Source: Bacilli bacterium | GTDB taxonomy: Bacteria > Bacillota_I > Bacilli_A > RF39 > UBA660 | DNA: 64,000 bases | Direction of reading: 5' to 3' | Assembly (NCBI GenBank): GCA_017418945.1 | Contig: JAFOMI010000040.1 | Coordinates: 32-64,031, forward strand | Part shown: positions 1-64,000 of the stretch, in pieces | Numbering within the stretch: position 1 is the stretch's first letter | Layout of the letters: every line of letters starts with the position of its first letter | Position numbers and translations under genes: made by a program | The notes under the pieces: model-generated | Database searches by the model: none | What the model saw: only the letters and a program-made list of their open reading frames with translations | Told to the model about the DNA's origin: nothing

Positions 1-25
1 TATGATAAAATAATATTGGAATTTG

Positions 26-51
26 AATTGGTCAGTTACAACTGACCAATT
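26..51. repeat. Perfect 10-bp inverted repeat with a 6-nt spacer (aattggtcag-ttacaa-ctgaccaatt)
   Basis: Read directly: 26-35 is the exact reverse complement of 42-51. No T-run follows, so it is more likely a protein-binding site or the stem of an upstream terminator than a classic intrinsic terminator. Confidence 0.45.
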
Positions 52-131
52 TAGAAATGAACAAATTAAAAATAATATGAAGTTAGAATATTATTTAGAT
101 TTTTTACTACAAATAAAAAGTTAATTTATAT

Positions 132-165
132 TTGTTAAAAATTATATATATTTAAATGGTATAAT
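132..165 (+). promoter_or_regulatory. Putative promoter of the 188-2133 operon (TTGTTA ... extended -10 TGgTATAAT)
   Basis: TGgTATAAT at 157-165 is a perfect extended -10, about 22 nt upstream of the ATG region. The -35-like TTGTTA at 132-137 has long spacing, so the -10 is the main evidence. Confidence 0.35.
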
Positions 166-187
166 TATAATTGGTTTAGGTGATGTT

Positions 188-1084
188 ATGTTAAGACAAT
201 TTAAAGGAATAAAATGGATAAATAATATTCCGAATTTTATTTTATATGATTATGAAAACAATATTATTGAATACAAAAAGGTTGAGGGAATTATAGATAT
301 AAAAAAAGAAGGTTTGAAAAAATGCAATGGGTATTATGATTTGGTTACACATAAATATGTTGTATGTCCAAATTTTAATAGTAGCGAATCAGATAATGTT
401 AAACAATGTGAAACATGTTCAAATATTACCGGATTTAATGAATGTCTTGGATGTGATGGTAAATATTGCAGAACTACTAATAGTATTGCAAAAGAATTTT
501 GTAATCAAAAACATGTTGTGTATATTGCTTTGTTTGGAAATAATAAATTTAAAGTTGGAACAGCAGCTGAATATAGAAAATATTCAAGAATACTTGAACA
601 AGGTGCTATAGCATCAATGTTTATTGCAGAAACACCAGATGGTAAACAGGCAAGATTTATAGAACATACAATATCAAAATTAGGATATGTACTTCAAGTG
701 AATTCATCGTTTAAATTGAAGAATTTAGTAATTGATAAGGATCGTATCGAAATTGAAAATATTTTAAAAAAACATTACAACAATATTATGAATGACATCC
801 CTGATGCTTTGAAAAAATTTTTAATTTCTCCCGAAATTAATTATTGTGAAAAAATTAATAAAATAAATAAAAGTATTTTTTCGGCAAATGATATGCAGTT
901 ATCTCTTCTTGAGGATAATATTGAAAACACATATGACATTAACTATTTGTTGCATTATGATAGTATATGTGGTAAAATAGCAAACGTTATTGGAACTTTT
1001 CTAGTAATAAAATCAAATAATGATTTTGTAATTTACGATACTAAAGAATTAGAGGGATGTATTGTAAAAATAAAATTAGGTTAG
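188..1084 (+). CDS. Cys-rich (zinc-ribbon-like) protein with a T5orf172/MUG113 GIY-YIG-like domain
   Basis: 298-aa ORF. Cysteine cluster CETC...CLGCDGKYC, followed by VYIALFGNNKFKVGTAAEYRKYSRILEQG and ARFIEHTISKLGY. This resembles the T5orf172 (GIY-YIG-like) pattern YKIGxT...RxxQL...AE..H..L. A 12-bp gap to the next ORF implies an operon. The domain call is from memory of the family consensus only. Confidence 0.5.
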   Translation: MLRQFKGIKWINNIPNFILYDYENNIIEYKKVEGIIDIKKEGLKKCNGYYDLVTHKYVVCPNFNSSESDNVKQCETCSNITGFNECLGCDGKYCRTTNSIAKEFCNQKHVVYIALFGNNKFKVGTAAEYRKYSRILEQGAIASMFIAETPDGKQARFIEHTISKLGYVLQVNSSFKLKNLVIDKDRIEIENILKKHYNNIMNDIPDALKKFLISPEINYCEKINKINKSIFSANDMQLSLLEDNIENTYDINYLLHYDSICGKIANVIGTFLVIKSNNDFVIYDTKELEGCIVKIKLG

Positions 1085-1095
1085 GGGAATTTTAA

Positions 1096-2133
1096 ATGTT
1101 TGATTATCACGGAATAGATTACAGTAGTATAGTTGATTTAGGTTATACAATGGCAACTTTTGAAAACCATTCGATGGGGCAATCACTTGAAAGATATATT
1201 GAAATGAAATTACAAGATATAATCTTTAGTGATTCAATATCAGAAATACGTGTTGTAGGTAATTATGATAGAACTAAAGGTATTTCTGTTAAAGAAAAAA
1301 ATGATAAAACTTTCAATTATAAGCGACCAACAGTTTTTGTGAATGGTGATGTTGCAACAATTAATTGTTATCCTGGTATGGATTATGTATATCATTATGC
1401 AAGTCTAGTAAAAACATATTTAGCTATATTAGGCATAAAAAAGAAAATTACAGTACAATTTCCTACAGTTCAACAAATTGAAAATCAATTAATGCGCTCT
1501 AATATAAATGAGATACCAAAATGTAAAACAGTAATATTAGGATATGTTCAAGGTTTTGAGTATTTGTCTAATACAGAAAATTGGCTTGGAACAGGAGATT
1601 TTTTGTGGAAGCAAATAACAGACGATAAAATATTAGTTGGTTGTAAGCATAGTTACTGGGGAGATATTGCTGGTTATATTGTTGCCGCATTAGCACGAAA
1701 AGGCGTAAAAAGAGTTATATATGTAGGAAAACTTGGAACATTAAACAAAAACTATGCACCAAATGAGACAATTGCTACAGGAAATAAAAGTATATTTATT
1801 GATGGTAGTTTTGTTGAATGGAATAATGTATTTGAAGATTTTAATTCTGATGCCATTAAGAATGGTATTCATTATACATTACCTAGTATAATTCAAGAAA
1901 CAAAAGAATGGGTTTTACAAAATAGAGAAGAAATTGCATTTGTTGATCCAGAAATTGGGCATATGGCTAAATCAGCAATGCAAAACGGAATTGATTATTC
2001 ATATTTACATATTATATCTGACAATTTATCAAAAAAATTCTCAGAAGACCTATCTAACGAAAGAAAAGAAGATGTCTTAATTAAAAGAAAAAAATTAATC
2101 AAGACAATAGGAAATTGCTTAATGGATATATAA
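1096..2133 (+). CDS. PNP/MTA-nucleosidase-fold (PNP_UDP_1-like) domain protein with an unassigned ~140-aa N-terminal region
   Basis: 345 aa. C-terminal half has ILVGCKHSYWGDIAGYIVAALARKGVKRVIYVGKLG, DPEIGHMAKSAMQNGI and LHIISDNL. These mirror the G-rich loop, the E..A motif and the terminal (I/V)SD motif of MTA/SAH nucleosidase and purine nucleoside phosphorylase fold proteins. The N-terminal ~140 aa was not recognised. Confidence 0.55.
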   Translation: MFDYHGIDYSSIVDLGYTMATFENHSMGQSLERYIEMKLQDIIFSDSISEIRVVGNYDRTKGISVKEKNDKTFNYKRPTVFVNGDVATINCYPGMDYVYHYASLVKTYLAILGIKKKITVQFPTVQQIENQLMRSNINEIPKCKTVILGYVQGFEYLSNTENWLGTGDFLWKQITDDKILVGCKHSYWGDIAGYIVAALARKGVKRVIYVGKLGTLNKNYAPNETIATGNKSIFIDGSFVEWNNVFEDFNSDAIKNGIHYTLPSIIQETKEWVLQNREEIAFVDPEIGHMAKSAMQNGIDYSYLHIISDNLSKKFSEDLSNERKEDVLIKRKKLIKTIGNCLMDI

Positions 2134-2136
2134 AAA

Positions 2137-2164
2137 CTGTGTATTTAAACACAGTTATTTTTTT
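2137..2164. terminator. Bidirectional intrinsic terminator between convergent genes
   Basis: Hairpin ctgtgt-atttaa-acacag (2137-2154) with an A-run before and T-run after. It sits between the + strand stop at 2133 and the - strand stop at 2145-2147. Confidence 0.5.
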
Positions 2165-2714
2165 CCATTACTAATTGAGGGTATCCTGCAAATATTTGTT
2201 TTCCAACTTTAATATTTAATTCTTCTATAGTATCCATAATATATTTCATACTATCATCCTCATTATCATATAAATTTGTTTTGAATTCTAATTCGATGAA
2301 ATCACCTAAATTTTCTATGGAATCAATTGATATAACAATATTATTATATTCGAATGAGTTTCTTTTTTTTTCAACAACTATTATTTGTTTGAAATCTAGT
2401 GCATCTAGCATTTCAATCATTCCGTTATAGTCATCTATTCCAATTTCAATTTCTTTACAAGAAATTTTATTATTACCATTATTATTACTCCAATTTTTGT
2501 AATTAATAGTTTTTTCTTCCTTTGTATCTCTTATTCTAAGCCATTCTGAAATAGGTTTTTTTTCAAGAAAATTCTCATGTGCTGGTGTATAATATATATC
2601 CTTTTGATAATTGTTTTCTTCAATTGTTTTACCTAATTCTTTTAATTTTGATATTGTTTCTTTTTTGTTATGTAAAGGAAATTTTGCTTCAATCTCAATT
2701 CTTTTTCTTTCCAT
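2145..2714 (-). CDS. CYTH-domain protein (class IV adenylyl cyclase CyaB / triphosphate-tunnel metalloenzyme family)
   Basis: N-terminal IEIEAKF matches the CYTH ExExK signature. The size (~189 aa from the internal start MERKRIEIEAKF, which has a GGAGG RBS; the ORF-track start at 2762 is less likely) is typical of CyaB-like proteins. Confidence 0.6.
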   Translation of the reverse strand: MERKRIEIEAKFPLHNKKETISKLKELGKTIEENNYQKDIYYTPAHENFLEKKPISEWLRIRDTKEEKTINYKNWSNNNGNNKISCKEIEIGIDDYNGMIEMLDALDFKQIIVVEKKRNSFEYNNIVISIDSIENLGDFIELEFKTNLYDNEDDSMKYIMDTIEELNIKVGKQIFAGYPQLVMEKNNCV

Positions 2715-2887
2715 ATCTTTACCTCCATATGAATTATATAATATTTTACTTTTTAAAGTCAATTAACTATAATCATAAATTCTAAAAATATATATTTGAA
2801 AAAAACTGTAATTAAAAAAATAAGATGTAATTAAATAGACTTGTATTTATTACTTCTAATTTCTTCAGTGCAGTTATTAAATTTAAC

Positions 2888-2975
2888 TTTTTTTGTTGCA
2901 ACTAACTAGATTTGTGGTAAATGTTCATACTGATATGTATTAATTCTTAATCGTTACTGAAAGTTGTAAATAATT
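2888..2975 (+). repeat. Copy A of a ~90-bp direct repeat carrying a sigma-A-type promoter plus conserved leader
   Basis: ttttttgTTGCAA-N16-TGgTAAATg followed by atactgatatgtattaattcttaatcgttactgaaagttgtaaataa. Aligns at about 85% identity with 3845-3943. It points into the 3' end of the convergent 2998-3822 gene. Confidence 0.6.
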
Positions 2976-2997
2976 ACTTGATTTATTTATAATATTA

Positions 2998-3822
2998 TTA
3001 TTGATATATTGCAATAGGAATTACAACAAATGCTGGACCCATTATTTTGTCTTTTATTTCTTTAGGATTGGACATATTTTTTTTAGATATCTGCCTTCTT
3101 TGTTCACGATTGATTGCCATTGATTTAACATCTTCAAATATTTCATCTAAGCATATACTATTTCCTTTTTCTATTTTCTTTTGAACTTTACATAGCATGT
3201 ATACTTGAGAAACAAAATTATCTTTAGATGTTTTTAAAAATGTTTTATCTATATTACCAATTAATGGATATTTTTTGTCTTCAAAGTTAAAAACACAGGA
3301 AAGTGAATTGTCATTTCTAGAATTAGATAACATTTGAAATCCATCTAAAGCCTCTTGTTCCTTTTCATCTATTATATTATTACCTAGAAAAGGTGCAAAT
3401 GCATCATATAGTTGTTTAAAACCATTTACAGCATTTGTTACTTCTTCTAATTTTGAAAAGCGTGGTGTTACTAAAACTTCAATAAAATCATCTCTATAAA
3501 TATTATCCCATATTTCTTGATTTATATTTTCATAATATTTTAATTCATCATTTTCTTTTAAATATTTAATTATTCTATCCAATTTACTTGCATCATTTAC
3601 TCTTGCATTTAATAATATTTTTTCTTCTTTTTGACTACCTAAGTTCCCTTCCATATTTGCTTTGGAAAATCCAACGCCTAGTTTTCCACCTTTATTAGTT
3701 GTTGAACTTTGTGTTATTTCTTGTTCTTCATAAATATATCCATCAATAATGGAAATATAATTGTCAAGTGCCTCAGTATCTGCATATAAAATTTTTCTAA
3801 GCATCTTTATCACCTCTGACAA
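2998..3822 (-). CDS. Hypothetical protein (274 aa) with a hydrophobic C-terminal tail (GPAFVVIPIAIYQ)
   Basis: Long ORF with an aggaGGTGAtaaagATG-type RBS upstream on the minus strand. No recognisable motif. Flanked by direct-repeat copies A and B. Confidence 0.6.
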   Translation of the reverse strand: MSEVIKMLRKILYADTEALDNYISIIDGYIYEEQEITQSSTTNKGGKLGVGFSKANMEGNLGSQKEEKILLNARVNDASKLDRIIKYLKENDELKYYENINQEIWDNIYRDDFIEVLVTPRFSKLEEVTNAVNGFKQLYDAFAPFLGNNIIDEKEQEALDGFQMLSNSRNDNSLSCVFNFEDKKYPLIGNIDKTFLKTSKDNFVSQVYMLCKVQKKIEKGNSICLDEIFEDVKSMAINREQRRQISKKNMSNPKEIKDKIMGPAFVVIPIAIYQ

Positions 3823-3844
3823 TATTCTATCATAAAATCAGCAC

Positions 3845-3952
3845 TTTTTTATTGCAATTAGTCAATTTTATGGTAAAATATTTATAGAGAATGATACTGA
3901 TATGTATTAATTCCTAATCGTGATGGAAAAGTTGTAAATAACTTAACCAATC
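3845..3952 (+). repeat. Copy B of the ~90-bp direct repeat (promoter plus conserved leader)
   Basis: ttttttaTTGCAA(3852-3857)-N16-TGgTAAAAT(3871-3879) followed by atgatactgatatgtattaattcctaatcgtgatggaaaagttgtaaataa. Same architecture as copy A. Confidence 0.6.
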
Positions 3953-3997
3953 GCTCCAGATTGATGAATAATACGAACTTATAGTTCGTTTTTTTTA
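3886..3997 (+). ncRNA. Candidate ~110-nt small RNA (promoter of repeat copy B to an intrinsic terminator)
   Basis: Near-consensus promoter (TTGCAA-16-TGgTAAAAT) with predicted TSS around 3886. Conserved leader, then hairpin acgaact-tat-agttcgt (3973-3989) plus T8 (3990-3997). No ORF with an RBS in between. The downstream CDS has its own RBS at 4041-4046. Confidence 0.4.
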
Positions 3998-4054
3998 TAC
4001 TTGAATAATAAGATTATGTTTGATAAAATATTTTTTATCAAGAGGGAAAACTAT

Positions 4055-4579
4055 ATGGGTTATTATAATAAAATGTTAGATTTATATTTTAAAGAAAAGA
4101 ATTATACAAAAGAAGAAATAGAAAAAATATTGGATGAAAATCCTTTTGATTCAAATTTTTCGCATTGGGAAAGTAATATATTATTTGAAGGTAAGTTATT
4201 TTCTAATTCTCTTAAGAAAAATGGAATTGTAGGTAGAGATGATTCTGTACAAGAATTAGTATTGTTTGATGAATTAGGTGTATGTAAGAATGTTACTAAT
4301 TATGTGGATTATATAAAGATAAATGATAATAATGTAAAAGGTACTAAAGTCGCTAAGAAAAAGGTAATATATAAAGGGCATTATGATGAAGAATATGAAT
4401 TTTTAAAATGCCTAGAATATAAAAGAATACCATTTGCTATTGGAATATGTACAAAAGATAAAGAATATTATAAAAGAATTTTAGAAATATATAAGTTTTA
4501 TTTATTAAAATTTAAAAATAGTAAAGTAATAGATGAAATAGATTATAATAGAGATATTTTAATATTTAAATCAAGATAA
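4055..4579 (+). CDS. Hypothetical protein (174 aa from the RBS-supported ATG)
   Basis: AGAGGG RBS 8 nt before the ATG at 4055 (MGYYNKMLDLYF...). The ORF track begins at a TTG at 4001 with no RBS. No recognisable domain. Confidence 0.55.
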   Translation: MGYYNKMLDLYFKEKNYTKEEIEKILDENPFDSNFSHWESNILFEGKLFSNSLKKNGIVGRDDSVQELVLFDELGVCKNVTNYVDYIKINDNNVKGTKVAKKKVIYKGHYDEEYEFLKCLEYKRIPFAIGICTKDKEYYKRILEIYKFYLLKFKNSKVIDEIDYNRDILIFKSR

Positions 4580-4601
4580 GGATTTTTTTTACATAAATGT
4601 A

Positions 4602-4629
4602 TTGATTAAAATAAAATTTATGGTAAAAT
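4602..4629 (+). promoter_or_regulatory. Promoter of the tRNA-Gly gene (TTGATT-N16-TGgTAAAAT)
   Basis: -35 TTGATT at 4602-4607 and extended -10 tggtaaaat at 4621-4629, about 12 nt before the tRNA 5' end. Shares the 17-nt string ttatggtaaaatattt with repeat copy B. Confidence 0.55.
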
Positions 4630-4640
4630 ATTTCTTGTAC

Positions 4641-4715
4641 GCAAGTGTAGTACAATGGTTAGTACGAGGCCTTGCCAAGGCTTAGACGAGAGTTCGATTC
4701 TCTTCACTTGCTCCA
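4641..4715 (+). tRNA. tRNA-Gly (anticodon GCC)
   Basis: Cloverleaf folded by hand: acceptor gcaagtg/cacttgc, D-arm gtac-aatggtta-gtac, anticodon stem aggcc/ggctt with loop ttGCCaa, T-arm gagag-ttcgatt-ctctt, discriminator T and encoded CCA. Confidence 0.85.
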
Positions 4716-4723
4716 AAAAAAGT

Positions 4724-4751
4724 TACTAGTCGGTTGACTAGTTTTTTTTTT
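4724..4751 (+). terminator. Intrinsic terminator after the tRNA (bidirectional-looking)
   Basis: Hairpin actagtc-ggtt-gactagt followed by T10, preceded by an A7 run. Confidence 0.7.
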
Positions 4752-4764
4752 GGAACAAGTTAAG

Positions 4765-4797
4765 CTTACTCTCGTCTAAGCTCTTTACTAACCATTG
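4765..4797 (-). repeat. Inverted, internally deleted partial copy of the tRNA-Gly gene
   Basis: The reverse complement caatggttagtaaagagcttagacgagagtaag matches the tRNA D-loop/D-stem (caatggttagta) and the variable/T-stem region (gcttagacgagag), with the anticodon arm missing. Confidence 0.55.
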
Positions 4798-4917
4798 AAA
4801 TTATTGCCTAAAAGTAATAATATCCTTTTTTTTGAACTTTTAATATAACTAATATTTATAATTGATTAAATATCAAAAAAAATATATAATAAAAATATAT
4901 AGTATAGAGGTGGTTAA

Positions 4918-5544
4918 ATGAAAAAGGTTAGAGAAGAGTATTTAAATGATAAAATTAATTATGATAAAAAGCAGTTAATTGGAATTGTTTCATTAATTAT
5001 TATATTTTCTGGTTTGTTTGGTTATGTTTATGAATTTATTTTTTATTATTTTAATGGTGGAATGAAAACTTTTTATATGCAAGGAGGTAATTTCTTACCA
5101 TGGATTAATATTTATGCGATAGGTGGTATTATTATTTTGATATTAACAAGTAAGTATAAAAAGAGTCCTTTTAATGTATTTTTTATTAGTTTAATATCAT
5201 CTCTTTTATTAGAATTTACATCTGGTTATATTTTAAATCATTTATTTGGATTAAGATTCTGGAATTATAATAATGAAATACTTAATTTTGGAAATGTAGG
5301 TGGATATATTTGTTTTAGAAGCGTTACTTTCTTTGGTATATCTGGTTTATTATTAATTTACTTCATTATTCCATTTTGTATTTATTTATCAAAAAAATTT
5401 AATCATAAAAAGTTTATGATATTATGCTTAATTATATTAAGTATAGTTTTATTAGATGAAGTTTATAATTTATTAATATGTAAGCTGTTTGATTTACCAT
5501 CTGCGATTAAAATATATAAAAGCTTAGGATTTAAATATGTATAA
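4918..5544 (+). CDS. Hypothetical polytopic membrane protein
   Basis: 208 aa with about 5-6 hydrophobic segments. RBS agaggtgg before the ATG. Confidence 0.6.
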   Translation: MKKVREEYLNDKINYDKKQLIGIVSLIIIFSGLFGYVYEFIFYYFNGGMKTFYMQGGNFLPWINIYAIGGIIILILTSKYKKSPFNVFFISLISSLLLEFTSGYILNHLFGLRFWNYNNEILNFGNVGGYICFRSVTFFGISGLLLIYFIIPFCIYLSKKFNHKKFMILCLIILSIVLLDEVYNLLICKLFDLPSAIKIYKSLGFKYV

Positions 5545-5557
5545 AAAAATAGTGAGA

Positions 5558-6907
5558 TTATTTTTTAATCTCACTATTTTTTAATGTTAAAGTCTTATTG
5601 TTATTTTTCATTTTTCCTTCATTATATAATTCTACTTCACTTACTAAGTCTAAAGGTTTATAATCTTTAATATTATTCTTTATTCTTTGAAGTTTTTCTT
5701 CTACATCACGAAGTGCGTAACTAAGACCTCTCATTTGTTTTTCTAGAGCAGGATTATTTGTATTTGAATTAAAGTATTTATCATCATGAAGAGCCCATGC
5801 ATCCATTACCATTGTTCTAACTATTACTTCCATTATAATAGGTTGAACATCATTTACCATAGGTATATTAAAGACTAAATTAATCTTATATCCTCTATAT
5901 CCAGATGGTTTTGGTTCAGCAAATCTATCACTTATACTTGTAATTTCTACATTATCCATTTTACCAATTTCTTGTTTAAATTGTTTTATAAAATCTAACG
6001 CAACTTTTTCATCTATACAAACTACTTTAAATCCAATAATATCGTGTATGTTTGTAATGATATCTTTAGCAGTACATGATAGTTTTCTCATTTTTAATTT
6101 TCTATTTATACTTGGTAAAGATTTTATTCTTGATGTTACATGAAGAATATCTCCTTTATTATCGTAATTTTTTATAAAAGTCTTTAAATCTTCATCAAAT
6201 TTATTATTTATGATTTGATAAAGGTGTCCTATTTTTTTATATTCTTCTTGTATTTTTTGTAATTCTTCATTACTTTGTTCTTCTTTATTAATACTTTCTT
6301 TTCTAATTAATTCATCTAATGCTTTATCATAGAAGAATAATTCATCACTAAGTTTTTTTAATTCATTTTTATCTTCTAAACTAGCATTACCTTTATAACT
6401 TAATTTATGTTCTTCTCTTGCGAATATATCCATGAATATAGTTCTTATTTGTATTTCTGCATAAACATAACTTATACCAGAAGATTTTTTTATTGGAACT
6501 TTTACAATAACGTGATATCCCATATATCCACTTTCTTTAGGGTCCTTGATATAATCTTTTATTTTTTCAATTTCAAAGTATTTAGTATTTTTTATTGTAT
6601 CAAGTACTTCTTTTGCATCAGTTAAGTTTAAACAAACTAATCTTACTCCAACAACATCACGTATATTATCGTAAGTTATATCTCTATTTTCTCTATTCAT
6701 TCTATCATTTATTTTATTTAAAAAACTATTTTCTTTTTTTATTCTTTCACTTTGATAGGCAACTTTATCTTTAATACCTTCGTTTTTTAATTTTTCCATT
6801 ATTTCTAAAAGATTATTTAAGGCATTAATATTATTTTCTTTTTCATATCTATAACGCACTAACTCTGATAATAGTTTTTCTTTTCTTTCATCAGTTAATG
6901 TAGCCAT
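5558..6907 (-). CDS. Tandem two-domain RelA/SpoT-family nucleotide pyrophosphokinase (duplicated small-alarmone-synthetase-like domains)
   Basis: Domain 1: DVVGVRLVC ... DYIKDPKESGYMGYH ... AEIQIRTIFMDIFAREEHKLSYK. Domain 2: DIIGFKVVC ... AEPKPSGYRGYK ... MEVIVRTMVMDAWALHDDKYF. Both match the RelQ/RelP synthetase motifs D..G.R, PK.SGY and (I/V)Q(I/V)RT..M..WA. Start taken at the RBS-supported MATLTDE (AGAGGG); the ORF track extends to 6991. Confidence 0.75.
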   Translation of the reverse strand: MATLTDERKEKLLSELVRYRYEKENNINALNNLLEIMEKLKNEGIKDKVAYQSERIKKENSFLNKINDRMNRENRDITYDNIRDVVGVRLVCLNLTDAKEVLDTIKNTKYFEIEKIKDYIKDPKESGYMGYHVIVKVPIKKSSGISYVYAEIQIRTIFMDIFAREEHKLSYKGNASLEDKNELKKLSDELFFYDKALDELIRKESINKEEQSNEELQKIQEEYKKIGHLYQIINNKFDEDLKTFIKNYDNKGDILHVTSRIKSLPSINRKLKMRKLSCTAKDIITNIHDIIGFKVVCIDEKVALDFIKQFKQEIGKMDNVEITSISDRFAEPKPSGYRGYKINLVFNIPMVNDVQPIIMEVIVRTMVMDAWALHDDKYFNSNTNNPALEKQMRGLSYALRDVEEKLQRIKNNIKDYKPLDLVSEVELYNEGKMKNNNKTLTLKNSEIKK

Positions 6908-6993
6908 TTTATCCCTCTTTTCGAAGTGAAGATAATATATCACTTTTTTGGTTAAAAAGCAAATTTTTAAAAAAAAGAAGTAAATTTTCATAT

Positions 6994-7767
6994 TTACTTC
7001 TTAATTATCTCTTTAACTTTTTGAACAGCACCTTGAGTATTTTTTTCTCCAAATGCTTGTAATACTTCGATTGGAATTGCAAATATTATTGTATTTGATT
7101 GATCTGATGATAAATCGTTTAAAGTAGCTAATGTTCTTAAATGTAATGCACCTGGTGAATTACTAAGTACATTAGCAGCTTTAGCTAAATTATCTGCAGC
7201 TTCTTTTTCACCTTTAGATTTAGTAATAACTGCTTCTTTTTCTCTTTCAGCTTCTGCAACTTTTGCAATAACTCTTTGCATTTCTTCTGGTAATTTAACA
7301 TCTTTTAATTCAACATTTTCAACTTTAATTCCCCAAGGATCAGTTGCTTCATCAATTACTTTACATATTTCAGTTGATATTTTATCTCTTTCTGATAATA
7401 ATTCATCTAGTGAAACAGCACCAACTGCATTTCTCATTGTAGTTTGTGCAAGTTGTCCAACAGCATATTGATATCTTTCAACAGCAAGAATTGCTTTAGA
7501 TGCATCAAATACTTTATAGTAAATAACTGCATTAATTCTAATAGATACATTATCTTTAGTAATTGCATCTTGTTCAGGAACATCAACTGCTTTTGTTCTT
7601 ATATCAACTTTTTTGTATGATTCTATGATAGGTAATACTAAATTCCAACCTGGTTTCATAATTCTTTTGAATTTACCAAATCTAAATTTAATACCTCTTT
7701 CATATTCAGATACTTGTCTTATTGATATAAGTATAATAAATATAATAATTCCTATAATAATTTTCAT
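6994..7767 (-). CDS. SPFH/band-7 (stomatin/prohibitin-like) membrane protein
   Basis: N-terminal TM helix, then the SPFH core (IRTKAVDVPEQDAITKDNVSIRINAVIYYKV ... WGIKVENVELKDVKLPEEMQ) and an A/E-rich coiled-coil tail. Confidence 0.85.
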   Translation of the reverse strand: MKIIIGIIIFIILISIRQVSEYERGIKFRFGKFKRIMKPGWNLVLPIIESYKKVDIRTKAVDVPEQDAITKDNVSIRINAVIYYKVFDASKAILAVERYQYAVGQLAQTTMRNAVGAVSLDELLSERDKISTEICKVIDEATDPWGIKVENVELKDVKLPEEMQRVIAKVAEAEREKEAVITKSKGEKEAADNLAKAANVLSNSPGALHLRTLATLNDLSSDQSNTIIFAIPIEVLQAFGEKNTQGAVQKVKEIIKK

Positions 7768-7832
7768 ATAATTTCCTCCCTAATATTATTATATTTTTTT
7801 TAAAATAAAAAATCAATAATACGTGTTGAAAA

Positions 7833-8405
7833 ATGAAAAATTATAATATATACTTTTTTATAGAAGGTGTAGTTGATATGTTTAAATTCGATTTTATAAA
7901 CTTAAAATATATATTCATTTCTATAATATCGTTATTAATAATATTTATAGTTATGATGATTTCTTGGTATAAACTTTTTAAAAAAGCTGGTAAAAAAGGT
8001 TATATAGCATTTATTCCTTTTTATAATATTTGGACATTATTTGAAATAGGTAATGTTAAGGGATTTTATTCTTTATTAATATTAATTCCATTATTAGGAT
8101 TATTAATATTTATTATACTTTATTATAAAGCATTAGTAGAAATAGTAAGAAGATTAGATAAGAATAAAGTTCTTGCAATTTTATGTATATTTTTTCCTAT
8201 ATTTATTTATCCATATTTAGGATTTTCTTCATCAATTTATGAGGTTAAACCTGTTGTTAAGGAAACTAGTATTTTAGATATTGATTTAGAAGGTGTTATT
8301 GAAGATAAAGAATTTAATTATGGTTATGAAAAAGAAGATACTGAGGTAATGAAACCTATTAAGAAAAAAACAGGTAATAAAAAGAAAACAACTAAAAAGA
8401 AATAA
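7833..8405 (+). CDS. Hypothetical membrane protein with a K-rich C-terminal tail
   Basis: Three to four hydrophobic segments. The C-terminus is GNKKKTTKKK. Confidence 0.6.
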   Translation: MKNYNIYFFIEGVVDMFKFDFINLKYIFISIISLLIIFIVMMISWYKLFKKAGKKGYIAFIPFYNIWTLFEIGNVKGFYSLLILIPLLGLLIFIILYYKALVEIVRRLDKNKVLAILCIFFPIFIYPYLGFSSSIYEVKPVVKETSILDIDLEGVIEDKEFNYGYEKEDTEVMKPIKKKTGNKKKTTKKK

Positions 8406-8408
8406 TTA

Positions 8409-8969
8409 TTATTTCTTTTTTTTGTTTTCATACATTTCATATAATCTTTTAAATCTTTCAAAGTGTATTATTTCTCTTTGTCTTAAAAAAGATAGGGGAG
8501 ATAGTATATCTTTATCATCTGTTAAATCCATTAGATTTTCATAAGTTGCTCTTGCTTTTTGTTCTGCTGCCATATCTTCCATAATATCTGCAATAGGATC
8601 TCCAGTTACTGCAAAGTAAGCTGCATTAAAAGGTATTCCATCAGCATTCATAGGATATACTGCATTTTTATGTTCTGTATACCAAGATGCTAATCCTTCT
8701 TTTTCTAGTTCCTTAACACTAGCTCCTTCTAGTAATTGATAAACCATGGCACTTATTATTTCCATATGTGCAAATTCTTCGGTAGCGATATCTGTTAATT
8801 CACTTTTTCCATAATCATCAGGCATAGTATATCTTTGATTTAAATATCTAAGTGCAGCCCCAAGTTCTCCATTAGGTCCCCCTGTTTGAGTAATAATATA
8901 TTTTGCCATCTTTACATTTTTGTTTTTTATATTTACAGGAAACTGTAACTTTTTTTCATATTTCCACAT
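8409..8969 (-). CDS. cotJC: Spore coat protein CotJC (manganese-catalase family)
   Basis: MWKYEKKLQFPV...GGPNGELGAALRYLNQRYTMPD...IADIMEDMAAEQKARATY is nearly collinear with Bacillus CotJC. Start set at MWKYEKK (AAAGGA RBS); the ORF track extends 24 nt further and would overlap cotJB. Confidence 0.85.
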   Translation of the reverse strand: MWKYEKKLQFPVNIKNKNVKMAKYIITQTGGPNGELGAALRYLNQRYTMPDDYGKSELTDIATEEFAHMEIISAMVYQLLEGASVKELEKEGLASWYTEHKNAVYPMNADGIPFNAAYFAVTGDPIADIMEDMAAEQKARATYENLMDLTDDKDILSPLSFLRQREIIHFERFKRLYEMYENKKKK

Positions 8970-8971
8970 AG

Positions 8972-9343
8972 TTAAATCCTTTCCCAAGGCCAAGGTGATT
9001 TTACCCAGTCCCAGTTATAACTTTCATTTATATCTAAAGTAATTTTTCCATATCTAGATTCATATTCTTTTTGTAATCTATTTTCTTCTTCCTTATATTG
9101 ATTATATAATCCAATTGCTTGAAGATCATCTGGATATAAATCTAAATATAGATTCATTTCATGCGCTGCGAAACAATATTTCATTATTTCAATAAGTAGT
9201 TCTTCTTTTGGATTATTACTACTTACATTTGCAATATATTTATATGGAGAAAATAAGTTATCAAACATATTACCTCTATTAAATCCTTCACTAACACTTA
9301 CTAGTTTATTATTAGTTGATAGATTATCATACATTTTTATCAT
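8972..9343 (-). CDS. cotJB: Spore coat protein CotJB-like (start uncertain; longer than typical CotJB)
   Basis: AHEMNLYLDLYPDD...YNQY...YESRYGKITL matches the CotJB (F/Y)LDTHP(D/H)D ... YGPL pattern. Adjacent to and co-oriented with cotJC. The 123-aa ORF may carry an N-terminal extension, or the true start may be the internal MFDNLFS. Confidence 0.7.
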   Translation of the reverse strand: MIKMYDNLSTNNKLVSVSEGFNRGNMFDNLFSPYKYIANVSSNNPKEELLIEIMKYCFAAHEMNLYLDLYPDDLQAIGLYNQYKEEENRLQKEYESRYGKITLDINESYNWDWVKSPWPWERI

Positions 9344-9428
9344 TCCTTTCCATATATATTATGATAAAAGCCCTTAATACTTATAGTTAAAAAGCCTAAT
9401 ATATGTTAAAATATTTCTAGGTGATTTT

Positions 9429-10622
9429 ATGGATAGAATAATTATGCATATTGATGTTAATTCAGCTTTTTTATCTTGGTCATCATTAAAATTATTAAGT
9501 GAAGGTTCTAATATAGATTTAAGAAATGAAATAGCAGTAGTTTCAGGAAAAGAAGAAAGTAGACATGGAATAGTTGTCGCATCTTCTATTCCTGCTAAAA
9601 AAATAGGAATTAAATCTCCTATGAATTTAAGAGATGCAAGAAGAATATATAAAGATTTAATTGTAACTCATGCGGATAAGGAATATTATAAAAAATGTTC
9701 TAATAATATGATGAAATTAATAAAATATTTATTTCCAAAATATGAACAATATTCAATAGATGAATGCTTTGTTGATTATACTGAAATGAAAAAATTATAT
9801 GGTGATGAAGTTAAATTTGCGCATAAATTAAAAGATGAAATATATAAAAGATTTGGTTTTACTGTTAATGTTGGAATAGGAAATAATAAGTTGCTTGCAA
9901 AAATGGCAAGTGATTTTGAAAAACCAAATAAAGTTCATACTTTGTATAAAAGTGAGATAAAAGAAAAAATGTGGCCTTTAAAAGTTGGAGATTTATTTAT
10001 GGCAGGAAAAGCTGCATCTATGAAATTAAATGAACTTGGAATTAATACAATAGGTGATTTGGCAAATTATGATCAAAATAAATTAATTAAAGTTTTAAAA
10101 AATCAAGGTAAAATGCTATATGAATACGCTAATGGAATAGATGATTCACCTGTAATAAATAGATATGATGATAGAAAAGGAATTGGTTTTTCAAAAACTT
10201 TAGAAGAAGATACAATAGAAAAAAATGTTATTTATAATAATTTAAGAAACTTTTCAAATAGAATCTCATTAGAATTAAAGAAGAGAAATTTATATGCTTC
10301 AACCTTAGTAGTAACAATAAGATATTCTTCTTTTAAGACATATAATCATCAAATTAAATTTGAAAATAATACAAATTTAGAAGAAGAAATATTTAATTTA
10401 TCAAAAATTGCTTTTAATAAACTATGGAATTTTGAACCAATTAGATTAATTGGACTTAGAGTTACAGATATATCATCAAATAATGATATTCAATTATCTT
10501 TATTTGATGAAAATAATAAAGTATTAAAAGATAAAGAGATAGATAAATTAATAGATTCTATTAATAAAGAATTTGGAACTGGTACTGTTTTTAAAGGTTT
10601 TAAAAATATTGATAGTAATTAA
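9429..10622 (+). CDS. dinB: Y-family DNA polymerase (DinB/Pol IV-like)
   Basis: IMHIDVNSAFLSWS (the Y-family hDxDaFFasvE-type motif) and the little-finger-region pattern. Confidence 0.8.
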   Translation: MDRIIMHIDVNSAFLSWSSLKLLSEGSNIDLRNEIAVVSGKEESRHGIVVASSIPAKKIGIKSPMNLRDARRIYKDLIVTHADKEYYKKCSNNMMKLIKYLFPKYEQYSIDECFVDYTEMKKLYGDEVKFAHKLKDEIYKRFGFTVNVGIGNNKLLAKMASDFEKPNKVHTLYKSEIKEKMWPLKVGDLFMAGKAASMKLNELGINTIGDLANYDQNKLIKVLKNQGKMLYEYANGIDDSPVINRYDDRKGIGFSKTLEEDTIEKNVIYNNLRNFSNRISLELKKRNLYASTLVVTIRYSSFKTYNHQIKFENNTNLEEEIFNLSKIAFNKLWNFEPIRLIGLRVTDISSNNDIQLSLFDENNKVLKDKEIDKLIDSINKEFGTGTVFKGFKNIDSN

Positions 10623-10660
10623 AATTTAAATAAAAAATATAATTAATAAGGAGGTTTATT

Positions 10661-10867
10661 ATGGATGAAATAAAAGATGATTATGAACTAATAATAAGAG
10701 AAGAGTATACTACAGATAAACCTGATTATATAATGTCTAAATTAAATGAGTTATATCCTAAAGAAGAAGGATTCTGGGTATTAAGTGAAACAGAAAATGT
10801 AAATAAAAAATGTAAAAAATTATATATAGATATATTTAAAGAAAATAAAAAAAGGAAAACATTTTAA
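10661..10867 (+). CDS. Small hypothetical protein (68 aa)
   Basis: AAGGAGG RBS. Followed by hairpin aaaacattttaaaatgtttt plus a T-run. Confidence 0.5.
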   Translation: MDEIKDDYELIIREEYTTDKPDYIMSKLNELYPKEEGFWVLSETENVNKKCKKLYIDIFKENKKRKTF

Positions 10868-10907
10868 AATGTTTTTTTATTTGTTATAATAACTTATGGT
10901 GAGTAAA

Positions 10908-13043
10908 ATGAATAATGAAATAATAAATGAAATAGCAAAGGAATTAGGTATTAAAGATATACAAGTTTCTAAAACATTAGAGATGCTTGAAGAAGGAAAT
11001 ACAATTCCATTTATCGCAAGATATAGAAAAGAAGTTACAGGTAACCTTGATGAAGATAAGATTAAATCGATATCTGATGTTTATGAATATCAAGTTAATT
11101 TATTAAAAAGAAAAGAAGATGTTATTAGATTAATTGATGAAAAAGGTTTATTAACAGATGAATTAAAGAGTCAAATAATGAAGGCAGAAAAGTTAGTAGA
11201 TGTTGAAGATATTTATAGACCATATAAAGAAAAGAAGAAAACAAAAGCAACTGAAGCAATTAAATATGGATTAGAACCACTTGCAAAAATAATATTATCT
11301 TTTCCAGATACTTTATATGTAGATAAGTTTATTAATGAAAATGTTAAGAGTGAAAAAGATGCTATACAAGGAGCTATGTATATAATCGCAGAATATATTT
11401 CTGATAATGCATATTATAGAAAATGGATTAGAAATTTTACTTTTAAAACAGGTAAAATAAAGTCTAAAATAAAGAAAAATTCAGTAGATGAAAAGAAAGT
11501 ATATGAAATGTATTATGATTATGATGAAGAAGTTAAATTTATTAAACCTCATAGAGTACTTGCGCTAAATAGAGGAGAAAAAGAAAATGTACTTTCTGTT
11601 TCTATTGAAGTAGATAAGAATAAGATTTTTGAATATTTAGAAAATAAAATGATAAAAAAAGAAAATGAATGCGCAGGATATGTAAGAGAATCAATTAAAG
11701 ATAGTTATGCTAGATTAATTGGTCCATCTATTGAAAGAGAAATTAGAAGTGAACTTAGTGAAAAAGCAGGAGATACTGCGATTGAAAACTTCGGTAAGAA
11801 TTTAGAAAGCTTACTTTTACAACCCCCAATTAAAAATAAAAGAGTACTTGCGTTTGATCCAGGATATACTAATGGGTGCAAACTAGCATGCCTAGATGAA
11901 ACAGGTAAATATTTATATTCATGTGTTATAAAACCATTCGCATCATCTGAAAAAGAATTCATTAATTCTAAAAATACATTATTAAAATTAATTAAAGAAT
12001 ATAAAATAGATATAGTTTCTATTGGTAATGGAACTGCATCAAGAGAATCTGAAAAATTAATTGCAGATTTAATAAAAGAATTTAATTTAGATACAAAATA
12101 TATTATTGTAAGTGAAGCAGGTGCATCAATTTATAGTACAGAAAAAGTAGCGCAAGAAGAATTTCCAAATCTTTCTCCAAATGAAAGAAGTGCAGTTTCA
12201 ATTGGAAGAAGACTTCAAGATCCACTTGCGGAACTTGTTAAAATTCCACCTGATGGAATGGGGGTAGGTTTATATCAACATGATGTATCTAATACTAAAT
12301 TAAAAGATAGATTAGATTTCGTTGTAGAAAAGAGTGTTAATACAGTTGGTGTTAATATAAATACTGCATCTTCTTCAATATTAAAATATATTTCTGGTTT
12401 AACAAAAAAATCTATAGATAAAATAATGGAATATAGAGAAGAAAATGGTAAATTTAAATCAAGAGAAGAATTAAAGAAGAAAAAGATTTTATCAGACAAG
12501 GTTTATGAACAAGCAATTGGTTTTATGAGAATAATAGATGGTGATAATGTTCTAGATAAGACATCTATCCACCCAGAAAGTTATGATATTACGTTAAAAC
12601 TACTTAGTTTAGTAGGTTTAACTTTAAATGATATTGGAACAGAAAAATTAATAACAAAACTAGATAATATTAATATAGATTCTATGTCTAAAGAATTAAA
12701 TATAGATATATATACTTTAGAAGATATAATTAATTCATTAAAGAAACCAAATAGAGATCCAAGAGATGAACTTCCAAAGCCATTACTAAAAAGTAATGTA
12801 CTTGATATTAATGATTTAGAAAAAGGAATGAAATTAGAAGGAACTGTTAGAAATGTTGTAGACTTTGGTGCGTTTATTGATATTGGACTTCATAATGATG
12901 GACTAGTTCATATATCAGAGATATCAGATACTTTTATTAAACATCCAAGTGATGTATTGTCAGTTGGTGATATAGTAACAGTATATGTTAAAGAAATATT
13001 TAAAGATAAAGAAAAAGTTGCTTTAACTATGAAAGAAGAATAG
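10908..13043 (+). CDS. tex: Transcription accessory protein Tex (YqgF/HhH/S1 domains)
   Basis: IPFIARYRKEVTGNLDE near the N-terminus and a C-terminal S1 domain (GTVRNVVDFGAFIDIGLHNDGLVHISEIS). Start at the second ATG, which has a GGTGAG RBS. Confidence 0.85.
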   Translation: MNNEIINEIAKELGIKDIQVSKTLEMLEEGNTIPFIARYRKEVTGNLDEDKIKSISDVYEYQVNLLKRKEDVIRLIDEKGLLTDELKSQIMKAEKLVDVEDIYRPYKEKKKTKATEAIKYGLEPLAKIILSFPDTLYVDKFINENVKSEKDAIQGAMYIIAEYISDNAYYRKWIRNFTFKTGKIKSKIKKNSVDEKKVYEMYYDYDEEVKFIKPHRVLALNRGEKENVLSVSIEVDKNKIFEYLENKMIKKENECAGYVRESIKDSYARLIGPSIEREIRSELSEKAGDTAIENFGKNLESLLLQPPIKNKRVLAFDPGYTNGCKLACLDETGKYLYSCVIKPFASSEKEFINSKNTLLKLIKEYKIDIVSIGNGTASRESEKLIADLIKEFNLDTKYIIVSEAGASIYSTEKVAQEEFPNLSPNERSAVSIGRRLQDPLAELVKIPPDGMGVGLYQHDVSNTKLKDRLDFVVEKSVNTVGVNINTASSSILKYISGLTKKSIDKIMEYREENGKFKSREELKKKKILSDKVYEQAIGFMRIIDGDNVLDKTSIHPESYDITLKLLSLVGLTLNDIGTEKLITKLDNINIDSMSKELNIDIYTLEDIINSLKKPNRDPRDELPKPLLKSNVLDINDLEKGMKLEGTVRNVVDFGAFIDIGLHNDGLVHISEISDTFIKHPSDVLSVGDIVTVYVKEIFKDKEKVALTMKEE

Positions 13044-13113
13044 GATTCTTCTTTTTGTTTGACTTATAAATTTTATTATGCTATATTAATGTGCGCAAAA
13101 AGGAGAATGATAT

Positions 13114-13707
13114 ATGTCAATTACCTATGAAGAAGCAATATATAAAAAAGAAAAATTAGAAAGAGATTACAAGAGAATAAAAGCGTTAAAAAAAGAAAAT
13201 AGAGTAGATCCTAATGGACCTTTTTATAGATTTAAACTAAATGATGAAGTATTTAATATGCTTGATGATTATGCTAATAAAAATGATAAAGATTTTAGTC
13301 ATAATGATATTGTAGATTTTTTTGATGAAAAAGTATTTAATAATATAGATGGTAAAATAGTTTCTAATAGAGATTATATATTTGATAATAAAAATAGTTG
13401 TAAAAAATATTTGTTAGAAATAATTGATCGTTTAAATAAAAAAGTTTCTTTAAAAGAAACTAGTGATTATTCTAGAATTGAATTTTTATTAGAAGTAGAT
13501 TTTGAATCATTAATTAAAAGTGATGAAAATTCATTAGATGAATGTAAAAAGAATTTAGAATTATTAAAAGAAGAGATTCAAAAAACTCTTAATCATACTA
13601 AAGCAAAGAATAAGTACTTAAAAAAGAGTTTTGAAAGAATGATAAAGAAATATGATAATAATCAAGAATTAATTTCTAATCTTGAAAATATTAAATTTTT
13701 TTCTTAA
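13114..13707 (+). CDS. Hypothetical protein (197 aa)
   Basis: AAAGGAG RBS. No recognisable motif. Confidence 0.55.
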   Translation: MSITYEEAIYKKEKLERDYKRIKALKKENRVDPNGPFYRFKLNDEVFNMLDDYANKNDKDFSHNDIVDFFDEKVFNNIDGKIVSNRDYIFDNKNSCKKYLLEIIDRLNKKVSLKETSDYSRIEFLLEVDFESLIKSDENSLDECKKNLELLKEEIQKTLNHTKAKNKYLKKSFERMIKKYDNNQELISNLENIKFFS

Positions 13708-13894
13708 GAATAAAATATATACTAATTATAAAGAAATTAGTTTATGAAAAATAAGTAGAAAACTTAGATAATTTAATGGAAGATAATAATTAGATAATAA
13801 GATAGAATCAAAAAAAATCATTAGAATTATTATTTGAAAAATATTATATTATAATTATAGATTCAATATATTTACTAATAAATAAGTAGTGCTA

Positions 13895-13923
13895 TTGACA
13901 TAAATTAATAATAGTTATATAAT
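13895..13923 (+). promoter_or_regulatory. Consensus sigma-A promoter (TTGACA-N17-TATAAT) driving the metG leader
   Basis: ttgacataaattaataatagttatataat read directly. Confidence 0.6.
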
Positions 13924-13939
13924 CTATTTTGTTTTAAAA

Positions 13940-14190
13940 CCTTTGATGGGAAGAGTAAAAAGAATAGTTTTATAGAGAGTCTATGTATGGTGGAAATAGA
14001 TAAATAGTTTCTTTTGAACATGGTCCTTAAATAGGTGATTAACTGATATTTAAGTTAATACAGAATTGCGCCTGTTATAGCGCTATACCGATAGGTTAAT
14101 AAGGTTAATATAGTAATATATTAATGAATAAGAGTGGTAACACGTTAATACGTCTCTTAGAAGTTTTCTTCTAGGAGTTTTTTTATTAAA
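13940..14190 (+). promoter_or_regulatory. T-box riboswitch leader (Met specifier) upstream of metG
   Basis: Conserved T-box sequence aagaGTGGTAACacg at 14130-14144. It overlaps a terminator/antiterminator element (ctcttagaagttttcttctaggag plus a T-run). An AUG-containing specifier region (tgtATGgtgg) is present. Confidence 0.65.
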
Positions 14191-14203
14191 AGGAGGAATA
14201 AAA

Positions 14204-15835
14204 ATGAATATTATTGTAGGAATAAGTTGGCCATTTGCGAATGGTGATCTTCATATTGGACATGCTGCATCAAGTTTACCAGGTGATGTAATCGCAAGAT
14301 ATCATAGATTAAAAGGAAATAATGTTTTAATGGTTTCTGGTACTGATTGTCATGGAACACCAATTGAAGTAAAAGCTCTAAAAGAAAATAGATCACCAAA
14401 AGAATTAGTAGATATTTGTCATGAATCATTTTCTAAAGATTGGAAAGATTTAGGAATGAGTTATGATTTATTTAATAGAACAGATGATGATTATCATAAA
14501 GAATTTGTAAAGGAACAATTTAAAAAATATAATGAAAATGGATATCTTTATGAAAAAGAAGATGAACAATTATTCTGCGAAAATTGTAATATGTTTTTAG
14601 CGGATCGTTATATTATTGGTATTTGTCCAAAATGTGGTGCAATGATAAAAGGTGATGAATGCGAAAAATGTGGTAGTTTATTAACTATTGATGAAGTTAA
14701 AGATACTAAATGTGCAATTTGTGGAAATAAAACTACTAAAAAGAAAAATAAAAATTTATATTTTAAATTATCTAAGTTTGAAGATGAAATTAGAAAATCA
14801 TGTGAAGAACATAAAACTCTATGGAGAGATAATGCAGTTAAATTTACAGAAAGATATTTAAATGAAGGTATACCAGATAGATGTATTTCAAGAGTACAAA
14901 AATATGGTGTAGATATTCCTGTAAAAGGATATGAAGATAAGAAATTATATGGATGGTTTGAAAATGTTTGGGGATATGTAACAGCATCTAAAAAAATTGC
15001 AGAAGAAAGAGGATTAGATTTTAATGATTTCTGGAAAAAAGATGGAGATAATAAAATTTATTTAGTTCATGCGAAAGATAATATTCCATTCCATACAGTT
15101 ATTTTCCCAATATTATTAATGGGTACAAACGATAATTATAAAATGCCAGATAAAATAGTATCTGATGAATATGTTAATATTGAAGGAGAAAAATTATCTA
15201 AGAGTAAAGGAAATTATATTCCAATAAGACATTTACTTAATAGATATTCAGTTGATACAACAAGATATTTCTTAACAAGTAATGATCCTGAAAATAAAGA
15301 CTTTAATTTTACATGGGAAGGATTTATTAATTCTCATAATGGTGAACTATTAGGTAAATGGGGTAACTTTGTTAATAGAACTCTTCAATTTATTAATAAA
15401 TCATTTGAAGGAAAACTAAGTAATAATGAAGTAGATACTGAAATAGAAAATAAATTAAAAGAATTATATGAAACAGTTGGAAATAATATTGATAATGGAG
15501 ATATTAAATTAGGTATTCAAAATATATTTGATTTTATTGCTTATTCTAATAAGTATTTTGATGAAAATGAACCTTGGACTTTAGCAAAAACTAATAAAGA
15601 TGAATGCGAAAGAGTTTTATATAATTGTGTTAATATTATTTATAATATTAATAATTTATTAAAACCATATTTAATTGAATCTACAGTTAAAGTAGAAGAT
15701 TATTTAAATAGAAGTATTGATGAATGGAAATATGTTAAATTAGATAAAGTTGAATTAAAGAATAATATAGAAGCTTTATTTGTAAGATATGATAAATCAT
15801 TAATAGATGAAGAAAAAGAAATACTAGGTAAATAA
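14204..15835 (+). CDS. metG: Methionyl-tRNA synthetase (short form)
   Basis: HIGHAAS (HIGH) and KLSKSKGN (KMSKS) motifs plus CPKCG/CEKCG zinc knuckles. AAAGGAGG RBS. Confidence 0.93.
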   Translation: MNIIVGISWPFANGDLHIGHAASSLPGDVIARYHRLKGNNVLMVSGTDCHGTPIEVKALKENRSPKELVDICHESFSKDWKDLGMSYDLFNRTDDDYHKEFVKEQFKKYNENGYLYEKEDEQLFCENCNMFLADRYIIGICPKCGAMIKGDECEKCGSLLTIDEVKDTKCAICGNKTTKKKNKNLYFKLSKFEDEIRKSCEEHKTLWRDNAVKFTERYLNEGIPDRCISRVQKYGVDIPVKGYEDKKLYGWFENVWGYVTASKKIAEERGLDFNDFWKKDGDNKIYLVHAKDNIPFHTVIFPILLMGTNDNYKMPDKIVSDEYVNIEGEKLSKSKGNYIPIRHLLNRYSVDTTRYFLTSNDPENKDFNFTWEGFINSHNGELLGKWGNFVNRTLQFINKSFEGKLSNNEVDTEIENKLKELYETVGNNIDNGDIKLGIQNIFDFIAYSNKYFDENEPWTLAKTNKDECERVLYNCVNIIYNINNLLKPYLIESTVKVEDYLNRSIDEWKYVKLDKVELKNNIEALFVRYDKSLIDEEKEILGK

Positions 15836-16075
15836 TTGACACAAGAATTAAAAAGTGCTAATATTTAAGCATAAATCGTTGATGAGGACATGATTTATAT
15901 AGTAATTATTAAAGAGAGTTAGTGGTTGGTGTAAACTAATAAATTATATATAAATTCCTACCTCAGAGTAAAATGTAAACATTTTCGGTTTAAAACCGTT
16001 ATCTAATTAAGTTAAATAAAGGATGGTACCGTCATTAGACTCCTTGTCTTGGTACTATCTTTTTTTATTTTAAAG
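15836..16075 (+). promoter_or_regulatory. Promoter (TTGACA-17-TAATAT) plus T-box riboswitch leader (Pro specifier) upstream of proS
   Basis: T-box motif aaGGATGGTACCGtc at 16019-16035. Terminator cattagactccttgtcttggtactatc plus T7. A CCU-containing candidate specifier (aattCCTacc) is present. Confidence 0.6.
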
Positions 16076-16086
16076 GAGGAATAAAT

Positions 16087-17508
16087 ATGGCAAATGAAAA
16101 GATAACTAAAAGAGATGTAGATTTTGCAAAATGGTATACAGATGTAGTTAAAGCAGCTCATCTAGCAGATTATTCATCTGTAAAAGGATGTATAGTTATT
16201 GAGCCAAATGGCTATGCAATTTGGGAAAAAATGCAAAGTATATTAGATAAAGAATTTAAAAAATTAGGACATGTTAATGTACAAATGCCTCTTCTAATTC
16301 CAGAATCTATGTTAAATAAAGAAAAAGAATTAGTAGAAGGATTTTCACCAGAAGTTGCGTGGGTAACAGTTGGAGGAAATAAAACATTAGAAGATAGATT
16401 ATGTATTAGACCAACATCTGAAACTTTATTTTGTGATTATTATAAAGATCATATTAGTTCATATAAAGATTTACCAAAATTATATAATCAATGGTGTAAT
16501 GTACTTAGATGGGAAAAAGAAACAAGACCATTTTTAAGAAGTAGAGAATTCTTATGGCAAGAAGGTCATACAATTCATTCAACAAAAGAAGAAGCTATTA
16601 AAGAAACAAATCAAATGATGGATGTATATTATAATTTCTTTCATAATTATTTAGCAATACCATCTATTAGAGGTATGAAAACAGAAAAAGAAAAATTTTC
16701 AGGAGCAGAATTTACTTTAACTAATGAAGCTTTAATGTATAATGGAGTTGCTCTTCAAGCAGGTACTTCACATTATTTTGGTCAAAAATTTTCAGAAGCT
16801 TATGATGTGAAATTTACAAATAAAAATAATGAACTTGAATATGTATATCAAACTTCATGGGGAACTACAACAAGAATGATAGGAGCATTAATAATGGTTC
16901 ATTCAGATGATTATGGTCTTGTATTACCACCTAAAATTGCGCCAAAACAAGTTGTAATTGTACCAATTGGTGATAATGAAGAAGTTAATAATTTATCAAA
17001 TAAATTTAAAGAAGAGTTAAATAATAATGATATAATCACATATATTGATGATTCAGAAAAATCTCCAGGATTTAAATTTGCTGAAGCTGAAGTAAATGGT
17101 ATTCCTGTTAGAATAGAAGTTGGTAAAAGAGATTTAGAAAAAGGGATTATTACAGTAGCAAGAAGAGATACTAGAGAAAAAATAGAAATTAGCAAAGATA
17201 CTGATATAGTTTCATTTGTTAAAGAATTATTAGATACTATTCAAAATGATATGCTTGAAAAAGCAACAAAAAGAAGAGATGAATTAACTTTTAAAGCTGA
17301 TAATTTAGATGATATGAAAAATATTCTAGAAACACAACCAGGTTTTATTCATGCAAATTGGTGTGGAGATAAAGCATGTGAAGAAAAAATAAAGGAAATA
17401 AAAGGATGCAAATCAAGATGTATAGTTCCAGATGAAAATGTTAGCGGTAAATGTGTATGCTGCTCTAAAGAAGCTAAATATCATGTTATATGGGGATTAC
17501 AATATTAA
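16087..17508 (+). CDS. proS: Prolyl-tRNA synthetase (archaeal/eukaryotic-type, with C-terminal Zn-binding domain)
   Basis: Class II aaRS motifs (FLRSREFLWQEGHT, GTSHYFGQ) and a C-terminal Cys cluster. 473 aa is typical of type-II ProRS. Confidence 0.92.
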   Translation: MANEKITKRDVDFAKWYTDVVKAAHLADYSSVKGCIVIEPNGYAIWEKMQSILDKEFKKLGHVNVQMPLLIPESMLNKEKELVEGFSPEVAWVTVGGNKTLEDRLCIRPTSETLFCDYYKDHISSYKDLPKLYNQWCNVLRWEKETRPFLRSREFLWQEGHTIHSTKEEAIKETNQMMDVYYNFFHNYLAIPSIRGMKTEKEKFSGAEFTLTNEALMYNGVALQAGTSHYFGQKFSEAYDVKFTNKNNELEYVYQTSWGTTTRMIGALIMVHSDDYGLVLPPKIAPKQVVIVPIGDNEEVNNLSNKFKEELNNNDIITYIDDSEKSPGFKFAEAEVNGIPVRIEVGKRDLEKGIITVARRDTREKIEISKDTDIVSFVKELLDTIQNDMLEKATKRRDELTFKADNLDDMKNILETQPGFIHANWCGDKACEEKIKEIKGCKSRCIVPDENVSGKCVCCSKEAKYHVIWGLQY

Positions 17509-17867
17509 TGAATAAATTAATTAAAGACATAAAAAATAATTTAATTGTAATAATATTTATAATTATATATTTTGCATTAACAAAAATAATATTTGGTTAT
17601 TCATGCATTTTTAGAATACTATTTCATATTAAGTGCCCGGGTTGTGGTTTAACAAGAGCGCTTAAATCATTATTAAAGGGCGATATAACTAAGGCAATGC
17701 ATTATAATTATTCAATTATATTTTGGTTAATATTATTGATTATATTTATTATTAATAGATATATAAAACCATTAAAAGTAAATGTATTAGTATTATTTAT
17801 TATTACTGTTTTAATAACTTTAATTAGATATATATTAATTGTATTTTTTAATGAACCTATTTTTTAG
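17508..17867 (+). CDS. DUF2752-family membrane protein
   Basis: The CPGCGLTRA motif is diagnostic of DUF2752. Start is ambiguous between 17490 and 17508. Confidence 0.65.
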   Translation: MNKLIKDIKNNLIVIIFIIIYFALTKIIFGYSCIFRILFHIKCPGCGLTRALKSLLKGDITKAMHYNYSIIFWLILLIIFIINRYIKPLKVNVLVLFIITVLITLIRYILIVFFNEPIF

Positions 17868-17925
17868 GTTTATTTTTTTTTATTATTTGGTATAATAATA
17901 ATTAAGTAATAGAGGAGGAATATAT

Positions 17926-18027
17926 ATGGAAAAGAAATGTAATTGTGATAAAACTTGTAAATGTGGATGTAATGAAGGAAAGAAATGTAATTGTAAAGAT
18001 AAGAAATGTAAATGCAATAAAAAATAA
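17926..18027 (+). CDS. 33-aa Cys/Lys-rich metallothionein-like peptide (not in the ORF track)
   Basis: MEKKCNCDKTCKCGCNEGKKCNCKDKKCKCNKK, with 9 Cys in 33 residues as CxC/CxxxC repeats. Near-perfect RBS AGAGGAGGA 6 nt upstream. TAA stop, then the RBS of the next gene. Confidence 0.6.
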   Translation: MEKKCNCDKTCKCGCNEGKKCNCKDKKCKCNKK

Positions 18028-18041
18028 TTATTGGAGGAATT

Positions 18042-18434
18042 ATGGAAGAAGTATTAAAGTTTTTAAAAGAAGCAGGAGTTTACTATCTTGCTACAGTAGA
18101 AGATAATAAACCTAAAGTTAGACCATTTGGAACAATTGAAATATATGATAATCATTTATATATACAAACAGGTATGAAAAAAAATGTATTTAAACAAATA
18201 GAAAAGAATAACAATGTAGAAATATGTGCATTTAAAGATGGCAAATGGATAAGATTATCTGGTGAACTTTTAGTAGATGAAAGAATAGAAGCAAAAAAAC
18301 ATATGCTTGATAATTATCCTGAATTAAGAGGTATGTATAGTGAAGATGATCTTAATACTAAAGTATTATATTTTAAAAATGGACATGCTGTAATATCATC
18401 ATTTACAGATGAAGATATAGTTATAGATTTTTAG
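18042..18434 (+). CDS. Pyridoxamine 5'-phosphate oxidase-like FMN-binding split-barrel protein
   Basis: YYLATVEDNKPKVRPFG....YIQTG pattern typical of PNPOx-like/general stress protein 26 family. Confidence 0.65.
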   Translation: MEEVLKFLKEAGVYYLATVEDNKPKVRPFGTIEIYDNHLYIQTGMKKNVFKQIEKNNNVEICAFKDGKWIRLSGELLVDERIEAKKHMLDNYPELRGMYSEDDLNTKVLYFKNGHAVISSFTDEDIVIDF

Positions 18435-18442
18435 GAGGTAAT

Positions 18443-18841
18443 ATGAAAAAGGAAAAATCTTGTGGAATAATAGTGTTTGATAATGATAAAGTACTTGTTG
18501 TAAAGCATCTTGATGGGCATTATGGATTTCCAAAAGGACATGTTGAAAACAACGAAACAGAAGAAGAAACTGCAATTAGAGAAGTAAAAGAAGAAACTAA
18601 TTGTGATGCTAAAATTATCCCAGGCTTTAGAGAAGTTATAACTTATAGTCCAAAACAAAATGTTATAAAAGATGTAGTATATTTTATTGGTAAACCTATT
18701 TCAATTGAAATAAAACCACAAGAATCAGAAATAAGTAATGTTAAATTCTTATCATTTGAAGATATTTTAAATGTTATTACTTTTTCTGATGAAAAGGAAT
18801 TATTTATTGAAGCATTAAATTATTATAAGACTATTAATTAG
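18443..18841 (+). CDS. NUDIX hydrolase
   Basis: Nudix box GHYGFPKGHVENNETEEETAIREVKEETN (G-x5-E-x7-REUxEExGU). Confidence 0.85.
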   Translation: MKKEKSCGIIVFDNDKVLVVKHLDGHYGFPKGHVENNETEEETAIREVKEETNCDAKIIPGFREVITYSPKQNVIKDVVYFIGKPISIEIKPQESEISNVKFLSFEDILNVITFSDEKELFIEALNYYKTIN

Positions 18842-18922
18842 TCTTTTTTTGTTGCATTTTTTTTAAAATGGTGTATAATGAATATGAAAATGATTTTCAA
18901 ATTAAGGAGTGAGGTATATTAT

Positions 18923-19765
18923 ATGTTTGATTTATTTATGGATGCACTTATTGATAGTGTTAAGTTATTACCATATTTATTAGTTACATTTTTATTCTTA
19001 GAATTAGTAGAACATAAATTTGGTGATAAGAATGAAAAAGTTCTTTCAAAGAATAAAAAATTTGGTCCTTTATTAGGAGGTTTATTCGGAGCATTCCCAC
19101 AATGTGGATTTAGTGCAATGGCTTCTAATTTATTCTCAAGTAAAGTTATTACTTTAGGAACATTAGTCGCAGTATTTTTATCAACTAGTGATGAAATGAT
19201 TCCAGTAATGCTTGGTGAAAAAATGGACTTTGTGTTAATGCTTAGAATAGTATTATTTAAAGTATTAGTGGGTATAACTGTTGGTTATATTATAGATTTT
19301 ATATATAGAAGAAAAATAGTTAAACCAGTAGAAAGTATTCATCATTTATGTGAAGAAGAACATTGTAGTTGTAAAAAGAATGGAATTATTCTTTCAAGTA
19401 TTATGCATACAATTAAAACTGGATTATTTGTTTTAATTGCAAATATATTAATTAATTTCTTAATATTTAAAATAGGTGAAGAAAATTTATCAAAAATTCT
19501 TTTAAGTAAAAATATTTGGACTTATTTTGCATGTTCATTACTTGGTTTAATTCCAAACTGCGCACCTAGTGTTATTATGACTGAATTATATTTATCTAAC
19601 TTTATTACTATAGGTAATTTGATTGGTGGTTTATTAACAGGTTCTGGTTTAGGTATTTTATTATTATTTAAATCAAATAAAAATTTAAAGGAAAATATAA
19701 GTGTTTTATCTATCATTTACATAATAGGTGTATTAGTAGGAATACTTGTAGATTTATTTATATAA
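18923..19765 (+). CDS. Polytopic membrane protein (permease-like, related to the downstream gene)
   Basis: About 8 TM segments. Motif FPQCGFS and a Cys/His loop HHLCEEEHCSCKK. Start at the RBS-supported MFDLFMD. Confidence 0.6.
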   Translation: MFDLFMDALIDSVKLLPYLLVTFLFLELVEHKFGDKNEKVLSKNKKFGPLLGGLFGAFPQCGFSAMASNLFSSKVITLGTLVAVFLSTSDEMIPVMLGEKMDFVLMLRIVLFKVLVGITVGYIIDFIYRRKIVKPVESIHHLCEEEHCSCKKNGIILSSIMHTIKTGLFVLIANILINFLIFKIGEENLSKILLSKNIWTYFACSLLGLIPNCAPSVIMTELYLSNFITIGNLIGGLLTGSGLGILLLFKSNKNLKENISVLSIIYIIGVLVGILVDLFI

Positions 19766-19811
19766 GATTGAATTATCAATCTTTTTTTTATATAATAATT
19801 AGGGTGATAAT

Positions 19812-20699
19812 ATGGATATAATTAAAAATATTTCGGTTATTTTTATGTCAATTTTTTTTGAAAGTTTACCTTTTTTGTTGCTTGGTTCTTTTATTTCAGC
19901 AATTATAGAAACCTATATTTCAAACGAGAAAATAATTAAATTAATACCAAGGAATAAGTTTTTAGGTTCTTTAGTAGGTGTTTTATTAGGATTCTTTTTA
20001 CCAGCATGTGATTGCGCAGTTATTCCTATATCTAAAAGATTAATAAAGAAAAAAGTGCCAATAAATGTATCTATCAGTTTTATGCTTGCATCTCCAATAA
20101 TTAATCCTGTTGTTTTATTATCAACTTATTATGCATTTTATAAAACAGAGCCGGAATTATTTTGGTATAGATTAATTTATGGAGTAATTATATCTTTAGT
20201 AATAGGTACTATTATGGGATTTTTATATAATAAAAAAGAAGTAATAAATGAAACTTCTTTAATGGAATCAACTTGTTGTCATCATGATCATCATGAAAAT
20301 AAAATAATAGGAGTTTTTAAACATACAGCATTAGATTTATTTGATGTTATTAAATATCTGATGTTTGGAGCTTTAATTGCAAGTATTATTCAAGTACTAG
20401 TACCAAGAAGTATTATTTCTATATTTAATAATAGTAATACTTTATCAATTATTATTTTAATGCTTTTTGCATATTTAATATCTTTATGTTCAACATCTGA
20501 TTCTTTTGTTGGTAAATCTTTACTTAGTACTTTTACTAAAGGTTCTATATTGGCTTATCTCCTTCTTGGACCTATGATAGATATTAAGAATACTATAGTT
20601 TTATTAGGAAATTATAATAAAAAATTTGTAGCAACATTAATTATATTAATTTTTATTGTTATATTTATATTTACAAGATTGGCGGCGAATATATTATGA
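19812..20699 (+). CDS. Predicted permease (DUF318/ArsP_1-type, CxC motif) with a His-rich loop
   Basis: FLPACDCAVIP motif typical of the PF03773-type permeases. CCHHDHHENK loop suggests a metal-binding loop. Confidence 0.6.
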   Translation: MDIIKNISVIFMSIFFESLPFLLLGSFISAIIETYISNEKIIKLIPRNKFLGSLVGVLLGFFLPACDCAVIPISKRLIKKKVPINVSISFMLASPIINPVVLLSTYYAFYKTEPELFWYRLIYGVIISLVIGTIMGFLYNKKEVINETSLMESTCCHHDHHENKIIGVFKHTALDLFDVIKYLMFGALIASIIQVLVPRSIISIFNNSNTLSIIILMLFAYLISLCSTSDSFVGKSLLSTFTKGSILAYLLLGPMIDIKNTIVLLGNYNKKFVATLIILIFIVIFIFTRLAANIL

Positions 20700-21487
20700 G
20701 GAAGAAATATTTAGGATTAATATGTTTATTGTATGCTTTTATAATTTTATATGTTTATTTAAATAATATATTAAAAAATTTTTTAGCACCAAGAATGCAT
20801 ATATATTTATTACTAGCTATGTTTATATTAGTAATTATGTCTTTTATTATATTTTTTAGTGATTGCTTTCATTATAAATTTAAAGTATTAGATTTAATTC
20901 TTTTATTACCATTATTAATGATTATAACTGCGCAAGATGGGAAATTATCAATAGAGTCTTCTAATAATAGAATATCTACTTTTAAACCTAAAAAAATTGT
21001 AAAAGTTAAAATAAAAAAAGTTGATAATAAAACTGATAATTCTAAATTGAATTTTGATAATCCTGATTTTGTAGTTGAAGATGAAAATTATATAGATTTA
21101 GTAAATTATTTATCTTCTAATGAAAATGCAAAAAATTATGTAGGAAAAACAATTAAAGTAAAAGGATTTACAGTAGGTAATAATAATTATTTACCAAATG
21201 GATTATATGAACTTGGAAAATATCTTGTTACTTGTTGTGCAGCAGATTCTAGTTTTAAAGGATTTATTTTAAATTCTAATAATCATATTATTGAAGGAAG
21301 TACTTGGTACGAAGTAGAAGGATATTTAGATATATCTAAAGATTTTAAAGGAAAAGATATTATTGTAATAACTGTTGTTAATATAAAAGAAATAGATGAA
21401 AAGAGTGAAGATGAATATATTTATCCTTGTTATGAATATGGTGATAGAAATTGCGAAAAAACAAAAAAATATAATTTAAAATATTAG
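20696..21487 (+). CDS. TIGR03943-family membrane protein (partner of the DUF318 permease)
   Basis: N-terminal TM helices and a conserved CC motif (YLVTCCAADSSFKGF). ATGA start/stop overlap with the permease gene suggests translational coupling. Confidence 0.55.
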   Translation: MRKKYLGLICLLYAFIILYVYLNNILKNFLAPRMHIYLLLAMFILVIMSFIIFFSDCFHYKFKVLDLILLLPLLMIITAQDGKLSIESSNNRISTFKPKKIVKVKIKKVDNKTDNSKLNFDNPDFVVEDENYIDLVNYLSSNENAKNYVGKTIKVKGFTVGNNNYLPNGLYELGKYLVTCCAADSSFKGFILNSNNHIIEGSTWYEVEGYLDISKDFKGKDIIVITVVNIKEIDEKSEDEYIYPCYEYGDRNCEKTKKYNLKY

Positions 21488-21526
21488 ATATATGATATAA
21501 TTATATCTATAATAAAGGAGTAAAAA

Positions 21527-22177
21527 ATGAAAAAGAAAAGAAATATTATTGTATCTGTATTAATGACAATTATTTCATTAGTATATGTTTATTTAGTTAA
21601 AAATTTTGATGTAAGTGCGATAGGTCCAAAGAATTCAAAAGTAGGTTTTTCTACTATTAATTCTATTTTTATTAAACATGTAGGAAGACATATGGAAATA
21701 TATAAATTAACTGAAGTACTTGGTTATGTAATATTATTATTAGTATTGTTATATGGTTTAGTTGGATTTATAGAATTAATTAAGAGAAAAAGTATATTTA
21801 AGATTGATAGAGAAATAATATGCGTTGGAATACTTTATGTAATGATGATTAGTGTATATGTTTTCTTTGAAAAATTTATTATTAATTATAGACCAGTATT
21901 AATAGATGGTGTGTTAGAAGCATCTTTCCCATCAAGTCACACTATGCTTTCACTTTGCACTATTATTAGTTCTTTGATAATATCAAAAAAATATATAAAA
22001 GATAATAAATTTTATAATGTTACTGTATTTATATCAATGTTATTACTTACATTAGTATTTGTAGGAAGAACAATTTCAGGTGTTCATTATTTATCTGATA
22101 TAGTTGGTGGAGTTTTAATATCAATTACTTTATTAAGTTATTTTTATACTATTTTAAGATGGAAAAAACAAGATTAA
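21527..22177 (+). CDS. PAP2-family membrane phosphatase
   Basis: PAP2 motifs SFPSSHT and SGVHYLSDIVGG. Confidence 0.8.
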   Translation: MKKKRNIIVSVLMTIISLVYVYLVKNFDVSAIGPKNSKVGFSTINSIFIKHVGRHMEIYKLTEVLGYVILLLVLLYGLVGFIELIKRKSIFKIDREIICVGILYVMMISVYVFFEKFIINYRPVLIDGVLEASFPSSHTMLSLCTIISSLIISKKYIKDNKFYNVTVFISMLLLTLVFVGRTISGVHYLSDIVGGVLISITLLSYFYTILRWKKQD

Positions 22178-22251
22178 TCTTGTTTTTTTGTTTATAAATA
22201 AATGCTTGAAAAGATAGGAATTGGTGTTATAATGTAATTAAAGGTGATCAT

Positions 22252-22797
22252 ATGAAGTATATTTATAGGGTCTCAAATATGGAAAATTATGATGAGACTA
22301 GTCCATATTTCTCACTATTCTTTGTAAAATTTAATATGGATAATTCTGTCAAAAATACATTTGATGAAAGCAAACAACTAAAGCATTATTTTTTAAGAGC
22401 TAGTGATGCTTATATTTATAATGTATTATCTTTAAAAGATAGTTCTCAATCTAAGAGAATAAATGTTTTTTCTGTTAGTGATTTATTACTTGAAGATTGT
22501 TATGGTAAAACTATTTATAATGATGATGGAGAATTAAGTGAAGTAGATGAAGTTGCAATTCCAAGAGAAAAAATACTTAAATATCTAGGTAATAAAAATA
22601 GTGTTTCAGACGGAATGGTAGATATGTTAAAAAAAGAAGAGTTTGAAAGATTTTATTTAGGATACATAGATTTAGAAAAAAATGAAATGGTATATTTTAA
22701 TGAATATTTAAGAGATAATAACGAAGATTATAGCGTTAATCTTTTGCTTGACAGTTTAAAACCAAAGACAAAAACTTATACGAATAAAGAGCAGTAA
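22252..22797 (+). CDS. Hypothetical protein (181 aa)
   Basis: ORF with a GGTGA RBS. No motif recognised. Confidence 0.5.
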   Translation: MKYIYRVSNMENYDETSPYFSLFFVKFNMDNSVKNTFDESKQLKHYFLRASDAYIYNVLSLKDSSQSKRINVFSVSDLLLEDCYGKTIYNDDGELSEVDEVAIPREKILKYLGNKNSVSDGMVDMLKKEEFERFYLGYIDLEKNEMVYFNEYLRDNNEDYSVNLLLDSLKPKTKTYTNKEQ

Positions 22798-22845
22798 TTG
22801 TTCTTTATTTTTTTGTGTGATATACTTAATAATAGAGGTGATAGA

Positions 22846-23553
22846 ATGGCAACTGCGCATAATAAAGCAAATCAAAATGATATTGCGGATATTGTAATAA
22901 TGAGTGGTGATCCACTTAGAATAAAAAGAATTAAAGATAAGTATCTAGAAGATGCAATTTTGGTTAATGATATTAGAAATATATATGCTTATACTGGTAC
23001 TTATAAGGGTAAAAGAATTACTCTTATGGCTCATGGAATGGGTATTCCAAGTATGGGAATATATGCTTATGAATTATTTAAATTCTATAATGTAAAGAAG
23101 ATTATTAGATTAGGTTCTTGTGGAGCTTATAGTGAAGATTTAAATTTACTAGATATTATAATGGTTGATAAAAGTTATACTGAAAGTAATTTTTCTTATG
23201 AATTAAATAATGAAAAAGTAAATGTATCTTCTTCCTCAGAAGAATTAAATAAAATGTTACTTGATAGCGCAAATAAATTAGGCATTAAATTAAATATTGG
23301 TAATGTTATGAGTACTGATTGTTTTGATTGGTATGTTAAAGATATAAATGTTTTATTATCTAGATTACCAAAAGATGTTATTGCTGCTGAAATGGAAAGT
23401 TTTGCTCTTTTCTATTTAGCAAAAATGTTTAATAGAGAAGCATCTTGTTTATTAACTGTTGTTGATTCACATTATAAAAAAGAAGAATTAACTGGGGAAG
23501 AAAGAGAATCTAAATTAGATAAAATGGCATTAGTTGCATTAGAAAGTATATAG
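22846..23553 (+). CDS. deoD: Purine nucleoside phosphorylase, DeoD-type
   Basis: MATAHNKANQNDIADIVIMSGDPLRIKRI...TGTYKGKRITLMAHGMGIPS...IIRLGSCGA is collinear with E. coli/B. subtilis DeoD. Start at the RBS-supported MATAH. Confidence 0.9.
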   Translation: MATAHNKANQNDIADIVIMSGDPLRIKRIKDKYLEDAILVNDIRNIYAYTGTYKGKRITLMAHGMGIPSMGIYAYELFKFYNVKKIIRLGSCGAYSEDLNLLDIIMVDKSYTESNFSYELNNEKVNVSSSSEELNKMLLDSANKLGIKLNIGNVMSTDCFDWYVKDINVLLSRLPKDVIAAEMESFALFYLAKMFNREASCLLTVVDSHYKKEELTGEERESKLDKMALVALESI

Positions 23554-24849
<1,296 letters not shown>

Positions 24850-24907
24850 TAGTTAATTATTGATATAATAAAAAAATTCTTTATAATAAAATTAAGGGGA
24901 CTAATTT

Positions 24908-25309
24908 ATGAGAAAATACGTTAAAACAAAAAATTTTATTCTTCATACAATGAAGGAAATATATTATCCAAATAAAACTAATAATTATGATTGGATGGGT
25001 TATTTAATAACTGATTTAAATAAACCAACTTATCATCACATAATAAAAGCATGTGAATTAAGAAGAGATAGTTTGAGTTCTATCGCAACTTTAGAAAATG
25101 GAGCGTATCTTGGTAAACTTAGTCATGAAAAATTACATAGAATTGAAAATGTAGATATAGATTTATATAACGAATGGAATATCTTATTTAGAGAAATAAA
25201 TGATTCTAAAACATTTATATCAGAGGAATTATGGAGAGAAATCTTTATACTACAAGCTATTACAAAACAAAAAGAAAAAGATATAAAAATAAAGAAATTA
25301 GTTAGGTAG
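24908..25309 (+). CDS. Hypothetical protein (133 aa)
   Basis: AAGGGGA RBS. No motif recognised. Confidence 0.5.
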   Translation: MRKYVKTKNFILHTMKEIYYPNKTNNYDWMGYLITDLNKPTYHHIIKACELRRDSLSSIATLENGAYLGKLSHEKLHRIENVDIDLYNEWNILFREINDSKTFISEELWREIFILQAITKQKEKDIKIKKLVR

Positions 25310-25316
25310 GTGAAAT

Positions 25317-26207
25317 ATGTTCGATATAATTATAGTTGGTGGTGGTGTAGCAGGTTTAACTGCTGCTATATATGCTAAAAGAGCAAATAAAAGTGTCCTT
25401 GTTTTAGAAGCAAAAGCTGTTGGAGGACAAATTATTAATGCAAGTAAAATATCTAATTATCCAGGTATAGAAAATATATCAGGTCCTGATTTTGCTATGA
25501 ATTTATATAATCAAGCAACAAATTTAGGTATTGAAATAAAATATGAAACAGTAGTATCAATTACAAAAGAAAAAGAAGTATATACTAATAAAGCAAAGTA
25601 TTTAGCTAAAGCCATTATATTAGCAACAGGATCTTCTTATAGAAAATTAAATATTACAAATGAAGAAGAATTAGTTGGAAAAGGTGTTAGTTATTGCGCT
25701 ACTTGTGATGGTAATTTTTATAAAAATAAAATAGTTGCAGTAGTAGGTGGAGGTAATACTGCTATTCAGGATGCTATTTATTTATCATCAATAGCTAAAA
25801 AAGTATATGTTATTCATAGAAGAGATAGTTTTAGAAGTGAAGAGGTTCTAGTAGATGAACTTAGTAAAAAAGATAATATAGAATATATATTTAATGCTAA
25901 TGTAATTAAATTAAATAAAGATGAAGTTTTAAAATCTATTACTATTTCTAAAGATAATAAAGAAGAAGATATTTTAGTAGATGGTGTTTTTATTGCGGTT
26001 GGACAAGAACCTAAGAATTCTATTTTTAAGAATATAATAGATATAGATGAAAAAGGATATATAAAAACAAATGATGGTGTGCATACTAATATTAAAGGTA
26101 TATATGTTGCAGGAGATGCTAGAAATAAAGCACTAAGACAATTAACAACGGCAGCAGCAGATGGTGCAATAGCTTCTACACTAGCAATTAAAGAAATGGA
26201 GAGTTAA
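25317..26207 (+). CDS. trxB: Thioredoxin reductase (low-Mr type)
   Basis: FAD motif GGGVAGLTAA, redox-active CATCDG, NADPH motif GGGNTA. Confidence 0.92.
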   Translation: MFDIIIVGGGVAGLTAAIYAKRANKSVLVLEAKAVGGQIINASKISNYPGIENISGPDFAMNLYNQATNLGIEIKYETVVSITKEKEVYTNKAKYLAKAIILATGSSYRKLNITNEEELVGKGVSYCATCDGNFYKNKIVAVVGGGNTAIQDAIYLSSIAKKVYVIHRRDSFRSEEVLVDELSKKDNIEYIFNANVIKLNKDEVLKSITISKDNKEEDILVDGVFIAVGQEPKNSIFKNIIDIDEKGYIKTNDGVHTNIKGIYVAGDARNKALRQLTTAAADGAIASTLAIKEMES

Positions 26208-26208
26208 T

Positions 26209-26508
26209 ATGGTTGAAAAAATAGATGATTTAAATTATGAAGAATTAATTAAAGAAGGAAAAGTTTTAATTGATTGTTATGCGGTTTGGTGTGGTCCATG
26301 TAAAATGATTTCACCAATAATTGAAGAACTATCTAAAGAACATGATGAAATAAAATTTTATAAGGTGGATGTTGATGAATCAAATAGAATTACTAGAGAT
26401 TATCAAATAATGTCAATTCCAACTTTATTATATTTTAAAGATGGTAATTTAGTAAATAAAATAATTGGTTTAAGAAGTAAAAGTGAAATAGAGGAAATAT
26501 TAAAATAA
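26209..26508 (+). CDS. trxA: Thioredoxin
   Basis: WCGPC active site. 99 aa. Confidence 0.93.
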   Translation: MVEKIDDLNYEELIKEGKVLIDCYAVWCGPCKMISPIIEELSKEHDEIKFYKVDVDESNRITRDYQIMSIPTLLYFKDGNLVNKIIGLRSKSEIEEILK

Positions 26509-26530
26509 TACAAGAAAGGCAATATAATAT

Positions 26531-26821
26531 ATGACAGATCAAGAAAAAGATTTATATCAAGAAAGAAGTAATTTTAAAACATTAAAAAAATATTATTCTA
26601 TTAAAGAACAAATTAATGATGAAGCAATTAAAAAGATTGCAAATTTTTCATTAGCGAAAAGTATATCTGATGTTTTAAAAAATGGTGAAGATAAAGAATT
26701 AGAAAATAGTAGATTAGATGCTTTAAAAATGTGTTTAAATAATATTAAAAAAGAAAAGAATTTGACTATTGAATTAAACGAAATGAAAAAACAAAGTAGA
26801 ATTCTTAAGTTAAAGAAATAA
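26531..26821 (+). CDS. Hypothetical protein (96 aa)
   Basis: ORF followed by an intrinsic terminator (aaataatgacaaattatttc plus a T-run). Confidence 0.5.
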   Translation: MTDQEKDLYQERSNFKTLKKYYSIKEQINDEAIKKIANFSLAKSISDVLKNGEDKELENSRLDALKMCLNNIKKEKNLTIELNEMKKQSRILKLKK

Positions 26822-26879
26822 TGACAAATTATTTCTTTTTTTGTGCTATAATTAAGAAAAGTTTATAAAGGATGATTAT

Positions 26880-27935
26880 ATGAATGATTTAAGAAAAAAG
26901 ATTGGACAAATGACAATTGTTAGAATGCAAGGTAAATCAGTTAGTGATGATCTTATTAGTTTAATAAGAGATTATCATATTGGAGGAATATCTTTATATT
27001 CTAATAATTATGATTCTTATGAAGATATGATAGATTTAATTAATCAAATAAAAGATATAAATAAAAAATATAATAATACGCCTTTATTTATTACTATGGA
27101 TGAAGAAGGTGGAAGAGTTAATAGATTACCAAAAGATTTTTTAAGATTACCATCTAGTAAACTTGTTAGTAAAGATATAAAGTATGTAAAAGAATCTAGT
27201 AATATAATTGGAAATATTTTAAATGATATAGGTGTTAATATGAATTTTTCGCCTGTACTTGATATTCAAAGATTTGATGATAATCATGCTATTGGAGATA
27301 GATGCTTTGGATATAACAAAGATGATGTTATAAAAAATGGTCTTACAGTTGTGAAAGAGTTAGAAGATAAAAAAGTAGTACCAGTTGTTAAACATTTTCC
27401 AGGACATGGATTAGTAAAAATAGATTCACATATATTTTTGCCGATTTCAAAAAATATTAGAAATAAAGAAGATATTGAACCATTTATAAGTGCTATTAAT
27501 ATGAAAGCACCAGTATTAATGGTTAGTCATATATTAGTGCCAAGTATAGATATATTTCATCCATCAAGTTTATCAAGTAAGATGATAAAGGGTTATATTA
27601 GAAAAGAATTAAAATATGAAGGTCTTATTATGACTGATGATTTAAAAATGAAATCTGTTAATATATTATATGGATATAAAAGATCTTTTTATAAATCTAT
27701 AAAAGCAGGTAATAATCTTATAGTAATAGGAGCAGATTATGATTCTGTCAAAAAATCTATTGATTATACAGTATCTAAATTAGGTAAGAATTTAAAAAAA
27801 GATGTAGATTATTCTTATAAAAAGATTATTTCTTTAAAAGAAGAATATGATATAAATCATAATAAAGTAAATAAGATTAATATTGATAATTATAATAAGA
27901 AAATTGAAAAATTAAGAAATGAAGTAAAGGACTAG
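26880..27935 (+). CDS. nagZ: Beta-N-acetylhexosaminidase (GH3, NagZ-like)
   Basis: GH3 N-terminal domain motifs (ITMDEEGGRVNRL, KHFPGHG). Confidence 0.8.
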   Translation: MNDLRKKIGQMTIVRMQGKSVSDDLISLIRDYHIGGISLYSNNYDSYEDMIDLINQIKDINKKYNNTPLFITMDEEGGRVNRLPKDFLRLPSSKLVSKDIKYVKESSNIIGNILNDIGVNMNFSPVLDIQRFDDNHAIGDRCFGYNKDDVIKNGLTVVKELEDKKVVPVVKHFPGHGLVKIDSHIFLPISKNIRNKEDIEPFISAINMKAPVLMVSHILVPSIDIFHPSSLSSKMIKGYIRKELKYEGLIMTDDLKMKSVNILYGYKRSFYKSIKAGNNLIVIGADYDSVKKSIDYTVSKLGKNLKKDVDYSYKKIISLKEEYDINHNKVNKINIDNYNKKIEKLRNEVKD

Positions 27936-27995
27936 TTCCTTTTTTTATTTGTATATTATTTTATAATATACATAGAATAATACTAGGAGGAAAAT

Positions 27996-28448
27996 ATGAA
28001 AGATATTAAGAAACTAGTATTCTATATTTTTATAACTATTATTATTGGTTCATTACCAGCATTATTTATCAAGTTTTCAGATACATATAATTATTTAAAT
28101 AAACCACCATTAGCGCCAAGTGGAATTGTATTTCCAATAGTTTGGACTATATTATTTATATTAATGGGAATATCTATTTATAGAGTTAGTTTAAAAGATG
28201 ATGATGTTAATTTAAAAATAATATATTTTTCTAATTTATTAATTAATGCTTTATGGACACCATTATTTTTTGGATTAAATCTATATTTATTTTCATTTTT
28301 ATGGATTATAATTCTTTTAATAGTAACATTTATTATGTTTTATAAATTTTATATAGTTGATAAAATAAGTGGATATTTATTAATTCCTTATATTATTTGG
28401 TTATTATTTGCGGGTTATTTAAATTTATTTATCTATTTATTAAATTAA
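27996..28448 (+). CDS. tspO: TspO/MBR-family tryptophan-rich sensory protein
   Basis: NKPPLAPSGIVFPIVWTILFILMG and 5 TM helices. Confidence 0.8.
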   Translation: MKDIKKLVFYIFITIIIGSLPALFIKFSDTYNYLNKPPLAPSGIVFPIVWTILFILMGISIYRVSLKDDDVNLKIIYFSNLLINALWTPLFFGLNLYLFSFLWIIILLIVTFIMFYKFYIVDKISGYLLIPYIIWLLFAGYLNLFIYLLN

Positions 28449-28490
28449 TGTGTTAAAATATAAATTACTTTTTAAAAAGTTGGTGAAATA

Positions 28491-29252
28491 GTGAATACAA
28501 TTGATTATAATGCATTTGATAAAGATAAATTAGTTAAATATAGTCCTATTATGTTTTCAAGAAATAAATTTTATTTAGATAAAGATTCTATATATAAAGT
28601 ATTTGATGAAAATAAAATAGAAGAAAGAAAAAGAGCGGAAAAAGTTATAGATTATTTTTCTGATATAGATACTGATTATATAGTTAATGCGGATAATAAA
28701 ATAGTAAAAGATGATACTATGATTATGTATGGTTCTAAATATATTAATGGTTTATCTTTAAGGGAATTAATTGAGGAAAAAGGTATGCTTAAGTGTATGA
28801 AATATATAATTAATGCATCTAAAAAATTAGAAGAATTTCATAATTTGGATGATAATTCAATTATGGGTGATATACATTTTGGTAATATTATGGTTGATTC
28901 AAATGATAAGTTATTTTTTATAGATCATGATAGTTATGGGATAAAAGATATTAAACCAGAAACTTATTCAATATATTTATATAGATATTTTAATAATATA
29001 GAATGTAAGTCTTTAAAAGATAGCGATTATTCTAAAGATTTAGATAGATTAGCGTTTTTATTATCAGTACTTAATTTAACTTTTAAAAGAGAAGTATATA
29101 TGACTAGATCACTTTTATATGATGATAAAAAAGATGAATATCCATATTTAAAAGATTTAAAAGAAATATATTTGGATATAAAAAATGGATATAAAGATGG
29201 CACTAAAGTACCATATATACATGAATTAATAAAGAATTACGATTATTCGTAA
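28491..29252 (+). CDS. Kinase-like protein (aminoglycoside/choline-kinase-fold phosphotransferase family)
   Basis: GDIHFGNIMVD...FFIDHDSYG is an HxDxxxxN...D-type catalytic/Mg loop. GTG start as given by the ORF track. Confidence 0.5.
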   Translation: MNTIDYNAFDKDKLVKYSPIMFSRNKFYLDKDSIYKVFDENKIEERKRAEKVIDYFSDIDTDYIVNADNKIVKDDTMIMYGSKYINGLSLRELIEEKGMLKCMKYIINASKKLEEFHNLDDNSIMGDIHFGNIMVDSNDKLFFIDHDSYGIKDIKPETYSIYLYRYFNNIECKSLKDSDYSKDLDRLAFLLSVLNLTFKREVYMTRSLLYDDKKDEYPYLKDLKEIYLDIKNGYKDGTKVPYIHELIKNYDYS

Positions 29253-29270
29253 TTCTTTTTATTGTATTCC

Positions 29271-29283
29271 TACTAAATTAGTA
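29271..29283. promoter_or_regulatory. Palindromic operator candidate (TACTAA-A-TTAGTA) overlapping the -10 of the Rrf2 regulator gene
   Basis: Perfect 6-1-6 palindrome read directly, immediately followed by TAGTATAAT. Likely the autoregulatory site of the downstream Rrf2-family repressor. Confidence 0.45.
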
Positions 29284-29312
29284 GTATAATCTTTTATTGA
29301 GGGAAGTTTATT

Positions 29313-29705
29313 ATGAGAATAGGTACAAGAGGTAGATATGCATTAGTAATAATGTTTTATCTTGCAAAAAGTTATAGTGAAAATAGATATGTTTCTCTAA
29401 AAGAAATATCTGAAAGTGAAGGTTTATCTTTTAAGTATCTTGAAAAGATAATGGTTGATTTAAATAAAGATAATTATTTAGATGTTTTAAGAGGTAATAA
29501 TGGTGGTTATAAATTAAAAAAAGAACCTAAATATTATACTCTTGGAGAAATACTTAGAAGGGTTGAAGGAGATCTTGCGAGTAATAGTTGTATAGATGGA
29601 ACTTGTAATAAAAATAGTAAATGTACTAGTTTTAAATTTTTTAATGAATTATATAAAGAGATAAATAATTATGTAGATAATAAAACTTTAGAAGATTATT
29701 TATAA
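29313..29705 (+). CDS. Rrf2-family transcriptional regulator (IscR/SufR-like, Cys-containing)
   Basis: N-terminal Rrf2 wHTH (RYALVIMFYLAKS...VSLKEISESEGLSFKYLEKIM). C-terminal Cys residues. Located upstream of sufCBD. Confidence 0.8.
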   Translation: MRIGTRGRYALVIMFYLAKSYSENRYVSLKEISESEGLSFKYLEKIMVDLNKDNYLDVLRGNNGGYKLKKEPKYYTLGEILRRVEGDLASNSCIDGTCNKNSKCTSFKFFNELYKEINNYVDNKTLEDYL

Positions 29706-29714
29706 GGAGGATAT

Positions 29715-30446
29715 ATGTTAGTAATAAAGAATTTATATGCAAAAGCAAAAGATGGTAAAGAAATACTTAAGGGATTAGATTTAGAAATAAAAAAAGGTGA
29801 AATACATGTTATTATGGGACCAAATGGTTCTGGTAAATCAACTTTATCTAATGTTATATTAAATAATCCTAAATATGAAATAACAAGTGGAGAAATATAT
29901 TTTGAAAATGAATTAATTAATAATTTAAAAACAAATGAAATTGCTAAAAAAGGAATATTTATGTCATTTCAAACACCAGTAGAAGTAGAAGGTGTTAAGA
30001 TATCAGAGTTTTTAAAAACAGCAAAGAATTCAATTAGTGATGAAAGAGTAAATTTATTTAAATTTATAACAAATTTAGAAGAAAATATGGATAAATTAAG
30101 CATAAAAAAAGATTTCATAAATAGAGAATTAAATGTTGGCTTTTCTGGTGGAGAAAAAAAGAAAAATGAAATATTACAATTACTTACTTTAAATCCTAAA
30201 CTTGCTATTTTAGATGAAACAGATTCAGGTCTTGATATAGATGCAATTAAAGTAGTATCTAATGGAATAAACTTATTTAAAAATGAAAATAATTCAGTAA
30301 TAATTATTACTCATAATGCTAAAATATTAGAGAATTTAAAAGTAGATTATGTACATGTTTTAGTAAATGGAAAAATAATTAAAACAGGAGATTCTTCATT
30401 AGCGAAAGAAATAGAAGAAAATGGATATTCTAAATATTTAAAATAG
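29715..30446 (+). CDS. sufC: Fe-S cluster assembly ATPase SufC
   Basis: Walker A GPNGSGKST, ABC signature FSGGEKKKNE, Walker B LAILDETDSGLD. Confidence 0.9.
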   Translation: MLVIKNLYAKAKDGKEILKGLDLEIKKGEIHVIMGPNGSGKSTLSNVILNNPKYEITSGEIYFENELINNLKTNEIAKKGIFMSFQTPVEVEGVKISEFLKTAKNSISDERVNLFKFITNLEENMDKLSIKKDFINRELNVGFSGGEKKKNEILQLLTLNPKLAILDETDSGLDIDAIKVVSNGINLFKNENNSVIIITHNAKILENLKVDYVHVLVNGKIIKTGDSSLAKEIEENGYSKYLK

Positions 30447-30453
30447 GTGTTAT

Positions 30454-31842
30454 ATGAAAACAAGAATAGAATTAGATGATAATATATATAATAAAAAAGT
30501 AAAAGAAGAATCTGTTAGTAAAATAGTAGGTTTAACTAAAGAAATAGTAGAGGAAATAAGTAAAGAAAAAGATGAACCAAAATGGGTTCTTGATATTAGA
30601 TTAAAAGCTCTTGATTATTTTAATAAATTACCTATGCCAAATTGGGGACCAGATTTATCTATGCTTAATTTAGATGAAATAAGTACCTATGTTAAAAGAG
30701 GAATTAATACTTCTGATAAATGGGAAGATGTTCCAGAAGAAATTAAAAATGTATTTGATAAACTTGGTATCCCAGAAGCTGAGAAGAAAAGTTTAGCGGG
30801 TGTTGGTGCACAATTCGATTCAGAAATGGTATATCATAAAGTACAAGATGATTTAAAAAAACAAGGTGTTATATATTGTAATTTTGATACTGCGATTAAA
30901 GAATATCCTGATCTTGTTAAAGAATATTTTACTAAAGCAGTACCTATAATGGATCATAAATTTATCGCACTTCATTATGCTTTATTTTCAGGTGGTTCAT
31001 TTGTATATATACCAAAAGGAGTACATTTAGATAATCCTCTTCAATCATATTTTAGATTAAATTCAAAAGGTGCTGGTCAGTTTGAACATACATTAATAAT
31101 AGTGGAAGAGGATTCATATTTAGAGTTTATTGAAGGATGTTCAGCACCTGGTTATAATACATTAAATCTACATGCAGGATGCGTGGAATTATTTGTTAAA
31201 AAAAATGCATTATTAAGATTTTCTACAATAGAAAATTGGTCTAAAAATATGCTAAATTTAAATACAAAAAAAGCATATGTAGATGAAAATGGTAAGATAG
31301 AATGGATAATGGGTTCTTTTGGTTCAAAGATATCTATGCTTTATCCTATGAGTATTTTAGAAGATAATGCTAAATGTGAAATGACACAGCTTTCATTTGC
31401 GGGTAAAGGTCAAAATTTAGATACTGGATTAAAAGTAGTATGTAATGGTAAAAATACAAGTACAGTTGTTAATTCTAAATCTATATCAAAAGATGGAGGA
31501 ATATGTACTTTTAGAAGTAATGTTTTAGTAAATAAAAAAGCATCTAATTCTAAATTATCTCTTTCTTGTGAATCATTAATGCTTGATAGTATTTCAAGAA
31601 GTGATACCATTCCATCATGTACTATATTAAATGATGATACTATTTTTTCTCATGAAGCTAAAATAGGTAAAATATCAGATGATACTATATTTTATCTTAT
31701 GAGTAGAGGTCTATCTGAAGAAGAAGCTAAATCTATAATAGTAAGAGGATTCGCAGAACCAATATCAAAAGTATTCCCAGTTGAATATGCAGTTGAAATG
31801 AATAGATTAATTAATATGGAATTAGAAGGAACAATAGGTTAG
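30454..31842 (+). CDS. sufB: Fe-S cluster assembly protein SufB
   Basis: 462 aa with SufB/SufD beta-helix core. Operon position after sufC. Confidence 0.85.
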   Translation: MKTRIELDDNIYNKKVKEESVSKIVGLTKEIVEEISKEKDEPKWVLDIRLKALDYFNKLPMPNWGPDLSMLNLDEISTYVKRGINTSDKWEDVPEEIKNVFDKLGIPEAEKKSLAGVGAQFDSEMVYHKVQDDLKKQGVIYCNFDTAIKEYPDLVKEYFTKAVPIMDHKFIALHYALFSGGSFVYIPKGVHLDNPLQSYFRLNSKGAGQFEHTLIIVEEDSYLEFIEGCSAPGYNTLNLHAGCVELFVKKNALLRFSTIENWSKNMLNLNTKKAYVDENGKIEWIMGSFGSKISMLYPMSILEDNAKCEMTQLSFAGKGQNLDTGLKVVCNGKNTSTVVNSKSISKDGGICTFRSNVLVNKKASNSKLSLSCESLMLDSISRSDTIPSCTILNDDTIFSHEAKIGKISDDTIFYLMSRGLSEEEAKSIIVRGFAEPISKVFPVEYAVEMNRLINMELEGTIG

Positions 31843-31851
31843 GAGGAAGTT

Positions 31852-32805
31852 ATGGAATATATATTAAATAAGACTCCTATTAGGACTACAAATAATTTTA
31901 AAGTAAATGATTTAAAATTAGATTTAGATATTATAAAAACTAAGTTTAAAGATTTTAAAACAAAGAATGTAAATATTAATACTAGAATAGAAAATAATTT
32001 TGAATCTAAGATAGGATTATTAGAAGATAAATATTTATTTGTAGATGTATTTAATAATAATGAAGTGGGTTATTTAGAGTATGACTTTGATAATGATTAT
32101 TTAACTTCTTTAATTAATGTAAATGCATCTAATCTAATAATTATTTTTAAAGGAGATAATGCGTTTTTAAATACTAAAATAGTTATTAATAAAGCAAAAT
32201 CTGTTAGTATTGTTAATTTAACTAGTAAAGATTCTAAATCATTTATATCTATTGAAAATAATACTAATTCTATAGTTAATTTTATTGAACTGGGTGGAAA
32301 AATAAAAGTATCTAATTATTATTCAGTTATTAATGAAGAAAACTCTATAAATACTTTTAATTCTATATATTTAGGTAAAGAAGATGAAGTGTTAGATTTA
32401 AATTATTATATAGGCTTTAATAATAAAAATACTAAGGGTTCTATTAATGTAGAAGGTGTACTTTTAGATAATGCACATAAATCATTTAAAGGCACAATAG
32501 ATTTTTATGAAGGATCTAAAGGTTCTTCTGGTGATGAACTTGAAAACGTAGTTTTATTAAGTGATAAAGTAATATCTAGATCACTTCCTATGCTTCTATG
32601 TCATGAAGAAGATGTTTCTGGAACACATGCTGTTTCTAAGGGAAAAATAGATGAAGAAAAATTGTTCTATTTAATGAGTAGAGGACTTAGTGAAAAAGAA
32701 TCTAAAATAATGATTATATTATCTAATTTTAATAAGATATTAGATAATATTCCTGATATAAATTTAAAAAATGAAATAATAAATGAAATTAGTAAAAGGT
32801 TATAA
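31852..32805 (+). CDS. sufD: Fe-S cluster assembly protein SufD (divergent)
   Basis: C-terminal EEKLFYLMSRGLSEKESKIMI parallels SufB's DDTIFYLMSRGLSEEEAKSII. Operon position. Confidence 0.7.
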   Translation: MEYILNKTPIRTTNNFKVNDLKLDLDIIKTKFKDFKTKNVNINTRIENNFESKIGLLEDKYLFVDVFNNNEVGYLEYDFDNDYLTSLINVNASNLIIIFKGDNAFLNTKIVINKAKSVSIVNLTSKDSKSFISIENNTNSIVNFIELGGKIKVSNYYSVINEENSINTFNSIYLGKEDEVLDLNYYIGFNNKNTKGSINVEGVLLDNAHKSFKGTIDFYEGSKGSSGDELENVVLLSDKVISRSLPMLLCHEEDVSGTHAVSKGKIDEEKLFYLMSRGLSEKESKIMIILSNFNKILDNIPDINLKNEIINEISKRL

Positions 32806-32902
32806 TATAACCTTTTTTTTGATTGAAATAAAATAAAAAAATGTGTATAATAAATAATAATAGATACTACAAGAGAAGCAAAATGTCGTTAGGAGAATAG
32901 TG

Positions 32903-33436
32903 ATGAAAAATTTTATTAAGAATAATTTAAACTTAGTTTTTGCTTTTATAATAGGCGTCTTAATTGCGGGAACTTCAGCGTTTGCAGCCGCAACTATGGC
33001 TGCATCTGATGTAGGATATGATAATTCTAATAGTGGGATAAGTGCGTCAAATGTTCAAGAAGCTTTAGATCAACTTGATCAAAAAGCAAATTATCATGCA
33101 GTTAATCCTGCTTATTTTGGAGATTTTTCGGTATTAAAATTTAATTCTAGTAAAACTATTATGGCATCAAAATATTTACTTTGTATAACTATGTATAATA
33201 GCCGTTATTCAGTTGCGTGTTTTAGAAATAATAACTGGGCAGTAGAACAGAATCATATTCAGGATGTATTTTATGATGGTACTTGTACATGGGGAACTAA
33301 TAATGCAAATATACAATGTAGTAATACTAAATTTCTATGTACATTTCAAAGTAGTGGATATGTATCTTGTACTTATAAAACTAATAATACTTGGTGTTCT
33401 GTTTACGCAGGTAATACTTGTAACTGCGGTACGTAG
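32903..33436 (+). CDS. Secreted/membrane-anchored Cys-rich protein, paralog A (tail-fibre-like N-terminal motif)
   Basis: N-terminal TM/signal (LVFAFIIGVLIAGTSAFAAAT). Motif YDNSNSGISASNVQEALDQL. C-terminal domain with about 10 Cys. Paralogous to the next ORF. Confidence 0.65.
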   Translation: MKNFIKNNLNLVFAFIIGVLIAGTSAFAAATMAASDVGYDNSNSGISASNVQEALDQLDQKANYHAVNPAYFGDFSVLKFNSSKTIMASKYLLCITMYNSRYSVACFRNNNWAVEQNHIQDVFYDGTCTWGTNNANIQCSNTKFLCTFQSSGYVSCTYKTNNTWCSVYAGNTCNCGT

Positions 33437-33445
33437 GAGGAAAAT

Positions 33446-34006
33446 ATGAATAAAATAAAGAATTTAATAAAGAAAAAATATAAAGTTATTATTTCGTTTT
33501 TCCTAGGTATGTTTGTTGCGGGCACAACAGTATTTGCGGCAACTTATTATTTTAAGGCAACAGACACTACTTATACTAATTCAAATAGTACTCTTTCATC
33601 AACTAATGTTAATGATGCATTAGATGAATTATATAATAAAACAAAAGCAATGGTAAACACAGGATATATATCAATTTTTTCAAACCTAAAGTTTTCATCA
33701 AACAAAAAAATTATGGCATCTAATTATATGGTTTGTATAGATTATTATGCTAATAATTATTCAGTTGTGTGTTTTAAATATAATAATTTTAATGTTGAAA
33801 AATATAGAATTAGAAGAGTATTTGGAAGTGGAGCCTGTACAGTTACCGGTGGAAATTTTTACGCTTCAAATGATCCTGGAACAACAACTAAAGTATCTTG
33901 TACTGCGAATAATTTTACTTGTGAAGTGCAAAAAACTGGATATGTTTACTGTGGTACTGCGGGTAAATCCTGCTATATATCATCAGGAACAGCAACTTGT
34001 AATTAA
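33446..34006 (+). CDS. Secreted/membrane-anchored Cys-rich protein, paralog B
   Basis: Same architecture as paralog A: signal/TM, YTNSNSTLSSTNVNDALDELY, and a Cys-rich C-terminal domain alignable with A (KIMAS(K/N)Y(L/M)(L/V)CI...YSV(A/V)CF). Confidence 0.65.
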   Translation: MNKIKNLIKKKYKVIISFFLGMFVAGTTVFAATYYFKATDTTYTNSNSTLSSTNVNDALDELYNKTKAMVNTGYISIFSNLKFSSNKKIMASNYMVCIDYYANNYSVVCFKYNNFNVEKYRIRRVFGSGACTVTGGNFYASNDPGTTTKVSCTANNFTCEVQKTGYVYCGTAGKSCYISSGTATCN

Positions 34007-34051
34007 GAAGATTTTTATCTTCTTTTTTAATATATTTTTTTGGGAGGACTT

Positions 34052-34498
34052 ATGAATAAAGAAGAATTATTAAATTTTAGAAGAAACTATATGGAGGCAA
34101 GAAATAAAAGAAGAAATATTTTTGATGAAGATAAGTGCTATCTTAATGAAGCTGTTTCTAAGACTAAGATAAAAAAAGAAAATAGTAATAATATAGTTGT
34201 ATATGAAGGAACATATAATAAAGATAAATTTGGTTTATCAATTACATTTGATGATGATTTAAATGCATCTTTTAAACAATTTAGAGATATAGAAACTAAA
34301 GAATTATATTTAGTTTCATTAAATGAATTAGATAGTTTTTATAAAGAACATATTATAGTTAATTGTAATGTTAATATTGTAAATATAGATATATATGATA
34401 AGAGTTATGATGATACTAGAGAAACATTCTTTAAAGGAGTATTAGAAGAATCACAAGATAAAGTTATATTAAAGTTAATAAGAAAAGATTATAATTAA
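34052..34498 (+). CDS. Hypothetical cytoplasmic protein (149 aa)
   Basis: GGGAGG RBS before the ATG at 34052. No motif recognised. Confidence 0.5.
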   Translation: MNKEELLNFRRNYMEARNKRRNIFDEDKCYLNEAVSKTKIKKENSNNIVVYEGTYNKDKFGLSITFDDDLNASFKQFRDIETKELYLVSLNELDSFYKEHIIVNCNVNIVNIDIYDKSYDDTRETFFKGVLEESQDKVILKLIRKDYN

Positions 34499-34564
34499 TC
34501 TTTTTTTAGTAAATATATAATTTGTTAATATAAATTTCAATCATATTATATTCTAGGTGATAAT

Positions 34565-35254
34565 ATGAAACTTGGAATAGATATTTCTTCACTTGATGAT
34601 ATAGATTATAGTTTGTTAAAAAAGAATAATATTAGTTTTGTAATTATAAAAGGAGATACTAGTTTTAATAAACATTATTATAATTTGTTAAAGAATAAAA
34701 TAGATATAGGAGTGTATTTTGAATCAAAAGCTAAATGTAAAAGTGAATTGGTTAAAGAAGTAGATACTTTATTAAATATATTAGATGATAAAGTATTTAG
34801 TTATCCTATTTTTTTATCAATTACAAATTTAGATACTAATATAGAAGAAGTTATAAAGTATTATGATTTTGTTTTAAAAAGAGAAGGTTATTATTTTGGA
34901 ATATATTCTAACTTAAGTATTTATAAAAGTATATTAAATAAGTATGACTATGAATATTGGATATCTATTTATGATGATAAGAAACCTGATATTAAACTTG
35001 GAATATGGCAAAATACAAATGATTTTTATTTAGGAAAAAGTAAGCTGCGATTATCTTATTCTTATAAAGATTATTCTAAAATAATAAAAGAAAAATATTT
35101 GAATAATAATTATGATTTTAAACCGGATGTTTATATTATAAAAAAAGGGGATACAATAAATAAAATAAGTAAAAAGTATAATATTCAAAAAGAAATATTA
35201 AAAAATAATATTTCTTTAGAACCTGGAAGTACTATTAATATTGACAATTTATAA
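34565..35254 (+). CDS. GH25-family muramidase (lysozyme) with C-terminal LysM domain, no signal peptide
   Basis: N-terminal GIDISS...FVIIKG pattern of GH25 (Lyz2-like). C-terminal YIIKKGDTINKISKKYNIQKEILKNNISLEPGSTINI is a LysM repeat. No N-terminal hydrophobic segment. Confidence 0.6.
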   Translation: MKLGIDISSLDDIDYSLLKKNNISFVIIKGDTSFNKHYYNLLKNKIDIGVYFESKAKCKSELVKEVDTLLNILDDKVFSYPIFLSITNLDTNIEEVIKYYDFVLKREGYYFGIYSNLSIYKSILNKYDYEYWISIYDDKKPDIKLGIWQNTNDFYLGKSKLRLSYSYKDYSKIIKEKYLNNNYDFKPDVYIIKKGDTINKISKKYNIQKEILKNNISLEPGSTINIDNL

Positions 35255-35286
35255 TATATTTTTAAAATTAATTATAGGGAGGCTTT

Positions 35287-36318
35287 ATGACAAAGGGAGA
35301 TATTTATACTAAAGAAATAATAAAAAGAATATTAGAAGAGGGTACTCTTGATGAAAATCCAAGACCTAGATATTTAGATAGGACACCTGCGCATACTTTA
35401 TCTTGTAATCATGGTATGTGTACTTATGATTTAACTAAGAATGAATCACCAATAATAACTTTAAGACCAATTGCGGTAAAGTTATCAATTGGAGAATTAT
35501 TATGGATATATAGAGATGCTGATAATAATATATATAATTTAGAAAAGAATTATGGAGTACGTTGGTGGAGAGAATGGTGTGTTAATAAAATGCATTATTC
35601 TTTAAGTGGAGATTTAGTTGATGGACCAAATCCATTTAAAGGATATTATTTTGATTCTAAAGGTAAAATGATTGAACTAGGTGAAAAATCTAGTGATGTT
35701 AATCCTAAAACAGATATTGATAGTAATGAATTTATACTTGATTCAAAATTTGGAAATGTTTTAACTAAAGACGCTAGTTTAGGATATTGTTATGGTGGAA
35801 CTGTTAGAGAACATAATTTATTTAATAAATGTGTTAATGATATTAAAACAAATCCTTTTGGTAGAAGACACATTATTAATTTATGGCAAGATGAAGATTT
35901 TAAAAAGATACATGGACTTGAACCATGTGCATTCTTAACTGAATGGAATGTTAGAAAAGTAAATGGTGAATATTATTTAGATATGTGTTTAACACAAAGA
36001 TCAAGTGACTTTATAACCGCAGGATGTATTAATCAAACTCAATATATGGTATTTTTATATATGATGGCAAGAGAAGTAGGTATGAAACCTGGAAGATTTA
36101 CTTGGTTTTATAATAATATACAAATATATGATAGACATATAGATGACGCTAAAGAATTACTTTCAAGAGAACCTATTTTCTGTGAACCAAAAATAGTAAT
36201 TGATGATAATGTTAAATCATTTGATGATATGACACAAAATAATGTAAGATTAGAAGGATATCCAATTGAAGAAATAAATAAGAAAAACAAAAAGTTAAAA
36301 CTTGAAGTTGCAATATAA
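35287..36318 (+). CDS. thyA: Thymidylate-synthase-family enzyme (ThyA/dNMP-hydroxymethylase fold), divergent, 343 aa
   Basis: DRTPAHTLS (compare DRTGTGTLS), ELLWIYRD, NPFGRRHIINLWQDED, LEPCAFLTEW (catalytic Cys, but no His after PC) and CLTQRSSDF (QRS.D). Insertions make it longer than canonical ThyA. Confidence 0.7.
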   Translation: MTKGDIYTKEIIKRILEEGTLDENPRPRYLDRTPAHTLSCNHGMCTYDLTKNESPIITLRPIAVKLSIGELLWIYRDADNNIYNLEKNYGVRWWREWCVNKMHYSLSGDLVDGPNPFKGYYFDSKGKMIELGEKSSDVNPKTDIDSNEFILDSKFGNVLTKDASLGYCYGGTVREHNLFNKCVNDIKTNPFGRRHIINLWQDEDFKKIHGLEPCAFLTEWNVRKVNGEYYLDMCLTQRSSDFITAGCINQTQYMVFLYMMAREVGMKPGRFTWFYNNIQIYDRHIDDAKELLSREPIFCEPKIVIDDNVKSFDDMTQNNVRLEGYPIEEINKKNKKLKLEVAI

Positions 36319-36323
36319 AAGAA

Positions 36324-36953
36324 TCACTTATATAGTAAAGTGATTCTTTTTCCTGTTACTTTAATAAAACCTTCTTCTTTTAATATTTTTAATTCTCTTG
36401 TCATTGCACTTCTATCAATTCCTAAATAATCAGCCATTTCTGTAAATGTAAATGGTAAATAAATATTTCTTGAATTACTATTAATAAATCTTTTTTCAAA
36501 AAAAGCAAGTAACTTATTTCTGATTCCTTTTCTTGTTAAAATATCAATTCTTTCATTAATATCTTTATTTTTTAAATTCATAATAACAAGTAAGTTTTTT
36601 ATTAAAGTACTATAGTATTTATTTTTTCCTCTATAATTTATTAAATCAATATAATTCATTATTATTATATCTGTTTCTTCATTTGTTACTAAACTATAAT
36701 CATCTTTATTTATATTATAAACTATATCACTTATAATATTATTTTCGTCAATTATATCTAGAATAAAATCATTTCCATTTTCACTATTTCTAATTAAATT
36801 AATACTTCCATTTATTACTAAAGATATACTATTTCTTTCTAAAACTATATTAGTAATATCTTCGTTTTTATTAAAATGATGAGTGTCTGATCTAAAGGAA
36901 TGTAGTAATTTATACTTATTTTTACTATCGATATTATTGAAAAAAGTTACCAT
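36324..36953 (-). CDS. Crp/Fnr-family transcriptional regulator
   Basis: N-terminal cNMP-binding-like beta-roll region. C-terminal HTH (TFTEMADYLGIDRSAMTRELKILKEEGFI). Confidence 0.75.
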   Translation of the reverse strand: MVTFFNNIDSKNKYKLLHSFRSDTHHFNKNEDITNIVLERNSISLVINGSINLIRNSENGNDFILDIIDENNIISDIVYNINKDDYSLVTNEETDIIIMNYIDLINYRGKNKYYSTLIKNLLVIMNLKNKDINERIDILTRKGIRNKLLAFFEKRFINSNSRNIYLPFTFTEMADYLGIDRSAMTRELKILKEEGFIKVTGKRITLLYK

Positions 36954-37066
36954 GTTTACACCTCTTGTAAAAATTTTATCATTTTATCTAAAATGTTGCA
37001 ACTGCAACAATATATATTTTATAAAAGATGCTATACTTAAGTCATAAAGTAGGAGGAAGTAGACAC

Positions 37067-39256
37067 ATGAAAGTAATTAAAAGAGATGGACATATTGTTG
37101 ATTATAGTCCAGATAAAATTGAAAATGCTATATTAAAAGCTAATGCTGAAGTTGCTGAAGAGGATAGAGTAACTGATACGCAAATTAGAAATATTATTAA
37201 ATATATTGAGGGTTTGAAAAAGAAAAGAATGCTTGTTGAAGATATTCAAGATGCTATTGAAATGAGATTAATGGCTTTAGGTAAATATACTTTAGCTAAA
37301 TCATATATTACTTATAGATATACAAGAGAACTTGTAAGAAGAAGTAATACAACAGATTTATCAATTAAAGAATTAATTAATGGAGAAAGTGAATATTGGA
37401 ATACAGAAAATTCTAATAAGAATGCAACTGTTGTTACTACTCAAAGAGATTATTTAGCAGGTATTACAAGTACTGATATAACAAGAAGATTCTTATTACC
37501 AGAAGATATTGTAAAAGCTCATGATGAAGGTATAATTCATTTCCATGATGCAGATTATTTTGCACAAAATGCACTTCATAATTGTGAACTTATTAACTTA
37601 GATGATATGCTTCAAAATGGAACTATCATTAATGAAGTAATGATTGAAAAACCTCATAGATTTTTAACTGCTGCAACTATTGCTACTCAAATCATACTTG
37701 CTGTATCATCATCTAGTTATGGTGGTGCTACTATATCTTTAACTCATCTAGCTCCTTTTGTTAGATCTAGTTATGAAAAATATTTAGAAAAATATAAAAA
37801 AGCTAAATTAAGCAAAGAAATGTGTGAAAAGCTTGCTAAAGAAGATACTAAAAAAGAAGTAGAAGCAGGTGTTCAAACATTTAATTACCAAGTTAATTCA
37901 ATGACTAATACTAATGGTCAAGCTCCATTCTTATCAGTTGCTATGTACTTAGGTGAAACTGATGAATATAAAGAAGAACTTGCTATGATTATAGAAGAAT
38001 TTTTAAATCAAAGAATTATGGGATTTAAAAATGAAAAAGGCGTTTATATAACTCCTGCATTTCCAAAACTTTTATATGTTCTTGAAGAAGATAATATGAA
38101 TCCAAATGGTAAATATTATTACTTAACTAAGTTAGCAGCTAAATGTACTGCTAAACGTATGGTTCCAGATTATATATCTGAAAAAGTAATGAAAGAATAT
38201 AAGAAAAATGAAAAGGGAGATGGAGATTGTTATCCATGTATGGGATGTAGAAGTTTCTTAACTCCTGATAGAACAATGAGTCTTGGAAATATTGCTAAAG
38301 CTAAAAATTATGTAGAAGGTAAAGGAAAATATTATGGTAGATTTAATCAAGGTGTTGTTACTATTAATTTACCAGATATAGCATTAACTTCTGGAAAAGA
38401 TATGGATATATTTTGGAAGGTATTTGATGAAAGACTTGAACTTTGCCATAGAGCACTTCAAATTAGACATAAAAGATTATCTAAGGTAACAAGTGATGTT
38501 GCACCAATATTATGGCAACATGGAGCTTTAGCAAGACTTGAAAAGGGTGAAAGTATACATGAATTACTTCATCATGGTTATTCAACTATATCTCTTGGTT
38601 ATGCAGGTCTTTATGAATGTGTTAAATATATGACTGGTCATTCTCATACTGATAATGGTAAAGGTAAAGAATTTGGTATTGCAGTAATGCAAAAATTAAA
38701 TGATGCTTGTGCTAAATGGAAAGAACAAGAAGATATTGATTATTCAGTTTATGGTACTCCAATTGAAAGTACTACATATAAATTTGCTAAATGTTTAAGA
38801 GATAGATTTGGTAAAATAAAAGGAATAACAGATAGAGATTATATTACTAACTCATATCATGTTCCTGTATTTGAAGAAATAGATGCATTTACTAAATTAA
38901 GTTTAGAAAGTGAGTTTCAAAAATTATCTCCAGGAGGAGCAATTTCATATGTTGAAACTCCAAATCTTGAAAATAATTTAGATACAGTAATGGAAGTTAT
39001 TAAGTTTATTTATAATAATGTTATGTATGCTGAATTAAATACTAAATCTGATTATTGCCAAGAATGTGGATATACTGGAGAAATATTAATTGATGATAAT
39101 ATGGAATGGTATTGTCCAAATTGTGGAAATAGAAATCATGATACTTTGAATGTAGCTAGAAGAACATGTGGTTATATAGGAACTAATTTCTGGAATAAAG
39201 GTAGAACTCAAGAAATAAAAGAAAGAGTTATCCATATAGATAATAAAGATGCTTAA
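37067..39256 (+). CDS. nrdD: Anaerobic ribonucleoside-triphosphate reductase NrdD
   Basis: N-terminal ATP-cone (MKVIKRDGHIVDYSPDKIENAI). C-terminal Zn-ribbon CQECG/CPNCG and glycyl-radical motif RTCGYIG. Start at the RBS-supported MKVIKRDG. Confidence 0.93.
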   Translation: MKVIKRDGHIVDYSPDKIENAILKANAEVAEEDRVTDTQIRNIIKYIEGLKKKRMLVEDIQDAIEMRLMALGKYTLAKSYITYRYTRELVRRSNTTDLSIKELINGESEYWNTENSNKNATVVTTQRDYLAGITSTDITRRFLLPEDIVKAHDEGIIHFHDADYFAQNALHNCELINLDDMLQNGTIINEVMIEKPHRFLTAATIATQIILAVSSSSYGGATISLTHLAPFVRSSYEKYLEKYKKAKLSKEMCEKLAKEDTKKEVEAGVQTFNYQVNSMTNTNGQAPFLSVAMYLGETDEYKEELAMIIEEFLNQRIMGFKNEKGVYITPAFPKLLYVLEEDNMNPNGKYYYLTKLAAKCTAKRMVPDYISEKVMKEYKKNEKGDGDCYPCMGCRSFLTPDRTMSLGNIAKAKNYVEGKGKYYGRFNQGVVTINLPDIALTSGKDMDIFWKVFDERLELCHRALQIRHKRLSKVTSDVAPILWQHGALARLEKGESIHELLHHGYSTISLGYAGLYECVKYMTGHSHTDNGKGKEFGIAVMQKLNDACAKWKEQEDIDYSVYGTPIESTTYKFAKCLRDRFGKIKGITDRDYITNSYHVPVFEEIDAFTKLSLESEFQKLSPGGAISYVETPNLENNLDTVMEVIKFIYNNVMYAELNTKSDYCQECGYTGEILIDDNMEWYCPNCGNRNHDTLNVARRTCGYIGTNFWNKGRTQEIKERVIHIDNKDA

Positions 39257-39258
39257 TA

Positions 39259-39759
39259 ATGAGATATAATAAAATTAGAAAAATGGATATCTCTAATGGA
39301 CCTGGTATTAGAGTATCAATATTTTTTCAAGGATGTAGTTTTCATTGTGATGGCTGCTTTAATGAAGATACATGGGATTTTTGTAAAGGATTAGAGTTTA
39401 CAGATGAAACTATAGAAAAAGTACTTGATTTATGTAAGGAAGATTATATTGTAGGTTTATCTATGCTTGGTGGTGAACCAATGCATCCAAAGAATATATC
39501 TGGTTCTACTAAACTAGCTAAAATGTTTAAAGAAAGATATCCTAAAAAATCATTATGGTCTTGGACAGGTTTTACTTATGAAACTATAAAAGATTATGAA
39601 ATATTTAATTATTTAGATGTTTTAGTAGATGGTCAATTTAAAAAAGATTTATTTGATCCAAGATTAAAATATAAGGGTTCATCTAATCAAAGAGTAATAG
39701 ATATAAAAAAGAGTCAAAAAAAGGGAGAAATTATCCTATATAAAGATGAAGAATACTAA
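39259..39759 (+). CDS. nrdG: Anaerobic ribonucleotide reductase activating protein NrdG (radical SAM)
   Basis: CSFHCDGC radical-SAM cluster motif. Immediately follows nrdD. Confidence 0.9.
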   Translation: MRYNKIRKMDISNGPGIRVSIFFQGCSFHCDGCFNEDTWDFCKGLEFTDETIEKVLDLCKEDYIVGLSMLGGEPMHPKNISGSTKLAKMFKERYPKKSLWSWTGFTYETIKDYEIFNYLDVLVDGQFKKDLFDPRLKYKGSSNQRVIDIKKSQKKGEIILYKDEEY

Positions 39760-39866
39760 AGATAAGTTTTTACTTATCTTTTTTTTGTTTACTAAGAGTT
39801 ATTTTATCGCCTTTTACTAGGTGTAAATTGATTTTTATTTTAAGTAAAATTAAAGAAGTGGTGGTG

Positions 39867-40145
39867 ATGTATTTGACTACAGTTGAAGATTATATTGTTC
39901 AAGAAGTATTTTGCATTAATATAAAATGGTATAGATTTAATAAAGGTCTTTCACAAGAACAACTTGCAGAATTATCAAATACAACACCAAAGTATATTAG
40001 TGATTTAGAAAGAGGTAAGTTTTGTCCTAGTTTTACTAAATTACAAGAAATTGCGAAAGCTCTTGATATAGAAGCATATGAACTTCTTAAACCAGATCAT
40101 ATAAAAGATAAAATTAGATTTAAAAGAATAGATGGTAAGAGATAA
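39867..40145 (+). CDS. XRE-family HTH transcriptional regulator
   Basis: LSQEQLAELSNTTPKYISDLERGK helix-turn-helix. Start at the RBS-supported MYLTT. Confidence 0.7.
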   Translation: MYLTTVEDYIVQEVFCINIKWYRFNKGLSQEQLAELSNTTPKYISDLERGKFCPSFTKLQEIAKALDIEAYELLKPDHIKDKIRFKRIDGKR

Positions 40146-40205
40146 GTTTTTATTGAAAAAGACTTATCTTTTTGTTATAATTTTTATAGTAAAGGAGAAC
40201 TCATT

Positions 40206-40454
40206 ATGAATGAAGAAAATAATAATTTAATTATAGAAATGACAGATGATAAAGGTGAAAAAGTTAAAGTAGAAATAGTAAATCACTTTGAAGATAATGG
40301 AAAAGTATATGTAATCGCAAATGATTTAAGTAATGATACAGATTCTTATTTATTAGAATATAAAGTTAGTGAAAATGGTGAAGAATTAGTTAGTATTGAT
40401 GATGAAGAAGAATTTGAAAGATTATGTAAATTAGTTGAAGAAATGGAAGAATAA
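40206..40454 (+). CDS. DUF1292-family small acidic protein
   Basis: 82 aa acidic protein with a GKVYVIA...YLLEY pattern typical of DUF1292. Confidence 0.6.
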   Translation: MNEENNNLIIEMTDDKGEKVKVEIVNHFEDNGKVYVIANDLSNDTDSYLLEYKVSENGEELVSIDDEEEFERLCKLVEEMEE

Positions 40455-40521
40455 TTACTCTTTAAGAGTAATTTTTTTTATTTACTTAAAATAATTAATT
40501 TGATATACTTTTATTATAGGA

Positions 40522-41868
40522 ATGATCTTTATGAAAAATAAAATAGTATATTTTATGATTTTTTTATTATGTATTATTATAGTTTTACTTTTATTTTTAG
40601 AAGATTATAATACTGCGCCAACTATTACAAAAGTATATTATAAAAATGAATATAATAGTGATAAAACAAGAGATGTTTTTATTAAGATTAAAAGACATAA
40701 TAAAAATAATATATATTGTAAATTTATAGATGAAAAGAATAATGAAAGTGATTATTTATTAGCGTCAAATAATAGATGTACTTATAGTATTAAAACTGGT
40801 AAATATAAAATTATTATTAAATATAATGGTAATAAAAAAGTTAGTTATGAAAAGAAATTTGATATAGATGATATATTATCTATTAAGATAACTAATCATA
40901 AAAAGTATTTAGCTCTTGGTGATAGTATAAATTTAAATGTTAAATTAGATTATGTTGGTAATGTTGATACTAATGTTAAATATGAATCTAGTAATAATGA
41001 TATATTAAGTGTTGATGAAAACGGTAATGTTAGAGCTAATAATGTAGGAAGTGCAGTTATTAAAGTAAAATCATCAAATAATTTAAGTGATGAAGTAGAA
41101 ATAATAAGTACTAATTTAATTAGACCTAAAACTTTAGATAATAATAAGCAAATAGTTTCATGTAATTCTTATAGTCAAGAAGATATAGCTATTTTAGATG
41201 ATATATTAGATAGTAGAGTAAAAGAAGCAGGTGTAGGAACTAGAGCAGCAGTTGCGGTAGCATCTAGATTTTTAACTTTAGAGTTTCCATATAAAGTACC
41301 ATATTTTTATGAAAATGGAAGACTTACTTTAAATGGTGTTACTGGAGAAGGAAGATATTATAAAAAAGGATTATATCTTGGAAAAGAAAAAGAAAATGAG
41401 ATGACTAAAGTAGTTGCAGGTCCATCATCTTGGGGATGTCCACTTCTTAATTATGAAGATGATGGATATAGAATTCCAAGACATTATTATCCTAATGGAT
41501 TAGATTGTAGTGGATATGTTACTTGGGTTTTAGTACAAGCAGGATTTGATTTAGGTGATATAGGTGCAGGTATTAATCCTTACGATTATGATTATACTGA
41601 TGTTGGTGAACTTAGATATAATTCTTATGATTTACTTCATTCTGGTTCTGTTAAAGTAGGAGATTTAATAGGATGGGATGGACATATTGCGATAATAGGA
41701 GCGATGAGTGATACTAAGATATATGTTACTGAAAGTTTACTTCCAGGAGTTATAATGGATGAGTATGATTATTCTAGTCCATATAGTAAATTTTATAGTA
41801 GATATGATTATATAATAGATATGTCTAATGTTTATAAAGAAGATGGAAATTTAGAAAACATGTTTTAG
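40522..41868 (+). CDS. Cell-wall hydrolase: signal/TM, Big_2-like domain, C-terminal NlpC/P60 peptidase
   Basis: N-terminal hydrophobic segment. Ig-like region (ITNHKKYLALGDSINLNV...SVDENGNVRANNVGSAVIKV). C-terminal DCSGYVTWVL (catalytic Cys) and GDLIGWDGHIAIIG (His). Confidence 0.75.
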   Translation: MIFMKNKIVYFMIFLLCIIIVLLLFLEDYNTAPTITKVYYKNEYNSDKTRDVFIKIKRHNKNNIYCKFIDEKNNESDYLLASNNRCTYSIKTGKYKIIIKYNGNKKVSYEKKFDIDDILSIKITNHKKYLALGDSINLNVKLDYVGNVDTNVKYESSNNDILSVDENGNVRANNVGSAVIKVKSSNNLSDEVEIISTNLIRPKTLDNNKQIVSCNSYSQEDIAILDDILDSRVKEAGVGTRAAVAVASRFLTLEFPYKVPYFYENGRLTLNGVTGEGRYYKKGLYLGKEKENEMTKVVAGPSSWGCPLLNYEDDGYRIPRHYYPNGLDCSGYVTWVLVQAGFDLGDIGAGINPYDYDYTDVGELRYNSYDLLHSGSVKVGDLIGWDGHIAIIGAMSDTKIYVTESLLPGVIMDEYDYSSPYSKFYSRYDYIIDMSNVYKEDGNLENMF

Positions 41869-41953
41869 CTCTGTAAAAAGAAAGTCATTTTATGAAAAAT
41901 GCATTGTAAAATGTACTTTTTTTTTCTATAATAAATGTAGAGGGTGATATTAG

Positions 41954-42409
41954 ATGAATGAATATAAATTAACAACTAGATGTGAAGAAGATACAATCTC
42001 AATTGCAGAAAATTTAGAAGCAGAAAAGTTTCCTGGAATGGTAATTTGCCTTAATGGAGAATTAGGTTCTGGAAAAACTGTTTTTACTAAAGGTTTTGCT
42101 GCAGCACTTGGAATTAGTGAAACTATAACAAGTCCTACTTTTAATATAATTAAAGAATATTTAAATGGAGAAATGCCTCTATATCATATGGATATATATA
42201 GATTAGAAGATAATCCTGAATCAACAGGTTTACTTGATTATTTCGATAAAGATGGTGTAGTTATTATTGAATGGGCTAACATGATTGAAGATTATTTACC
42301 TGAAGAAAGATTAGATGTATATTTTAAAGTTATTGAAGAAGATAAGAGAATAATTAAATTTATACCACATGGTCAAAAATATGAAGAATTATGCGAGGAC
42401 GCTTTATGA
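41954..42409 (+). CDS. tsaE: tRNA threonylcarbamoyladenosine biosynthesis ATPase TsaE
   Basis: Walker A GELGSGKT. About 150 aa. Confidence 0.88.
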   Translation: MNEYKLTTRCEEDTISIAENLEAEKFPGMVICLNGELGSGKTVFTKGFAAALGISETITSPTFNIIKEYLNGEMPLYHMDIYRLEDNPESTGLLDYFDKDGVVIIEWANMIEDYLPEERLDVYFKVIEEDKRIIKFIPHGQKYEELCEDAL

Positions 42410-43020
42410 TCTCGCTTTTTTTAGATACTAGTTCAAAAAAACTTGTTGTAATACTAGTTAAAGATAAAGAAATAATTGGAAAAAAAGAATTAGAATCTAT
42501 TAATGACCATTCTTCATATTTAGTACCATTTATTAAAGAATTACTTGATTTAAATAATATTAAAACTAATGATATTAATAAGATATTTGTAGTTAATGGA
42601 CCAGGTTCGTTTACTGGTACTAGAATTGGTGTTACTGTTGGTAAAGTACTTGCGTTTTCAAATAATATACCTGTAATACCAGTTTCATCTTTAAAACAAT
42701 ATATATTTTCTTTAGAAAATTATGATTATTATGTTTCTATAATTAAAGATAAAAACAATAGAATGTATTATGGAATATATGATAAAGATTATAATGATAT
42801 AGTAGTAGATAAGTATCAAACTAAAGATGTATTTTTAAAAGATATAAATGATTTAAAAAATGTAGTATTTATATCAGAAGAAGAAATAGATGGAATAGAT
42901 ACTATAAAACCTATACTTAATATTAATAAATTAATTGATTATTATAAAGATAAAGAAATAAATGCGCATTATTTAAAACCTAATTATTTAAAGAAAATAG
43001 ATGCGGAAGATAAATTATGA
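42406..43020 (+). CDS. tsaB: tRNA t6A biosynthesis protein TsaB (YeaZ)
   Basis: Inactive Kae1/YgjD paralog fold (VVNGPGSFTGTRIGVT). ATGA overlap with the tsaE stop. Confidence 0.85.
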   Translation: MISLFLDTSSKKLVVILVKDKEIIGKKELESINDHSSYLVPFIKELLDLNNIKTNDINKIFVVNGPGSFTGTRIGVTVGKVLAFSNNIPVIPVSSLKQYIFSLENYDYYVSIIKDKNNRMYYGIYDKDYNDIVVDKYQTKDVFLKDINDLKNVVFISEEEIDGIDTIKPILNINKLIDYYKDKEINAHYLKPNYLKKIDAEDKL

Positions 43021-43409
43021 TAGAAGAAATAAAAGATATTAGTAAGATAAAAGAATTATTTGATAAATATAAAGAAAAGTATAATCCTATCATAAATGAT
43101 TATACTTTTATTCTTGCTTTTAAAGAAAATGATAAATATGTAGGTTTTTTAATATATCAATTATTATATGAAAATGCTGAAATAATAGATATTTTTGTAT
43201 TAGATGAATATAGAAATAAAGGAATAGGAAAAAGTTTAATATTAAAAATGCTTGAGAATAAGAGTATTTTAAATGTTACTTTAGAAGTAAAAGTTGATAA
43301 TGAAAATGCAATTATGTTATATAATAGTATTGGTTTTAAAAAAGTGGCTATTAGAAAAGGTTACTATAATGGAATAGATGGAATATTAATGCTTAAGGAA
43401 GTGAAATAA
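43017..43409 (+). CDS. rimI: Ribosomal-protein-alanine N-acetyltransferase RimI (GNAT)
   Basis: GNAT motif YRNKGIGKSL. Operon position between tsaB and tsaD. Confidence 0.8.
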   Translation: MIEEIKDISKIKELFDKYKEKYNPIINDYTFILAFKENDKYVGFLIYQLLYENAEIIDIFVLDEYRNKGIGKSLILKMLENKSILNVTLEVKVDNENAIMLYNSIGFKKVAIRKGYYNGIDGILMLKEVK

Positions 43410-44410
43410 TGAAAGATGTTTATATACTTGGAATAGAATCATCATGTGATGAGACTAGTATTTCTATTGTAAAAAATGGTAAAGAGGAAATAGTAACAAC
43501 TACTTTATCTCAAATAGATATACATAAAAAATTTGGTGGTGTTGTACCTGAAATAGCATCAAGATCTCATGCTGAATGTATAACTATTGTTATTGAAGAT
43601 TGTTTTAAAAAAGCTAATATGACTATGGATCAAATAGATGCTATTGCGGTTACATATGGTCCTGGTCTTGCTGGTTCATTACTTGTTGGAGTAGAAGCTG
43701 CTAAAACTTTAGCTTTAGCATATAATAAACCATTAATAGGTGTTAATCATATGGCAGGTCATATATATGCAAATAACTTAGTTGATACTATGGATTTTCC
43801 ACTTATTTGTTTAGTTATATCAGGTGGTCATACAGAAATAATTTATATGGATGAAGATTTATCATTTAAAAGAATAGGTTCAACTATAGATGATTCTGTA
43901 GGAGAAGCATTTGATAAAGTAGCAAGAGTAATAGATGTACCATATCCAGGAGGACCTGTTATTGATAAATTAAGTAAGATAGGAAAAGATAGTTATGAAC
44001 TTCCTTTACCAATGGATGATAATAGTTATAATTTTAGTTTTAGTGGAATTAAATCTGCTGTTATTAATTTAGTTCATAACGAAAAACAAAGAGGTAATGA
44101 AATAAGAAAAGAAGATTTAGCTACTTCTTTTGAAAATATAGTTGTTAAAACTTTAACTAAAAAAACTATGAAAGCAATTGATGAATATAAAGTAAAAGAA
44201 TTATTAGTTGCAGGTGGAGTATCTGCTAATTCTGGAATAAGAGATGAATTTAAGAGATTATGCGATAAAAAAGGAATTAAGTTAGTTGTTCCTAATATAA
44301 ATTATTGTACTGATAATGGTGCAATGATAGCAGCAGCAGGATATTATTATTATAAAAAGGGATTGTTTAGTGATTACTCATTAAAAATAAATCCTTCATT
44401 AGATTTATAA
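43409..44410 (+). CDS. tsaD: tRNA N6-adenosine threonylcarbamoyltransferase TsaD
   Basis: LGIESSCDETS and VNHMAGHI His motif. 333 aa. Confidence 0.93.
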   Translation: MKDVYILGIESSCDETSISIVKNGKEEIVTTTLSQIDIHKKFGGVVPEIASRSHAECITIVIEDCFKKANMTMDQIDAIAVTYGPGLAGSLLVGVEAAKTLALAYNKPLIGVNHMAGHIYANNLVDTMDFPLICLVISGGHTEIIYMDEDLSFKRIGSTIDDSVGEAFDKVARVIDVPYPGGPVIDKLSKIGKDSYELPLPMDDNSYNFSFSGIKSAVINLVHNEKQRGNEIRKEDLATSFENIVVKTLTKKTMKAIDEYKVKELLVAGGVSANSGIRDEFKRLCDKKGIKLVVPNINYCTDNGAMIAAAGYYYYKKGLFSDYSLKINPSLDL

Positions 44411-44421
44411 GGAGGAAATAT

Positions 44422-45126
44422 ATGATAGAAATAAAAAATGTTACAAAAAAATATGGCGATAAAAAAGCATTAGATAATGTTTCTTTTACAGTAAATGATG
44501 GAGATATATTTGCTTTTATTGGACATAATGGTGCAGGTAAAACTACATTGATTAAATCAATAGTAGGAATACATGATTTTGATGAAGGAGAAATATTAAT
44601 TAATAATATATCAATTAAAGATAATCCTGTTGAATGTAAAAAATTAATGGCATTTGTTCCAGATAATCCAGAAACATATGAACATATGAAGGCAATAGAT
44701 TATATTAATTTTATTTGTGATATGTATGATGTTCCAAAAGATGTTAGAAGAAATAATATAGAAAAGTATTCTAAGATATTTGGAATGGAAAACAAATTAA
44801 ATGATACTATTGATAGTTTTTCTCATGGTATGAAACAAAAGGTAGTTTTAATATCAGCTTTAGCTCATGATCCTAAAATTCTTGTTATGGATGAACCTTT
44901 TGTTGGTTTAGACCCAAAGGCAGTATTTGAAATAAAAGAAATATTAAACGAAATGGTAAAGGAAGGTAAAATAGTATTTTATTCAACACATATATTAGAT
45001 GTTGCAGAAAAATTATGTTCTAGAGTAGCAATTATTAAAAATGGTAAATTAGTAAAGAGTGGAAGCATGAAAGAAATTAAAGGCGATAAATCATTAGAAA
45101 ATGTATTTATGGAACTTGAGGGATAA
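44422..45126 (+). CDS. ABC transporter ATP-binding protein
   Basis: Walker A GHNGAGKTT, signature SHGMKQK, Walker B ILVMDEP. Confidence 0.88.
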   Translation: MIEIKNVTKKYGDKKALDNVSFTVNDGDIFAFIGHNGAGKTTLIKSIVGIHDFDEGEILINNISIKDNPVECKKLMAFVPDNPETYEHMKAIDYINFICDMYDVPKDVRRNNIEKYSKIFGMENKLNDTIDSFSHGMKQKVVLISALAHDPKILVMDEPFVGLDPKAVFEIKEILNEMVKEGKIVFYSTHILDVAEKLCSRVAIIKNGKLVKSGSMKEIKGDKSLENVFMELEG

Positions 45127-45127
45127 A

Positions 45128-46753
45128 ATGAAAAAAATATTCTCATTATTAAAAGCATGCATGACTAGTGACATGAATCTTTTTAAAGTTAAATCTAAAA
45201 AGAAAAGTAAACAATCAAATAATTTATTAGTAGCTTTTTTATTAATGCTTGTATTCATGTTCTCTATATTTTCAAATGTAAATAATTTATTTCAAAAAGT
45301 AGCAGAATATCATTTACAATCTTTATTACTAGTATTATTTTCATTTATGACATCTTTAATGGTTATAATTGAAGGAGTTTATAAAACAGGTCCTTTAATA
45401 TTTAATTGTAGAGATGATCAATTACTTTTATCATTACCAATAGATAGAAAATTAGTATTATTTGTTAGAATATTTAAATTTTATGTATTTGAATTAATAT
45501 TTAATTCATTATTCATGATTCCAATAATGGGTGCGTATATTTTATGGGCAGATAATATTAATTCTACATTCTATTTAACAAGTATAATTATGTTATTTAT
45601 TATGCCAATAATACCAATTATTATATCTTGTATTATTGGTTTAATCACATCATTTTTATCTAGTAAATTTAAATTTAAAAATTTGACTCAAATATTATTA
45701 TCTATGATATTTTTACTTGGAATATTATTTTTCACTATGAACTTAGAATCAATATTTGAATACTTTAAAAATAATTCTAATTCAATAAGTGATATTATTA
45801 AAAAGATATATTATCCTTCGGCAGTATATTTAGATTTGATTAATGAATTTAATTTATTTGAATTAATTAAATTCATATTAGTTAATATATTTATATATGT
45901 AATTGGAATATTAATATTAAATAAATATTATTTCAAAATTAATAGTGGTTTAAAAAGAGTAGTAAATAATAAGAAAGTAAATGTAAAAGATATAAAAATT
46001 AAGCAAAACAGTAAAAATAATTCTTTAATAAAAAAAGAATTAAATATATTTTTTAAGACACCAGTATTTATAGTAAATGCAGGATTTAGTTTGGTACTAT
46101 TTATTATAATGTCAATTATGCTTTGTATTAAATTTGATGGTTTTATGAATACTTTAGGTTCAATGGAAGGCTTTATCTTTTTAAAAGATTTATTAGAAAA
46201 TAATGTACCATTAATTATATTATTACTTGTAATTATGACATCATTTATGACTTCTATTACTAGTTCTTTAATTAGTTTAGAAGGTAAAAATATTACTTTA
46301 TTAAAATCGTTACCATTAAAAACTAAAGATATACTTTTATCTAAAATATATGCGTGTTTAGTTTTAACAACACCAGTATTATTTATTGGAGATATAATTA
46401 TGTTTATTAGATTTAAAATAGGTATTATTCCAAGTATATTTATTTTATTATTATCTGTTTTATTACCACTTGCATCACATTTAATTGGTATTATTATTAA
46501 TTTAAAATATCCTAAATTAGATTTTGAAAATAGTGCGGAAGTAGTTAAACAAAGTATGAGTTCATTTATATCTGTTATGCTTGGTATGCTTTTGTTAATA
46601 ATAAATTATGTATTAGTATTTATTACTATTGATATTTTTAATTATAATATAATTTTATTTTTAATTATTATTTTCTATTTATTATTAGATTATATTTTAT
46701 ATTTAATATTAATAAAAAAAGGTGTTAAAAGATTTAATGATTTAACAATATAA
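45128..46753 (+). CDS. ABC-2-type membrane permease-like protein (about 12 TM)
   Basis: Highly hydrophobic 541-aa protein directly downstream of the ATPase. Start at the RBS-supported MKKIFSLL. Confidence 0.65.
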   Translation: MKKIFSLLKACMTSDMNLFKVKSKKKSKQSNNLLVAFLLMLVFMFSIFSNVNNLFQKVAEYHLQSLLLVLFSFMTSLMVIIEGVYKTGPLIFNCRDDQLLLSLPIDRKLVLFVRIFKFYVFELIFNSLFMIPIMGAYILWADNINSTFYLTSIIMLFIMPIIPIIISCIIGLITSFLSSKFKFKNLTQILLSMIFLLGILFFTMNLESIFEYFKNNSNSISDIIKKIYYPSAVYLDLINEFNLFELIKFILVNIFIYVIGILILNKYYFKINSGLKRVVNNKKVNVKDIKIKQNSKNNSLIKKELNIFFKTPVFIVNAGFSLVLFIIMSIMLCIKFDGFMNTLGSMEGFIFLKDLLENNVPLIILLLVIMTSFMTSITSSLISLEGKNITLLKSLPLKTKDILLSKIYACLVLTTPVLFIGDIIMFIRFKIGIIPSIFILLLSVLLPLASHLIGIIINLKYPKLDFENSAEVVKQSMSSFISVMLGMLLLIINYVLVFITIDIFNYNIILFLIIIFYLLLDYILYLILIKKGVKRFNDLTI

Positions 46754-46761
46754 AAAGGTAT

Positions 46762-47550
46762 TTAATACCTTTTTATTTTTTTTATTATTAAATTAATTAT
46801 TAAGTATAAAATAATAGTTAATAAAACTAATAATATAATACCTGTTAAAACTAAATTCATATTAAATATTTGAGAACCATAATTTATTAAATATCCGATA
46901 CCTTCTTTAGATACTAAAAACTCTCCCATAATGACACCAACGAAACACATACTTATATTAACTTTAAATGAATCAAGTATATAATTTAAATTACTTGGCA
47001 CAACTACTCTAAAAAATATATCATATTTATTACCACCCATAGTTTTAATAATTTTAATTATATTTTTATCTGTATTCTTAAAAAATGTATTCATATTTAG
47101 TATACTTACTATACTAGATATTAGTAATGACATTATTATAATAGAATTGGTATTAGCACCAACTAATATTATTATAAGTGGTCCAAAAGCTACTTTAGGC
47201 AAACTATTTATAATTGTTAAATATGGATCTAAAATTAATGATAGTTTTTTATTAAACCAAAGAATTGATGATATTATAAAACCAATAATATTTCCTAAAA
47301 CAAAACTAATAATTATTTCATCTAGTGTTTTAAATATATGACTAAATAGATTATTACTTTTATATAGTTTAATTATTGTTTTTAATATGTTTGATGGAGA
47401 AGATAGTAAAAATGTATCTATTATTTTAAATCTTGATAGTAATTCCCATATTATTATAAATAGAAATAGAATTAGTATTTGAAAAAATAGTATTAGTATT
47501 TTTTCTTTTTTTCTTTTCTTTAAGTATTTTTTTCTTTCATTACTAATCAT
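46762..47550 (-). CDS. ABC transporter permease (NitT/TauT/SsuC family)
   Basis: Binding-protein-dependent permease fold. Operon with the ATPase and NMT1-like binding protein. Confidence 0.8.
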   Translation of the reverse strand: MISNERKKYLKKRKKEKILILFFQILILFLFIIIWELLSRFKIIDTFLLSSPSNILKTIIKLYKSNNLFSHIFKTLDEIIISFVLGNIIGFIISSILWFNKKLSLILDPYLTIINSLPKVAFGPLIIILVGANTNSIIIMSLLISSIVSILNMNTFFKNTDKNIIKIIKTMGGNKYDIFFRVVVPSNLNYILDSFKVNISMCFVGVIMGEFLVSKEGIGYLINYGSQIFNMNLVLTGIILLVLLTIILYLIINLIIKKIKRY

Positions 47551-48259
47551 TTGTTAGATCACTCCATATTTTTTTATATAAATACATTTCATCTTTATTA
47601 TCTTCATCTATTTTATAAATAGATTTTATTTTAGCTGGAGTATTTGAAAGTACTATTATTCTATTACACATATTAATTGCTTCATTTATATCATGTGTAA
47701 CTATTATTAATGTCTTTTTTTCTTCTTTGATTATGTTTTTTATATCTTTTGAAATATTAAGTCTTGTTTGATAATCTAGTGCGGAAAATGGTTCATCTAA
47801 AAGTAATATATCAGGATCTAGAACTAAAGTTCTTATTAATGCCGCTCTTTGTCTTTGTCCTCCCGATAAATCATCTGGATAACTATTTATATATTTTCCA
47901 AGTCCATATTTTATAAGCATCTTTTTAGTTTTTTCTATATTTTCTTTAGTGCATTTTTTATTAATTTTTAAACCTATTAAACAATTATCTAAAATAGTTA
48001 AGTAGGGCATTAGATAATCTTTTTGAAGCATATAACCAATTTTTAAATTATCTTTTTTTATTATTGAACCTAAATCATAATCTTCTAAATTTGCGATTAT
48101 AGATAGAATAGTTGATTTACCAGAACCAGATGGTCCGATTATTCCTAAAAAATCATTTTGGAAAACGTTAATATTAATATTATCTAAAACATGTATTTCT
48201 TTTTCATTTGTTTGGTAGAATTTACTTAAGTTTTTAATCTCTAATATTTTATTCATCAT
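47543..48259 (-). CDS. ABC transporter ATP-binding protein (SsuB/TauB-like)
   Basis: Walker A GPSGSGKST, signature LSGGQRQR, Walker B LLLDEPFS. Confidence 0.88.
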   Translation of the reverse strand: MMNKILEIKNLSKFYQTNEKEIHVLDNININVFQNDFLGIIGPSGSGKSTILSIIANLEDYDLGSIIKKDNLKIGYMLQKDYLMPYLTILDNCLIGLKINKKCTKENIEKTKKMLIKYGLGKYINSYPDDLSGGQRQRAALIRTLVLDPDILLLDEPFSALDYQTRLNISKDIKNIIKEEKKTLIIVTHDINEAINMCNRIIVLSNTPAKIKSIYKIDEDNKDEMYLYKKIWSDLTND

Positions 48260-49244
48260 TAAAACTAGTATCTACTAATTTATTATAAGGTACTTTTTTA
48301 TCAATTATTCCAGCTTCAATTATAATGTCTTCTAAGTGTTCAAATTCTTTTTTTGTTAGTTTAGTATTCTTTTTCCATGCGTCATTGTCTTTATATCTTT
48401 TAATCATTTTTTCTAAATCATTAATAGTCATATCTGGAAAGAATTCTACTAGTTCTTTTGCTATTTTATTGTTATCTTCTTTTTGAACATATTTTAATCC
48501 TTTATTTATTGCTTTAGTAAATTTTTTAATAGTATCTTTATTATTCTTTATATAACTTTTTAATGCATTATATGAAGTATATGGAACTTCACCACCATAT
48601 TCACCAAGGTAACCAACTATATATCCTTTTCCTTCTTTTTCAAGTAAAGTGGCATTAGGCTCAAATAATGTAACGTAATCACCAGTTCCAGAAATAAATG
48701 CGGATGCCATTGATGCAAATTCTATTGATGTATCAATAGTTAAATCGTTAATATCAACTTTATTTTCTTTAAGAGTATATTCTAAAGTCATTTCAGGCAT
48801 ACCACCTTTTCTTCCTCCAATAATATACTTTCCTTTTAAATCACTTAATTTAAAATTCTTATTTTTTTCTCTTCCTACTATAAAAGATCCATCTCTTTTA
48901 GTTAGTCCTGCGAATGAGACTATATAGTCTTTTTTCTTATTATTATAGACATATATTGATGCTTCACTTCCACAAAAACCAATATCAACATCTTTTGATA
49001 ATACTGCTGATGTAACTTTATCTGCACCAGGTGTTAGTATTAAATCAATATCTAATCCTTCATCTTTAAAGTATCCTTTTTTTATTGCAATATACTGAGG
49101 TGCGTAGAATACTGAATGCGCAACTTCTGCGACTTTAACTTTTTTTAAATCATTCTTTTTTGTTTTATTAATATCTTTATTAATAAATATAATTCCAATT
49201 ATTGCTAAAACAAAAAGAATAACTCCAATAATTATTTTTTTCAA
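48249..49244 (-). CDS. ABC substrate-binding lipoprotein (NMT1/THI5-like, SsuA family)
   Basis: N-terminal signal/TM, then a periplasmic-binding-protein-type fold. Gene order SBP-ATPase-permease. Confidence 0.75.
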   Translation of the reverse strand: MKKIIIGVILFVLAIIGIIFINKDINKTKKNDLKKVKVAEVAHSVFYAPQYIAIKKGYFKDEGLDIDLILTPGADKVTSAVLSKDVDIGFCGSEASIYVYNNKKKDYIVSFAGLTKRDGSFIVGREKNKNFKLSDLKGKYIIGGRKGGMPEMTLEYTLKENKVDINDLTIDTSIEFASMASAFISGTGDYVTLFEPNATLLEKEGKGYIVGYLGEYGGEVPYTSYNALKSYIKNNKDTIKKFTKAINKGLKYVQKEDNNKIAKELVEFFPDMTINDLEKMIKRYKDNDAWKKNTKLTKKEFEHLEDIIIEAGIIDKKVPYNKLVDTSFNDE

Positions 49245-49314
49245 AATTCATCTTCCTTTCAAAGTATTATATGAAAAAAGCATTATTTATGATACAATTA
49301 AAGTGGAGGATATT

Positions 49315-51402
49315 ATGATAGAAAACTTAAACGAAAGACAATTAGAGGCCGTACAAAACATAGATGGACCAATGCTTGTACTTGCAGGTGCAGGTTCTGG
49401 TAAAACAAGAGTTTTGACAACAAAAGTTATGTACCTTTTAGAACATAGAGATATTTCTCCAAGAAATATTTTAGCGATAACTTTTACTAATAAAGCTGCT
49501 AAAGAAATGAAGGAAAGAATTTATAATTTAATTGGTAGAGAAGCTTTTTTAATACAAATATCAACATTCCATTCATTTGGATTAAAATTATTAAAAGAAA
49601 ATTATGAATTACTTGGTTATGATAGCAATTTTACTATAATAGATGCTGATGATTCATTAACAATGATTAAGAAAATAATGAAAGAATTAGATATAGATTC
49701 TAATAAATATAATTATAGAGCAATTAGATCTAGTATTTCAGATAATAAAAATGAAATGGTTTCAGTAAAAGAATATGAAAAATTTGTTTATACTGATTAT
49801 GATGAAGTAGTATATAAAGTATATGATGAATATGAAAAAAGTTTAAAAAGAAGTAATGCAATAGATTTTGATGATTTACTTTTATTACCAATAAAGTTAT
49901 TTAATGAACATGAAGATGTTTTAATTAAATATCAAGATTTATATAAATATGTATTTATAGATGAGTATCAAGATACTAATAAACCTCAATATTTATTAAG
50001 TAAAATGATAAGTGGAAAATACAAGAATATTACTGTTGTTGGAGATAATGACCAAGCAATATTTACTTGGAGAGGTGCAGATTATAAAAATATATTAAAT
50101 TTTGAAAAAGATTATCCTAATGCGAAAGTAGTTATATTAGATGAAAATTATCGTTCTACTAAAACTATTTTAAAAGCAGCGAATAATGTTATTAAGAATA
50201 ATAAAATTAGAAAAGAAAAGAATTTATGGACTAATAATGAAGAGGGTAATTTAATAAAATATTATAAAGCATATGATGAAAAAGATGAATCTAGTTTTGT
50301 TGTTAAAGAAACAAAAAAATTAATTAGTGAAGGAATAAGTCCTGATGAAATATGTGTTTTATATAGAGCAAATGCTCAAAGTAGAAATGTTGAAGAAGCA
50401 TTCTTGCAAAATAATATTTCATATAAAATAGTTGGTTCTTATGCATTCTATAATAGAAAAGAAATTAAAGATTTAATTGCGTATTTAAAACTAATTCATA
50501 ATGAAAAAGATGATGTTTCTTTACTTAGAGTTATTAATTATCCAAAAAGAGGAATAGGTCAAAAAACAATAGAAAATTTAAGTATAGTAGGAAGAAATGA
50601 AAATAAGTCTTTATATGAATCAATTACGTCTAATAAAGAATTAGAATTTAAAAATATAATAGAAGCATTAAAAAAAGAAAAAGATTCAATGCCTTTAGTA
50701 GATTTTATTGAACTTGTTTTAAATAAAACTGGTATTAAAGAAAGTCTTAAAAGTGAAAAAACTCTAGAAGCAGATATTAGACTTGAAAACTTAGAGGAAT
50801 TTAAGTCAATTGCGCACAATGCTGAAGAAGTTAGTGGAATAGTAACATTAGAAGATTTTTTAGATGAAATTAGTTTAGTAACTGATGCATCTGAAAATCA
50901 AAGTGATAATGAAGAAAAGGTTACTTTAATGACTATGCATGCAGTTAAGGGACTTGAATTTGATTATGTATTTGTAGTAGGAGTAGAAGAAGGATTATTT
51001 CCTCATTTAAATTCTATGAATAGTGAAGAAGAACTTGAAGAAGAAAGAAGACTTTGTTATGTTGCTATTACAAGAGCTAGAAAGAAACTATATATAATTA
51101 ATTCTAGAAGTAGATTATTGTATGGTAAAGTAACAAGTAATATACCTAGTAGATTTATATCTGAAATAGGTGATGATTTATTAGATCAAGAAAGAAAAGA
51201 TAATGTTTTCTCTAAGAAAATTAATAGAGAAGATATGATTACTAATAATGATTTAAAAAGAGGAGATTTAATAAGACACGATAAATATGGAAATGGTGTT
51301 GTTATTGATATAGATGGAAAAATTGCAACTATTTCATTTACAAAAGAAGGCGTTAAGAAATTATTAAAAGATCATAAAGCAATAAAGAAAGTGAGTGAGT
51401 AA
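49315..51402 (+). CDS. pcrA: ATP-dependent DNA helicase PcrA (UvrD family)
   Basis: LNERQLEAV...GPMLVLAGAGSGKTRVLT (motif I), DEYQDTN (motif II), VGDNDQAIFTWRGA, TMHAVKGLEFDYVFV. Start at the ATG after the GGAGGA RBS. Confidence 0.93.
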   Translation: MIENLNERQLEAVQNIDGPMLVLAGAGSGKTRVLTTKVMYLLEHRDISPRNILAITFTNKAAKEMKERIYNLIGREAFLIQISTFHSFGLKLLKENYELLGYDSNFTIIDADDSLTMIKKIMKELDIDSNKYNYRAIRSSISDNKNEMVSVKEYEKFVYTDYDEVVYKVYDEYEKSLKRSNAIDFDDLLLLPIKLFNEHEDVLIKYQDLYKYVFIDEYQDTNKPQYLLSKMISGKYKNITVVGDNDQAIFTWRGADYKNILNFEKDYPNAKVVILDENYRSTKTILKAANNVIKNNKIRKEKNLWTNNEEGNLIKYYKAYDEKDESSFVVKETKKLISEGISPDEICVLYRANAQSRNVEEAFLQNNISYKIVGSYAFYNRKEIKDLIAYLKLIHNEKDDVSLLRVINYPKRGIGQKTIENLSIVGRNENKSLYESITSNKELEFKNIIEALKKEKDSMPLVDFIELVLNKTGIKESLKSEKTLEADIRLENLEEFKSIAHNAEEVSGIVTLEDFLDEISLVTDASENQSDNEEKVTLMTMHAVKGLEFDYVFVVGVEEGLFPHLNSMNSEEELEEERRLCYVAITRARKKLYIINSRSRLLYGKVTSNIPSRFISEIGDDLLDQERKDNVFSKKINREDMITNNDLKRGDLIRHDKYGNGVVIDIDGKIATISFTKEGVKKLLKDHKAIKKVSE

Positions 51403-51403
51403 T

Positions 51404-52297
51404 ATGGAATTATTGATTATGGCTGCGGGTATGGGTAGTAGATTTGGTGGATTAAAACAAATTGAACCTATGGGACCAAATGGAGAATTTATAATAGATT
51501 ATTCTATTTATGATGCCAAAAAAGCGGGTTTTGATAAAGTAGTATTTATTATCAAAGAAGAAAATTATGAAGTATTTAAAAATACTATTGGTAAAAGAAT
51601 TGAACCATATATTGATGTAGATTATGTATTTCAAAAAATGGAAGATATTCCATCTTTTGTAAATATACCAGAAAATAGAGTTAAACCTTGGGGAACTGCG
51701 CAAGCTATTTATGCTGCAAAAGATAAAATAACTGGACCATTTTTAGTAATAAATGCAGATGACTTTTATGGAAGAGATGCATATTTTGTTGCAAGAGATT
51801 TCTTAAAAAGTGATAGAGATAATAAATTTTCTACAATAGGTTATAAAGCAAATAATACGATGACAGAAAATGGTTCTGTTAAAAGAGGGGTAATAAAACA
51901 TAAGAATGGTAATTTATTATCAATTAATGAATCTAAATTAGAATATGTTGATGGAGAAATAATTGCGACATCGTTAGTAGATAATGAAGTATTTAAAGTA
52001 GAAAAAGATGATTTAGTTTCTATGAATATGTTAACTTTTGATTTATCAATATTTCCATTTTTAAAAGAAAGAATGGATATATTCTTTAAAGAAAATGAAA
52101 ATGATTTAGAAAAATGTGAATTCTTAATTCCGGTGGAAATAGAAAATGCGTTAAAGGCAGGAAAAGAAGTTAAAGTATTAGATACAAAAGCAAAATGGCA
52201 TGGTGTTACATACAAAGAAGATACTGATAATGTAAAGAAATCTATTAAAAAAATGGTATTAAAAAAAGAATATCCTAATAATTTATGGGAAAACTAA
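51404..52297 (+). CDS. Sugar-phosphate nucleotidyltransferase-family protein
   Basis: N-terminal LIMAAGMGSRFGG (the G-x-G-T/S-R nucleotidyltransferase loop). Confidence 0.7.
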   Translation: MELLIMAAGMGSRFGGLKQIEPMGPNGEFIIDYSIYDAKKAGFDKVVFIIKEENYEVFKNTIGKRIEPYIDVDYVFQKMEDIPSFVNIPENRVKPWGTAQAIYAAKDKITGPFLVINADDFYGRDAYFVARDFLKSDRDNKFSTIGYKANNTMTENGSVKRGVIKHKNGNLLSINESKLEYVDGEIIATSLVDNEVFKVEKDDLVSMNMLTFDLSIFPFLKERMDIFFKENENDLEKCEFLIPVEIENALKAGKEVKVLDTKAKWHGVTYKEDTDNVKKSIKKMVLKKEYPNNLWEN

Positions 52298-52379
52298 AAA
52301 AGATTTTATTATAAATCTTTTTTTATTTACTTTAAACTAAAAAAATGTTAATATTTATATATATAGTAGAGGTGTTTAT

Positions 52380-54422
52380 ATGAATATAAATGATTTTGAA
52401 AAAGAAATAAACATTATTAATAATAGAGTACAACTTTTAGATGAACAAATTAAAAAATTAGAAGAAGATAGATTAAGAAGAGAAGAATCTCAAATAACTT
52501 TAGTTGGTCAAGAAAAACCAAAGATTCCTAAAACCCCTGAACAAGTTAGTCTAGAAAATGAAAGACAAGAATTAATTATTAATAAGAATAGAATTATTAA
52601 TACTATGAACTCATATAATAGAATTAAAAAAGATTCAGATAATAGTGATTTCAAAGGTATGGATATTAATGATTTTATAAGAATTAGAGATAATTATGAT
52701 AAAGAAAGAAAAGAAATATTAAAGAATATAAATAAACTTGAAGGAGAAAGAATCCAAAAAGAATTAGATTCCTTAACTGTTGTTGGAAAAATACCTAAGG
52801 TTTCAAAATCAAAAGAACAAATAGAATTAGAAGAAAAGAAACAACTTTCAGAAACTAGATATCAATTAATGGTTAATACAATTAATATTTATAACGGTTA
52901 TAAAAAAGAATTAGAATCGTTAGCAAATGAAACTGATTTAAAAAAGAAAGCAGATGGAATAGCAAGCATTATTTATAATGCAAATAAAAGAGGATTTCCT
53001 GAACAATTATTAGTTAACTTACTTGAAGGTAAAGAACCTGTAAAAAAGGAAGAAGCAGTAGTTAGTAATGAACCTAAAGAAGAAATAATAGAAGTAATTG
53101 AAGATAATACTAATAATATAGAAAAAGATATTAAAAAAGAATTTATTAGTGATAAAAAAACTATATTTAATTCAAGAGAAGAAGAAATTAAATTTGAATT
53201 AGATAAGAGTATGAAAAGATTACAAGTTGCTATTTTAAATGATGATGAAAATGCTATTGCAGAAGAAAGAAGTTATAGACAAAGTTTATTAAATGAATTA
53301 TTTGAAATAAAGAGACTTGCTAAAGAAGAAGAAATTAATAAAAAAGTTAAAGAATTAGAAGAAGAACTTAAAAAGACAGTAAGTAATATTGATGAAGCAA
53401 AATTAATTGGTGATGATAACTTAATTGCTAGAGAAATTGGAAATAGACAAAGAATTCAATCTGAAATAGCAAGATTAAAAGGATTTGAAGAACCTAAAAA
53501 AATAAATAGTCCAGTAATAAAAAATGTTGAAAAAGAAGAAAAAAATAAAGTTAATCCGATAAAGGTTGAAAATCCAAAAATAATTGAACCAGAAAAGGTT
53601 AAAGAAACAAATAAAATTAATCCTATTAAGATTGAAAATCCACGTGTGAATGAAGAACCTAAAAAGGTAGGTATATCTAAAGAAGAAATAAATAAAATGA
53701 TTTCTATATTAAATGCTAAAAAAGAAGATATAGATTCTAAAATAATAAAAATAGATTTAAATGCACCTTTTGAAGAAACAGCAAAACAAATGAAAGAATA
53801 TATTAAAACATGTAAAGAAATTAATAAACTTAAAGAAGAATTATATTCATTAGAAGAAAAACCTAAAGCTAAAGAAGAAATTTCTGAAGTTAAGGAAGAA
53901 TCTAATAAAGAAGAAGTTTCTGAAGTTAAGGAAGAATCTAATAAAGAAGAAGTTTCTGAAGTTAAGGAAGAATCTAATAAAGAAGAAAAGTCTGAAGTTA
54001 AGAATGAAGAAAAAGAAGAAAAGAAAAAGAGAACTCCAAAATTCAAACGTTTCTTAACAAAATCAGTCCCAGGATTCTTAAAAAGAACAGGTTTTAAAAT
54101 AAGAAGTATATTTGATAGAAGTGATGAAATAGATTTTAGTTCAATAATTAAAAATGAAGATGATAAATCTATAGATGATGAGAAAAAGAATCAAACATCT
54201 TCTGATACTGTTTTAGATGAAATTGGTAAAGAAAAAGAAACAAAAGAAACAGTAGAAATAAAAGAAAAAATTGGTAAAGATATTGATAATTTATTAAAAG
54301 AAAAAGAATTATTAAATGAGAAAAAGAATGAATTAAATAGTAAATTGGAAGATGAAACTAAAAAACAAATAGATGAATTTTTTAAAGAAGTAAATGAAAA
54401 TTTAAATTCAATGAAAAGATAA
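52380..54422 (+). CDS. K/E-rich coiled-coil protein with three 12-aa tandem repeats (EVKEESNKEEVS)
   Basis: 680 aa, low complexity, predicted long coiled-coil. Internal 36-nt x3 DNA repeat. Confidence 0.6.
   Translation: MNINDFEKEINIINNRVQLLDEQIKKLEEDRLRREESQITLVGQEKPKIPKTPEQVSLENERQELIINKNRIINTMNSYNRIKKDSDNSDFKGMDINDFIRIRDNYDKERKEILKNINKLEGERIQKELDSLTVVGKIPKVSKSKEQIELEEKKQLSETRYQLMVNTINIYNGYKKELESLANETDLKKKADGIASIIYNANKRGFPEQLLVNLLEGKEPVKKEEAVVSNEPKEEIIEVIEDNTNNIEKDIKKEFISDKKTIFNSREEEIKFELDKSMKRLQVAILNDDENAIAEERSYRQSLLNELFEIKRLAKEEEINKKVKELEEELKKTVSNIDEAKLIGDDNLIAREIGNRQRIQSEIARLKGFEEPKKINSPVIKNVEKEEKNKVNPIKVENPKIIEPEKVKETNKINPIKIENPRVNEEPKKVGISKEEINKMISILNAKKEDIDSKIIKIDLNAPFEETAKQMKEYIKTCKEINKLKEELYSLEEKPKAKEEISEVKEESNKEEVSEVKEESNKEEVSEVKEESNKEEKSEVKNEEKEEKKKRTPKFKRFLTKSVPGFLKRTGFKIRSIFDRSDEIDFSSIIKNEDDKSIDDEKKNQTSSDTVLDEIGKEKETKETVEIKEKIGKDIDNLLKEKELLNEKKNELNSKLEDETKKQIDEFFKEVNENLNSMKR
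53886..53993 (+). repeat. 3 x 36-nt perfect/near-perfect tandem repeat inside the K/E-rich gene
   Basis: gaagttaaggaagaatctaataaagaagaagtttct repeated three times; the last copy ends aagtct. Confidence 0.8.
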
Positions 54423-54481
54423 TAAAAAAGGCTATTAAAAAAGCCTTTTTTTCTTTTATTTAATTGTAAAAAATAGTATAA

Positions 54482-56488
<2,007 letters not shown>

Positions 56489-56621
56489 AATAATATTTTG
56501 ATATTTAAATTTTGGTATTAATAAAATTTGATTTTTGATAAAGAGTGCTTACAAAATAAGCATTCTTTTCGTTTGTTTATATTTTTTATTTATGTTAGTA
56601 TTTTTGCTCGAGGTGAGAAAA

Positions 56622-58019
56622 ATGAATAAAAAATATAAAATTTTAGTATTTTTAATGTTACTTTTTATAAGTGTTTCAGTTAAGGCAGAAACAGTTACTC
56701 AAGAATTTATTGATGGAGTATGGTCATATCATTATCGAAATGGTGATGTATGGACTTTTGGTAATTTACCATATAATTATTTGGAAGGGAAACTAGTTTA
56801 TTGTATTCAACCAGATGCAAGAATAACAACTAGTAACTATTATACTTATGGAGATTTTTCTTTATCAGGATATAGTGAAGATGTAAGAAGAGAGATGGAA
56901 CTAATTTCATATTATGGATATGGGTATGAAGGACATAATACTTTAAAATATTATATGGCTACTCAAGAATTATTATGGCTTTTTTCAAAAGATGAATATA
57001 TAAAATGGACTACTTCTAATAGTAGAAGTTCTAGTGAAATTGATATTAGTTATGAAAAGGAAGAAATTAAAAAATTAATTAGGTCTCATGATGTACTCCC
57101 ATCATTTAGTAATATAAATTTTGAAACAAATGTCAATGATGAAATAGAATTAATTGATTATAATAGTGTTTTAGGTAAATATGATATAGAAATAGATGAA
57201 AGCATTAACTATGAAATAAATGATAATAAGTTAATATTAAAACCATCTATAAAAGGAGAATATATTATTAATTTTAATCCTAAAGTTAACTATAATTCTG
57301 ACACTCTTATATATGATGATTTTTCAATTAGAACTCAAACACTCGCATCTTTTGGTAAACCATCTTTAAATAGTTTTAGTATTAAATTAATTGTAAATCC
57401 AAAAAATAGAATTATTATTAATAAGACTGATGAAGATAATAATAATTTAGAAGGAGTATCATTTGAGATATATGATAAAGATTATAATATTGTAGATAAT
57501 ATAGTAAGTTCTAATGATAAGACAAGTTCAAAAGAATTAGCGAAAGGAACATATTATGTAAAAGAAACAAAAGAATTATATGGTTTTGTTAAAGATGATA
57601 ATTTATATGAAATAAATTTAAATGATAAAGATGAGGAATTAAATATTATAAATGAAAAGATTAAATGTGAAGTTACTGTTATATCAATGGGTAATGATAA
57701 TAAAATAGATGCTAGTTTTAATATATTTGATAGAAATGGTTATTTAATATATTCAGGTTCTACTATAAATGGAGTATTAAAAGTAGAACTTCCATATGGA
57801 GACTATGTCTTAAAAGAAATTAGTGTAGATAATGGTTATTTACTTAATAATAAAGAAGTTAATTTTACTGTTAATGATATATCATGCACTTCAACTTTAA
57901 GTATTTTGAATGAAGAAATAAAAATGCCAATAACAACTTCAACTAATTATAAATTAAATTATATGCTTTTATTCTTGTTTAATATAGGTGGGTTATTTTT
58001 TGTTAAAAAGAATAATTAA
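56622..58019 (+). CDS. Surface adhesin-like protein with thioester domain (TED) and Ig-like repeats; probable sortase substrate
   Basis: Signal peptide MNKKYKILVFLMLLFISVSVKA. YCIQP (Cys-Gln thioester pair context) and MATQELLWLF (the TQxxxW TED motif). C-terminal hydrophobic segment plus KKNN tail. Start at the RBS-supported ATG. Confidence 0.6.
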   Translation: MNKKYKILVFLMLLFISVSVKAETVTQEFIDGVWSYHYRNGDVWTFGNLPYNYLEGKLVYCIQPDARITTSNYYTYGDFSLSGYSEDVRREMELISYYGYGYEGHNTLKYYMATQELLWLFSKDEYIKWTTSNSRSSSEIDISYEKEEIKKLIRSHDVLPSFSNINFETNVNDEIELIDYNSVLGKYDIEIDESINYEINDNKLILKPSIKGEYIINFNPKVNYNSDTLIYDDFSIRTQTLASFGKPSLNSFSIKLIVNPKNRIIINKTDEDNNNLEGVSFEIYDKDYNIVDNIVSSNDKTSSKELAKGTYYVKETKELYGFVKDDNLYEINLNDKDEELNIINEKIKCEVTVISMGNDNKIDASFNIFDRNGYLIYSGSTINGVLKVELPYGDYVLKEISVDNGYLLNNKEVNFTVNDISCTSTLSILNEEIKMPITTSTNYKLNYMLLFLFNIGGLFFVKKNN

Positions 58020-58479
58020 ATTGTTTATATTTATTTCTTCATTTTTTTTATTTATTCCAACTATAAAAGAATATGAGTATAAAAGAAAAGTCAAAAGAAT
58101 TATTAAAGAAAATAATAATACTTATTTGGGTTATATCAGTATACCTAAATTTAATTATGAAAATGTAATAGATAATAAGGATAATGCTCTAGATAATAAT
58201 CAAATTTATTTAACAGATTTTAGTGATAAAATAGGTGGAAATAATATAGTACTTGCGGGTCATAATAACAGATATGTTTTTAATAAGATATATTATTTAA
58301 ATGTAGGTGATAGTATTATAATTAGTGATTTTAATATGGATTATTTATATGAAGTTATTGATTCTAAATATATAAATGTTGATGATTTTGACAGTTTAAA
58401 AATAGATAATTCTCTTATTTTATTAACATGTTCTTCTGATAATCAAAAAAGATATATAGTTATATCAATTAGAAAATAA
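58000..58479 (+). CDS. Sortase-family transpeptidase
   Basis: N-terminal TM anchor, LAGHN (His) and LLTCSSD (TLxTC catalytic Cys). Start ambiguous (TTG at 58000 with GGTGGG RBS versus GTG at 57988). Confidence 0.7.
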   Translation: MLKRIIKLFIFISSFFLFIPTIKEYEYKRKVKRIIKENNNTYLGYISIPKFNYENVIDNKDNALDNNQIYLTDFSDKIGGNNIVLAGHNNRYVFNKIYYLNVGDSIIISDFNMDYLYEVIDSKYINVDDFDSLKIDNSLILLTCSSDNQKRYIVISIRK

Positions 58480-58545
58480 TTGTAAAGTAATTATTAAAGT
58501 TATTGTAAAGTAAATAACTCATGATATAATAAAATAGGAGGATTT

Positions 58546-58935
58546 ATGAAGGTATTAACAATAAGAGAACCATGGGCTTCTTTAATAATTGAAGGTTATA
58601 AAAATTATGAGTTTAGAAGCTGGAAAACTAATTATAGAGGTAAGATATTAATTCACTCTGGACTAAATATTGAAAAAGATAATCTTGTTAAATTTAAAGA
58701 TTATGATATTAATGTTCAAAAAGGAAAAATAATTGGAGAAGCAACTTTAGTTGATTGTATTAAAGTGACTGAAGATTTTCAAAATGAATTATTAAAAGAA
58801 GATAGAATAGTATATGGTCAAAGTGATCATGATGGTACTTATGCATGGAAATTAGAAAATGTAATTAAGTATGATGAACCAATTAGTGTAAAGGGAAAGT
58901 TGGGGTTATGGAACTATGAATTTGATAAAAAATAA
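58546..58935 (+). CDS. ASCH-domain protein
   Basis: IREPWASLIIEGYKNYEFRSW is the ASCH (PUA-like) N-terminal signature. Confidence 0.7.
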   Translation: MKVLTIREPWASLIIEGYKNYEFRSWKTNYRGKILIHSGLNIEKDNLVKFKDYDINVQKGKIIGEATLVDCIKVTEDFQNELLKEDRIVYGQSDHDGTYAWKLENVIKYDEPISVKGKLGLWNYEFDKK

Positions 58936-58975
58936 GAAATGTGTTAGAATAAGGAACTATTAAATGGGGGACAGT

Positions 58976-60856
58976 ATGAATAGAGAAGATTTAATAAGCT
59001 ACAAAGAAAAACTTTCTAAATTAAGTTTAGAAGAAAATAAGAAGAGGGAAAAGTATTTAATGGATATGGCTAGAGGTAAAATAGCTGGGCCACAAGTTGG
59101 ATATCCTACAATTGATATGCCTTGGATGCATGTATATGATGAAGAGATATATTTTAGTGAAAAACCAAAAGAAACTGTAGTAGAAGCATTATTTAATAAT
59201 AATAAAGATAATTTAGATACAGTTGCTTTAAATTATTTTGGAAATAAAATAACTTATAGACAATTTGAAATAAATATATTAGATTTAGCAAGATCATTTA
59301 AACATAATGGAGTTGGTAATAATAGTTATGTTGGTGTATGCTTAGCGGGTATACCAGAAGCAATGGCTTCAATATATTCACTTAATTATCTTGGTGCGGT
59401 TGGTATGTTTATGGCACCTTATCAAGATGAAGAAAATATGATTAAAGATTTAAAAAAGAATGGTACTAAAGTATTATTCATGATGGATTTATTCTACGAA
59501 AAAGGCAAAGAAAAATTTGATAGAGTAGTTGAAAAAGCTGGAATTGAAAAATTAGTTATAGTACCAACTTTAAATTCATCTATTATAGGTAAATTTTTAA
59601 AGAAAAAGAAGTATAAGAATAAAAAGATTGTTACATATAATGATTTTATAAAAGAAGGAAAAGATGAAGTATTAGACGAAATGGTTGGATATGAAAAAGA
59701 TAAACCAGCTGCAGTAGTTTATTCATCTGGAACAACAGGAATATTAAAAGGAGTATTATTAAGTAATGATTCTATTAATAATATTTCTCGTGCTTATACT
59801 GCATTTGGCTTTGATCTAAGTAGAGGACAAAGTATTTATCAAGCTATACCAGTTTGGTCTTCAACAGGATTAGTTGCGGTAGGTACAATACCATTATTCT
59901 TCGGTGCAACATTATTTGAAAATCCAAAATTTGATCCAGTAGTATTTTGTAAAAATTTAGGTGCACATGATATAAATTGGGGAGTTGGAACAACAGAACT
60001 TCTTAATGGTTTAGAAAAAATTGAAAAGAGTAAAATTGGTAAATTTAAAATAAAACATAGAAAACTACGTTATAACAAATTACATACTGTATTAATTGGA
60101 GGAACTTTCTCTAGTCCAAAAGATAAAAAGAGATTAAATAATCTATTTAAAAGAATAGGATGCCCTGCGAAAGCAAATAGTGGTTATGGTACATGTGAAA
60201 ATGGTTCTACTGTAACTGCGGAATTAAATAAGTATGATTATCCAGATTATTCTATTGGTCATCCAATTCCAGGTGTTAAGATAATGGCAATAGATGAAAA
60301 TGATAATGAACTTCCATATAATGTAAGAGGACAGTTAGCGGTTAAAACTGATTGCGGTATGCTTAGATACTATAATAGAGATGATTTAAATAAAAAAATA
60401 TTCTTTAAAGATAAAGGATCTAATATTTTATTTAAACATACTGGTGATATAGGTTATGTTAGACCTGATGGTATTGTTATATATGAAGGAAGAGGCAATG
60501 ATACTTCTGTTATAAATGGTGAAACTTTATATAATTTTGATGTTAAAAAAGTTTTCCTTGATGATAAAGATGTAGAAGATGCTGAAGTATTTATAAATCC
60601 AAATGGTAATTTATGTGCTAATATAGTTTTCTTTGATAAAGAATTAGATATTAATGAAAAAATTAAGGAATTACAATCAAAGATATATGAAAAATTTAAT
60701 AATAAAAATTATATACCAACAGATTATAAAATTAGGGATTCATTCCCAATGGCAAGTTCTACAAAAAGAGATTATGCAAAAATTAAAGCTGAGAAAGATG
60801 GATACATTAATATTCCATATGAATCTCATAAAACACTAAAAAAAATCATTAAATAA
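58976..60856 (+). CDS. AMP-binding (adenylate-forming) enzyme, acyl-CoA/acyl-AMP ligase family
   Basis: AMP-binding motif YSSGTTGILKGV, plus the downstream GYG(T/S)(C/T)E and D-x-G-Y motifs. Confidence 0.8.
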   Translation: MNREDLISYKEKLSKLSLEENKKREKYLMDMARGKIAGPQVGYPTIDMPWMHVYDEEIYFSEKPKETVVEALFNNNKDNLDTVALNYFGNKITYRQFEINILDLARSFKHNGVGNNSYVGVCLAGIPEAMASIYSLNYLGAVGMFMAPYQDEENMIKDLKKNGTKVLFMMDLFYEKGKEKFDRVVEKAGIEKLVIVPTLNSSIIGKFLKKKKYKNKKIVTYNDFIKEGKDEVLDEMVGYEKDKPAAVVYSSGTTGILKGVLLSNDSINNISRAYTAFGFDLSRGQSIYQAIPVWSSTGLVAVGTIPLFFGATLFENPKFDPVVFCKNLGAHDINWGVGTTELLNGLEKIEKSKIGKFKIKHRKLRYNKLHTVLIGGTFSSPKDKKRLNNLFKRIGCPAKANSGYGTCENGSTVTAELNKYDYPDYSIGHPIPGVKIMAIDENDNELPYNVRGQLAVKTDCGMLRYYNRDDLNKKIFFKDKGSNILFKHTGDIGYVRPDGIVIYEGRGNDTSVINGETLYNFDVKKVFLDDKDVEDAEVFINPNGNLCANIVFFDKELDINEKIKELQSKIYEKFNNKNYIPTDYKIRDSFPMASSTKRDYAKIKAEKDGYINIPYESHKTLKKIIK

Positions 60857-60909
60857 TGATTTTTTTTTTAATATATGATATTATTTATATATAGTAGAGG
60901 TGAATAATT

Positions 60910-62742
60910 ATGATTATAACAAAGCTTACATTTCTTACATTTTTTTGTATTTTGTTAATACTTTCAATTATAATTTTATATGCATCTAAAAAGAGACTAA
61001 AAACTAATGAAGCACTTATATTTAAAATAATGTGTTATTCAAATTTGATTGCATTAATTCTTCAATATGCAATATCTCAAGTATCATATTATTATGATTA
61101 TGTACCTAAAACAGTTTCAGATTTACTTATTAAATCATATATATTTATGTTAGTTTTCTTTGGTTTATTACTTCTTTGTTATTTAATAGATTTAATAGCA
61201 AAAAACAGTAAGCCATTAAATTTATTTATAGGATTTGTCTATGAGTTATTAAGTATAGTAATATTCTTTTTACCATTAGATATTTATATTGATAATAAAA
61301 AACAAATATATTATTCGTATGGTTTAGCTAATGATTATGCATCGATGCTTAGTTTATTTGCATCAAGTGCAATATTCTTATTAATGTTCTTTAATATTAA
61401 CAAATTAAAGAAAAGAAAAGTTGTTCCAATTATTACTTATTTAACACTTTGCTTTATATGTTTTATGATTCAATTAGAACATCCTGAAATAGTTATTATT
61501 TGTTTTGTTGAATCATTCTTATGTTTTATTATGTATCATAGTATTGAAAATCCAGATATGCGTTTAATAGAAAAACTAAATATAGCAAAAGATGAAGCTG
61601 AAAAAGCAAATAGAGCAAAATCTGATTTCTTATCTAGTATGTCACATGAAATAAGAACTCCACTTAATGCAATTGCGGGATTATCAGAGGATATATTAAC
61701 TTATAAAAATCAAGTTCCAAAACAAGTTAAAGAAGACTGTGAAGATATAATTGAAGCTTCTAATACTCTTCTTGAAATAGTTGGAAATATATTAAATATA
61801 AGTAAGATTGAAAGTAATAAATTAGATATTGTACAAGAACCTTATAGATTTTCTAAAGAAATAACTAATTTAGTAAAAATTAATAAAACAAGAATTGGTG
61901 AAAAACCAATAAAATTAGAAATAGAAATTGCAGAAGATTTACCATATGAATTAATTGGAGATAAAGTTCATATTAAGGAAATAGTAAATAATTTATTATC
62001 TAATGCGATTAAATATACTGAAGAAGGAAGTGTATTTTTAAGAGTTAAATGTATTAATAAAGATAATAAATGTAATTTATTTATTAGTGTTGAAGATACT
62101 GGAAGAGGTATTAAAAAAGAATATATTAATAGATTATTTGAAAAGTTTGATAGACTAGATATTGATAAAAAGACTACTATTGAAGGAACTGGACTTGGTC
62201 TTGCGATTACTAAAAAACTTGTTAATATGATGGGTGGAACTATTAATGTTAGTAGTGTTTATGGAAAAGGTTCTATCTTTGTTGTTAATATTGCACAAGG
62301 AATTAGTAAGATGACTAAACCAGAAGAAGAAAAAGTAATAGTACCAAAAGAAAATGAAATAGATTATTCTAAGAAAAGAATTTTAGTTGTAGATGATAAT
62401 TTATTAAATTTAAAAGTTGCTAATAGAGCACTTTCAGATTTAAAGTTAAAAATTGATGAAGTAACTAGTGGAGCAGAAGCACTTAAGAAAGTTAAAGAAA
62501 ATAAATATGATGTTATTCTTCTTGATATAATGATGCCTGAAATGAATGGTGAAGAAACATTAGTAGAATTAAAAAAAATACAAGGTTTTAATACACCGGT
62601 AATTGCGGTAACCGCAGATGCTCTTGAGGGTGCTAAAGAAAAATATTTAAAAGAAGGATTTGATCAATATGTTGCTAAACCATTTTCAAGAGATCAAATA
62701 AAAGAAAAATTAGATAGAGTATTTACAAAAGATTCTAAATAG
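60910..62742 (+). CDS. Hybrid sensor histidine kinase/response regulator (membrane sensor, HisKA, HATPase_c, REC)
   Basis: About 6 TM N-terminus. H-box SHEIRTPLNAI. G-boxes (GTGLGLAI). C-terminal receiver (VDDNLLN...DIMMPEMNG...K). Confidence 0.88.
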   Translation: MIITKLTFLTFFCILLILSIIILYASKKRLKTNEALIFKIMCYSNLIALILQYAISQVSYYYDYVPKTVSDLLIKSYIFMLVFFGLLLLCYLIDLIAKNSKPLNLFIGFVYELLSIVIFFLPLDIYIDNKKQIYYSYGLANDYASMLSLFASSAIFLLMFFNINKLKKRKVVPIITYLTLCFICFMIQLEHPEIVIICFVESFLCFIMYHSIENPDMRLIEKLNIAKDEAEKANRAKSDFLSSMSHEIRTPLNAIAGLSEDILTYKNQVPKQVKEDCEDIIEASNTLLEIVGNILNISKIESNKLDIVQEPYRFSKEITNLVKINKTRIGEKPIKLEIEIAEDLPYELIGDKVHIKEIVNNLLSNAIKYTEEGSVFLRVKCINKDNKCNLFISVEDTGRGIKKEYINRLFEKFDRLDIDKKTTIEGTGLGLAITKKLVNMMGGTINVSSVYGKGSIFVVNIAQGISKMTKPEEEKVIVPKENEIDYSKKRILVVDDNLLNLKVANRALSDLKLKIDEVTSGAEALKKVKENKYDVILLDIMMPEMNGEETLVELKKIQGFNTPVIAVTADALEGAKEKYLKEGFDQYVAKPFSRDQIKEKLDRVFTKDSK

Positions 62743-62803
62743 AATCTTTTTTTTATACTAGTTTTTATTTTAAAAATATAATATAATTAGAAAGGTGATT
62801 AAT

Positions 62804-63433
62804 TTGAGACTTAGAAATAATAAAAATGCAAAAAATATATTAGAAGAATCTAAATATGTTATTAAAAATCCAGAAGATTATAAAGGAAAATGGAATGAAG
62901 TATTTAAAAATGATAATCCTATATATATAGAAATTGGTTGTGGTAAAGGTAATTTCATGATTGAAAATGCTTTAAGATATCCTGATATAAACTTTATTGG
63001 TATAGAAATGTATGATACAGTTTTAATGTACGCTGTTAATAAAATTGAAAAAGAAATACCAAATTTAAGATTTATTAGAATGGATGCAAGATTAATAGAG
63101 GATGTTTTTGATAAAGAAATAGATTTAATTTATTTGAACTTCTCAGACCCATGGCCAAAAAATAGAAATGCAAAGAGAAGATTAACCCATGAAAGATTTT
63201 TAAATAGATATGAAAATATATTTAAGGGAGAAAAAAAGATTTTTATGAAAACAGATAATATATCATTATTTGCATTCTCTTTAGAATCTTTATCTTGTTT
63301 TGGTTATAAATTAAAATTTGTTTCTCTTGATTTAGCAAATTCTAAATATGAAGATAATATTATGACTGAATATGAAAAAAAGTTTACAGAAAAAGGAATA
63401 AGAATTAATAGGTTAGAAGCCTATAAAGATTAA
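62804..63433 (+). CDS. trmB: tRNA (guanine46-N7)-methyltransferase TrmB
   Basis: IEIGCGKGNF SAM motif and YLNFSDPWPK (the TrmB DPWPK signature). TTG start (MRLR...) with an AAAGGTGA RBS. Confidence 0.88.
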   Translation: MRLRNNKNAKNILEESKYVIKNPEDYKGKWNEVFKNDNPIYIEIGCGKGNFMIENALRYPDINFIGIEMYDTVLMYAVNKIEKEIPNLRFIRMDARLIEDVFDKEIDLIYLNFSDPWPKNRNAKRRLTHERFLNRYENIFKGEKKIFMKTDNISLFAFSLESLSCFGYKLKFVSLDLANSKYEDNIMTEYEKKFTEKGIRINRLEAYKD

Positions 63434-63507
63434 TTTTATAAAAAGTACTTTAAATAAGTATTTTTTTTTGATATAATATAAAAGATAAGAGTAGGTGTTT
63501 AAATAAT

Positions 63508-64000
63508 ATGCGTAAAATACTTGTATTAATGCTTGTAGTATTTACTATGAGTGCTTGTACAGTTGTTAATATTAACACAAACAATTATATTGATAATATT
63601 AATAAAGTAATTAAAAGAGAAAGTAAATATACAAATAAAAATGCAGTAGGTTTTCAATATTATTTACCTAATGGTGTTATTCAAACAGAAGTAAATAATT
63701 TTAATCAAAGATTAATGTCAAAAGGTGATATATATTACTTATATGCAGATGTTGTAAGTTATTATCATAAAGTAGAATTTAAATATAAAGAGAATAAAAA
63801 AGCATATTTATCAAAGACTATATCTTATGATGGTAAATATGGTTATGTAGAAGTAAATGAAGATAATGGAAAATATTTTGTTGAAATGATGTTTAATTAT
63901 GCAAAAATAGAAAGTTATGTTAAAAAAGAAAATTTAAAAGATGCATTAAATAATATGGCTTTTATTTTATCTAGTGTTAAATATAATGATGACATAGTAA
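63508..64000 (+). CDS. Lipoprotein (partial, runs off the window end)
   Basis: Signal peptide with lipobox MRKILVLMLVVFTMSAC. ORF continues to the end of the window. Confidence 0.6.
   Translation, partial: MRKILVLMLVVFTMSACTVVNINTNNYIDNINKVIKRESKYTNKNAVGFQYYLPNGVIQTEVNNFNQRLMSKGDIYYLYADVVSYYHKVEFKYKENKKAYLSKTISYDGKYGYVEVNEDNGKYFVEMMFNYAKIESYVKKENLKDALNNMAFILSSVKYNDDIV

Follow-up and report, generated by a model that had tools for sequence, protein, structure and literature searches.

The left end of the 64,000-nucleotide stretch of Bacilli DNA analyzed here (the window) probably carries a decayed integrative island, followed by a tRNA-Gly(GCC) gene with an unoccupied attachment site at its 3' end and, behind the terminator of this gene, by an inverted tRNA-Gly-like fragment that would be the relic of a quasi-palindrome re-templated from the tRNA gene. 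We assign this reading as a whole a probability of roughly 0.6. All comparisons on which it draws were made with metagenome contigs, some of which are very short.

The tRNA-Gly(GCC) gene (4641-4715, plus strand; called by ARAGORN and scoring 66.7 bits against Rfam RF00005) encodes its own CCA end and is preceded in the window by the right-hand 4.6 kb (1..4640) of an island of 6.2 kb. The full extent of this island is apparent from contig L002, which matches the window over 9 kb at 100% identity, extends it leftwards and contains a tRNA-Cys(GCA) gene at its own positions 1513-1586; the island reaches from the CCA end of this gene, 1.6 kb to the left of the window, to the 5' end of tRNA-Gly. A comparison with relatives in search of the empty site, as proposed in the preliminary description of this DNA, was successful: tRNA-Cys and tRNA-Gly are found 3-8 nt apart at eight loci (L021, L028, L030, L032, L033, L034, L038, and L041), of which L021 represents a 96% relative and the other seven are more distant. 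The order in L021 is the tRNA-Cys 3' end, TGTGAT, tRNA-Gly, the same terminator, the same fragment, and the gene for a putative ABC-transporter permease (CmpB-like) whose counterpart in the window (4918-5544) is 96% identical at the protein level. The island itself is carried by L001, L002, and L005, and its presence varies among close relatives. The proposal that an island abuts tRNA-Gly is correct insofar as a variable island does border the 5' end of this gene, but its sharp junction is located at the CCA of tRNA-Cys, directly after which L002 and L021 diverge.

The left end of the island (TCCA/TTGGGAAATCTGTTCGAAC, the slash marking the junction) resembles the end of an element found in L001 (TCCA/TTGAGGAATCTGCTCGGAAC), and the first 1.4 kb of the island are 70-75% identical to the left end of that element. 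The L001 insertion, the only one seen in its entirety, comprises 5,906 nt and carries the genes for a large serine recombinase (LSR) and a Mob_Pre relaxase side by side. This LSR (642 aa), encoded outside the window, possesses the Resolvase (PF00239, E = 4e-33), Recombinase (PF07508, E = 5e-18), and Zn ribbon (PF13408, E = 5e-4) domains that characterize large serine recombinases; phage contigs with LSRs of 63-79% identity contain the same module, and their junction always reads NCCA/..ATCTGTTCGAAC. A recombinase outside the window or a degraded element had been suspected from the beginning, and both were found: a truncated 180-aa serine recombinase pseudogene is present 392-934 nt to the left of the window, which shares 69% identity with residues 9-184 of the L001 LSR, continues with a stop codon and broken frames, and keeps only the N-terminal Resolvase domain. 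The island also contains a 91-aa gene with 52% identity to a 90-aa gene of the L001 element, and no relaxase gene was detected in it. The right junction, which maps to about 4626-4640, appears degenerate; it reads TATTTCTTGTAC/GCAAGTG without CTCCA, so that no core repeat is present at both island ends, and only about 10 of 17 positions agree with the empty site CCTCCATGTGATGCAGG. Because no CTCCA core is recognizable at the right junction, the sequence data point to an origin of the island through a single LSR integration only for its left 1.4 kb.

At the ancestral locus, tRNA-Cys and tRNA-Gly would have formed an operon sharing a single promoter and a single terminator, into which an LSR-type integrative element inserted directly behind the tRNA-Cys CCA; in relatives, tRNA-Gly is co-transcribed with tRNA-Cys. 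The element would later have decayed, as suggested by the reduction of its recombinase to 180 aa, the absence of a relaxase and the degenerate right junction. Island DNA now appears to supply the terminator for tRNA-Cys and the promoter for tRNA-Gly. A promoter scan detected a promoter-like site in island DNA (TTGATT-N16-TGgTAAAAT; 4602..4629, plus strand) that would drive tRNA-Gly, and a 20-mer of this site recurs at 3864-3883 (repeat family D13).

The island harbors unrelated cargo. This cargo starts with a gene of the DUF2797 family (188..1084, plus strand; 298 aa; Pfam PF10977, E = 5e-13), which is absent from the loci of all relatives, followed by a gene for a 345-aa protein of no recognizable family (1096..2133, plus strand) that yielded no match in Pfam, NCBIfam, PADLOC, PHROGs, or among PDB sequences. 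A CYTH-domain gene on the minus strand (2145..2762; Pfam PF01928, E = 9e-25) is CyaB-like (class IV adenylate cyclase family), with 102.5 bits against TIGR00318 cyaB at a cut-off of 57.95. The next gene, also on the minus strand (2998..3822), encodes a full-length DUF6414 domain (Pfam PF19952, E = 5e-39), as found in DolA of the Dodola defence system (bioRxiv 10.1101/2024.10.26.620412); unlike Dodola, in which DolA is accompanied by the ClpB-like DolB, the gene has no ClpB-like partner among its neighbors, and no PADLOC model was matched. A gene for a 174-aa protein of no recognizable family (4055..4579, plus strand; 192 aa if read from a TTG at 4001) concludes the cargo; the 96% relatives L017-L020 possess it too, with another gene to its left. 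Interspersed are two plus-strand copies of a direct repeat of approximately 85 nt (89.6% identity over 48 nt). Copy 1 (2894..2975) consists of a promoter-like sequence, TTGCAA-N17-TGGTAAAT, plus a leader and faces the 3' end of the DUF6414 gene in convergent orientation. Copy 2 (3850..3941; TTGCAA-N16-TGgTAAAAT) is followed by a terminator-like hairpin (3973-3989), and the two together might constitute a small RNA or else a leader for the 174-aa gene.

The view of the tRNA gene as an integration hotspot has been borne out, yet not for the left island: the elements that use tRNA-Gly insert on its right side, between its CCA and its terminator, where the window carries the empty form of the site (GCTCCA, 4710..4715, plus strand). 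In L001, GCTCCA is found at both junctions of the 5.9-kb insertion, and the right ends of three other, unrelated elements (L004/L008, L006, and L023) abut the same GCTCCA. Four different element ends are therefore known at this position, with the left junctions unseen for three of the four elements, and the contigs L007, L009, and L010 break exactly at 4710. These data support the assignment of the tRNA-Gly CCA/terminator junction as a putative attB used by related LSR and other elements in the same population.

Mobilizable elements that combine an LSR with a Mob/Pre (MOBV) relaxase are exemplified by the Tn4451/Tn4453 family of clostridia. By gene content, the L001 insertion is akin to them in its size of 5.9 kb, its LSR and Mob_Pre genes and its short identical core, and the window island begins with the diverged copy of the L001 left end described above. 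Unlike these transposons, the L001 element targets the point at which the CCA of a tRNA gene adjoins the terminator, no plasmid-borne recombinase in PLSDB exceeds 31.5% identity with its LSR, and the copy bordering the window is defective and carries unrelated cargo. Among site-specific recombinases, tRNA genes are classically the targets of tyrosine integrases. The island shares with the islands formed by these enzymes the tRNA landmark, a strain-variable presence, and a recombinase gene beside the tRNA-proximal junction; it differs from them in its serine recombinase and in a core of only 6 nt instead of a long tRNA repeat. The partial tRNA copy in the window differs as well: it is inverted and older than the elements, and the 36 nt between it and the tRNA contain no island.

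Only a terminator separates this copy from tRNA-Gly. It is a bidirectional intrinsic terminator that is conserved in relatives (4725..4751) and consists of a hairpin at 4725-4742 (ACTAGTC-GGTT-GACTAGT) and a T-run to 4751; it scores as a terminator on either strand, with T10 on the plus strand and AACTTTTTTT on the minus strand. The inverted segment at 4765-4797, which had been noted to reproduce blocks of the tRNA, is real and occurs once within the window. GCTTAGACGAGAGT is present at 4680-4693 (plus strand) and as an exact inverted copy at 4768-4781 (minus strand; chance expectation about 0.01), and CAATGGTTAGTA at 4653-4664 (plus strand) and as an exact inverted copy at 4786-4797 (minus strand; chance expectation 0.00). 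The similarity extends beyond these 33 nt: the reverse complement of 4751-4808 aligns with the whole tRNA-Gly, from GCAA to TCCA, with three internal deletions, of which one affects the acceptor and positions 8-9, one takes 12-15 nt from the anticodon arm, and one affects the T-loop. We therefore describe 4751..4808 (minus strand) as an inverted, internally deleted pseudo-tRNA. Its anticodon arm had been said to be precisely missing; this needs correction, since the 14-mer retains GCTT, four bases of the 3' strand of the anticodon stem, and the missing part corresponds roughly to C25-C36. ARAGORN calls no minus-strand tRNA in the window, its sole call being the plus-strand tRNA-Gly, and Rfam reports no minus-strand tRNA at E <= 1 in the searched positions 1-8000. 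The fragment mirrors the tRNA about the terminator loop, with the register kept within 1 nt, and Rfam models treat 4681-4780 as a single extended hairpin.

With a G+C content of only 23.8% in the window, a fortuitous match within AT-rich DNA comes to mind, but its probability is practically nil. The exact 14-mer and 12-mer are collinear and in register, the local alignment of the reverse complement with the tRNA scores 57.5 in comparison with a maximum of 33 among 1000 shuffles, the fragment is conserved in relatives (L017/L021 and L023), and a permutation test on own-lineage matches (see below) refutes it as well. The reading of the fragment as an att relic of the elements at this locus is likewise unsupported. 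The fragment is inverted and remains unchanged to the right of every insertion, and it is older than the elements, being present in relatives whose nuclease genes (see below) have diverged to 65-83% protein identity with the L033 copy; it would formerly have been the 3' flank of a neighboring gene that was lost.

Seven lineages bear on this lost gene (L033/34, L035, L038, L041, L042, L044, and the window clade). All seven show the same arrangement of a nuclease gene, a tRNA-Gly-like piece, a hairpin, and the real tRNA-Gly in convergent orientation, while the piece is absent at three loci without the nuclease gene (L028, L030, and L032). The window itself contains no remnant of this gene; in its clade, L022/L023 retain an internally deleted one (residues 9-25 and 219-252; E = 3e-7 to 2e-5). 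The nuclease has no sequence match in Pfam or PDB, and no methyltransferase was called next to its gene at any locus. A structural model (pLDDT 69) has HinP1I (2fkc_A; E = 4e-5, TM 0.42) as its best Foldseek match, and by this fold match the protein of the relatives may be HinP1I-like.

The pieces follow the tRNA genes beside them. The matches between each piece and the tRNA of its own lineage sum to 104. Permuted pairings average 73, and a sum this high is attained by only 5 of 5040 of them; no derangement exceeds 90. In L042, 28 of 30 nt match. For two of the seven fragments (L035 and L038), the own tRNA is not the best match. The part of the tRNA that is retained varies by lineage. The pieces share GATG where their own tRNAs read GACG or GATAC, which points to a common ancestry. 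In the comparison of L033 with L034, identity amounts to 77% for the non-coding part of the piece, closely followed downstream by an indel of 13 nt, to 76% for intergenic DNA, to 67% for third codon positions and to 100% for the tRNAs; the piece hence evolves at about the neutral, intergenic rate, as estimated from 22 nt of one locus pair.

From this pattern, we infer that the fragment is one arm of an old quasi-palindrome around the terminator hairpin. In the relatives, the nuclease gene would end in a copy of the 3' part of tRNA-Gly that faces the real gene across the shared terminator, and template switching during replication, or short-tract gene conversion across the hairpin, would repeatedly re-copy the tRNA into this arm. 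Only changes from the tRNA to the copy would survive selection on the tRNA arm; therefore, the copy would follow the neighboring tRNA while otherwise decaying. In the lineage of the window, copying would have extended into the D-arm and skipped most of the anticodon stem-loop, and later deletion of the nuclease gene would have left an orphaned 3' flank. Quasi-palindrome correction is the subject of Ripley's model. Template switching is known to create and maintain hairpin stems (PMC8794818), and the locus resembles such systems in its imperfect inverted repeat around a hairpin, with one arm following the lineage-specific changes of the other and exact tracts of 12 and 14 nt in the window. It differs from them in that one arm is a tRNA gene and the other either non-coding DNA or 3' flank, and in the persistence of the unit across a clade. 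The fragment would accordingly be an old mirror copy that is probably functionless, with no evident present function.

The shape of the pieces can also be read as a recombination scar: an ancient element with the nuclease gene would have integrated at the anticodon loop of a tRNA-Gly gene and left behind a partial copy of its 3' portion, which a later inversion or rearrangement would have placed tail-to-tail with the surviving tRNA-Gly. In L033, L034, L038, and L044, the piece starts at the anticodon loop (CTTGCCAAGG), immediately after the reading frame with its conserved end, and continues from there in the 3' direction; in Williams' 2002 scheme of integrase classes (Nucleic Acids Res), those that target the anticodon loop reportedly leave an identity block of such shape. 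The locus is a proven integration hotspot, and a rearrangement breakpoint in L022 coincides with the outer end of the piece. However, the copy is inverted rather than direct, neither a tyrosine integrase nor a second boundary was found at any locus, and the window copy contains D-arm sequence that is not expected in a copy of the 3' part only. Since such a scar leaves the lineage-specific tracking of the tRNA unexplained, re-templating would still be needed, and we regard this history as improbable.

The presence of the piece in all nuclease-gene lineages and its lack at loci without the gene could equally mean that it is a functional part of the 3' end of this gene. The inverted piece would then be a cis-element under selection, and its co-variation with the tRNA would reflect compensatory evolution. 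It may mimic a tRNA half within the 3' UTR of the nuclease transcript, or provide a complement that pairs in read-through tRNA transcripts with the 3' half of tRNA-Gly; either version would extend the terminator into a long duplex by which convergent transcription is blocked or processed. Such a function would fit the retention of the piece in all seven lineages despite 65-83% nuclease identity and differing tRNA-Gly stems, its tracking of the own tRNA, and the finding that the nuclease gene and tRNA-Gly stay paired while the genes beyond the far side of the nuclease gene change. Furthermore, the predicted fold of the RNA from 4641-4810, in which the downstream arm pairs with the tRNA, reaches -72.3 kcal/mol (z = -9.5); by this prediction, pairing of the fragment with a tRNA precursor is thermodynamically possible, but it requires read-through of a canonical hairpin and T10 terminator. 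Against a cis-element stand the near-neutral divergence between L033 and L034 and the variation by lineage in the retained part of the tRNA, owing to which no common fold or paired region is conserved beyond the variable loop and the 5' T-stem strand; in L035 and L044, as judged by reading the sequences, the T-arm of the piece has lost its pairing. Moreover, the window no longer has the partner gene, and the promoter scan, which ended at position 5000, predicts no promoter-like site on the minus strand to the right of the fragment. We thus consider a cis-element unlikely, although it deserves some weight, and judge it quite doubtful that the piece is a selected element co-evolving within a nuclease gene-tRNA-Gly unit of uncultured low-G+C gut Bacilli. 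If it were, a tRNA-mimic 3' UTR or an anti-tRNA arm would link the nuclease mRNA and tRNA-Gly of these bacteria in their expression or processing, and the window would preserve this cis-element after the loss of its gene.

Within this window (G+C 23.8%), ARAGORN found a sole tRNA, tRNA-Gly(GCC) (4641-4715, + strand; 66.7 bits with the Rfam tRNA model), next to a hairpin (ACTAGTC-GGTT-GACTAGT, then a T-run; 4725-4742) predicted as an intrinsic terminator for both strands. Across this terminator lies an inverted tRNA-Gly-like fragment, 4751-4808. Its reverse complement can be aligned over the full length of the tRNA (GCAA to TCCA) if three internal deletions are allowed, and scores 57.5, compared with a maximum of 33 among 1000 shuffles. 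The two exact inverted blocks, GCTTAGACGAGAGT (4680-4693 + and 4768-4781 -) and CAATGGTTAGTA (4653-4664 + and 4786-4797 -), have chance expectations of 0.01 and 0.00, respectively. These values exclude a chance similarity; the preliminary description had named an AT-rich coincidence as a possible refutation, and the fragment is kept in the related contigs L017/L021 and L023. The inverted copy that it reported is thus real and slightly larger than noted, and the 33-mer on which it focused (4765-4797) occurs once in the window. The anticodon arm is not precisely missing, as had been stated, since GCTT, four bases of the 3' strand of the anticodon stem, remains and most of the T-loop is gone as well. 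Copy and tRNA are mirror images about the terminator loop, in register to within one base, so the Rfam hairpin models read 4681-4780 as a single long stem. Neither ARAGORN nor Rfam called a minus-strand tRNA, and a second functional tRNA was rejected as the fragment forms no cloverleaf.

Contigs of relatives were gathered via the protein of the CmpB-like gene to the right of the fragment (a putative ABC-transporter permease, PF06541; 4918-5544), and further loci came from a pattern scan of metagenomes and later look-ups; all comparisons are with metagenome contigs, several of them short. A search of genome contigs with the CmpB protein returned only 55-59% relatives, without shared gene order or a nearby tRNA, and gene order was likewise not shared for P0007, a 64% relative. 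The host belongs to the uncultured low-G+C Bacilli, its nearest named relatives being "Clostridium sp. CAG:594" and "Tenericutes UMGS957". Across the relatives, the tRNA-Gly acceptor pair 4:69 (4644 and 4709 in the window) forms a compensatory series, with G-C in L028, L030, L032, L033, and L034, G.T in L021, L035, L038, and L042, and A-T in the window and L017. The CmpB gene is adjoined, also in the 90-96% relatives, by a gene (5558-6991, -) whose 449-477-aa product contains two stretches of the RelA/SpoT nucleotidyltransferase type, resembles 2CompARG weakly, and matches the PADLOC candidate defence model PDC-S33 (E = 1e-33).

The 3' end of tRNA-Gly is an integration hotspot. Contig L001 (99.97% identity to the window) has 5,906 nt inserted exactly between the tRNA-Gly CCA and the terminator, with GCTCCA (4710-4715 in the window) at both junctions. 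The insertion codes for a 90-aa protein, a large serine recombinase of 642 aa (LSR; Resolvase, Recombinase, and Zn ribbon domains), a Mob_Pre relaxase, and a YcxB-like protein, and the attP reconstructed for its LSR reads ..ACTATCGCTCCATTGAGGAATC... The same base of GCTCCA borders three other sequences: that of L004/L008, which ends in a T-arm-like hairpin (GGTTG-TTCGATTT-CAACC-ATAAGG|GCTCCA), that of L006 (..GTTATC|GCTCCA), and that of L023, a 90% relative (..ACAATT|GCTCCA). No relation to the L001 element was found for the right ends of L004 and L006. Three further contigs break exactly at 4710; assemblers break contigs at polymorphic junctions. The hotspot proposed in the preliminary description is therefore right in kind and wrong in geometry: the tRNA-Gly site lies to the right of the tRNA, between CCA and terminator, and the window has it as an empty attB. 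As a separate observation, the right end of the L004/L008 element (L004 470-510, L008 110-150) mimics a tRNA 3' end, GGTTG-TTCGATTT-CAACC being followed by ATAAGGGCTCCA, and shares only TTCGATT and GCTCCA with tRNA-Gly.

Phage contigs of IMG/VR with LSRs 63-79% identical to that of L001 carry the same module of junction, hairpin, 90-aa gene, and LSR. Since their junctions always read NCCA, followed by ..ATCTGTTCGAAC, the recombinase family appears to work at tRNA-like CCA ends, both in phages and in small mobilizable elements. At the four IMG/VR loci that have related LSRs, no tRNA was found within 3 kb, and the L001 LSR is at most 31.5% identical to PLSDB plasmid recombinases. Site-specific recombinases that target tRNA genes are classically tyrosine integrases, whereas here serine recombinases have their attachment sites at tRNA CCA ends.

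A different insertion accounts for the DNA to the left of tRNA-Gly. Contig L002, 100% identical to window positions 1-9000, reaches 3.1 kb further left and places a tRNA-Cys(GCA) 1.6 kb left of the window. In L021, whose CmpB protein is 96% identical, the tRNA-Cys 3' end is followed by TGTGAT and then tRNA-Gly, and to the right by the same terminator, inverted fragment, and CmpB gene as in the window. Seven more distant loci (L028, L030, L032, L033, L034, L038, and L041) have the two tRNAs 3-8 nt apart behind one promoter, and the genes upstream of the pair (NUDIX, then bPH_3) are conserved. Because Cys and Gly are adjacent at all these empty sites, the 6,199 nt that separate them here, of which the right-hand 4,640 lie in the window, are an insertion. 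The island that the preliminary description had suspected thus exists, yet comparison of L002 with L021 hangs it on tRNA-Cys rather than on tRNA-Gly. Its left end directly after the tRNA-Cys CCA (TTGGGAAATCTGTTCGAAC) resembles that of the L001 element directly after the tRNA-Gly CCA (TTGAGGAATCTGCTCGGAAC); the next 1.4 kb are 70-75% identical, and beyond them the two share just a 44-nt match. A 91-aa gene of the island is 52% identical to the 90-aa gene of L001, and the island recombinase is 69% identical to LSR residues 9-184 before it ends in a stop codon and broken frames, in line with the earlier suggestion that the element may be degraded. Given these likenesses and the broken recombinase, the island is probably related to LSR-type integrative mobilizable elements and has since decayed. 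Its right junction (about 4626-4640) is without a CTCCA repeat and not placeable to the base. Island and L001 element each bring a hairpin and T-run just inside the left end, and a promoter-like site (4602-4629) in island DNA stands in front of tRNA-Gly; this island-borne terminator and promoter may replace the lost signals of the tRNA operon. The locus would illustrate the splitting of a tRNA operon by an LSR element, of which a fixed cargo island with its own terminator and promoter is left.

The cargo consists of a DUF2797 gene, a 345-aa orphan, a CyaB-like CYTH gene, a DUF6414 gene, and a 174-aa orphan, none of which was found at any relative's locus. Comparison of the cargo proteins with PADLOC, PHROGs, NCBIfam, and PDB sequences gave nothing beyond DUF2797, CYTH/CyaB, and DUF6414. 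The DUF6414 ORF has 274 aa (268 aa as called on the contigs); a Dodola system was rejected, the gene being solitary. It is bracketed by a direct repeat of ~85 nt (2894-2975 and 3850-3941, +), each copy starting with a promoter-like TTGCAA-N16/17-TGGTAAA(A)T, followed by ~50 nt at 89% identity. Transcription from copy 1 would enter the DUF6414 gene antisense, from its 3' end; copy 2, followed by a terminator-like hairpin (3973-3989), could yield a 110-nt small RNA or leader (fold z = -2.7). The island appears to be mosaic between strains, because the 96% relatives L017-L020 have the 3' end of another gene (L017 2-262) in place of the DUF6414 gene and repeat copy 2. The replacing gene uses the same terminator hairpin, and its tail in L017 looks RhuM-like by eye. 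A CYTH-domain gene of the relatives (L034 7834-8376), in conserved position beside the glutamyl-tRNA synthetase gene, is too distant from the island CYTH gene (2145-2762) for detection at E <= 1e-6.

The inverted fragment itself is older than the island and the tRNA-Gly insertions. To the right of each insertion it stays unchanged, and it is also present in L017/L021 (one indel) and L023 (few substitutions). It was rejected as part of the LSR attB, since 36-93 nt separate it from the crossover core and it is intact in all attR sites. A reading as an att relic of these elements is abandoned in view of its inverted orientation, its intactness in every attR, and its age. No match to the fragment pattern was found in viral contigs; the metagenome scan gave six, of which L029 and L031 are chance. 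In the distant locus L033, an inverted piece in the same place keeps the anticodon loop, variable loop, and whole T-arm of tRNA-Gly (score 48.5; shuffle maximum 34) and lies at the 3' end of a convergent gene (252 aa), which it partly overlaps. This gene has 574 homologues at E <= 1e-5, and the 35 that were aligned share 65-83% identity with P0121, which represents the L033 protein. The protein belongs to no Pfam family, and NCBIfam and PDB profile searches were empty; its predicted structure (pLDDT 69) best matches the HinP1I restriction endonuclease (E = 4e-5, TM 0.42). The putative nuclease gene (L033 2803-3561, L034 4001-4759) has homologues widespread in uncultured low-G+C Bacilli, and no methyltransferase was called beside it at any locus fetched.

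At every nuclease locus fetched, the order is nuclease gene, tRNA-Gly-like piece, hairpin, and convergent real tRNA-Gly, whereas the genes on the nuclease gene's far side vary; L028, L030, and L032 have neither nuclease gene nor piece. The 90% relatives L022/L023 retain an internally deleted nuclease remnant (residues 9-25 and 219-252; E = 3e-7 to 2e-5) between piece and CmpB promoter, and in the window no remnant was found, the gene being entirely lost. In light of this remnant and of the gene order in relatives, the window fragment is most simply the orphaned 3' flank of a deleted nuclease gene. Of two contigs that share one CmpB protein, L022 (400-420) and L023 (100-125), the former has a truncated Fic-domain ORF in place of fragment, terminator, and tRNA; this ORF joins the remnant exactly at the fragment's outer (5') end, a second breakpoint at the pseudo-tRNA's edge.

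The T-arm and acceptor of tRNA-Gly vary by lineage, and each piece resembles its own neighbour, as in L042 (piece GAGATGGCAGTTCGATTCTGCTCACTTTCT, tRNA GAGACGGCAGTTCGATTCTGCTCACTTGCT) and L044 (piece ATGTGGGGGGATGATTCCC..GTTTGCTCC, tRNA ATGTGGGGGTCCGATTCCCCTTGTTCGCTCC). When each piece was scored against the final 33 nt of every lineage's tRNA, the own-lineage sum was 104, compared with a permutation mean of 73 and a best derangement of 90; 5 of 5040 permutations reached 104, among them the one that exchanges the L033 and window tRNAs, which are near-identical. GATG is common to pieces whose own tRNAs read GACG or GATAC, so the pieces share a common origin and have been homogenised only in part. 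The tRNA segment retained differs by lineage, T-arm pairing within the piece is often broken, and the D-arm block occurs in the window lineage only. When L033 and L034 are compared, the non-coding portion of the piece is identical at 17 of 22 positions (77%), with a 13-nt indel just downstream, compared with 76% for intergenic DNA, 67% for third codon positions, and 100% for the tRNAs. The nuclease gene of these two loci (83% nt) is more diverged than its flanks (91-100%).

Template switching or quasi-palindrome correction creates and maintains stems (PMC8794818). The selected tRNA arm may be repeatedly re-copied across the hairpin into the neutral arm by replication template switching or quasi-palindrome correction, which would be expected to give the pattern observed. 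A recent copy event skipping the anticodon stem-loop would fit the exact 12- and 14-nt tracts that flank the gap. A selected function, whether as a tRNA-mimic 3' UTR or by lengthening the terminator into a long duplex, would agree with the occurrence of the piece at every nuclease locus fetched and with a very stable predicted duplex (-72.3 kcal/mol, z = -9.5); we consider it unlikely, as conservation is patchwork, the piece evolves at a near-neutral rate, and the duplex needs read-through of a canonical terminator. That the piece is an ancient att scar is suggested by its beginning at the anticodon loop in several lineages and by the coincidence of the L022 breakpoint with its outer end. Inverted orientation and the lack of an associated integrase make such a scar quite improbable, and re-templating would still be required for the piece to track the tRNA. 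On these comparisons, the inverted fragment is best regarded as an old, co-evolving arm of a quasi-palindrome and not as an att relic. It would be a natural case of a non-coding inverted copy keeping pace with an adjacent tRNA gene as the latter evolves throughout a clade. Should no selection be involved, template-switch maintenance would mimic compensatory evolution, a warning for covariation-based RNA discovery; if the copy is selected, it would be a new kind of tRNA-linked element.

Follow-up and report, generated by a model that had tools for sequence, protein, structure and literature searches.

An unannotated NP-I-fold protein family in a three-gene module with DUF2797 and CYTH proteins: a candidate nucleotide-processing system

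The locus and its boundaries

The window analysed here, a stretch of 64,000 nucleotides from a member of the Bacilli (contig JAFOMI010000040.1), carries close to its left end two co-oriented genes that a first-pass annotation had singled out as a candidate undescribed two-gene module. Both open reading frames are present, encoding proteins of 298 (gene 1) and 345 (gene 2) amino acids (Table 1), and the peptides quoted from them (CETC...CLGCDGKYC, FKVGTAAEYRKYSRILEQ, ARFIEHTISKLGY, GDIAGYIVAALARKG, DPEIGHMAKSAMQNG and LHIISDNL) are found in their translations. The genes, which were said to lie 12 bp apart, are separated by 11 nt (1085-1095) that include a ribosome binding site for gene 2 (AGGGGA). 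The region is indeed tRNA-proximal, with tRNA-Gly(GCC) at 4641-4715, and, as had also been claimed, the genome has a separate canonical PNP_UDP_1 gene (22798/22846-23553, E 6e-29), which adjoins the gene for adenylosuccinate synthetase (purA).

The unit is, however, one of three genes rather than two, since a convergent gene for a CYTH (triphosphate tunnel metalloenzyme) protein belongs to it as well. The block from ~150 to 2770 is the sole DNA shared with five other loci (L006, L008, L009, L018 and L077; 69-96% identity, unrelated flanks), the order of the three genes recurs in L077-L079, and the two convergent genes share a terminator. Homology to other Bacillota loci begins at ~150-187. The CYTH gene is kept alongside the pair at L006-L009, L018 and L077-L079, and it accompanies genes 1 and 2 in six Bacillota genomes in which the flanks are unrelated. 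The common hairpin overlaps the last codons of the CYTH gene and was called on both strands in a terminator scan of positions 1-4000, which gave five sites against 0.5 expected. A further inverted repeat, upstream of gene 1, delimits the module on its left and probably serves the gene before it as terminator. Promoter-like elements precede both transcription units, and across the whole region such sites are in no excess over shuffled sequences. The mechanically called CYTH frame runs further, to a TTG at 2762, and the orthologues are 189 amino acids long. Window positions 150-2770 constitute a self-contained, horizontally mobile three-gene module.

Table 1 Features of the three-gene module and its surroundings (window coordinates)
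Feature	Position	Strand	Basis and remarks
Inverted repeat TTGGTCAGTT-ACA-ACTGACCAA	28..49	.	Upstream of module; read from sequence
Extended -10 promoter-like element TGGTATAAT	157..165	+	22 nt before gene 1 ATG; consensus match only
Gene 1 ribosome binding site AGGTGA	177-182	+	Read from sequence
Gene 1, DUF2797 family	188..1084	+	Pfam PF10977; AF2
Gene 2, NP-I-fold family	1096..2133	+	AF2 model; sub-threshold PNP_UDP_1
Bidirectional intrinsic-terminator hairpin	2135..2156	.	8-bp stem, T-runs on both strands; terminator scan
CYTH / triphosphate-tunnel-metalloenzyme gene	2145..2714	-	189 aa from ATG at 2714; GGAGG ribosome binding site
CYTH promoter-like site TTGACT-18-TATAAT	2733..2762	-	11/12 matches; consensus match only

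Gene 1 encodes a DUF2797 protein with a predicted GIY-YIG core

Gene 1 had been likened to the T5orf172/MUG113 group of GIY-YIG-like proteins. The T5orf172 identity does not hold, because the sole Pfam match at E<=1 is to DUF2797 (PF10977, E 5.2e-13; 49.8 bits against a cut-off of 25), with neither T5orf172 (PF10544) nor any GIY-YIG model detected. All 22 close homologues are likewise PF10977 proteins, and there are actinomycete relatives in addition. The suggested fold, on the other hand, is borne out by the predicted structure (AF2, pLDDT 90.7), in which a GIY-YIG-type beta-beta-alpha-beta-alpha core (residues ~109-165) is preceded by an N-terminal beta domain (1-58) and a four-cysteine Zn-ribbon (C46, C60, C74, C77; accompanied by a Firmicute-specific CxxCxxxxC motif), and is followed by a helical linker and a C-terminal beta domain (245-297). 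Sequence profiles of the protein gave no match to PDB sequences.

Residues that are invariant in two phyla comprise the four Zn-ribbon cysteines together with H109, Y112, K122, V123, G124, R130, R134, Q138, G139, E159 and K176. Of these, Y112 (strand 1), R130/R134 (helix 1) and E159 (helix 2) occupy the same secondary-structure elements as the catalytic Tyr, Arg and Glu of GIY-YIG nucleases such as SLX1, I-TevI, UvrC, T4 EndoII and PD-T4-3, the match being one of elements and not of superposed residues. The KVG of strand 2 corresponds to the 'KIG' of T5orf172-type proteins. SLX1 also resembles gene 1 in having an attached Zn-binding module, whereas gene 1 differs from these nucleases and from the T5orf172-MUG113 branch in belonging to DUF2797 by Pfam and in carrying its core between two small beta domains. 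The order of the motifs suggests that the core may be catalytically competent; no report of nuclease activity was found in the literature for any DUF2797 protein. Relatives of the family also pair with NUDIX proteins independently of gene 2 and, in one case, with a patatin.

Gene 2 founds an unannotated NP-I-fold family

Gene 2 founds an unannotated family with the NP-I (PNP/UDP/MTAN/AMN) fold. Its structure is predicted with high confidence (AF2, pLDDT 95.0, pTM 0.93), and the C-terminal region (~145-345) has the three-layer alpha/beta architecture of NP-I catalytic domains, with invariant K212, E268, D284, E286, H305, E322 and R323, and with D309 in an SDN motif. The N-terminal domain (~1-140) is unique to the family, having no Pfam match and no relationship to anything found; here K71, N74, R77, P78, Y97 and H100 are invariant. 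In all, 20 residues are invariant in 65 family sequences drawn from many phyla, and the homologues recovered comprise 171 clusters at 90% and 611 representatives of clusters at 50%.

The first-pass annotation had recognised a PNP fold in the C-terminal half of gene 2. The fold is upheld by the model, but gene 2 itself falls below the PNP_UDP_1 cut-off (PF01048; 14.2 bits, E 0.03, against 25.1). One family member, P0220, passes at 30.5 bits, so that homology to PNP_UDP_1 is supported through intermediates only. The order of motifs is that of the NP-I superfamily as represented by DeoD PNP, Udp, MtnN/MTAN and Amn, namely a GxxG-type loop (VGKLG), an acidic ribose-binding motif (DPEIG) and an SD(N) catalytic motif, and Amn likewise has an extra N-terminal domain. 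Identity to these enzymes is nevertheless only 10-16%, the N-terminal domain of gene 2 is distinguished by its invariant basic residues, and the genomic partners of the family are NUDIX, CYTH, HIT, kinase and DUF2797 genes and not salvage genes. The gene 2 profile matched no PDB sequence, and its hhalign comparisons with the window's PNP and with E. coli MTAN gave low-probability alignments only. The alignment with PNP, which places IISDN on VVDSH and DPEIG on AEMES, has a probability of only 0.2%; at that same low probability, the position of the phosphate-binding Arg of PNP is taken by Tyr/Phe in the gene 2 family and that of Ser90 by an invariant Lys.

Position 309, which the same 0.2% alignment sets against the catalytic Asp of PNP, varies with genomic context. 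It is Asp in 41/65 sequences, including the window clade, and Asn in the other 24/65, among them 17/17 members linked to DpdA3 and 5/5 linked to NDT. The closest NCBIfam model is HpnG, at E 0.26 and far below its cut-off; together with the variable flanks and the lack of housekeeping synteny, this shows that the protein is not an ordinary MTA/SAH nucleosidase or futalosine hydrolase, in agreement with the earlier view that housekeeping purine salvage is unlikely to be its task.

CYTH and other polyphosphate hydrolases as partners

The third protein of the module is a clear CYTH member (PF01928, E 9.3e-25) with the N-terminal ExExK motif intact (EIEAK, residues 6-10). Among solved sequences it is nearest to the triphosphate tunnel metalloenzyme SaTTM Saci_0718 (E 1.6e-10), class IV cyclases following at 1e-4 to 2e-5. 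It also exceeds the cut-off of the NCBIfam model for 'class IV adenylate cyclase' (TIGR00318; 102.5 bits against 57.95), so that a cyclase or signalling role is possible.

A census of partners was taken over 73 loci, using counts from seeded jackhmmer searches, which replaced single-linkage clustering because of shadow open reading frames in high-GC genomes. DUF2797 is found in 36 loci, a dTMP-kinase-like (TMK-like) protein in 33, NUDIX in 22, HIT in 15, CYTH in nine and NDT in five. The pairing of genes 1 and 2 proves co-conserved, as the earlier proposal requires: their 36/73 joint loci span two phyla, three gene orders and three separate clades. The three types of polyphosphate hydrolase (CYTH, NUDIX and HIT) are almost mutually exclusive and jointly account for ~50 loci. 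In Streptococcus and Patescibacteria the CYTH gene points the same way as gene 2. Fusions provide a further link: NUDIX precedes gene 2 in a single polypeptide in five genomes and in P0172, and follows it in P0238, and P0182 is a gene 2-CYTH fusion, in which the CYTH match is weak (Pfam E 6.5e-4) and E286 and D309 are lost from the gene 2 domain. About 23/73 loci have none of these partners, and some of them pair gene 2 with membrane proteins. On the gene 2 tree, the types of context follow the clades.

Several candidate associations were discarded. The genes that precede the gene 2 homologue in Nostoc, Streptococcus and an ICE are not related to gene 1 and encode a membrane protein, a Pol-beta NTase and a multi-TM protein. 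Apparent gene 2-TMK-DUF2797 fusions in L057/L058 are frameshift or assembly artefacts, the pieces lying in other frames, and the label 'RHS repeat-associated core domain' on a Klebsiella match belongs to a truncated copy amid IS elements and not to an RHS toxin tip.

The CYTH, NUDIX and HIT superfamilies each include members that process RNA ends. The module could accordingly be read as a system that processes RNA 5' ends or cap-like structures or that repairs RNA, in which CYTH would be an RNA triphosphatase-like enzyme, NUDIX an RppH/decapping-like one, HIT a DcpS/aprataxin-like one and the P-loop kinases polynucleotide-kinase-like, working with a GIY-YIG RNA/DNA endonuclease while gene 2 removes a terminal base. 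Some NUDIX domains do have Nudt16-like matches, a HIT protein has a DcpS_C match and a Streptomyces plasmid carries a 2'-5' RNA ligase family gene. All of these domain matches are weak, however, the kinases score best as dTMP-kinase-like, and we know of no NP-I enzyme that acts on polymer ends, which makes this reading extremely unlikely.

Distribution and genomic context

The gene 2 family is present in at least 69/185,579 species genomes, its hosts including gut Bacillota MAGs, Patescibacteria, Babeliales and Bdellovibrio-like bacteria. Copies reside on a conjugative element and on plasmids, IS elements flank some of them, and those in L026, L045 and L070 are fragmented and likely pseudogenes. 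Relatives of genes 1 and 2 are absent from ~50,700 phage genomes searched with both the window and the actinomycete versions, which sets the module apart from phage pathways.

Because many of the hosts are reduced-genome or host-associated bacteria, salvage or sanitation deserves consideration: a nuclease, an NTP/NMP hydrolase and an NMP nucleosidase would act in turn, recovering bases, which may be 7-deazaguanines of the queuine/preQ type or other purines, from the products of nucleic-acid breakdown or destroying non-canonical nucleotides. Fusions with NUDIX and NDT/DNPH1-like genes as neighbours are characteristic of nucleotide sanitation, the family is linked to 7-deazaguanine genes (see below), and in L077-L079 the triad sits amid housekeeping genes. 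General salvage would call for a much commoner and less patchy family, though, and the window already has a canonical PNP beside purA; a Zn-ribbon GIY-YIG protein would be an odd salvage nuclease, and the NMP kinases of the same operons work in the opposite direction. We consider this role decidedly unlikely.

Other versions are reminiscent of small-molecule biosynthesis, with gene 2 forming or exchanging the glycosidic bond of an unusual base in a nucleoside antibiotic or peptide-nucleotide conjugate. The Streptococcus operon has the order Rgg - CPBP protease - ABC transporters - PqqD - CYTH - Pol-beta NTase - gene 2 - PK barrel - TMK-like, and a Klebsiella plasmid has gene 2-like - DMT exporter - NUDIX - DegT aminotransferase. 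A 'DUF6415 natural product biosynthesis protein' adjoins Streptomyces clusters and L023 includes an MFS transporter. Against this, no transporter, tailoring enzyme or regulator accompanies the window triad, a part for a GIY-YIG nuclease fold in biosynthesis is hard to see, and the DpdA3-like transglycosylase of the actinomycete loci suggests a nucleic acid rather than a free metabolite; such a function is very unlikely.

Is the module an anti-phage system?

The first-pass annotation had proposed nucleotide depletion of the abortive-infection type. In its fullest form this would make gene 2 an infection-triggered purine NTP (ATP/dATP) nucleosidase like Cap17/DtcC, with CYTH clearing ribose-5'-triphosphate or making a signal and DUF2797 acting as sensor or nuclease effector. 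There is precedent in the PNP-domain ATP nucleosidases of immunity, Cap17 of CBASS and DtcC of Detocs, which PF01048 detects and which group in a single clade (Rousset et al., 2023; 10.1101/2023.01.24.525353). Like these, gene 2 is predicted to have a C-terminal PNP-fold domain in a two-domain protein and is extra to a housekeeping PNP, and their product, ribose-5'-triphosphate, would suit a CYTH or NUDIX partner as substrate. The rarity, patchiness and mobility of the family, as well as its fragmented copies, also fit, as do Asp309, shared with adenine-accepting NP-I enzymes, the pairing of a DUF2797 relative with patatin, a common defence effector, and that of gene 2 with membrane proteins in cyanobacteria and an ICE. 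Some PADLOC matches occur in triad flanks, and the window has a PDC-S33-like gene at a distance of 2.8 kb.

Nonetheless, none of the tests run (PADLOC, PF01048 clade, flanks and operon context) supported the proposal. No PADLOC model matches gene 2 at E<=1, and gene 1 has only a marginal match to SIR2 (E 0.008). Gene 2 is not PF01048-detectable and stands outside the PF01048-defined immune clade. No receiver, cyclic-nucleotide-binding or other sensor domain is recognisable in its N-terminal part, which has no Pfam match; this N-terminal domain is always present and its conservation is among the highest in the protein, whereas Cap17-type sensor domains are modular and swappable. In place of a CD-NTase, a histidine kinase or a Detocs kinase/Hpt operon, its neighbours are DUF2797 and CYTH. 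The triad flanks are mixed, with mostly ribosomal, tRNA-synthetase and cell-division genes and a few defence-like matches. The locus is syntenic in at least 12 Nocardiopsis species, and in 33 loci the operon includes anabolic NMP kinases. Half of the loci are operons with NMP kinases and the 7-deazaguanine pathway, and so do not agree with simple nucleotide depletion. An abortive-infection role is thus unlikely, though possible for the Bacillota triad, which lacks a kinase.

A link to 7-deazaguanine DNA modification

In 19 actinomycete and plasmid loci the gene 2 homologue lies inside a 7-deazaguanine DNA-modification cluster, with the order FolE-QueD-QueE-DpdA3-like-gene 2-TMK-DUF2797-MTase-NUDIX; DUF2797 was detected in 15 of them, and some of the clusters are on plasmids, including Streptomyces plasmids. 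The DpdA3-like gene was recognised by its similarity to phage DNA guanine transglycosylases (E 7e-15), and its protein profile gave no match to PDB sequences. The transglycosylases matched are those of DpdA3 phages; DpdA3 has been described from phages, and its reconstitution in E. coli failed (PMC10516641).

The composition of these sets recalls, in logic and not by homology, the hydroxymethylcytosine pathway of phage T4. The four slots filled there by EndoII, dCTPase, dCMP hydroxymethylase and dNMP kinase recur around gene 2 as a GIY-YIG nuclease fold, an NTP pyrophosphatase, an NMP-level base enzyme and an NMP kinase, and in the 19 actinomycete and plasmid loci this set is contiguous with DpdA3-type modification. 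The window module differs in having no kinase, DpdA or Que gene within the 64 kb, which renders extrapolation from the actinomycete cluster indirect; a DpdA-family transglycosylase and FolE/QueD/QueE are likewise absent from the window and the Bacillota loci. One reading of the whole, which we would call improbable, is that the gene 2 family, DUF2797, a polyphosphate hydrolase and the dTMP-kinase-like protein form a toolkit interconverting canonical purine and 7-deazaguanine nucleotides, from which the Bacillota triad would have been derived as an independent system that degrades purine nucleotides and cleaves nucleic acid.

A putative nucleotide-processing module

The reading that we favour, tentatively and at slightly less than even confidence, is that the module combines an enzyme acting on the N-glycosidic bond of nucleotides with a polyphosphate hydrolase and a nuclease-fold protein. 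Folds, gene linkage, fusions, boundaries and residue conservation are observed or computed; for substrates, direction of reaction and biological role, the following scheme can be proposed. The CYTH tunnel enzyme would have as its substrate either the polyphosphate chain of a purine nucleoside triphosphate or the sugar-triphosphate product, a role that NUDIX or HIT enzymes may take in other lineages. The gene 2 protein would break or exchange the N-glycosidic bond of a nucleotide whose phosphate moiety is probably held by the conserved basic N-terminal domain, with the invariant D284/E286 pair taking part in catalysis and D309 serving as acid. The DUF2797 protein would act on nucleic acid, either to supply nucleotides or to cut DNA or RNA of particular base composition.

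By analogy, the wider family may be a set of tools that rewrites the nucleotide pool or cleans it, made up of pyrophosphatase, NMP-level base enzyme, NMP kinase and GIY-YIG nuclease, which in Actinomycetota would be attached to the DpdA3-type pathway. The window version, having neither kinase nor base-synthesis genes, may retain the degradative half only, which, given Asp at position 309, would act on ordinary purine nucleotides. The literature on DUF2797, on CYTH/GIY-YIG/nucleosidase sets and on 7-deazaguanine/kinase/Nudix anti-phage systems yielded no description of this gene arrangement, in keeping with the first-pass annotation's view of it as unreported, and the module is thus an undescribed variant.

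These findings add to the PNP/MTAN superfamily an unannotated branch with a confident structure model, an N-terminal domain of its own and repeated genomic links that extend to fusions, and they give DUF2797 its first fold assignment (GIY-YIG, predicted) and first functional context. They also place DpdA3-like clusters in actinomycete chromosomes and Streptomyces plasmids, always with a gene 2 homologue and usually with DUF2797 alongside, and both proteins are concrete candidates for the factors missing from the E. coli reconstitution of DpdA3. Were the interconversion toolkit real, its members would be the 'other enzymes' without which DpdA3-type systems do not replace G in DNA completely, and the kinase-less triad of gut Bacillota would be a new kind of anti-phage (or anti-modified-DNA) defence. 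If the stand-alone triad does prove defensive, it would represent a new nucleotide-targeting immune architecture.

A conserved three-gene block

Both ORFs that the first-pass annotation had placed in the window were found at its positions, all of the peptide strings that it quoted occur in the translations, and the nearby tRNA gene and the canonical PNP that it reported are also present, the latter adjoining an adenylosuccinate synthetase gene. Gene 1 (DUF2797 family) and gene 2 (NP-I fold, PNP/MTAN-type) are real genes. The 11-nt spacer between them contains an AGGGGA ribosome-binding site, and the G+C content of the region is ~24%. Gene 1 has 22 close homologues, with PF10977 in 22/22, and gene 2 homologues form 171 clusters at 90%, with 611 cluster representatives at 50% among 1.84 billion. 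The pairing of the two genes proposed earlier holds, but the size of the unit does not, since a convergent CYTH gene makes it three. A single block is the only DNA that the window has in common with five other Bacillota genomes, the flanks being unrelated, and this block comprises exactly DUF2797, gene 2 and CYTH. The same triad is found at loci L077-L079 of other genomes.

Features of the window in and around the triad, with the canonical PNP gene
Feature	Position	Strand	Remarks
DNA shared with five Bacillota genomes	~150-2770		69-96% identity
Gene 1 (DUF2797)	188-1084	+	298 aa
Gene 2 (NP-I fold)	1096-2133	+	345 aa
Bidirectional terminator hairpin	2135-2156		Common to gene 2 and CYTH
CYTH gene	Probable start ATG at 2714		Converges on gene 2; 189 aa, like orthologues; GGAGG ahead of start
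CYTH promoter match	2762-2733		11/12 consensus positions
DUF6414 gene	2998-3822	-	E 4.9e-39; within 2925-3903
Bidirectional terminator-like hairpin	3973-3989		
192-aa ORF	4001-4579	+	No family match; absent from L006; between hairpin and tRNA gene
tRNA-Gly(GCC)	4641-4715		
RelA/SpoT gene	5558-6991	-	477 aa; two RelA/SpoT domains (Pfam 2.3e-37; PADLOC PDC-S33 9.5e-34; weak 2CompARG)
Band_7/SPFH gene	6994-7767	-	1.7e-41
Canonical PNP_UDP_1 gene	near 22.8 kb		E 6e-29

Beside the triad, comparison with locus L006, which is 96% identical, shows the DUF6414 gene to be an indel: homology ends at 2924 and restarts at 3904, so that the gene is strain-variable cargo. A copy at L007 (662-3230), 95-97% identical to the window, is without window positions 957-1206, so that gene 1 and gene 2 form one 588-aa ORF; this deletion/fusion is either natural or an artefact of MAG assembly. 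Further along the window, the RelA/SpoT gene lies directly downstream of the Band_7/SPFH gene, and the two are a candidate alarmone-type defence pair.

Folds and conserved residues

Gene 1 matches Pfam DUF2797 (PF10977) above threshold (E 5e-13), and this is the sole Pfam match at E<=1, so that the earlier assignment to T5orf172 falls away. The accompanying suggestion of a GIY-YIG-like protein fares better in part. AF2 gives a confident model (pLDDT 90.7), and in an alignment of Bacillota and Actinomycetota the Zn-ribbon cysteines C46, C60, C74 and C77 are invariant, while Y112, K122-V-G124, R130, R134 and E159 are also kept. The kept residues map to strand 1, strand 2, helix 1 and helix 2 of the model, an order that appears to be the canonical one of GIY-YIG catalytic residues. 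No function is stated for DUF2797 in the accessible literature.

Gene 2 is without a significant family match: Pfam PNP_UDP_1 reaches only E 0.03, and NCBIfam and PADLOC gave nothing useful. Its AF2 model is excellent (pLDDT 95, pTM 0.93), and one family member, P0220, exceeds the PF01048 threshold. No relative could be detected for the domain made up of the N-terminal ~140 residues. In 65 sequences sampled from every clade, 20 residues never vary; among these, K71, N74, R77, Y97 and H100 belong to the N-domain, and K212, E268, D284, E286, H305, E322 and R323 to the catalytic domain. In a weak profile alignment with the window's own PNP, the phosphate loop is tentatively matched by VGKLG, the ribose-binding (E)ME motif by DPEIG and the catalytic-Asp motif by IISDN. 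Position 309 is Asn in 17/17 DpdA3-linked members and in 5/5 linked to a nucleoside-2-deoxyribosyltransferase-like (NDT) gene; members in the window's clade, in Streptococcus and Nocardiopsis and in the NUDIX fusions have Asp instead. In NP-I enzymes Asp at this site (D204 of DeoD, D197 of MTAN) acts as general acid on N7 and accepts adenine, and Asn (N243 of mammalian PNP) goes with 6-oxopurines. Given these established roles, the Asp/Asn switch at 309 looks like a context-tied change of base specificity.

Possibly interchangeable partners across the family

A pattern scan with one genome per species found at least 69 gene 2 loci in Bacillota, Cyanobacteria, Actinomycetota, Planctomycetota, Patescibacteria, Babeliales and Bdellovibrio-like bacteria, among others. 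Partners were counted by seeded profile searches and Pfam among ORFs within 6 kb at 73 non-redundant loci. DUF2797 is present at 36/73, on the same strand and in three gene orders, and a dTMP-kinase-like (TMK-like) P-loop kinase at 33/73. NUDIX occurs at 22 of the 73 (fused to the gene 2 N-terminus in five, 7 nt downstream in one), HIT at 15, CYTH at nine and NDT at five. These last four are almost mutually exclusive and jointly cover ~50 of the loci, the pattern that interchangeable partners for one step would produce. When the gene 2 domains are placed in a neighbour-joining tree, context types group as clades, the DUF2797-linked members forming three separate ones.

An exhaustive search added NUDIX-gene 2 (P0172), gene 2-NUDIX (P0238) and gene 2-CYTH (P0182) fusions. 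CYTH is co-directional with gene 2 in a Streptococcus operon and lies 20 bp upstream of it in a Patescibacterium; in P0182 it is the C-terminal part (Pfam E 6.5e-4; BLASTP against the window's CYTH 3e-6), a link that counts as weak support because the gene 2 domain there has lost both E286 and D309. Other family fusions carry an N-terminal aldo/keto reductase (2.3e-36) or C-terminal ankyrin repeats (P0163, P0152).

The Streptococcus orisasini / Streptococcus sp. operon (L002 1900-10811; L016) is longer, in the order Rgg, CPBP protease, ABC transporter genes, PqqD, CYTH, Pol-beta nucleotidyltransferase, gene 2 homologue, pyruvate-kinase barrel and TMK-like kinase, and resembles a cluster under quorum control whose product would be a peptide-nucleotide or an unusual NTP. 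On a Klebsiella pneumoniae IncFIB plasmid (NZ_CP055107.1; L081 6007-9493), TA modules and IS elements surround an operon that begins with the gene for a distant gene 2-like protein (356 aa, 26% identity) and also contains DMT transporter, NUDIX and DegT aminotransferase genes. A truncated copy on another plasmid (L080 5947-6837) carries the annotation 'RHS repeat-associated core domain-containing protein', which is probably mistaken. Two divergent DUF2797 relatives have no gene 2 after them: one (L075 7001-9120; 40% identity) precedes a patatin phospholipase gene, and the other (L086 219-1543; 32% identity) a NUDIX gene.

Anabolic kinases in the same operon at 33 loci, synteny of the locus in at least 12 Nocardiopsis species and flanks made up mainly of ribosomal, tRNA-synthetase, RuvB, FtsW and ComEC genes all argue against the abortive-infection role first proposed for the module. 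We consider that role unlikely, even though the family is rare and patchy, with copies on a conjugative element and on plasmids, others flanked by IS elements or fragmented and probably pseudogenised, and a DUF2797 relative is paired with patatin. The window does have a PDC-S33-like gene 2.8 kb away, and there are some PADLOC matches in the flanks, but no PADLOC model fits gene 2 and gene 1 gives only a marginal SIR2 match (E 0.008). Moreover, the gene 2 N-domain is constant rather than modular, and gene 2 falls outside the PF01048-based immune ATP-nucleosidase clade (Rousset et al., 10.1101/2023.01.24.525353).

Actinomycete DNA-modification clusters

The gene order FolE-QueD-QueE-(~278 aa unknown)-gene 2-TMK-like-DUF2797-SAM methyltransferase-NUDIX is seen in 19 actinomycete loci and on Streptomyces plasmids. 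DUF2797 was detected in 15/19 loci; two or three of the remainder are truncated contigs. The ~278-aa gene overlaps the gene 2 start, and its product is homologous to the phage 'DNA guanine transglycosylase' of Flavobacterium phage immuto (E 7e-15, 97% of length), Cellulophaga phiST (7e-10) and Campylobacter CP220 (3e-4). The DpdA3 subfamily, which was described from phages only, is defined by these phages and has been linked to DNA in which 7-deazaguanines replace G completely; its reconstitution in E. coli was unsuccessful, and the authors proposed that additional enzymes might be needed (PMC10516641). QueC is missing from the actinomycete cluster, as it is from the CP220 pathway, and the cluster therefore stops at CDG.

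The DpdA3-like genes with FolE/QueD/QueE lie in actinomycete chromosomes and Streptomyces plasmids (L028-L058; L073; L082 4277-11628, NZ_CP107821.1; L084 9370-16091, NZ_CP020040.1). The Streptomyces cluster of NZ_CP107821.1 spans 67.3-74.1 kb of that record. Portal and major-capsid genes, together with a gene for a 5,247-aa helicase, are present on one Streptomyces plasmid, which may therefore be a phage-plasmid; another cluster copy adjoins a tyrosine recombinase gene.

A proposed nucleotide-level pathway

The analysis establishes the folds, the linkage and fusions of the genes, the limits of the unit and the conservation of residues; the pathway built on them is a proposal. The account that we tentatively favour, at somewhat less than an even chance, is that gene 2 would act on a nucleotide, not a nucleoside, and would cleave or exchange its N-glycosidic bond, because the gene 2 N-domain is basic and the partners of gene 2 all act on phosphate chains. 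Polyphosphate would be handled by CYTH, NUDIX or HIT, the kinase, where present, would re-phosphorylate an NMP, and DUF2797 would act on nucleic acid. The four slots around gene 2 follow the same logic as the T4 hmC pathway, with its GIY-YIG EndoII, dCTPase, dNMP-level base enzyme and dNMP kinase. Having Asp309, and with no kinase, DpdA or Que genes found anywhere in the 64 kb, the triad of the window would carry out only the degradative half, on ordinary purine nucleotides. Salvage or sanitation is improbable, small-molecule biosynthesis more doubtful still, and a role in RNA-end processing highly improbable.

No account of the gene 2 family or its gene arrangement was found in the searchable literature. 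Neither the fold nor the chemistry of the gene 2/DUF2797 module is new; the module represents an undescribed branch within two known superfamilies, in a gene set that is unreported and has been re-assembled repeatedly. DUF2797 thereby gains a fold and a context, and gene 2 and its cluster partners are nominated as candidates for the missing DpdA3 co-factors.

Follow-up and report, generated by a model that had tools for sequence, protein, structure and literature searches.

Promoter-bearing direct repeats beside a tRNA-Gly gene as probable right ends of tRNA-targeting integrative mobilizable elements in AT-rich gut Bacilli

Two promoter-bearing direct repeats flank a single gene close to a tRNA-Gly gene in the 64-kb stretch of DNA analysed here (the window), and one of them runs into an intrinsic terminator: are they small RNA genes, or the traces of something that moved? 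An earlier note on this DNA preferred small RNAs and listed the scar of a cassette insertion beside the tRNA as its least-favoured alternative, and it is this alternative that comes closest to the comparative evidence. Our comparisons make it highly probable that both repeats are right-end modules of integrative mobilizable elements (IMEs) that insert after the CCA of tRNA genes in AT-rich gut Bacilli. The features discussed are collected in Table 1.

Table 1. Features in and around the repeat pair (window coordinates; P1 and P2, predicted hairpins)
Feature	Position	Strand	Evidence or remark
DUF2797 gene	188-1084	+	Pfam; putative cargo of innermost decayed element (1..2762)
345-aa ORF	1096-2133	+	putative cargo of innermost decayed element (1..2762)
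CYTH protein gene	2145-2714	-	Pfam; putative cargo of innermost decayed element (1..2762)
Copy A, decayed right-end module	2888..2976	+	84/100 identity to copy B
Copy A, -35 TTGCAA	2896-2901	+	
Copy A, damaged extended -10 TGGTAAAT	2915-2922	+	
Copy A, module core	2927 to AAAGTTGTAAATAA (~2973)	+	
DUF6414 (DolA-like) cargo gene	2998..3804	-	268 aa from ATG 3804; PF19952, E = 4.5e-39
Copy B, intact right-end module	3845..3958	+	promoter scan, fold, family model, junction comparison
Copy B, -35 TTGCAA	3852-3857	+	16-nt spacer to extended -10
Copy B, extended -10 TGGTAAAAT	3871-3879	+	passes promoter scan; TG extension
Copy B, predicted start	near 3886	+	
Copy B, hairpin P1	3889-3913	+	
Copy B, hairpin P2	3920-3954	+	
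Copy B, AAAGTT	3928-3933	+	
Copy B, 4-nt TCCA overhang	3955-3958	+	
Left-end remnant of further element, GATTGAT... type	3959..3997	+	sequence type matches other left ends
174-aa ORF	4055..4579	+	always linked to copy B in same-species contigs
tRNA-Gly(GCC), 3' ...TTGCTCCA	4641..4715	+	ARAGORN
Native tRNA-Gly trailer and terminator (AAAAAAGTTACTAGTCGGTTGACTAG + T-run)	4716..4752	+	terminator scan; far flank of attachment site

The repeats are as similar as had been described (~85%): a gapped alignment of 2880-2985 with 3837-3960 has 84 identities in 100 aligned columns, and the 27-nt core ATACTGATATGTATTAATTCYTAATCG is found exactly twice in 64 kb, at 2927-2953 and 3894-3920 of the forward strand, with no match in any of 100 shuffles. 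The two copies are direct repeats 967 bp apart, with the DUF6414 gene between them. They are not equivalent, however: in copy A the -10 is damaged, 11 nt are deleted from the stretch that leads from the -10 to the core, and both the 3' end and the terminator are missing. A near-consensus promoter had been ascribed to both copies; the promoter of copy B passes our promoter scan, whereas the -10 of copy A is one A short, with the final T of the hexamer gone, and the scan calls no promoter there. Copy A also lacks the 5' strand of hairpin P1, its likeness to copy B stops at ~2976, the last ~20 nt (..CTTAACCAATCGCTCCA) are missing, and we found in it no terminator, no GCTCCA and no 3' ..CTTAACCAATCGCTCCA attachment (att) arm. 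Likewise, the expectation that the leader folds better than shuffles holds for the copy B RNA (3886-3997, predicted fold with z = -2.6) but not for copy A (z = -0.7). Scored with the covariance model of the family (R1), copy B reaches 70.5 bits, an identical sequence being part of the model seed, and copy A 12.6 bits (E = 4), which is noise level. The truncation history of copy A cannot be reconstructed, because the 3' flanks of DUF6414 genes are unrelated across loci and not alignable, and no deletion breakpoint was obtained.

The final six bases of copy B, GCTCCA, are those of the tRNA-Gly 3' end. The earlier note was also right that the extended -10 string recurs in the tRNA-Gly promoter: a 16-mer, TTATGGTAAAATATTT, is common to copy B (3868-3883) and this promoter (4618-4633). 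We rejected the tRNA-Gly promoter as a third copy of the module; in other species the tRNA-Gly promoter is independent and has the same ..GTAC/GC leader. ARAGORN finds the tRNA-Gly alone in the window. An Rfam scan of 2000-5500 (E <= 10) gave no match over 3845-3997 or 2888-2976, and a MIR9563 match was discarded as the hairpin of the tRNA-Gly and an inverted pseudo-tRNA. The only small ORFs of the module are MY* and MEKL*, neither of them conserved.

We searched for the family with the 18-mer AACTTAACCAATCGCTCC and with model R1. The 18-mer matches ~45 species-level AT-rich Bacilli/Mollicutes-like genomes and the module is also found in many metagenome contigs, which bears out the predicted conservation of the repeat in relatives. 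Promoter and a ~73-nt core are conserved in the ~45 genomes, and similarity halts directly after GCTCCA. The 18-mer had no match in viral contigs, and a phage origin of the module was rejected on this basis. The plan of the module is a -35, an extended -10 (TGnTAnnnT in 71 of 88 modules), a 5' hairpin, an invariant AAAGTT and a second hairpin reaching to ...GCTCCA. Modules fold with a mean z of -2.6 (30 out of 44 below -2). The 5' hairpin persists with different sequences across subfamilies, and it is longer on the + strand when G-U pairs are allowed (a modest bias, with composition accounting for about half of the asymmetry). Among subfamilies the register of the outer helix in the second hairpin is not the same; in the prediction, this hairpin leaves a 4-nt NCCA overhang, like that of an acceptor stem. 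In a conserved subset 85% of the cells pair, versus 27-52% with the partner columns slid; the two double-change pairs seen there are not significant (112 of 500 shuffles reach that number), and the RNAalifold consensus is only a 4-5-bp helix. The column-wise pair counts are uninformative; the set selected by the 18-mer is too conserved, and MAFFT puts subfamilies out of register.

Most genomes have a single module, always at an element end. For this reason we first favoured a housekeeping RNA used as a target; the idea was dropped because there is no conserved synteny in the flanks, Mob_Pre and cargo lie upstream (same strand), and one same-species contig (L077, below) shows an element that has brought a module of its own to a new site. 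Pairs of modules around one or two ORFs are also seen in L055, L067, L071, L156 and L157, and the two modules of L157 have a common downstream flank.

In more than 100 related loci the module is the last feature of elements of 5-11 kb, which follow one order on one strand: a tRNA ending in CCA, then hairpin(s), an ORF of ~90-110 aa, a large serine recombinase, Mob_Pre (MobV), cargo and the module, itself ending in CCA. In a complete element the module's final bases repeat N72-N73-CCA of the tRNA, and the original tRNA trailer comes after them. Most of the cargo lies on the opposite strand and it is often defence-like, and in most loci the cargo adjacent to the module is unrelated (ABC ATPases, helicases, giant proteins, HD hydrolases). 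The recombinases of L077, L002 and L044 have 619-710 aa with Resolvase and Recombinase domains (and a Zn_ribbon in L077, where the protein has 642 aa), Mob_Pre is found in L044, L077 and 16 module loci, and the small left-end ORF (90-113 aa) has no Pfam match. Elements of this size are too small for a conjugation pore.

A sample of 80 loci, picked by their recombinase and not by the module, shows the same arrangement. A same-strand tRNA lies 520-870 nt upstream of the recombinase in at least 55 of the 80 loci, and the family model gives 44 matches, all on the recombinase strand; 43 lie 2.3-7.5 kb downstream. The terminal 5-mer of the first downstream module equals that of the tRNA in 25 out of 25 elements, with five distinct 5-mers (CTCCA, CACCA, TACCA, AGCCA and AACCA). 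The targets are tRNAs for Gly, Cys, Leu, Thr, Arg and Gln, the junction lies exactly after CCA, and the left-end sequence types found behind the CCA of tRNAs are also found behind the CCA of modules.

Contigs of the same species vary at precisely these junctions. L002 and L005 part from the window exactly after 4715 and continue into a left end, a 90-aa ORF, a recombinase and Mob_Pre. L077 (source sample ERZ27256647) has a complete 5.9-kb element after the window's tRNA-Gly, and the module of this element, ...ATCGCTCCA, directly joins the window's tRNA-Gly trailer: at the right junction ...CAACTATCGCTCCA is followed by AAAAAAGTTACTAGTCGG, the trailer part being the sequence of window 4716..4752. 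The window has the empty site 4715/4716, and L077 has attL and attR around the 5.9-kb insert with the same flanks. By this comparison the tRNA-Gly 3' end is the putative attachment site; it is vacant in the window, and in other strains an element sits there. L007 matches the window at 100% identity as far as 3958 and then, from 3959, has another left-end type; the conserved unit ends at ...GCTCCA (3958), which is the apparent recombination junction. Architecture, junctions and strain polymorphism can all be read from the aligned sequences. The earlier note proposed to look for relatives with a single copy and no segment 2976-3844; none of the ten same-species contigs L001-L010 is without this segment, and all carry both copies.

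The sequence directly after copy B fits this picture. The hairpin 3973-3989 with its T8 passes the terminator scan (6 terminator-like sites versus 0.5 expected). Its sequence type (3959-3997) is also found after tRNA-Gly...GCTCCA in L002 and L005, ahead of the 90-aa ORF, serine recombinase and Mob_Pre, and after the modules in L012, L026, L049, L108 and L120; the 'terminator' at 3973-3997 is, on this comparison, part of the left end of the next element. The promoter-to-terminator layout described for copy B stands insofar as both signals pass their scans, but the terminator belongs to a different element. The ORF at 4055-4579 has no family matches in Pfam or PADLOC, and we take it for probable residual cargo of the element that has its left end at 3959-3997.

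On the other side, L001 and L078 extend the window leftwards and place the left end of the innermost element ~1.6 kb left of the window start, where tRNA-Cys...CCTCCA is followed by TTGGGAAATCTGTTCGAAC..; in L001 the tRNA-Cys CCA, a left end, a 91-aa ORF and a truncated serine recombinase lie just left of the window. There is no recombinase or relaxase gene inside the window, so the link from window to elements rests on other contigs. Window positions 1-4600 would then be an array of decayed elements stacked between tRNA-Cys (just outside) and tRNA-Gly: copy A may be the eroded end of an inner unit, the DUF6414 gene and copy B the surviving right part of the next unit, and 3959-3997 with the 174-aa ORF a remnant of a third element. 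A cis-mobilizable element keeps both of its flanking att sites; here copy B has the ...GCTCCA arm and copy A lacks an att arm, so the DUF6414 unit in the window is a fixed remnant.

Catalysis by the recombinase, the position of the crossover, transcription of the module and the role of its promoter are what we infer from these data, as follows. The 3' half of the module (AAAGTT, ~25 nt, GCTCCA) may be the element-side arm of the attachment site, which in the excised circle would form, with the left end of the element, a ~56-bp site symmetric about the discriminator position. The predicted circle junction is ...CACTCAACTATCGCTCCA followed by TTGAGGAATCTGCTCGG, and the empty site ...CACTTGCTCCA followed by AAAAAAGTTACTAG. 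AAAGTTG at -31..-25 has an inverted partner at +17..+23, symmetric about position -4, and lies 21 bp from the centre in the module, compared with 17 bp for the T-loop GGTTC in the tRNA. According to work of Rutherford and Van Duyne, the sites of large serine integrases (A118/LI integrase, Bxb1, phiC31) are reportedly ~40-56 bp long with imperfect dyad symmetry and a central crossover, and the outer recognition motif is said to be a few bp more distant from the centre in attP than in attB; the 21- and 17-bp distances in module and tRNA would be of this kind. As in the attP of large serine integrases, the putative central bases (the terminal 5-mer) are identical in element site and target, in all 25 of the 25 elements. 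Large serine recombinases normally recombine attP with attB only, and not attP-like with attR-like sites. Contrary to this rule, tandem junctions between a module and a left end are common here.

The 5' half of the module would provide a strong promoter like those of stable-RNA genes, with a hairpin after it, and this promoter may give rise to a short RNA resembling a tRNA acceptor arm with an NCCA end, reading outward over the junction. In the integrated state this RNA could stop at the tRNA's own terminator, or the promoter could drive a downstream tRNA, as the arrangement in L045 would allow; in the tandem or circular state the RNA would run into the next left end. A short transcript from copy B is plausible, since the layout is conserved in ~45 genomes and the fold beats shuffles. 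We put forward only tentatively, as something we would not yet bet on, the more specific proposal that the module is a transcribed acceptor-arm mimic that serves a family of large serine recombinases as a portable arm of the attachment site. Such an enzyme would recognise the T-loop-like motif, with the crossover falling on the last acceptor pair and the discriminator base; two to three bases would set the choice of target (Gly/Cys, Leu/Thr/Arg or Gln), and a tRNA-like landing site, equipped with a strong promoter of its own, would arise anew at every insertion.

It is also possible, although we consider it doubtful, that the RNA of the module is the functional product, i.e. an element-encoded regulatory or tRNA-mimic RNA (for example, a substrate of RNase P or CCA enzymes, a regulator of the recombinase/relaxase operon or a sponge that titrates a host factor), and that its position at the junction is secondary. 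The conserved extended -10 (71/88), folds better than those of shuffles (mean z = -2.6), a 5' hairpin kept despite sequence change among subfamilies, with its modest + strand G-U bias, and the predicted 4-nt NCCA overhang of the second hairpin would all suit a working RNA. But AAAGTT and the last ~25 nt show conservation of sequence and not covariation of pairs, there is a mirror-image partner across the junction as in a protein-binding DNA site, and Rfam has no match; the terminal bases, moreover, track the target tRNA, which is directly explained by the requirements of a DNA crossover. The host small RNA of the earlier note is a far weaker candidate. Copy B was taken for a gene of a ~110-nt RNA or the leader of ORF 4055-4579, and copy A, which points into the 3' end of the convergent DUF6414 gene, for a cis-antisense RNA. 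The promoter and terminator of copy B and the fold of its RNA (z = -2.6) are as such a gene would have them; however, family conservation stops at 3958, before the terminator, and the sequence beyond varies by locus and even by strain. The genes that follow the module in different loci are unrelated to each other, behind several modules there is no gene in the same orientation at all, and most genomes have one module, always at an element end. With its damaged -10, z of -0.7 and noise-level score (12.6 bits, E = 4), copy A makes a poor antisense gene, and we regard the whole explanation as very unlikely.

Each copy lies upstream of a minus-strand gene (copy A 174 nt from the CYTH start, copy B 40 nt from the DUF6414 start), which might suggest an operator common to both genes, or a regulatory partner of DUF6414 such as an antitoxin-like or antisense RNA. 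DUF6414 homologues with 79-93% identity are indeed divergent beside a module in five contexts (including L011-13, L014-16, L017-19 and L029), and in the window the extended -10 of the gene (TGATAGAAT) is back-to-back with the -35 of copy B. We nevertheless hold such a partnership to be highly improbable: in most loci the module is beside unrelated cargo, CYTH genes are not linked to modules elsewhere, and beyond the back-to-back promoters the module has no complementarity to DUF6414 mRNA. Module and DUF6414 are neighbours because this gene comes last in the cargo, right ahead of the element end; downstream of it the partners are variable (CYTH, HTH, His_Phos and HD_4/AAA_28 proteins). Two direct copies 967 bp apart, and the two modules of L157 with their common downstream flank, could also come from local tandem duplication of an intergenic region, with no site-specific recombination. 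This too is very unlikely, as the array is bounded by tRNA-Cys and tRNA-Gly and has recombinase remnants and typical left ends, the geometry recurs in several species with other cargo and other flanks, and the strain polymorphism falls exactly on CCA junctions. The right-end module of a tRNA-targeting IME is the reading that we retain.

To our knowledge, serine integrases are regarded as not using tRNA genes. Of the serine-integrase islands in one survey, 14 of 297 lay at t(m)RNA genes, a rate given as 4.9%, and its authors considered such use previously unreported and in need of proof (PMC7192596, 2020); here, a whole family is found at tRNA genes (at least 55 of the 80 sampled loci), with the junction right after CCA. 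Tandem accretion of ICEs, IMEs and decayed CIMEs at tRNA 3' ends is described for Firmicutes (PMC5704250; Pavlovic 2004 and Bellanger 2011 cited there). Like those, the arrays described here result from insertion at tRNA 3' ends that leaves the tRNA intact, decayed arrays are bounded by att repeats, and the elements have a recombinase and relaxase module at one end, followed by cargo. The cases in PMC5704250, however, have tyrosine integrases and repeats that are the 3' part of the tRNA, whereas here the enzyme is a large serine recombinase and the repeat is a ~110-bp promoter-bearing module with only its last 5-6 bases in common with the tRNA; serine-recombinase mobilizable elements insert within genes according to the same 2017 review. 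The ssrA islands of Dehalococcoides (PMC3146451) are similar in being mobilizable islands with a (CcrB-like) serine recombinase at the 3' end of a stable-RNA gene, in tandem arrays with short direct repeats and an integration module beside attL. They differ in their target (tmRNA, inside the T-loop), their 20-bp repeat and their phylum, they are without MobV relaxase, and no promoter/structured-RNA module is described at their far end. As for the cargo, the gene between the repeats encodes a DUF6414 protein, as does dolA of the defence system Dodola, which consists of DolA (DUF6414) and the ClpB-like DolB (bioRxiv 10.1101/2024.10.26.620412); unlike in Dodola, there is no ClpB-like partner near, and PADLOC models give no match for the gene.

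Serine-recombinase elements at tRNA 3' ends with a predicted transcribed mimic of the tRNA end are little described. Their presence means that promoter-to-terminator 'sRNA genes' beside tRNAs in these gut lineages can be ends of mobile elements, and that the repeat is a marker for delimiting elements and their cargo (here a DolA-like protein, a CYTH protein and other defence-type genes). In this recombinase family the target appears to be set by way of the discriminator region, and the family could thereby be a source of simple, retargetable integrases for use in uncultured gut Bacilli. If the module is indeed an acceptor-arm mimic, promoter-equipped cassettes of cargo, often defence, would be stacked beside tRNA genes in an integron-like manner and the downstream tRNAs would stay expressed; a promoter-bearing landing site re-created by the module would, if true, explain the compact cassette arrays next to tRNA genes.

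The two direct repeats described in the earlier note are real: copy A and copy B (see the table) are identical at 84 of 100 positions in a gapped alignment, and their 27-nt core, ATACTGATATGTATTAATTCYTAATCG, occurs only twice in the whole 64 kb (2927-2953 and 3894-3920), where none is expected by chance. The promoter-then-terminator layout claimed for copy B is also borne out, as both parts were listed by our scans (the terminator scan gave six terminator-like sites vs 0.5 expected), and so is the extended -10 string shared with the tRNA-Gly promoter, a 16-mer being common to the two (3868-3883 and 4618-4633). Copy A and copy B are, however, not equivalent. Copy A had been credited with a near-consensus promoter, but its -10, TGGTAAAT, is short by one A and is absent from the promoter-scan list; 11 nt are deleted between the -10 and the core, and the likeness to copy B ends at about 2976, so that copy A lacks the final ~20 nt of the unit as well as any terminator. 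An Rfam scan matched neither copy to a family. A covariance model of the family (built as described below) found no module in the full 64 kb beyond copy B (70.5 bits, a high score being expected with the identical sequence in the seed) and copy A at noise level (12.6 bits, E = 4).

Features of the window in and around the array, with the putative unit to which each belongs
Feature	Position	Strand	Unit or remark
Left end, 91-aa ORF, broken recombinase			Unit 1; all outside the window
DUF2797 protein	188-1084	+	Unit 1
Unknown 345-aa ORF	1096-2133	+	Unit 1
CYTH protein	2145-2714	-	Unit 1
Copy A	2888-2976	+	Unit 1
DUF6414 protein	2998-3804	-	Unit 2
Copy B	3845-3958	+	Unit 2
Copy B -35, TTGCAA	3852-3857		Promoter scan; followed by a 16-nt spacer
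Copy B -10, TGGTAAAAT	3871-3879		Promoter scan; TG extension
Left-end remnant	3959-3997		Unit 3
Hairpin downstream of copy B, plus T8	3973-3989		Terminator scan
Unknown 174-aa ORF	4055-4579	+	Unit 3
tRNA-Gly(GCC)	4641-4715	+	After the array; own promoter; leader resembles another species' leader
Degenerate inverted tRNA-Gly copy	4745-4808	-	Tail-to-tail with tRNA-Gly across a common terminator
CmpB-like protein	4918-5544	+
RelA_SpoT protein	5558-6991	-	PADLOC candidate PDC-S33
Band_7 protein	6994-7767	-

Contigs with close DUF6414 homologues carry a related promoter-RNA-terminator unit at the same divergent position, and one of them has a second full copy of this module 3.3 kb away. A search of one genome per species for the best-conserved 18-mer, AACTTAACCAATCGCTCC, matched ~45 AT-rich genomes (titled uncultured Bacilli, Tenericutes, Mollicutes, Erysipelotrichaceae, Acholeplasma sp. 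CAG:878, Candidatus Onthousia and Candidatus Ventrenecus), with about twelve further matches, in high-GC genomes, put down to chance; viral contigs gave no match. All true matches keep the promoter and a ~73-nt core, (T)AGAAATTGATAC..GTATTAATTC..GTGATGGAAAAGTTGTAAATAACTTAACCAATCGCTCCA, and similarity stops sharply after GCTCCA, beyond which lie a handful of recurring sequence types.

These types also follow tRNA genes. Two same-species contigs (L002 and L005) equal the window up to 4715, the CCA end of tRNA-Gly, and continue with GATTGATAGGAAACTCG... and two hairpins, after which come a 90-aa ORF, the gene of a 619-aa serine recombinase, and Mob_Pre; this GATTGAT... left-end type also stands directly 3' of the copy B GCTCCA, at 3959. 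Another contig (L007), with 100% identity to window 203-3958, has a different recurring type just past GCTCCA, AAAGATAAAATCGTCG.... A further contig (L001) prolongs the window leftward: a tRNA-Cys ending in CCTCCA is followed by TTGGGAAATCTGTTCGAAC..., a 91-aa ORF, a truncated serine recombinase and then window position 1. In other species, identical left-end types lie 3' of the CCA ends of tRNA-Cys, tRNA-Gly(GCC) and tRNA-Gly(UCC). The same-species contigs settle that the end of GCTCCA is a recombination junction common to modules and tRNA genes. In the decisive test, the CmpB gene (right of tRNA-Gly) served to fetch alternative same-species contexts. One contig (L077) has tRNA-Gly and CmpB separated by a complete 5.9-kb element. 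The element has a divergent module of its own, whose end, ...CAACTATCGCTCCA, is joined to AAAAAAGTTACTAGTCGGTTGACTAG, the exact trailer of the window tRNA-Gly; therefore the element carries the module, and the window shows the empty site. At two other loci (L018:630-1775 and L019), the DUF6414 gene and module variant also seen in L017 are followed, past the CCA junction, by a convergent tyrosine integrase gene where the serine-recombinase left end otherwise stands, so other element types may use the same site.

Maps of all loci, drawn in module orientation, repeatedly show a tRNA, a small ORF, a large serine recombinase (with Resolvase, Recombinase and Zn-ribbon domains), Mob_Pre, cargo (mostly on the opposite strand) and the module, in this order and in tandem at several loci. 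In this order, as in L077, the module is the far end of the element. Another sample, chosen by recombinase and not by module, comprised 80 metagenome loci encoding recombinase relatives (63-98% identity). In at least 55 of the 80, the recombinase is preceded at 520-870 nt by a same-strand tRNA (Gly GCC/UCC/CCC, Cys, Leu, Thr, Arg or Gln). The covariance model, for which 44 diverse modules were used, gave 44 matches at E <= 1e-3, all 44 on the recombinase strand and 43 of them 2.3-7.5 kb downstream. When the first downstream module is compared with the upstream tRNA, the terminal 6-mer is equal in 21 of 25 elements and the terminal 5-mer (N72, N73, CCA; i.e. CTCCA, CACCA, TACCA, AGCCA or AACCA) in all 25; thus the module end changes with the target tRNA.

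The recombinase sub-groups (L087-L166) go with different tRNAs: loci of 79-98% identity, and the first of those at ~66-67% (through L120, with Thr/Leu exceptions), have mostly Gly/Cys (discriminator U), and the remaining ~63-67% loci have mostly Leu, Thr, Arg and Gln, with A or G as discriminator, although tRNA-Gly returns in several (e.g. L125, L149, L156 and L163-166). The left-end sequence nTGACGnATCTGTTCGAACT is conserved across all sub-groups. Between the left-end hairpins and the recombinase there is always a conserved ORF of 90-113 aa (L002:2324-2596, L001:10989-11264, L044:5900-6241 and L077:3995-4267); it has no match in Pfam, and could encode a directionality factor or regulator.

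Position profiles give the consensus ...GGTTCGAtTC...GCtCCA followed by nTGACGnATCTGTTCGAACT for the tRNA/left-end junction, and ...AAAAGTTgtAaATAacT...GCtCCA for the module. AAAGTTG (-31 to -25) and an inverted partner (+17 to +23) are symmetric about -4, the discriminator, and the tRNA T-loop motif GGTTC, similar to the module motif, is ~4 bp nearer to this centre. In large serine integrase sites, attP is ~50-56 bp and has its outer motif a few bp farther from the centre than attB does. The motif spacing agrees with such sites, and we infer a role for the 3' half of the module as the element-side arm of the attachment site, with the crossover probably at N72/N73. About 2 kb past its module, an element targeting tRNA-Leu(CAA) repeats 14 nt of the tRNA end exactly, behind what looks like a genuine T arm and acceptor strand of tRNA-Leu (L129:7990-8054), and at L113:14840-14942 a 14-nt repeat is followed by the left end of another element; these repeats hint at tRNA 3' halves as a possible source of the 3' half of the module.

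The earlier note had proposed copy B as a candidate sRNA and copy A as a possible cis-antisense RNA, with a cassette scar beside the tRNA as the alternative. The framing as a host sRNA and an antisense RNA is mostly explained away: positions 1-4600 read as decayed elements arrayed 3' of tRNA-Cys, in the three units of the table. Direct pairs of near-identical modules around one or two ORFs are found elsewhere, spaced 861 nt (L156:15482-16411), 742 nt (L157:18177-18998), 1620 nt (L055:6027-7722), 1614 nt (L071:4402-6091) and 1534 nt (L067:5458-7067), some of them having one and the same hairpin behind both modules; three loci (L011, L037 and L164) have two modules each, 3.3-4.6 kb apart. Since module pairs recur, the geometry of the window is typical of the family, and the pairs resemble a cassette-style unit made up of left-end hairpin, cargo and module, without its own recombinase or relaxase. 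The state of copy A needs only local deletion of the 3' arm and flank plus small lesions, although the exact events are irrecoverable. The comparison of relatives for presence or absence of the segment between the repeats found both copies in all 10 first-fetched same-species contigs, so the DUF6414 unit appears fixed.

The 5' half of the module has a conserved promoter, with TGnTAnnnT in 71 of 88 unique modules, and then a hairpin of 7-10 bp whose sequence differs by subfamily (TTGATAC/GTATTAA, GATTGATAT/ATATCAATC or GGATGAT/ATCATCC). Modules fold better than dinucleotide shuffles (mean z = -2.6, 30 of 44 below -2), usually into two predicted hairpins, the second leaving a 4-nt NCCA overhang in many, copy B included; the register of the second hairpin is inconsistent across subfamilies. 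With G-U pairs allowed, the first hairpin has 8.1 bp on the + strand vs 5.8 bp on the other, composition explaining about half of the difference; formal covariation is not significant (conserved subset). A short outward-reading RNA is therefore plausible. At one locus (L045) a tRNA-Gly begins 8 nt past the module with no terminator between, and at another (L052) tRNA-Cys and tRNA-Gly are 6 nt apart, which suggests a promoter role in downstream tRNA expression: the module might keep downstream tRNAs expressed after insertion of a terminator-bearing left end. It could also drive transcription across joined ends in a circular or tandem form.

Several neighbouring genes deserve mention. In the Dodola defence system, DUF6414 is the DolA component (bioRxiv 10.1101/2024.10.26.620412); the window gene has no ClpB-like partner here and no PADLOC match. 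The RelA_SpoT protein (477 aa; PDC-S33, E = 9.5e-34), with a weak ADP-ribose glycohydrolase-like region, is encoded beside the Band_7/SPFH gene, and the pair is a possible defence or toxin module of the alarmone-synthetase kind, next to the tRNA hotspot. The inverted tRNA-Gly copy keeps CAATGGTTAGTA...GCTTAGACGAGAG...CTTAACTTGTTCCA but has no anticodon loop and lacks some of the T arm, is also kept in L077 beyond the inserted element, and causes a spurious Rfam match to MIR9563. One strain has an IS30-like insertion (HTH_38 + rve, 332 aa; L003:4610-5732, window ~107-110) just upstream of the DUF2797 gene, and in L008 the CYTH gene is broken into two ORFs.

Tyrosine-integrase elements are well known to accumulate at tRNA 3' ends, both as integrated elements and as decayed derivatives, and serine-recombinase mobilizable elements are said to insert within genes (PMC5704250). 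A genome-wide survey placed serine integrases at t(m)RNA genes in 14 of 297 cases, called unreported and needing proof (PMC7192596). The closest analogue is the Dehalococcoides ssrA islands, with a CcrB-like serine recombinase, tandem arrays at the tmRNA 3' end and 20-bp repeats (PMC3146451). We found no literature description of any such element whose far end is a module that bears a promoter and mimics the tRNA end; Rfam does not contain this module either.
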